9,804 nucleotides of DNA, taken from a virus (Duplodnaviria; Heunggongvirae; Uroviricota; Caudoviricetes). Location: the IMG/VR virus record IMGVR_UViG_2579778652_000001, positions 1 through 9,804 of that record. One strand, given 5' to 3'. A program made the position numbers and the translations under genes. Each line of letters opens with the position of its first letter. Position 1 is the first letter of the stretch. This document shows positions 1-9,804 of this stretch, piece by piece. Under the pieces are notes generated by a model that was given only the letters and a program-made list of their open reading frames with translations, had not been told where the DNA came from and made no database searches.

Positions 1-861
1 AGCCCCAATACTCCAATCACCAAATGGTCTGATGTTGCGCAGACGGCATCTTTCCTGAAAGACCTCGGCGTTAATGAAGGTGAAAACTATGCTGTAATGG
101 ATCCATGGTCTGCACAGCGACTTGCTGATGCGCAGACTGGTTTGCACGCTTCAGATCAATTGGTTCGTACTGCATGGGAGAATGCACAGATCCCAACCAA
201 TTTTGGCGGCATTCGCGCACTGATGTCTAATGGGCTTGCCTCTCGTACGCAGGGGGCATTTGGCGGAACACTGACAGTCAAAACACAGCCAACTGTTACC
301 TATAACGCAGTTAAAGACTCATACCAGTTCACTGTAACATTGACCGGAGCGACAGCCAGCGTTACAGGTTTTCTGAAAGCTGGTGATCAGGTTAAATTCA
401 CCAATACCTACTGGCTGCAACAGCAGACCAAACAGGCGTTGTATAACGGAGCCACACCAATTAGCTTCACTGCAACGGTTACTGCTGATGCTAATTCAGA
501 CAGCAGTGGCGATGTGACGGTTACGCTTTCTGGTGTTCCGATTTATGACACTACAAACCCGCAGTACAACTCTGTAAGTCGTCAGGTAGCGGCAGGCGAT
601 GCCGTATCTGTAGTAGGCACTGCTAGCCAGACAATGAAGCCAAACCTGTTCTATAACAAGTTCTTCTGTGGACTTGGCTCTATCCCACTGCCGAAACTGC
701 ACAGTATTGATTCTGCTGTTGCAACATATGAAGGTTTCTCCATCCGCGTACATAAATACGCAGATGGCGATGCCAACGTGCAAAAAATGCGCTTTGACTT
801 ACTGCCTGCATATGTGTGCTTTAACCCTCACATGGGCGGTCAGTTCTTCGGTAATCCGTAA
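1..861 (+). CDS. Major capsid (coat) protein, C-terminal ~287 codons; 5' end lies upstream of the window
   Basis: The reading frame of the 97..861 ORF stays open back to nt 1 (32 sense codons, no stop), so M97 is internal. Stop TAA at 859-861. The stretch QFTVTLTGATASVTGFLKAGDQVKF resembles the inserted I-domain region of the P22 coat protein as I recall it ([26 protein letters not shown]). It sits immediately upstream of a gp4-like gene and is followed by a strong hairpin terminator, as expected for a highly expressed coat gene. Confidence 0.85.
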   Translation, partial: SPNTPITKWSDVAQTASFLKDLGVNEGENYAVMDPWSAQRLADAQTGLHASDQLVRTAWENAQIPTNFGGIRALMSNGLASRTQGAFGGTLTVKTQPTVTYNAVKDSYQFTVTLTGATASVTGFLKAGDQVKFTNTYWLQQQTKQALYNGATPISFTATVTADANSDSSGDVTVTLSGVPIYDTTNPQYNSVSRQVAAGDAVSVVGTASQTMKPNLFYNKFFCGLGSIPLPKLHSIDSAVATYEGFSIRVHKYADGDANVQKMRFDLLPAYVCFNPHMGGQFFGNP

Positions 862-865
862 TAAC

Positions 866-892
866 AAGGGGCTTACGCCCCTTTTATGTTTT
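866..892 (+). terminator. Rho-independent terminator/attenuator just downstream of the coat gene
   Basis: Perfect 7-bp stem AAGGGGC (866-872) / GCCCCTT (877-883) with 4-nt loop TTAC, followed by a T-rich tract TTTATGTTTT, beginning 5 nt after the coat stop codon. Confidence 0.6.
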
Positions 893-903
893 AAGGAAAC
901 AAT

Positions 904-1089
904 ATGGATCGCATGAGTGTATTCCTTGCCGCAGATAACGAATCCGGGCATGTACAGGCCGTTATCGCAGAAAAAGACTTCCAGTTTTTCGAAAAGTTGG
1001 GCTTTGTTGCCTCAGTTGATGAATTGAAACCGACCAGTAAGCGAGGTCGTAAGGCGGCAGACAATGGCAACAGTACTGACAAAGGGTGA
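904..1089 (+). CDS. Small hypothetical protein (61 aa), acidic N-terminus and basic C-terminal tail
   Basis: ATG at 904 is preceded by AAGGA with about 6 nt spacing, directly after the terminator. A small ORF between coat and the gp4 homolog is common in P22-like genomes. Its 3' end overlaps the gp4-like start by 26 nt in another frame. No recognisable motif. Confidence 0.45.
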   Translation: MDRMSVFLAADNESGHVQAVIAEKDFQFFEKLGFVASVDELKPTSKRGRKAADNGNSTDKG

Positions 1090-1546
1090 GATCGTCCTTT
1101 TTGCGCTTCGTAAGTTTGCTATTGCTTCTAATGCATCGCTGACTGATGTTGAGCCGCAATCAATTGAAGATGGTGTAAATGATCTGGAAGATATGATGTC
1201 CGAGTGGATGATTAACCCCGGCGACATTGGTTACGCTTTCGCAACTGGAGATGAGCAGCCATTACCAGATGATGAGTCAGGTCTTCCAAGAAAATACAAA
1301 CACGCAGTAGGCTATCAGTTATTGCTGAGAATGCTATCTGATTACAGCCTTGAGCCAACTCCGCAAGTTCTCAGTAACGCCCAACGCTCATATGATGCCT
1401 TGATGACCGACACTCTGGTTGTTCCTTCAATGCGACGACGTGGAGATTTTCCTGTAGGGCAGGGTAATAAATATGACGTGTTCACATCTGACCGATATTA
1501 TCCAGGCGATATCCCTCTGATTGATGGCGATATCCCAAACGCATAG
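1064..1546 (+). CDS. 4: Head completion / portal-binding tail adaptor protein (P22 gp4-like), 160 aa
   Basis: N-terminal motifs TKGEIVLFALRKF...ASLTDVEPQS...DLEDMMSEW match my recollection of P22 gp4 (TKGDLVRAALRK...TLTDVEPQS...DLEAMMAEW). Size is close to P22 gp4 (~166 aa) and the position between coat and the gp10 homolog is syntenic. Confidence 0.85.
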   Translation: MATVLTKGEIVLFALRKFAIASNASLTDVEPQSIEDGVNDLEDMMSEWMINPGDIGYAFATGDEQPLPDDESGLPRKYKHAVGYQLLLRMLSDYSLEPTPQVLSNAQRSYDALMTDTLVVPSMRRRGDFPVGQGNKYDVFTSDRYYPGDIPLIDGDIPNA

Positions 1547-1554
1547 GTGAATAA

Positions 1555-2973
1555 ATGCCTATTCAGCAACTTCCGCTTATGAAAGGTGTCGGCAAAGACT
1601 TTAGAAACGCCGACTATATCGACTATCTGCCAGTGAATATGTTGGCTACACCCAAAGAAATCCTGAACAGCAGCGGATATCTTCGCTCATTCCCGGGCAT
1701 TGCCAAACGTTCTGATGTGAACGGCGTATCGCGCGGAGTTGAGTACAACATGGCGCAGAATGCTGTTTATCGCGTGTGTGGCGGCAAGCTGTACAAAGGA
1801 GAAAGTGAAGTCGGTGATGTTGCCGGAAGTGGTCGCGTATCAATGGCGCATGGTCGGACATCGCAGGCGGTAGGCGTTAATGGTCAACTTTTCGAGTATC
1901 GCTATGATGGCACGGTTAAAACCGTCTCAAACTGGCCTACAGACAGCGGATTCACACAGTACGAGTTAGGTTCAGTTCGCGACATTACGCGCTTACGTGG
2001 TCGTTATGCGTGGTCAAAAGAAGGCACTGATTCATGGTTTATCACTGACCTTGAAGACGAATCGCATCCTGACCGTTACAGCGCACAATATCGCGCAGAA
2101 TCGCAGCCGGACGGCATCATCGGTATCGGCACATGGCGAGACTTCATCGTCTGCTTTGGTTCATCGACGATTGAATATTTCTCCCTGACGGGGGCAACCA
2201 CCGTTGGTGCTGCTTTGTATGTCGCACAGCCATCGCTGATGGTGCAAAAAGGCATCGCCGGGACTTACTGCAAAACGCCATTCGCTGATTCTTATGCGTT
2301 CATCAGCAATCCGGCAACAGGTGCTCCGTCTGTATACATCATCGGATCCGGCCAGGTGTCACCAATCGCCAGCGCGAGCATTGAGAAAATCCTCCGCTCC
2401 TACACTGCTGATGAACTGGCTGATGGTGTGATGGAATCGTTGCGGTTCGATGCGCATGAACTGCTGATTATCCATCTTCCGCGCCATGTCCTGGTATACG
2501 ACGCATCTTCAAGCGCTAATGGTCCGCAATGGTGTGTGCTGAAAACAGGCCTGTATGACGATGTGTACCGCGCTATCGACTTCATTTACGAAGGCAATCA
2601 GATAACGTGCGGCGATAAGCTGGAATCGGTTACTGGCAAATTGCAGTTCGATATCAGCAGCCAGTATGGGCTTCAACAGGAACACCTGCTGTTTACTCCA
2701 CTGTTCAAAGCGGATAACGCCAGATGCTTCGATCTGGAGGTGGAATCATCCACTGGCGTAGCTCAGTACGCCGACCGCCTGTTCCTCTCTGCAACCACTG
2801 ACGGCATAAATTACGGACGTGAGCAGATGATTGAACAGAATGAACCGTTCGTTTACGACAAACGTGTTTTGTGGAAGCGAGTCGGGCGCATCAGGAAAAA
2901 TGTCGGCTTCAAATTGCGCGTTATCACGAAGTCACCTGTCACTCTGTCTGGCGCTCAGATAAGGATTGAGTAA
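1555..2973 (+). CDS. 10: Tail hub / head completion protein (P22 gp10-like), 472 aa
   Basis: Length is exactly that of P22 gp10 (472 aa) and the position follows the gp4-like gene. RBS AGGTGA lies 5 nt upstream of the ATG. The stop overlaps the next start in a TAATG junction. Confidence 0.88.
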
Positions 2974-3821
2974 TGGCGGATTCGAATCTCAATGTGCCGG
3001 TAATCATTCAGGCTACACGGCTCGACACATCAGTCCTTCCACGCAATATCTTCTCGCAGTCGTATCTGCTGTACGTTATCGCACAGGGTACTGATGTTGG
3101 TAACGTGGCGAACAAGGCCAACGAGGCCGGACAGGGCGCTTATGACGCACAAGTCAGGAACGATGAGCAGGATGTGATTCTCGCTGACCATGAGCAGCGA
3201 ATTTCTGCTGCGGAAGCAACGCTTGTTAATCATGAGGAGCGAATCAGCCAGGCAGAATCAACTCTTCAGGAACATGAAACACGAATAGCGCAGAATGAAA
3301 GCGATATTGCGTCGCTTGATACCAGAGTTCAGTCGCTGGAGTCGCAGGTTTCAGACCATGAAACGCGCATTGATGCTCTGGAGTATGCAACAACGCGCAA
3401 GAAGTCAGAGGTTGTTTACTCTGGCGTATCAGTAACCATTCCGACAGCGCCGACCAACCTTGTTAGCCTGCTGAAAACGCTCACGCCGTCATCAGGCTCG
3501 TTGGCACCATTCTTCGACACCGTTAACAACAAGATGGTTGTGTTCAACGAGAACAAAACCCTGCTCTTCAAGTTGTCGATTGTCGGCACGTGGCCCAGCG
3601 GAACCTCCAACAGGTCAATGCAGCTAACCTTTTCCGGCTCTGTTCCTGACACACTGGTCAGCAGTCGTAATGCGGCGACAACAACCGACAACATCCTGTT
3701 AGCTACGTTCTTCAGCGTGGATAAAGACGGCTTTCTTGCCACAAATGGCAGTACGTTAACTATTCAGTCAAATGGTGCGGCGTTTACTGCCACAACCATC
3801 AAGATAATCGCGGAGCAGTAA
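2973..3821 (+). CDS. 26: Tail needle / cell-envelope-penetrating plug (P22 gp26-like N-terminus and coiled coil, with an extended non-P22 C-terminal domain), 282 aa
   Basis: N-terminus [67 protein letters not shown] matches the recalled P22 gp26 N-terminus ([43 protein letters not shown]...). It is followed by 14-residue periodic repeats [14 protein letters not shown] / [14 protein letters not shown] / HETRIAQNE...HETRIDALE typical of the trimeric coiled-coil shaft. The C-terminal ~130 aa (from about [12 protein letters not shown]) is not P22-like. TAATG overlaps at both ends. Confidence 0.85.
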
Positions 3822-4276
3822 TGATTCAGTTCAAACCAACGCGAAACATCGACCTGATCGAAGCAGTCGGAAATCACCCTGACATTATTGCCGGGAGCAA
3901 CAACGGTGATGGATACGACTACAAACCTGATTGCCGTTACTTTGAGGTGAACGTGCACGGGCAGTTCGGCGGCATTGTTTACTATCAGGAGATTCAGCCG
4001 CTTACATTCGATTGCCACGCCATGTACCTGCCAGAGGTTCGTGGATTCAGCAAGGAAATCGGGCTGGCGTTCTGGCGATACATTCTGACTAACACCACCG
4101 TTCAGTGCATCACATCGTTCGCTGCACGCAAATTCCGCCACGGGCAGATGTACTGCGCAATGATTGGCCTTAAGCGTGTAGGAACCATCAAGAAATACTT
4201 CAAAGGCGTGGATGACGTGACGTTTTACAGCGCCACACGCGAAGAACTAATCGACTTCCTGAATCACGGGAGATAG
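3821..4276 (+). CDS. 14: Head assembly protein (P22 gp14-like), 151 aa
   Basis: Position between needle and first ejection protein matches P22 gene order. Start is coupled to the needle stop (TAATG). Size is comparable to P22 gp14 (~170 aa). Confidence 0.75.
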   Translation: MIQFKPTRNIDLIEAVGNHPDIIAGSNNGDGYDYKPDCRYFEVNVHGQFGGIVYYQEIQPLTFDCHAMYLPEVRGFSKEIGLAFWRYILTNTTVQCITSFAARKFRHGQMYCAMIGLKRVGTIKKYFKGVDDVTFYSATREELIDFLNHGR

Positions 4277-4278
4277 CC

Positions 4279-4971
4279 ATGTTATATGCATTTAAGCTGG
4301 GCAGAAAACTGCGCGGCGAGGAACCTTATTGCCCTGAAAAAGGCGGGAAAGGTGGCAGCTCTGATAAAAGCGCAAAGTATGCAGCAGAAGCTCAGAAGTA
4401 TGCCGCAGACCTGCAAAATCAGCAGTGGCAGACGATCATGAAAAACCTTGCTCCGTTCACGCCGCTTGCGGAGCAGTATGTTAACCAGCTTCAGAATCTT
4501 TCCAGTTTAGAAGGTCAGGGGCAGGCACTTAATCAGTATTACAACTCTCAGCAGTATAAAGACCTTGCAGGTCAGGCGCGTTACCAGAGTCTTGCTGCTG
4601 CGGAGGCGACTGGTGGACTTGGTTCGACAGCTACAAGCAATCAACTGGCTACGATCGCGCCGACACTCGGTCAGTCTTGGTTATCAAATCAGATGAGCAA
4701 TTACAACAATCTGGCAAACGTTGGGCTTGGTGCGCTGCAAGGTCAGGCAAACGCTGGGCAGACATACGCCAACAACATGAGCAGCATTGCACAGCAAAGC
4801 GCAGCACTTGCCGCTGCTAATGCCAATAAACCATCAAGTCTTCAAACTGCAATTAGCGGTGGCACGTCTGGTGCGATTGCCGGTGCAGGTCTTGCCAGCC
4901 TTTTGGGAACATCAACGCCTTGGGGCGCTGGCATTGGTGCTGGTATCGGATTGCTTGGCTCGTTGTTTTAA
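4279..4971 (+). CDS. 7: Ejection (E) protein, P22 gp7-like, 230 aa
   Basis: Size is almost identical to P22 gp7 (229 aa). N-terminus MLYAFKLGRKLRGEE and the Gly/Ala-rich hydrophobic C-terminus (GAIAGAGLASLLGTSTPWGAGIGAGIGLLGSLF) match my recollection of gp7. GGGAG RBS lies 6 nt upstream. Confidence 0.85.
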   Translation: MLYAFKLGRKLRGEEPYCPEKGGKGGSSDKSAKYAAEAQKYAADLQNQQWQTIMKNLAPFTPLAEQYVNQLQNLSSLEGQGQALNQYYNSQQYKDLAGQARYQSLAAAEATGGLGSTATSNQLATIAPTLGQSWLSNQMSNYNNLANVGLGALQGQANAGQTYANNMSSIAQQSAALAAANANKPSSLQTAISGGTSGAIAGAGLASLLGTSTPWGAGIGAGIGLLGSLF

Positions 4972-4981
4972 GGGGGTAATC

Positions 4982-6313
4982 ATGGCTACTTGGCAAGGAA
5001 CAAACGGCGGATTGTTGGCTGGTATCGGCGGCGTCAACTCAAACGCTCCGAGCGTAAATGACATCGGAAATACGCTTCAGCTTATCAGGCGGAACAATGA
5101 TATTGAGCGTTCAGGCGCTAACAATGTTGGGCTGACTGCTTTGCAAGGCCTTTCAGGTATTGCGGGGGTGTTTCAGCAGGAAAAGCAGGCTCAGCGGCAG
5201 AAAGAATTTCAGCAGGCATACGCTAATGCTTATGCGTCTGGTGATCGCGGTGCTTTGCGTCAGTTGGCTACTCAATATCCAGACCAGATTGAATCCGTTC
5301 GTAAAGGCATGGGATTCATTGATGAAGACCAGCGTAATTCTATCGGCACCTTAGCGGCCGGCGCACGCCTTGCGTCATCGTCTCCAGAAGCAATGCAATC
5401 ATGGCTGCAAAACAACGCCGGTGAGTTAGCTCGTGTTGGCGTTAATCCTCATGACGTCGCTCAGATGTACCAACAGAACCCGCGGCAGTTCGGCGAATTT
5501 GTCGATCACCTGGGGATGAACAGTCTCGGGCCCGAAAAATACTTTGACCTACAGGATAAAATGCAGGGTCGACAGGTTACCATGCGCGGTCAGGATCTGG
5601 ATTCGCAAACCGCCGCTCGGAATCAGGCAATCACAATGCGCGGACAAGATATCCAGGCGAATTTAGGTCAGCAGCGCATTAATCTGGACGCAGAAACAAA
5701 CCGCATTAACAACGAAAATAAGCGCCTTGACCGGATGCTATCAGCAGAAACTAACGACCTGAAGCGCCAGGAAATACAGAGCCGCATAGCAGCCAACAAC
5801 CAGCAGTTGCAGCAGAAGCAGCAAGCGCTAAATGATGGCTACAAAGACGGCATCAACACCCTCACAACCAGCATGTTCACTCTGAACGATATCGTTAGTT
5901 CTCCTTCACTTAAGAGCATTACAGGCTTACGTGGAGTAATCCCCAACGTTCCAGGCTCACAGGCTGCAGACACTCAGGCACGACTTGATACCTTTAAATC
6001 CCAAGCATACCTGACAGCGGTTCAGGCCATGCGAGGCATGGGCGCACTTTCTGATGCCGAGGGCAAAAAGCTCGACCAGGCTGTTGGTTCGCTGCAGAAC
6101 TCGCAGAGCGAGGAGTCCTTTCGTCGCAACGCTGGCGTCATCCTGAACACGCTCAACCAGAAGCGTAATGAGGCGGTTGGTAAGTACGTTCAGCAAAACG
6201 GTATCAAGCGAGTGGAAGCGCCTCAGGCTTCTATAGATTACCTGAAGCAGCACCCCGAGCTGTCAATCGACTTCATTAATCGCTACGGATATCTTCCATC
6301 TTTGGGGCAGTAA
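4982..6313 (+). CDS. 20: Ejection (E) protein, P22 gp20-like, 443 aa
   Basis: Start chosen at ATG 4982 (MATWQGTNGG...), preceded by AAGGGGG with 5 nt spacing and lying 10 nt after the gp7-like stop. The longer ORF-track start at 4787 would overlap the gp7-like gene by 185 nt and has no RBS. Size is close to P22 gp20 (471 aa). Central region is Q/N/R-rich with predicted coiled-coil character. Confidence 0.8.
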   Translation: MATWQGTNGGLLAGIGGVNSNAPSVNDIGNTLQLIRRNNDIERSGANNVGLTALQGLSGIAGVFQQEKQAQRQKEFQQAYANAYASGDRGALRQLATQYPDQIESVRKGMGFIDEDQRNSIGTLAAGARLASSSPEAMQSWLQNNAGELARVGVNPHDVAQMYQQNPRQFGEFVDHLGMNSLGPEKYFDLQDKMQGRQVTMRGQDLDSQTAARNQAITMRGQDIQANLGQQRINLDAETNRINNENKRLDRMLSAETNDLKRQEIQSRIAANNQQLQQKQQALNDGYKDGINTLTTSMFTLNDIVSSPSLKSITGLRGVIPNVPGSQAADTQARLDTFKSQAYLTAVQAMRGMGALSDAEGKKLDQAVGSLQNSQSEESFRRNAGVILNTLNQKRNEAVGKYVQQNGIKRVEAPQASIDYLKQHPELSIDFINRYGYLPSLGQ

Positions 6314-9049
6314 ATGGCTAATTACCGTGATTTGTTAGAGCAGGCTGGCGCACGTTACGGTGTGCCAGAAGGGTTGATGACTGCACTGAGTGCCAAGGAG
6401 TCTTCTCACAACCCTGCCGCAGTAAGCTCCGCCGGGGCTGTAGGATTGACTCAGGTCATGCCTGGGACATGGCGTGATATGGGTTATACCGATGAGCAAA
6501 TGCAAAACCCCGAATATCAGGCTGACGCTGGCGCGCGCTATCTGGCAAAGATGTACCAGCAGTTTGGTAACTGGCGTGATGCTCTTCAGGCTTATCACGA
6601 CGGTCCCGGCAACGTTATGAAGGCAAAGCGTGGTGAATATACGCCAGGACCTGAAGGCCGCGGTTACGTTGATGATCGCTTTGCTCAATGGGCGGGTGAC
6701 CCGGTGACAGACTCAACAGTCGAACAGCGCGCCACCTCTGCAAAGGTACATCCTCAGCAAGACCCTAACAACCCGTTTGCACAACTGGAAGCACAGTCAT
6801 CCGAACAAGTATCGGCATCAGGTGTGCAGTCAGACCCAAATAATCCATTTGCTCAGATTGAGCAGCAGGCAGCCAGTCAGCAGCCACCTCAACCCGTAAG
6901 TTCTGTCGCACCGAAACCTGTTCAGCAACAAACAGTTAATCAGGCCAATAATGAACCAGCACGTGAAGAACCATCATTGATGCAACAAGCTGGCGATTGG
7001 CTCACAGGTGGTCAAAGTGCAGGGCAAATTGCAGAGCAGGCTGGTCGTGGTCTGGTAAACATACCATTTGACGTATTGCAGGGTGGCGCAAGTCTGATTA
7101 ATGCAATCAGCCAGGGGCTTGGTGGCCCCAAGGTTTTGGACGATGTCTATCGTCCAGTAGATCGACCGACAGACCCTTATGCGCAAGCTGGAGAGTCAAT
7201 AGGCGGTTATCTTGTTCCTGGAGCAGGAGTAGCTGGAAACATGGTCATTGGTTCTCTCGCTGACGCGGCGAATCAACGGGGTGATTTTGCCGAAAATGCC
7301 GCTATTAATGCCGGACTTAACATTGCTACGCATGGCCTGATAAATGGCGTTACCCGTGGTGTTCGTGGTGCATCAAATATAATTAGTGGCAATAAAACAT
7401 CTGCACAGAGAGCGACCACTGCGGCAACAGAAACATCACCATTCTCCGGTGATGCCGCTGCAGCAACAAATCCTGCTGTTCATGCCGCAGAGGCAAGAGT
7501 AGCACAAGGTGTACCAATGACGCCTGCAACGAGGAACCCAGAGGAAGTCGTTCGCACAGTAGCAGCACAAAAAAGGCCAAATCTCGCTTCATCGCTTGAT
7601 GAACTAGATATCAATCCTCAGGCTGAAGTTCTGGAGTCTGCTGAAAGGCTTAATGTTGATTCATTACTCCCTTCACACTTTTCCGGGAACGAGCAATACA
7701 AGGCAGTTGAGCAAGCAATCAAGTCCCGTGCGGGTTCTGCTCTACAGGTGCAGGAAAATGAAGCAATCAGGCAGCTAGCACAGGGCGCGGGGGAGATAAT
7801 TGATCGCGTTTCCGGTGCAAAAGATGCTCTTGGTATGAGCGACAAGTTTATTGATACGGTCAATGGAAGAATGTCTGCGCTGATGAAACGAAGCGACCAG
7901 CTTTATCGCAATGTTGAAAAGGCGATGCCTGCAGGTGCAAAAATTGATGCGCCATCAACAAGGTCAATGCTCAAACAGGTGGCAGAAGATCTTGGCGGGA
8001 TGAAAAACCTTGACCCTATTGAAAAGAGAGTCTTTCGGGCAGTTAATCCAGGCAAGAACGGCGCATTAACTTATGCAAATCTCAATAAGCAACGACGACT
8101 TGTTGGTGATGCACTTCATAAGAATTCTGGACCATATAAAGATGCTGATCGCGCTGCTTTATCGAGGCTTTACGGTTCGCTCGCCGATGATCAAAAGGCG
8201 GCGCTGTCAGAGACAAATGCATTACGTGATTTTGAAGTTGCTCAGAGGCTTGTTCAGATGCGAAAAAGCATGGAAGAGCAAATGATTAATCTAACTGGCA
8301 GAACGCTGAACGGTGATGTTTCTCGCAAAGCAACTACAGCACTACAGGCAATGTCGAAAGGCGATGCCAAAGGATTTCGTGAATTGATGCAAAACACGCC
8401 GTCCAGGAAGCTAAGAACCGAGCTACTGGGAACAGGTCTTCGGGATATGCTTTCGAACGGAAAACGTGGCGCTGATTTTAATCCTGCAGGGTTTGCTGAT
8501 TGGTATCAAAACATGTTAGCAAACGGGCAGATGCGCAATCTTGCCCGACATTTACCAAAAGAGACTATGTCAGGTCTGAACGATGTATATAAGGTCGCAA
8601 AGGCTATCAAAGACGCAAAATCTTACGAGATAACTACAGGAAGACTAAACGAGTTCGTCAAACGGTTTAATCGCGTCACTGCGGCAAATGAATTTGTTGC
8701 TAACCATGCCCAACGCATTGGCACTGCGGTTGGTTCAACTGTGTCAGGACCGTTCAGTGCAGTAGGTGCTGTTGCTGGGTCAGAAATTGGGGCAAAAGTC
8801 GCCAGCAAAATCAGGGCGATGGGCGGCGCTGAATCAATTGAATCTGCAGAAAAGCTAATTAGCTCACCAGAATTCCAGAAAGCAGCAAGGCTGGCAGTAA
8901 AACAAGCACCAGAAAGCATCGTTGATACAACTGTAAGACGCTCTTCTGCTTGGCGCTCGTTTTACAACTCACTTCCAGAATCAGATAAGAAAACCATATC
9001 AAGGCTAGGCATCATGTACTGGATGAACAGTGATGATAACCAGAAGTAA
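6314..9049 (+). CDS. Third ejection protein (gp16 position) with N-terminal lytic transglycosylase (SLT) domain, 911 aa
   Basis: ATG abuts the gp20-like stop (TAAATG). The first ~130 aa carry the family-1 SLT signature: catalytic Glu in AKESSHNP (E29, nt 6398-6400), [10 protein letters not shown], and AYHDGPGNV. This is followed by a Q/P-rich linker with a duplicated DPNNPFAQ(L/I)E(A/Q)Q peptide and then ~680 aa of mixed Gly/Ala-rich and helical sequence. It occupies the slot of P22 gp16 (609 aa) between the gp20 homolog and the immunity/tailspike region. Confidence 0.8.
6761..6868 (+). repeat. Duplicated 12-codon peptide motif DPNNPFAQ(L/I)E(A/Q)Q inside the SLT-to-body linker, copies 72 nt apart
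   Basis: Copy 1 at 6761-6796 (gac cct aac aac ccg ttt gca caa ctg gaa gca cag) and copy 2 at 6833-6868 (gac cca aat aat cca ttt gct cag att gag cag cag). The peptide is conserved while many third codon positions differ. Confidence 0.6.
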
Positions 9050-9066
9050 CGGAAAGCCACGGATGG

Positions 9067-9360
9067 TTAGCTGCTGTCTTTTTTATATAGCTCTTTGAGC
9101 GTATCAAAGACAATTTTCTTAACCATATCGGATTGTTGTTCTGCCATACGCTCTGCATCGTCAATGTAAACTGATGCAGAGCTTTGTTTAGCCAATGATT
9201 CTTCAATCGCTGCAATTATCTCTGAGTTCAGCGACCTGTTATTCATCTTCGCACGCTGTTTAATTTTCGCGTGGAGTTCATGCGGAAGTCTCAAGTGAAA
9301 CTGCGCCTCGTCGTATTTGCTGTACATCCTTGATGCCTCACCAGTTGGGTGGAATGGCAT
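9067..9360 (-). CDS. mnt: Mnt-like ribbon-helix-helix transcriptional repressor (Arc/MetJ superfamily), 97 aa from the first ATG, or 86 aa from the internal ATG at 9327
   Basis: C-terminal half DDAERMAEQQSDMVKKIVFDTLKELYKKDSS is nearly identical in pattern to P22 Mnt (NDAERLADEQSELVKKMVFDTLKDLYKK). The RHH core FHLRLPHELHAKIKQRAKMNNRSLNSEIIAAIEESL aligns with Mnt FNFRMPMEVREKLKFRAEANGRSMNSELLQIVQDAL. Both candidate starts have a plausible SD (AGG before 9360; GAGG before 9327). Confidence 0.85.
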   Translation of the reverse strand: MPFHPTGEASRMYSKYDEAQFHLRLPHELHAKIKQRAKMNNRSLNSEIIAAIEESLAKQSSASVYIDDAERMAEQQSDMVKKIVFDTLKELYKKDSS

Positions 9361-9448
9361 CGTAACCTACTGGATAAATACTCAATAGTACCATTTCGGT
9401 ATGCAATCACATCATGGTTGCATCATATCATTCGTCTGGAGTAATGAA
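9361..9448. promoter_or_regulatory. Divergent intergenic control region between the mnt-like gene and the tailspike gene; candidate operator and promoters
   Basis: Inverted repeat ATGCAA (9401-9406) N11 TTGCAT (9418-9423), so a TTGCAT -35-like hexamer reads outward on each strand. Direct repeats CATCAT at 9410-9415 and 9421-9426. Candidate -10 TATCAT at 9426-9431 on + and GAGTAT (complement of 9378-9383) on -. GGAG SD at 9438-9441, 7 nt before the tailspike ATG. Confidence 0.35.
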
Positions 9449-9804
9449 ATGTCAGATATCACCGCAAACTTAGTGGTAGGGATGCCTGCGCAGCTTTTCA
9501 CGCTGGCACGCTCATTTAAAGCAAATGCCAACGGTAAAATCTATCTTGGGCTACCAGATACCGATCCTACAATCCCAGCGAATCAAATCCCTGTTTATAT
9601 TGAAAGTGAAACTGGAGATCTGATTCCAACTGCTCAGCCGATAGTCATTAACGCGGGTGGGTATCCTGTTTACAACGGGCAGATATCAAAGTTCGTTACT
9701 GTGCAGAATTACAGCATGGCTGTTTACGACGCCTATGGATCGCAGCAGTTCTACTTCCCTGACATTGCAAAATACGACCCAGATCAGTTAAGGCAACAGC
9801 TTGA
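9449..9804 (+). CDS. 9: Tailspike protein, N-terminal head-binding domain (first 118 codons; continues beyond the window)
   Basis: [113 protein letters not shown] aligns along its length with the P22 gp9 N-terminal domain as I recall it ([56 protein letters not shown]...KYDPDQ). No stop before the window end. Not in the ORF track because it is open-ended. Confidence 0.9.

Follow-up and report, generated by a model that had tools for sequence, protein, structure and literature searches.

A lytic transglycosylase domain on the gp16-slot ejection protein of a P22-like Escherichia coli/Shigella prophage

The gp16 slot and its fusion gene

The window analyzed here is a 9,804-nt stretch of viral DNA (IMG/VR record IMGVR_UViG_2579778652_000001, positions 1 to 9,804), and the gene of interest comes from a P22-like (Lederbergvirus, Sf101-type) E. 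coli/Shigella prophage. Homologs of P22 gp4, gp10, gp26, gp14, gp7 and gp20, all recognized with Pfam, lie 5' of an open reading frame (ORF) for a 911-aa protein that begins with a lytic transglycosylase (SLT) domain, and thus this gene, SLT-gp16, sits in the gp16 slot. The features relevant to this analysis are as follows.

1064..1546, + strand: gp4 homolog (Pfam P22_Tail-4, E = 5e-74)
4279..4971, + strand: gp7 homolog, first ejection protein (Pfam P22_gp7, E = 1.8e-134)
4982..6313, + strand: gp20 homolog, second ejection protein (Pfam Inj_translocase, E = 1.4e-67)
6314..9049, + strand: SLT-gp16 fusion, third ejection protein, Sf101 ORF13 type (911 aa, ATG start, stop codon at 9047-9049)
6314..6688, + strand: family-1 SLT catalytic domain (GH23-like), aa 1-125 (Pfam PF01464, aa 7-110, E = 5.7e-25)
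6398-6400, + strand: predicted catalytic Glu, E29 (alignment to Slt70 E478 and T7 gp16 E37)
6689..6973, + strand: Q/P-rich flexible linker, aa 126-220 (composition; pLDDT <50)
about 6918-6965, within the linker: SLT-cassette recombination junction (identity breakpoints of IME10, LS45 and HK620-type genes)
6974..7387, + strand: conserved gp16 N-region, aa 221-358, Gly-rich and weakly hydrophobic, the part in common with P22 gp16
7388..7603, + strand: Ala-rich low-confidence spacer, aa 359-430 (Ala 24%; pLDDT 28-47)
7604..9046, + strand: all-alpha C-terminal body of the Sf101/LS45 sequence type, aa 431-911 (AlphaFold2 model)
9067-9360, - strand: Mnt-like repressor, 3' of the SLT-gp16 gene
from 9449: tailspike, after the Mnt-like repressor

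The ORF immediately follows the gp20 homolog, with the gp7 homolog before that, and it is, as in the original prediction, the last of the three ejection genes, ahead of the immI/tailspike region, which is the position of the gp16 family. Translation of 6314..9049 on the + strand contains no internal stop codons, and the ATG of the ORF abuts the TAA stop of the gp20 homolog (cagTAAATGgct). The true start of the gp20 homolog is the ATG at 4982, versus the mechanically called TTG at 4787 (sequence aagggggtaatcATG), and the resulting gene matches the 1332-nt gp20 genes of Sf101 and E. coli F1005. The muralytic activity of the P22 virion has been ascribed to gp4 (Latka et al. 2017, PMC5380687, Table 2), in line with the original prediction, which attributed the hydrolase of the P22 virion to a protein other than gp16. 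Because the window also encodes a gp4 homolog, the phage would have two candidate wall-cutting proteins.

Domains of the 911-residue protein

Judged from its sequence, the N-terminus is a genuine SLT domain of family 1, active-looking and with the putative catalytic Glu in register. The PF01464 match to aa 7-110 is far above chance (87.6 bits against a gathering cut-off of 21.3; profile positions 2-110 of 117). All three motifs quoted in the original prediction as a complete signature were located, namely, K28-E29-S30-S-H-N-P, G44-L-T-Q-V-M-P-G-T-W and A93-Y-H-D-G-P-G-N-V, the latter two containing motif II (G-L-M/T-Q; G44-L-T-Q47) and motif III (A-Y-N/H-x-G-x-G; A93-Y-H-D-G-P-G-N100). The Glu of ESSHNP aligns as expected of a catalytic residue: E29-S30 falls on E478-S479 of E. 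coli Slt70 (phmmer against 1qsa_A), and E29 pairs with E37 of T7 gp16 (BLAST; 28% identity, aa 2-119, E = 6e-10). In 27 gp16-slot homologs, whose SLT domains are as little as 43% identical, a total of 38 positions are invariant, among them E29, S30, G44, L45, Q47, Y94, G97, G99 and N100. This invariance of motifs I-III argues for purifying selection on catalysis. Structure prediction gave a lysozyme-like alpha-helical fold for aa 1-110 (AlphaFold2, pLDDT ~90), for which Foldseek reported a probability of 1.00 for the SLT fold against the solved structures of MltE, MltF, MltC and Slt70. The domain also matched PHROG 342 (E = 4.9e-24, N-terminal part of the protein only) and PHROG 669 'endolysin' (E = 2.6e-22). 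In NCBIfam, no curated family was found for either the SLT-gp16 protein or P22 gp16, and the SLT models that matched all scored below their cut-offs.

The Q/P-rich linker that was predicted to join this domain to a long body is evident in the composition of aa 126-220 (18% Q, 14% P) and is modeled as disordered. It contains two copies of a conserved short helix motif, DPNNPFAQ[LI]ExQ (aa 150-161 and 174-185). The DPNNPFAQ duplication is visible in the protein only; the search for linker repeats in the DNA returned just one chance-level 16-nt pair. In a 922-aa length variant of the protein, the extra 11 aa fall outside the linker.

The homology of the body to gp16, originally proposed from gene position, holds for its first part. 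Residues 221-353 are 81% identical to aa 53-189 of P22 gp16 (BLASTP, E = 9e-68) and include hydrophobic segments at aa 246-266 and 294-319; the protein matches PHROG 770 (E = 8e-162), to which P22 gp16 belongs over its full length. PF26808.1 is recorded, as a precomputed assignment made per protein, on proteins with the gp16 N-region in both protein sets. Slot, N-region identity and PHROG 770 together support the assignment of the protein to the gp16 ejection-protein family. Past residue ~358, the original claim finds no counterpart in detectable sequence similarity, the BLASTP match to P22 gp16 ending at aa 353.

The region aa 430-775 is modeled with pLDDT ~90, and a Gly-rich weakly hydrophobic segment follows at aa 802-827. 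In profile comparisons (hhalign) with the P22-type body, shallow profiles gave probabilities of 0.2-1.8% (P from 0.25 to 0.028) and the deepest profile (146 sequences) reached 19% (P = 0.0012; collinear over 312 columns). Given these values and the BLASTP result, we do not claim direct homology to the P22 gp16 body. The connection is indirect: the Sf101-type body matches the Dewey-type body (hhalign probability 99.1), Dewey matches IME10 (BLAST, 3e-4) and IME10 matches P22 (1e-70), and 23 of the top 50 structural neighbors in BFVD are common to the models of SLT-gp16 and P22 gp16. The all-alpha body of 550 aa past aa ~358 is a different mosaic type, tied to P22 gp16 via intermediates and predicted-structure neighbors only. 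The PDB sequence search returned SLT enzymes only and no solved relative of the body, and in the Foldseek comparison with PDB structures no match to the body was convincing. The top structural match in the PDB was a T7 core protein chain (7eyb_I, 1101 residues).

The body family comprises 1041 clusters (50% identity) at E <= 1e-3, and among the matches listed the body is at the C-terminal end. Of the 150 best cluster representatives, 32 carry an SLT domain, which never lies beyond the first ~170 residues. The 56 longest representatives lacking SLT gave zero Pfam matches, so no other catalytic domain was found in them.

Cassette exchange, prevalence and a possible role in DNA entry

Comparison of natural alleles exposes the mosaic structure of the gene. 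Nucleotide identity to IME10 stops at gene nt 618, and identity to the LS45 and HK620-type genes starts at nt 605-652. The LS45 allele, which is natural, SLT-less and provided with a short P22-like N-terminus, is nevertheless 99% identical from aa 199 on, indicating that the cassette is swapped inside the linker. The same SLT cassette is found on at least three gp16 body types (Sf101, IME10 and Dewey/Huey) and is also present in phiKp_30 and APC_JM3.2. SLT-less alleles of the same body are the commoner ones, so the domain is dispensable in at least some hosts.

Over all 2736 nt, the gene is 99.7% identical to Sf101 ORF13 and 99.3% identical to its counterpart in Escherichia phage APC_JM3.2; the E. 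coli F1005 chromosome (NZ_OY754353.1) carries a 100% identical copy, and NCBI lists the exact protein under the name 'lytic transglycosylase domain-containing protein'. Sf101 ORF13 (AII27837.1) was deposited in GenBank in 2014 as 'transglycosylase' and bears the RefSeq label 'lytic tail fiber protein', a misnomer. The architecture is therefore already known, and the novelty implied by the original prediction is not upheld. That prediction had also allowed that the arrangement might be the annotated norm across the Sf6/CUS-3 branch of P22-like phages: it is indeed annotated in P22-like phages, but it is not the norm. The SLT cassette occurs in 70 of 5426 complete E. coli genomes and the conserved gp16 N-region in 610 of the 5426; ~11% (~1 in 9) of the gp16-family genes in these genomes carry SLT, a recurrent minority form.

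The following account of a mobile cassette with a T7-like entry role is, taken as a whole, the explanation that we consider best and probably correct. The short N-terminal segment usual in gp16 (~30 aa) would have been replaced by a mobile ~200-aa cassette consisting of the SLT domain and its Q/P tether. By analogy with T7 gp16, the protein would be packaged in the head and, upon infection, follow gp7 and gp20 out through the tail. It would associate with the inner membrane and with the conduit by way of its alpha-helical body and Gly-rich hydrophobic segments, a behavior reported for P22 gp16. The SLT domain may then refold in the periplasm on its ~100-residue tether and cut MurNAc-GlcNAc bonds locally, producing a wider peptidoglycan hole for the gp20/gp16 DNA conduit. 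Because the membrane-proximal regions of the model are of low confidence, the topology with the N-terminus in the periplasm is one that we infer. The benefit of the SLT domain is probably conditional, for instance, on highly cross-linked walls, rather than essential, as in T7. Versions of the same body that lack SLT are in circulation, and the phage has gp4 as well. P22-type phages manage without SLT, and gp4 is the reported P22 muralytic protein; both observations were counted against the mechanism.

A different reading would take the SLT domain for a degenerate or structural remnant on a plain gp16, with gp4 or host enzymes cutting the wall. The widespread SLT-less alleles, the lack of SLT in P22 and its closest 120 gp16 relatives and the documentation of gp4 as the P22 virion lysin (PMC5380687) are compatible with such a remnant, which we nonetheless regard as unlikely: E-S, GLxQ and AYxxGxGN are among the invariant positions even at 43% domain identity, the HMM score reaches four times the cut-off set by Pfam, and the N-terminal placement recurs across the body family. 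We deem it highly unlikely that the domain acts late, in auxiliary lysis or virion release, or in head assembly, instead of in DNA entry. Nothing specific favors late action beyond the occurrence of SLT domains in phage endolysins, as the PHROG 669 match illustrates, whereas the gene belongs to the late virion/ejection-protein cluster, outside the lysis cassette, the domain is covalently joined to a family known as packaged and ejected, and the nearest functional precedent, T7 gp16, works at entry (PMC8954989).

It is extremely improbable that the ORF is an artefact, that is, separate SLT and gp16 genes joined through a mistake in sequencing or assembly, or a pseudogene. The suspicion could draw on PGAP, which gives the locus the note 'incomplete; missing C-terminus' in NZ_OY754353.1 and calls it a partial pseudogene in strain XH992. 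However, the flag spans the first 573 codons only, consistent with a truncated reference model (576 positions in PHROG 21143), and the ORF of the window has no internal stop. Moreover, two phages sequenced independently of each other and at least 12 complete E. coli chromosomes contain the ORF without interruption (98-100% identity), and full-length SLT-body proteins of 836-960 aa are found in records source-named Serratia, Klebsiella, Cronobacter, Pluralibacter and Shimwellia.

Under the mobile-cassette explanation with entry function, a more specific joint reading is conceivable, which we put forward tentatively, as somewhat less probable than its negation: the cassette together with the helix NPFAQ[LI]ExQ could be the counterpart of the 'wings plus molecular tape' of T7 gp16-N, horizontally exchanged and kept for dense walls. 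If so, the N-terminus of P22-family gp16 would be periplasmic and lie at peptidoglycan level beside the gp20 tube; the cassette would be an accessory that recombines in the Q/P linker onto at least three body types and is kept in about one in ten E. coli P22-like prophages, its retention reflecting help with entry into dense, highly cross-linked walls.

The overall value of the finding is modest. A 2022 review states that a transglycosylase is absent from P22-like phages, a statement that the presence of SLT on about 1 in 9 E. coli gp16-family genes corrects. In the literature searched, no paper discusses SLT on a P22-like gp16; Casjens and Thuman-Commike (2011), which was outside that coverage, may mention it. 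An N-terminal periplasmic enzyme would constrain topology, arguing that the gp16 N-terminus remains periplasmic in the DNA conduit. The near-isogenic natural alleles with and without SLT (the window gene and LS45) allow a test of whether P22-like phages need wall-cutting of their own beyond gp4. Annotation faults came to light as well: intact genes are called pseudogenes, gene 16 of IME10 is left unannotated, and the label 'transglycosylase' has spread to SLT-less proteins.

Comparison with known ejection proteins

The original prediction likened the protein to T7 gp16, and in architecture the two are indeed alike: T7 gp16 (internal virion protein D, 1318 aa) has an N-terminal SLT domain on the largest, last-encoded ejection protein, as is the case here. 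The remaining ~1100 residues of T7 gp16 show no significant similarity, the BLAST match ending at aa 119; at E <= 0.01, no T7 gp16 chain was among the matches of the PDB sequence search, and the Foldseek match to 7eyb_I is weak (E = 2e-3, probability 0.77, TM 0.10-0.12). The likeness being limited to SLT, the protein is an analog, not a member of the T7 gp16 (IVP-D) family. T7 IVP-D and P22 gp16 have been treated as alternative, interchangeable solutions (PMC4819975). The N-terminal part of T7 gp16, gp16-N, is a transglycosylase needed when the peptidoglycan is highly cross-linked, which makes T7 gp16 the functional precedent for an ejected protein that cuts the wall (PMC8954989). P22 gp16 has been described as the membrane-bound part of the conduit (PMC10883804).

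P22 gp16 ('DNA transfer protein', PHROG 770, PF26808) has the 609 aa that the original prediction gave it and occupies the same slot. The two proteins have a common predicted layout, in which an all-alpha domain comes after a disordered Gly-rich N-region and is followed in turn by a low-confidence hydrophobic segment and terminal helices. In place of SLT, P22 gp16 has a ~30-aa beta-hairpin/helix N-terminus; no domain was found in it with the local Pfam library, and SLT is absent from it and from its closest 120 gp16 relatives.

IME10 gp16 (797 aa, an unannotated ORF in NC_019501) resides in the same slot and shares the SLT domain and linker at 99.2% nucleotide identity over the first 618 nt. 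Its body, unrelated to the Sf101-type body at the BLAST level, belongs to the P22 type (35% identity with aa 143-598 of P22 gp16, E = 1e-76), so the cassette does sit on unquestionable gp16 homologs. A single 90%-identity cluster of IME10-type gp16 comprises 1295 member sequences.

SLT-bearing 'DNA transfer proteins' annotated as 'transglycosylase' are also found in IME_EC2 (Murrayvirus), Lumpael, Sortsne, Skarpretter, C130_2, IME279 and Ralstonia phage RSK1. The enterobacterial members of this group match collinearly over the full length, SLT and body included (31-34% identity, 69-99% query coverage), and in IME_EC2 the P22-like virion module has the gene behind gp7- and gp20-like ones. The IME_EC2/RSK1 group belongs to other genera, and its proteins, at 1007-1280 aa, are larger and have different linkers and N-regions. 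In RSK1, tblastn matched the C-terminal body only (aa 435-885, 32% identity) and the SLT domain is barely over the Pfam cut-off.

The closest known systems are Sf101 and APC_JM3.2. In the Sf101 paper, ORF11-13 figure only as a variable 'DNA injection module', with no mention of SLT. Outside the SLT-gp16 gene, the window encodes a needle with an Sf6-type knob, whereas the Sf101 needle is short. Sf101 ORF13 and its APC_JM3.2 counterpart are the same gene in the same place, after the gp7 and gp20 homologs, with essentially no difference from the gene analyzed here.

The gene 16 slot and its SLT domain

By Pfam, the window encodes, in P22 order, a coat protein (gene incomplete, clipped by the window edge), gp4, gp10, the needle gp26, gp14, gp7 and gp20, and this upstream order places the 911-aa ORF that follows in the gp16 slot. 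The ATG of this ORF immediately adjoins the TAA of the preceding gp20 homologue.

Features of the window discussed in the text
2973-3821, tail needle (gp26 homologue), 282 aa, with an Sf6-type knob domain (PF16532, E=4e-115)
4982-6313, + strand, gp20 homologue, 443 aa, ATG start as annotated in Sf101 and E. coli F1005
6314-9049, + strand, SLT-gp16 fusion, 911 aa, ATG start, uninterrupted
9067-9360, - strand, Arc/Mnt-type repressor, directly 3' of the gene 16 slot
9449-9804, + strand, start of the tailspike (head-binding domain), downstream of the Mnt-like repressor

A mechanical ORF at 4787-6313, starting with TTG 4787, was rejected for gp20; it overlaps gp7, and ATG 4982 has a GGGGG Shine-Dalgarno-like run 5' of it.

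The original prediction that this protein opens with an SLT signature is borne out. The three motifs that it quoted are present, and Pfam SLT (PF01464) matches residues 7-110 with 87.6 bits (E=5.7e-25; cut-off, 21.3 bits). E29-S30 aligns with the catalytic E478-S479 of E. coli Slt70 (1QSA; phmmer), and E29 aligns with E37 of T7 gp16 (BLASTP). In the AlphaFold2 model, the domain has a pLDDT of about 90 and is matched by Foldseek to the solved structures of MltE, MltF, MltC and Slt70 with probability 1.0. The catalytic motifs, and 38 positions in all, are invariant in 27 homologues from the gp16 slot whose SLT-domain identity falls as low as 43%; D120, R122 and F123, just C-terminal of the domain, are likewise invariant. 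The domain is always N-terminal. On every point that computation allows to be tested, the N-terminal domain is a member of the SLT family, and catalysis is predicted.

Mosaic modules and the divergent body

Window positions 1-5518 are 96% identical to Sf6, whereas the ejection-protein end matches Sf101, which makes a clear mosaic junction within the virion module; the Sf6-type knobbed needle likewise differs from the knobless 212-aa needle of Sf101. Unlike in P22, sieA is absent between gene 16 and mnt, a relevant difference since gp16 and gp20 are the reported targets of SieA. The Sf101 homologue of the Mnt-type repressor is mislabelled "putative chromosome segregation ATPase." In the identical prophage of E. 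coli F1005, a gtrA/gtrB/glucosyltransferase O-antigen modification cassette lies 3' of the tailspike gene (NZ_OY754353.1, 17000-19696 of the compared locus), with the host genes dacD and sbmC beyond it, whereas Sf101 carries an O-acyltransferase in place of this cassette.

By sequence comparison, the 911-aa protein is itself a mosaic of at least three modules.

Modules of the 911-aa protein
aa 1 to ~205, module (a), SLT domain and linker, 99.2% nucleotide identity to the gene 16 start in IME10 and phiKp_30
aa 221-353, module (b), conserved N-region, 81% identity to P22 gp16 aa 53-189
aa ~360-911, module (c), body, high identity only to Sf101, APC_JM3.2 and a set of E. coli prophages

Module (a) also shows about 98% identity with Dewey and Huey, as far as nt 899. 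Module (b), which is Gly-rich and weakly hydrophobic, is common to P22-like gp16 genes (92-94% nucleotide identity to HK620 and CUS-3); of 5426 complete E. coli genomes, 610 have it at a detectable level. For the body, AlphaFold2 predicts an all-alpha structure with high confidence at residues 430-775; the Gly-rich hydrophobic stretch that comes next has low confidence, and helices end the chain. The G+C content is 54-55% across the SLT-linker cassette (window 6300-6900) vs 45-48% across the body (7650-9000), a step that fits modules of different origin. A 743-aa allele from an E. coli LS45 prophage shares 99% identity with the protein over everything C-terminal of residue 198, yet it lacks the SLT domain and has a short P22-type N-terminus; the cassette therefore takes the place of ~30 residues, with the exchange point within the Q/P linker. 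Some distant SLT-bearing homologues (P0043, P0054) retain this short N-terminal motif ahead of the SLT domain.

The linker itself is as originally described, with 18% Gln and 14% Pro over residues 126-220, which are predicted to be disordered (AlphaFold2). It contains the motif DPNNPFAQ[LI]ExQ twice (aa 150-161 and 174-185; window 6761-6796 and 6833-6868), each copy predicted as a short helix. The core NPFAQ[LI]ExQ is conserved, and distant SLT-bearing homologues keep a single related E-L-x-Q-L-x-QQ. Residues 157-228 of T7 gp16 form a "tape," and we speculate that the motif could act as a similar tape that binds gp20.

The original prediction assigned the body to gp16 from position. Family membership stands on module (b) and on PHROG 770 ("DNA transfer protein"), of which P22 gp16 is a full-length member and which matches aa 108-864 (E=8e-162), but BLASTP against P22 gp16 detects no similarity past aa 353. 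With body-only profiles of the window and P22 types, hhalign gave a probability of 0.2-1.8% from shallow alignments, and a 146-sequence profile gave 19% (P=0.0012), collinear over 312 columns. Intermediates link the types: the window-type body matches the Dewey type (hhalign probability 99.1), the Dewey type weakly matches the IME10 type (BLAST, 3e-4 in a 12-sequence database), and the IME10 type strongly matches the P22 type (1e-70). The AF2 model of P22 gp16 has the same layout and, although P22 gp16 has no SLT domain, shares 23 of its 50 best BFVD neighbours with the 50 best of the window model. The body family comprises 1041 clusters (50% identity) at E<=1e-3, with the body at the C-terminal end in the hits listed and an N-terminal SLT domain in 32 of the best 150 representatives. 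From this mixed evidence, we place the protein in the gp16 ejection-protein family, with a body of a divergent type, in keeping with the 22-26% identity and mosaicism reported among gp16 proteins (PMC10883804); this body may be homologous to that of P22 gp16 itself.

BFVD neighbours of both gp16 models (m9b63cc80d342, m0128376de722) include uncultured-phage proteins whose descriptions name other wall-degrading domains (LT_GEWL, Peptidase M15B and SleB), a model-based hint that different muralytic heads may be fused to gp16-like bodies. Sequence searches also gave relatives that lack the SLT domain, and the 56 longest of these had no Pfam domain at all.

Distribution and annotation

The gene is 99.7% identical to Sf101 ORF13 (KJ832078), annotated "transglycosylase" since 2014; its identity to APC_JM3.2 is 99.3%, and the F1005 prophage carries a 100% identical copy. 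NCBI lists the exact protein under several accessions, named either "lytic transglycosylase domain-containing protein" or "soluble lytic murein transglycosylase," and PHROG 21143 matches aa 1-573 (1337 bits). At least 70 of the 5426 complete E. coli genomes have the cassette; set against the 610 in which a gp16-family gene was detected, this is about 11%, a minimum since megablast does not pick up divergent cassettes. An SLT-gp16 fusion occupies the same slot in IME_EC2 (Murrayvirus), fusions in Lumpael, Sortsne, Skarpretter, C130_2 and IME279 are annotated as transglycosylases, and Ralstonia RSK1 has a weak SLT match on a 1280-aa protein. The same architecture occurs in proteins source-named Serratia, Klebsiella, Cronobacter, Pluralibacter and Shimwellia. 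That muralytic domains move between the internal virion proteins of podoviruses has been noted in a general way (PMC4819975).

The suggested novelty is thus lost: the arrangement is already on record, both as sequence and in annotation. The original prediction had allowed that it might be the annotated norm; being annotated and recurrent, it essentially is what that proviso described, but as a minority form rather than the norm. The Sf101 paper nowhere mentions the SLT domain, and the literature searched yielded no discussion of, or experiment on, the SLT domain of P22-like gp16. A 2022 review describes P22-like phages as lacking the transglycosylase. The remaining value lies in a correction to the literature, a topological implication and natural pairs of alleles of which one has the SLT domain and the other does not.

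RefSeq PGAP marks the intact ORF as a pseudogene in E. coli genomes. In F1005 (NZ_OY754353.1, 12001-13719 of its locus), the first 573 codons are called as "incomplete; missing C-terminus," and in XH992 (NZ_CP019392.1, 2491-3615) a partial fragment is called. The same truncated gene model seems to lie behind PHROG 21143 (576 positions) and behind many "partial" proteins of 564-576 aa in NCBI. IME10 records carry gene 16 without a CDS; a 797-aa ORF directly after gene 20 (NC_019501, 3501-5894 of its locus) encodes an SLT domain with a P22-type body. The "transglycosylase" label has also spread to SLT-less gp16 proteins: PHROG 29864, so labelled, matches aa 1-331 of P22 gp16 (E=3.6e-176). The 707-aa protein of phage E212 (QVW53994.1, 1811-3934 of its locus), which bears the label too, had no Pfam match. 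RefSeq misnames the Sf101 ejection protein as "lytic tail fiber protein."

Proposed role and comparison with P22 and T7

By analogy with established T7 and P22 work, the fusion would be packaged and then ejected after gp7 and gp20. Its body would join the inner-membrane part of the conduit, of which P22 gp16 is the membrane-bound part (PMC10883804), and the SLT domain, on a flexible tether of ~100 residues, would refold in the periplasm and open the peptidoglycan locally. In P22, gp4 is the reported virion lysin (PMC5380687). As SLT-less alleles circulate and the window also encodes a gp4 homologue, the SLT activity is probably helpful under certain conditions and not essential, as in T7, where the N-terminal part of gp16 is a transglycosylase that the phage needs when the peptidoglycan is highly cross-linked (PMC8954989). 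The originally proposed likeness to T7 gp16 is therefore correct in kind, with an N-terminal SLT domain and E29 on E37, but does not extend to membership of the T7 family past the SLT domain: the window protein would work like T7 gp16.

Follow-up and report, generated by a model that had tools for sequence, protein, structure and literature searches.

The window, i.e., the whole stretch of DNA analyzed here (9.8 kb; 9,804 nucleotides), covers the distal part of the late operon of a P22/Sf6-like podovirus of the genus Lederbergvirus, an E. coli phage. As assigned with Pfam, the late genes follow in the order C-terminal part of the P22 coat protein, gp4, gp10, Sf6-type tail-needle knob, DUF2824 (in the gp14 position), gp7, gp20, the 911-aa SLT protein and tailspike. 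The SLT protein is a homolog of the product of gene 16, and its gene is the final late gene ahead of the moron slot. It faces mnt in a convergent orientation; mnt is encoded on the minus strand and is the sole ORF between the gene 16 homolog and the tailspike gene, with no accessory ORF. The stop codons of the two convergent genes are 17 bp apart, exactly as given in the preliminary description of this locus. No terminator was found between gene 16 and mnt, and the folding of this interval is unremarkable. In the 99.3% identical F1005 prophage (L004 18015-19733), the gene 16 homolog is annotated as a truncated pseudogene, the window copy being intact, and approximately 1 kb ahead of mnt carries no annotation.

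Table 1. Features of the mnt-tailspike junction and its surroundings (window coordinates; PWM, weight matrix score).
Feature	Position	Strand	Details
Gene-16-type ejection protein, 911 aa	6314-9049	+	N-terminal SLT transglycosylase domain (Pfam 5.7e-25); synteny with Sf101 gp13
mnt homolog, 86 aa	9067-9327	-	RHH DNA-binding half (QFHLRL strand) and Mnt tetramerization helix
mnt Shine-Dalgarno GAGG	9336-9339	-	read from sequence; 8 nt upstream of ATG 9327
Degenerate remnant at Pant position	9354-9382	+	ATGGCA-17-AATACT
Predicted Pmnt	9359-9385	-	-35 TTGAGT (9385-9380), 15-nt spacer, -10 TACGAT (9364-9359); PWM 7.5 bits
Predicted Mnt operator	9387-9403		AGTACCATTTCGGTATG, core GTACC-N5-GGTAT; slot homology with P22 Omnt
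Inverted repeat ATGCAATCA / TGGTTGCAT	9401-9423	+	arms 9401-9409 and 9415-9423, 8/9 complementary, 5-nt spacer
Second leftward promoter-like site	9427-9455	-	CTGACA-17-AATGAT; consensus scan, PWM 7.6 bits; type A leader only
Tailspike Shine-Dalgarno GGAG	9438-9441		
Tailspike gene, N-terminal head-binding domain	9449-9804, continues past window	+	Pfam Head_binding 1.8e-57

The Mnt homolog and its start codon

The longest version of the mnt ORF (9067-9360, minus strand, 97 aa) matches the Pfam families Arc (PF03869; 1e-14, residues 18-60, above the cut-off) and Repressor_Mnt (PF11423; ~3e-14, residues 68-93, profile positions 3-28 of 28), along with the Mnt structures 1mnt (N-terminal domain, residues 3-76; 5.5e-19) and 1qey (tetramerization domain; 2.3e-8). 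These profile and structure matches confirm the protein as a Mnt homolog: the RHH domain, the tetramerization helix, the location and the predicted promoter with its abutting operator are all those of the Mnt family. The location is syntenic with that in P22, L, Gally and Sf101. P22 Arc has the same RHH fold (Pfam Arc) and likewise derives its specificity from the N-terminal strand; however, it is a 53-aa dimer without the tetramerization helix that is present in the window protein, arc lies downstream of Pant, and the Arc structures match the window protein at only 1e-3. When P22 Arc, Ant and SieA, plus an Ant of a second type, were used as tblastn queries, the window yielded no match, in full support of the earlier description of a lone Mnt homolog that is not accompanied by arc, ant or sieA.

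The start codon of mnt is almost certainly the ATG at 9327, which yields a protein of 86 aa and leaves 121 bp to the tailspike gene, because GAGG is located 8 nt upstream, this block is conserved, the frame is closed in phage L, and PGAP calls an 86-aa Mnt in a 99.3% identical E. coli prophage (NZ_OY754353). Specifically, the block GAGGCATCA at the Shine-Dalgarno is kept in 9 of the 11 diverged representatives aligned, the block TGAGGCATCA is common to the window and phages L and Gally, and in both these phages a stop codon closes the frame upstream of the start. The ATG at 9360 (97 aa), on which the previously reported distance of 88 bp to the tailspike gene was based, falls inside the predicted -10 hexamer of Pmnt and is probably not used.

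In the HMMER alignment to 1mnt, the segment DDPHFNFRMP of Mnt is matched by DEAQFHLRLP of the window protein. The base-contact positions of Mnt are reportedly Arg2, His6, Asn8 and Arg10, according to Knight and Sauer's work, and we take the last three to be the counterparts of Arc Gln9, Asn11 and Arg13. Compared with P22 Mnt, Gln replaces His6, His replaces Asn8, Arg2 is lost and only Arg10 is retained, so that the substitution of base-reading residues, suggested from the first inspection of the locus, is evident.

Promoters, predicted operator and leader hairpin

The 80 IMG/VR loci that encode a Mnt at least 95% identical to the window protein represent three intergenic types, A (that of the window), B and C. 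All promoter scores below are given in bits of a simple sigma-70 weight matrix (PWM). The predicted Pmnt occupies the location of the annotated Pmnt of P22, which scores 13.1, and a leftward promoter is present at this position in every solitary type at 7.5-10.5 bits (8.0-10.5 in L, Gally, type B, VSe13, Buttiauxella, Serratia and B. gaviniae; 7.5 in type C and in the Escherichia sp. locus L209). Compared to type B, VSe13, L, Gally and P22, type A has a 2-nt deletion (window 9365-9379), which results in a Pmnt spacer of 15 nt (17 nt elsewhere); the short spacer predicts a weak Pmnt in type A. A transcript from the second leftward promoter-like site (Table 1) would traverse the operator ahead of mnt. 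In Buttiauxella and Serratia, there is a strong leftward promoter with the operator as its spacer, an arrangement that would give negative autoregulation.

In P22, Pant, Pmnt, Oarc and Omnt are all annotated, within the sequence ...TATATTctcaatAGGTCCACGGTGGACCT..., and the annotated features include the string "ctcaat AGGTCCACGGTGGACCT", the counterpart of which in the window is "ctcaat AGTACCATTTCGGTATG". The homologous stretches read ctcaatAGTACCATTTCGGTATG in the window, cacaatAAGACCACCGTGGTCTT in phage L, ctcaatAAGACCACAGTGGTCTC in Gally and aacaatCGTACCATTTAGGTATG in VSe13; in all four and in P22, the Pmnt -35 appears as its complement, "CAAT", with the 17-mer starting one base further along. 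We therefore predict that the operator of the window Mnt is the 17-mer AGTACCATTTCGGTATG, which lies in the P22 Omnt slot, one base from the -35 of Pmnt, the same as Omnt in P22. The alignment of the 11 diverged representatives contains four conserved blocks, namely, the Shine-Dalgarno, the -10 (TACGATGCC), the -35, and CAAT together with the 17-mer.

The 80 close loci share [AC]GTACC[AG]TTT[CT]GGTATG and diverge directly after it, and GTACC-N5-GGTA (9388-9402) is kept by all of them. More generally, virtually every locus with the QFHLRL strand contains the operator core, irrespective of the sequence that comes next. In some close relatives, GGTA is changed to TGTA, and among the closely related loci the operator varies at least as much as the sequence on either side, these sequences being too similar to reveal differential conservation. 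The window contains only one copy of the operator, an imperfect palindrome with 4 of 8 positions per arm and only half symmetric (left GTACCAT vs. right ATACCGA), whereas the Buttiauxella operator is the perfect palindrome GTACCATTTTGGTAC. When IMG/VR was scanned for GTACCNTTTNGGTATG, chance matches in unrelated viruses dominated, and the Mnt-linked matches (24 of 24) all adjoined a tailspike gene. Four unrelated environmental viral contigs (L096, L103, L141 and L157) each contain two exact matches to GTACCNTTTNGGTATG in the same orientation, separated by exactly 515 bp, which belong to some repeated element unrelated to Mnt.

The mnt gene is a mosaic, with a recombination joint between the two domains (window 9151, 9233-9403): VSe13 shares only the N-terminal half of mnt and the region up to 9403, and the E. 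coli prophages H29-H33 share only the C-terminal half. The operator 17-mer is therefore inherited along with the DNA-binding half of mnt, which is what one would expect if the repressor recognizes this site.

The inverted repeat between mnt and the tailspike gene, originally delimited as 9399-9428 and put forward as a potential operator, does exist (Table 1); as an operator, it has to be rejected given that only leader type A contains it, types B and C carry the same Mnt without it, and at least three other leaders accompany the same protein. A hairpin belonging to the type A tailspike leader is the more likely interpretation. In the plus-strand RNA, most variants keep the pairing, with 96.8% paired and one compensatory pair, and 35 of 500 shuffles reach the covariation score (14 variants). 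In each of the other leader types examined (those of L209, type B, L211 and L213), a hairpin is predicted 25-40 nt upstream of the tailspike ATG. The leader hairpin may be an RNA element of the tailspike leader, the covariation statistics being weak. The arms of the repeat in L209 are ATTCAAT/ATTGAAT, in which a double change has turned a G-C pair of the window into T-A. The F1005 prophage contains no further copy of the inverted repeat.

Mnt specificity classes and their gene neighborhoods

For 260 distinct IMG/VR loci retrieved with four queries (the window protein, a Salmonella variant, and the Mnt proteins of P22 and phage L), we tabulated the reading strand, the 17-mer that follows CAAT and the divergent neighbor. 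The operator class matches the reading-strand class throughout. The QFHLRL strand of the window protein (138 loci and one K variant) goes with the 17-mer GTACC-N5-GGTA, and the neighbor is the tailspike gene in 139 of 139 loci. The same neighbor is found in 63 of 63 loci of the phage L class (QFNLRL, 62 and one variant), the 17-mer of which is AAGACCACNGTGGTC. The P22 class (HFNFRM, 58 loci) is linked to AGGTCCACSGTGGACC, i.e., AGGTCCAC[GC]GTGGACC; here the neighbor is arc in 56 loci, and arc as the divergent neighbor is confined to this class. The matching of strand and operator classes supports the earlier expectation that the operator differs from that of P22.

A genome scan of GTDB species representatives, with a profile built from 5 sequences, detected the window class also in Escherichia sp., Buttiauxella and Serratia, with the same pairing of strand and operator, and the P22 class, with arc and ant, in Pluralibacter and Pectobacterium. 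In Serratia and B. gaviniae, mnt and its operator adjoin unrelated tail genes. Across the solitary classes, the repressor and the predicted operator are always located 45-75 bp upstream of a tail-spike or tail-fiber gene. Among complete E. coli genomes, 291 of 5426 (about 5%) contain matching DNA.

In one locus with a Salmonella-type moron (L145, 6419-10281), the ant gene has its own pair of RHH regulators, and the window-class mnt is still separate, beside the tailspike gene. The moron consists of an ORF with a SocA/Panacea domain and its partner ORF, two tandem RHH repressors, a P22-type Ant, a 270-aa ORF and, finally, the window-class mnt, so that two Mnt-like systems are found within one moron.

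P22 Mnt is about 49% identical to the window protein and has the same architecture, with the RHH domain and the tetramerization helix. The P22 mnt gene likewise occupies the interval from gene 16 to gene 9, is encoded on the opposite strand, and has a Pmnt whose -35 is separated by one base from a 17-bp operator. In P22, the strand is HFNFRM and the operator is GGTCCACGGTGGACC, compared with QFHLRL and GTACC-N5-GGTAT in the window. The surrounding immI region of P22 encompasses mnt, Pmnt/Pant, Omnt, arc, sar and ant, whereas the window lacks Pant, arc, sar, ant and sieA; P22 Mnt represses the strong divergent Pant that drives arc and ant, whereas the divergent neighbor in the window is the tailspike gene. 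Because arc and ant are missing from the window, Sf101 and the F1005 prophage, and the Pant hexamers are degenerate, the window, although it encodes a member of the Mnt family, does not contain an immI region of the P22 type.

Instead, mnt in the window is the sole immI gene and is directly divergent from the tailspike gene, the organization of a mnt-only ant moron. Such morons have been described for ST64T, ST104 and Para1 (Villafane et al., 2008; PMC2629481) and for phage L (Zaworski et al., 2020; PMC8022706), and the function of the solitary mnt in L, ST64T and ST104 was stated to be unknown (PMC2629481, PMC8022706). As in the window, the morons of these three phages contain a solitary mnt divergent from tailspike, without arc, ant and sieA; they differ in one extra ORF (orf62), the QFNLRL strand and the operator AAGACCACCGTGGTCTT, and their Mnt is about 48% identical to the window protein. 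The strand of this class shares QFNLR with Arc, and the L half-site contains AGA, like the TAGA boxes of Arc. Hence the layout is not unusual: a lone Mnt beside tailspike is the commonest layout in P22-like phages, and the textbook mnt-arc-ant arrangement of P22 is in the minority in our survey. Thus, the window reveals no new kind of system; its Mnt is a new specificity class within a known repressor family and a known, common layout.

The closest known relatives are gp14 of the complete phage Sf101 and its unannotated homolog in IME10, with an identical arrangement (gene 16, 17 bp, mnt, tailspike), 98-99% protein identity (99% for Sf101), the same operator and the same leader inverted repeat; the C-terminal part of the tailspike differs. 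Sf101 gp14 is not discussed as Mnt in the respective paper (PMC4159516) and is labeled "partition protein ATPase" or, in GenBank, "chromosome segregation ATPase". PHROG 795 and RefSeq likewise label the Mnt family, including mnt of P22 (NC_002371), "partition protein ATPase", a propagated mis-annotation. The window protein should be named Mnt, not "partition protein ATPase", and its start placed at 9327.

Possible roles of the solitary Mnt

We propose, with somewhat better than even confidence, that the window encodes a functional, autoregulated Mnt tetramer that acts at 9387-9403 beside its own promoter, and that tailspike is expressed from the late operon. Under this scenario, mnt would be transcribed leftward from the Pmnt homolog (9385-9359), and the product would form a tetramer, by analogy with P22 Mnt, and bind the 17-bp site that abuts its own -35 as in the Omnt/Pmnt pair of P22. 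Given that arc and ant are absent and the Pant hexamers are degenerate, the control region of mnt itself would be the only cis target left, and Mnt would autoregulate. The tailspike gene would be transcribed by late-operon read-through across the antisense mnt, not from a private Mnt-controlled promoter, and the module would represent the smallest possible version of a P22-like "ant moron". We infer the DNA binding by Mnt, the sign of the autoregulation and the physiological purpose. The weak Pmnt predicted for type A, the half symmetry of the operator, the TGTA variants of close relatives and the variability of the operator in the close set speak against this proposal. Of the three targets originally considered (its own promoter, an antirepressor elsewhere in the genome and a promoter feeding tailspike), the mnt promoter is the only one for which there is evidence, in the form of the predicted operator abutting the Pmnt -35.

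The last of these targets would be a rightward promoter within 9354-9448, that is, a Pant that now drives gene 9 under repression by Mnt. Deletion of arc and ant in a P22-like ancestor would bring Pant before gene 9, the remnant at the Pant position (Table 1) would initiate inside the operator, and the P22 ant region is thought to influence the late-operon transcription that reaches the tailspike gene, possibly with the involvement of Mnt and Arc (PMC2629481 and its ref. 76). However, this remnant, the best rightward candidate in the window, scores 5.7 bits compared to 15.5 for Pant, is not conserved in the sister leaders of type B, VSe13, L and Gally, and, as in all solitary types, the homologous position has lost the last T of the P22 Pant -10, which is invariant. 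No rightward promoter is conserved by position in the solitary types (best candidates at most 6.3 bits among types A-C, L, Gally, Buttiauxella and Serratia), and in Serratia a rho-independent terminator is located between the operator and the tail gene. We consider such direct control of tailspike improbable. Control by Mnt of an antirepressor or another gene elsewhere in the genome appears more improbable still, to the point of being hardly credible. The F1005 prophage does encode a KilAC-domain "antirepressor" in the nin region, but this gene overlaps ninF within the early-right operon and has no control region of its own. Searches with tblastn detected no Arc or Ant homologs in Sf101 or in the F1005 prophage, no antirepressor is annotated in Sf101, although it does carry a Rha-like regulator, and no second operator (at most 3 mismatches) was found beyond chance in Sf101 or in ~39 kb of the F1005 prophage. 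A candidate second site, GTACCAGATGTGTAC, with one mismatch to the core, is located 50 bp upstream of int in both Sf101 (18350-18364) and the F1005 prophage (L088 10618-10632); it was rejected because its spacer is wrong and its frequency is that of chance (~1.2 such sites expected in 40 kb).

The possibility that mnt is a decaying, functionless remnant of immI has been raised for phage L (PMC8022706). A stop codon at codon 5 of mnt in a Citrobacter sp. locus (L213, 3501-3755) is accompanied by a mutated operator core (TACT instead of TACC), such that gene and operator appear to decay together; one of the 30 distinct proteins of the close set contains an internal stop, and the half-site of the window operator and the promoter spacer look degraded. 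Nevertheless, almost all of several hundred loci retain an intact ORF, conservation of the operator core extends across genera, and between lineages the DNA-binding half evolves at dN/dS of 0.04-0.06 (about 0.05), with dS ranging from 0.3 to saturation (>2). This strong purifying selection argues against a mere remnant, which we accordingly view as an unlikely explanation. The same selection implies that autoregulation alone cannot explain everything, and that a further target or role must exist.

Our best guess is that the bound tetramer, together with convergent transcription from Pmnt, modulates late transcription into the tailspike gene. An explanation in which the tetramer, convergent Pmnt or both tune this transcription, or in which Mnt acts in trans on the junction of an incoming relative, rather than being left over from immI, is tentative and, on balance, not the one we favor, although it merits consideration. 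Apart from the purifying selection, it is compatible with the location of mnt and its operator directly before tailspike in every locus of the QFHLRL and QFNLRL classes, with the same placement beside unrelated tail genes in Serratia and B. gaviniae, and with its persistence in L145, where the moron has a separately regulated ant module; a similar idea has been floated for P22 (PMC2629481). Conversely, the adjacency might simply reflect a fixed moron slot combined with the loss of arc and ant, and the antiterminated late RNA polymerase may ignore roadblocks. Extending this line of thought to both solitary classes, one might speculate, again with rather low confidence, that they constitute a separately selected module, as opposed to leftovers of an antirepressor switch, which gates or tunes the transcription of tail genes or disables the junction of an incoming relative. 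If true, this module would control the supply of tailspike in P22-like phages at a point that has not been described before.

The survey adds two further Mnt specificity classes, each with its own operator, always solitary beside tailspike and under strong purifying selection. It also sharpens the small question raised for phage L, namely, the role of a lone Mnt, and offers a concrete 17-bp site. On the tailspike side of the junction, some prophages with the same Mnt have an HNH-endonuclease gene inserted after codon 5 of tailspike (ATGTCAGATATCACC / TACCATG...), as seen in L210 (2830-3369, in the mnt orientation), in E. coli H25 and in IMG/VR loci with a mnt-tailspike distance of 650-730; in these loci, the tailspike gene restarts further on.
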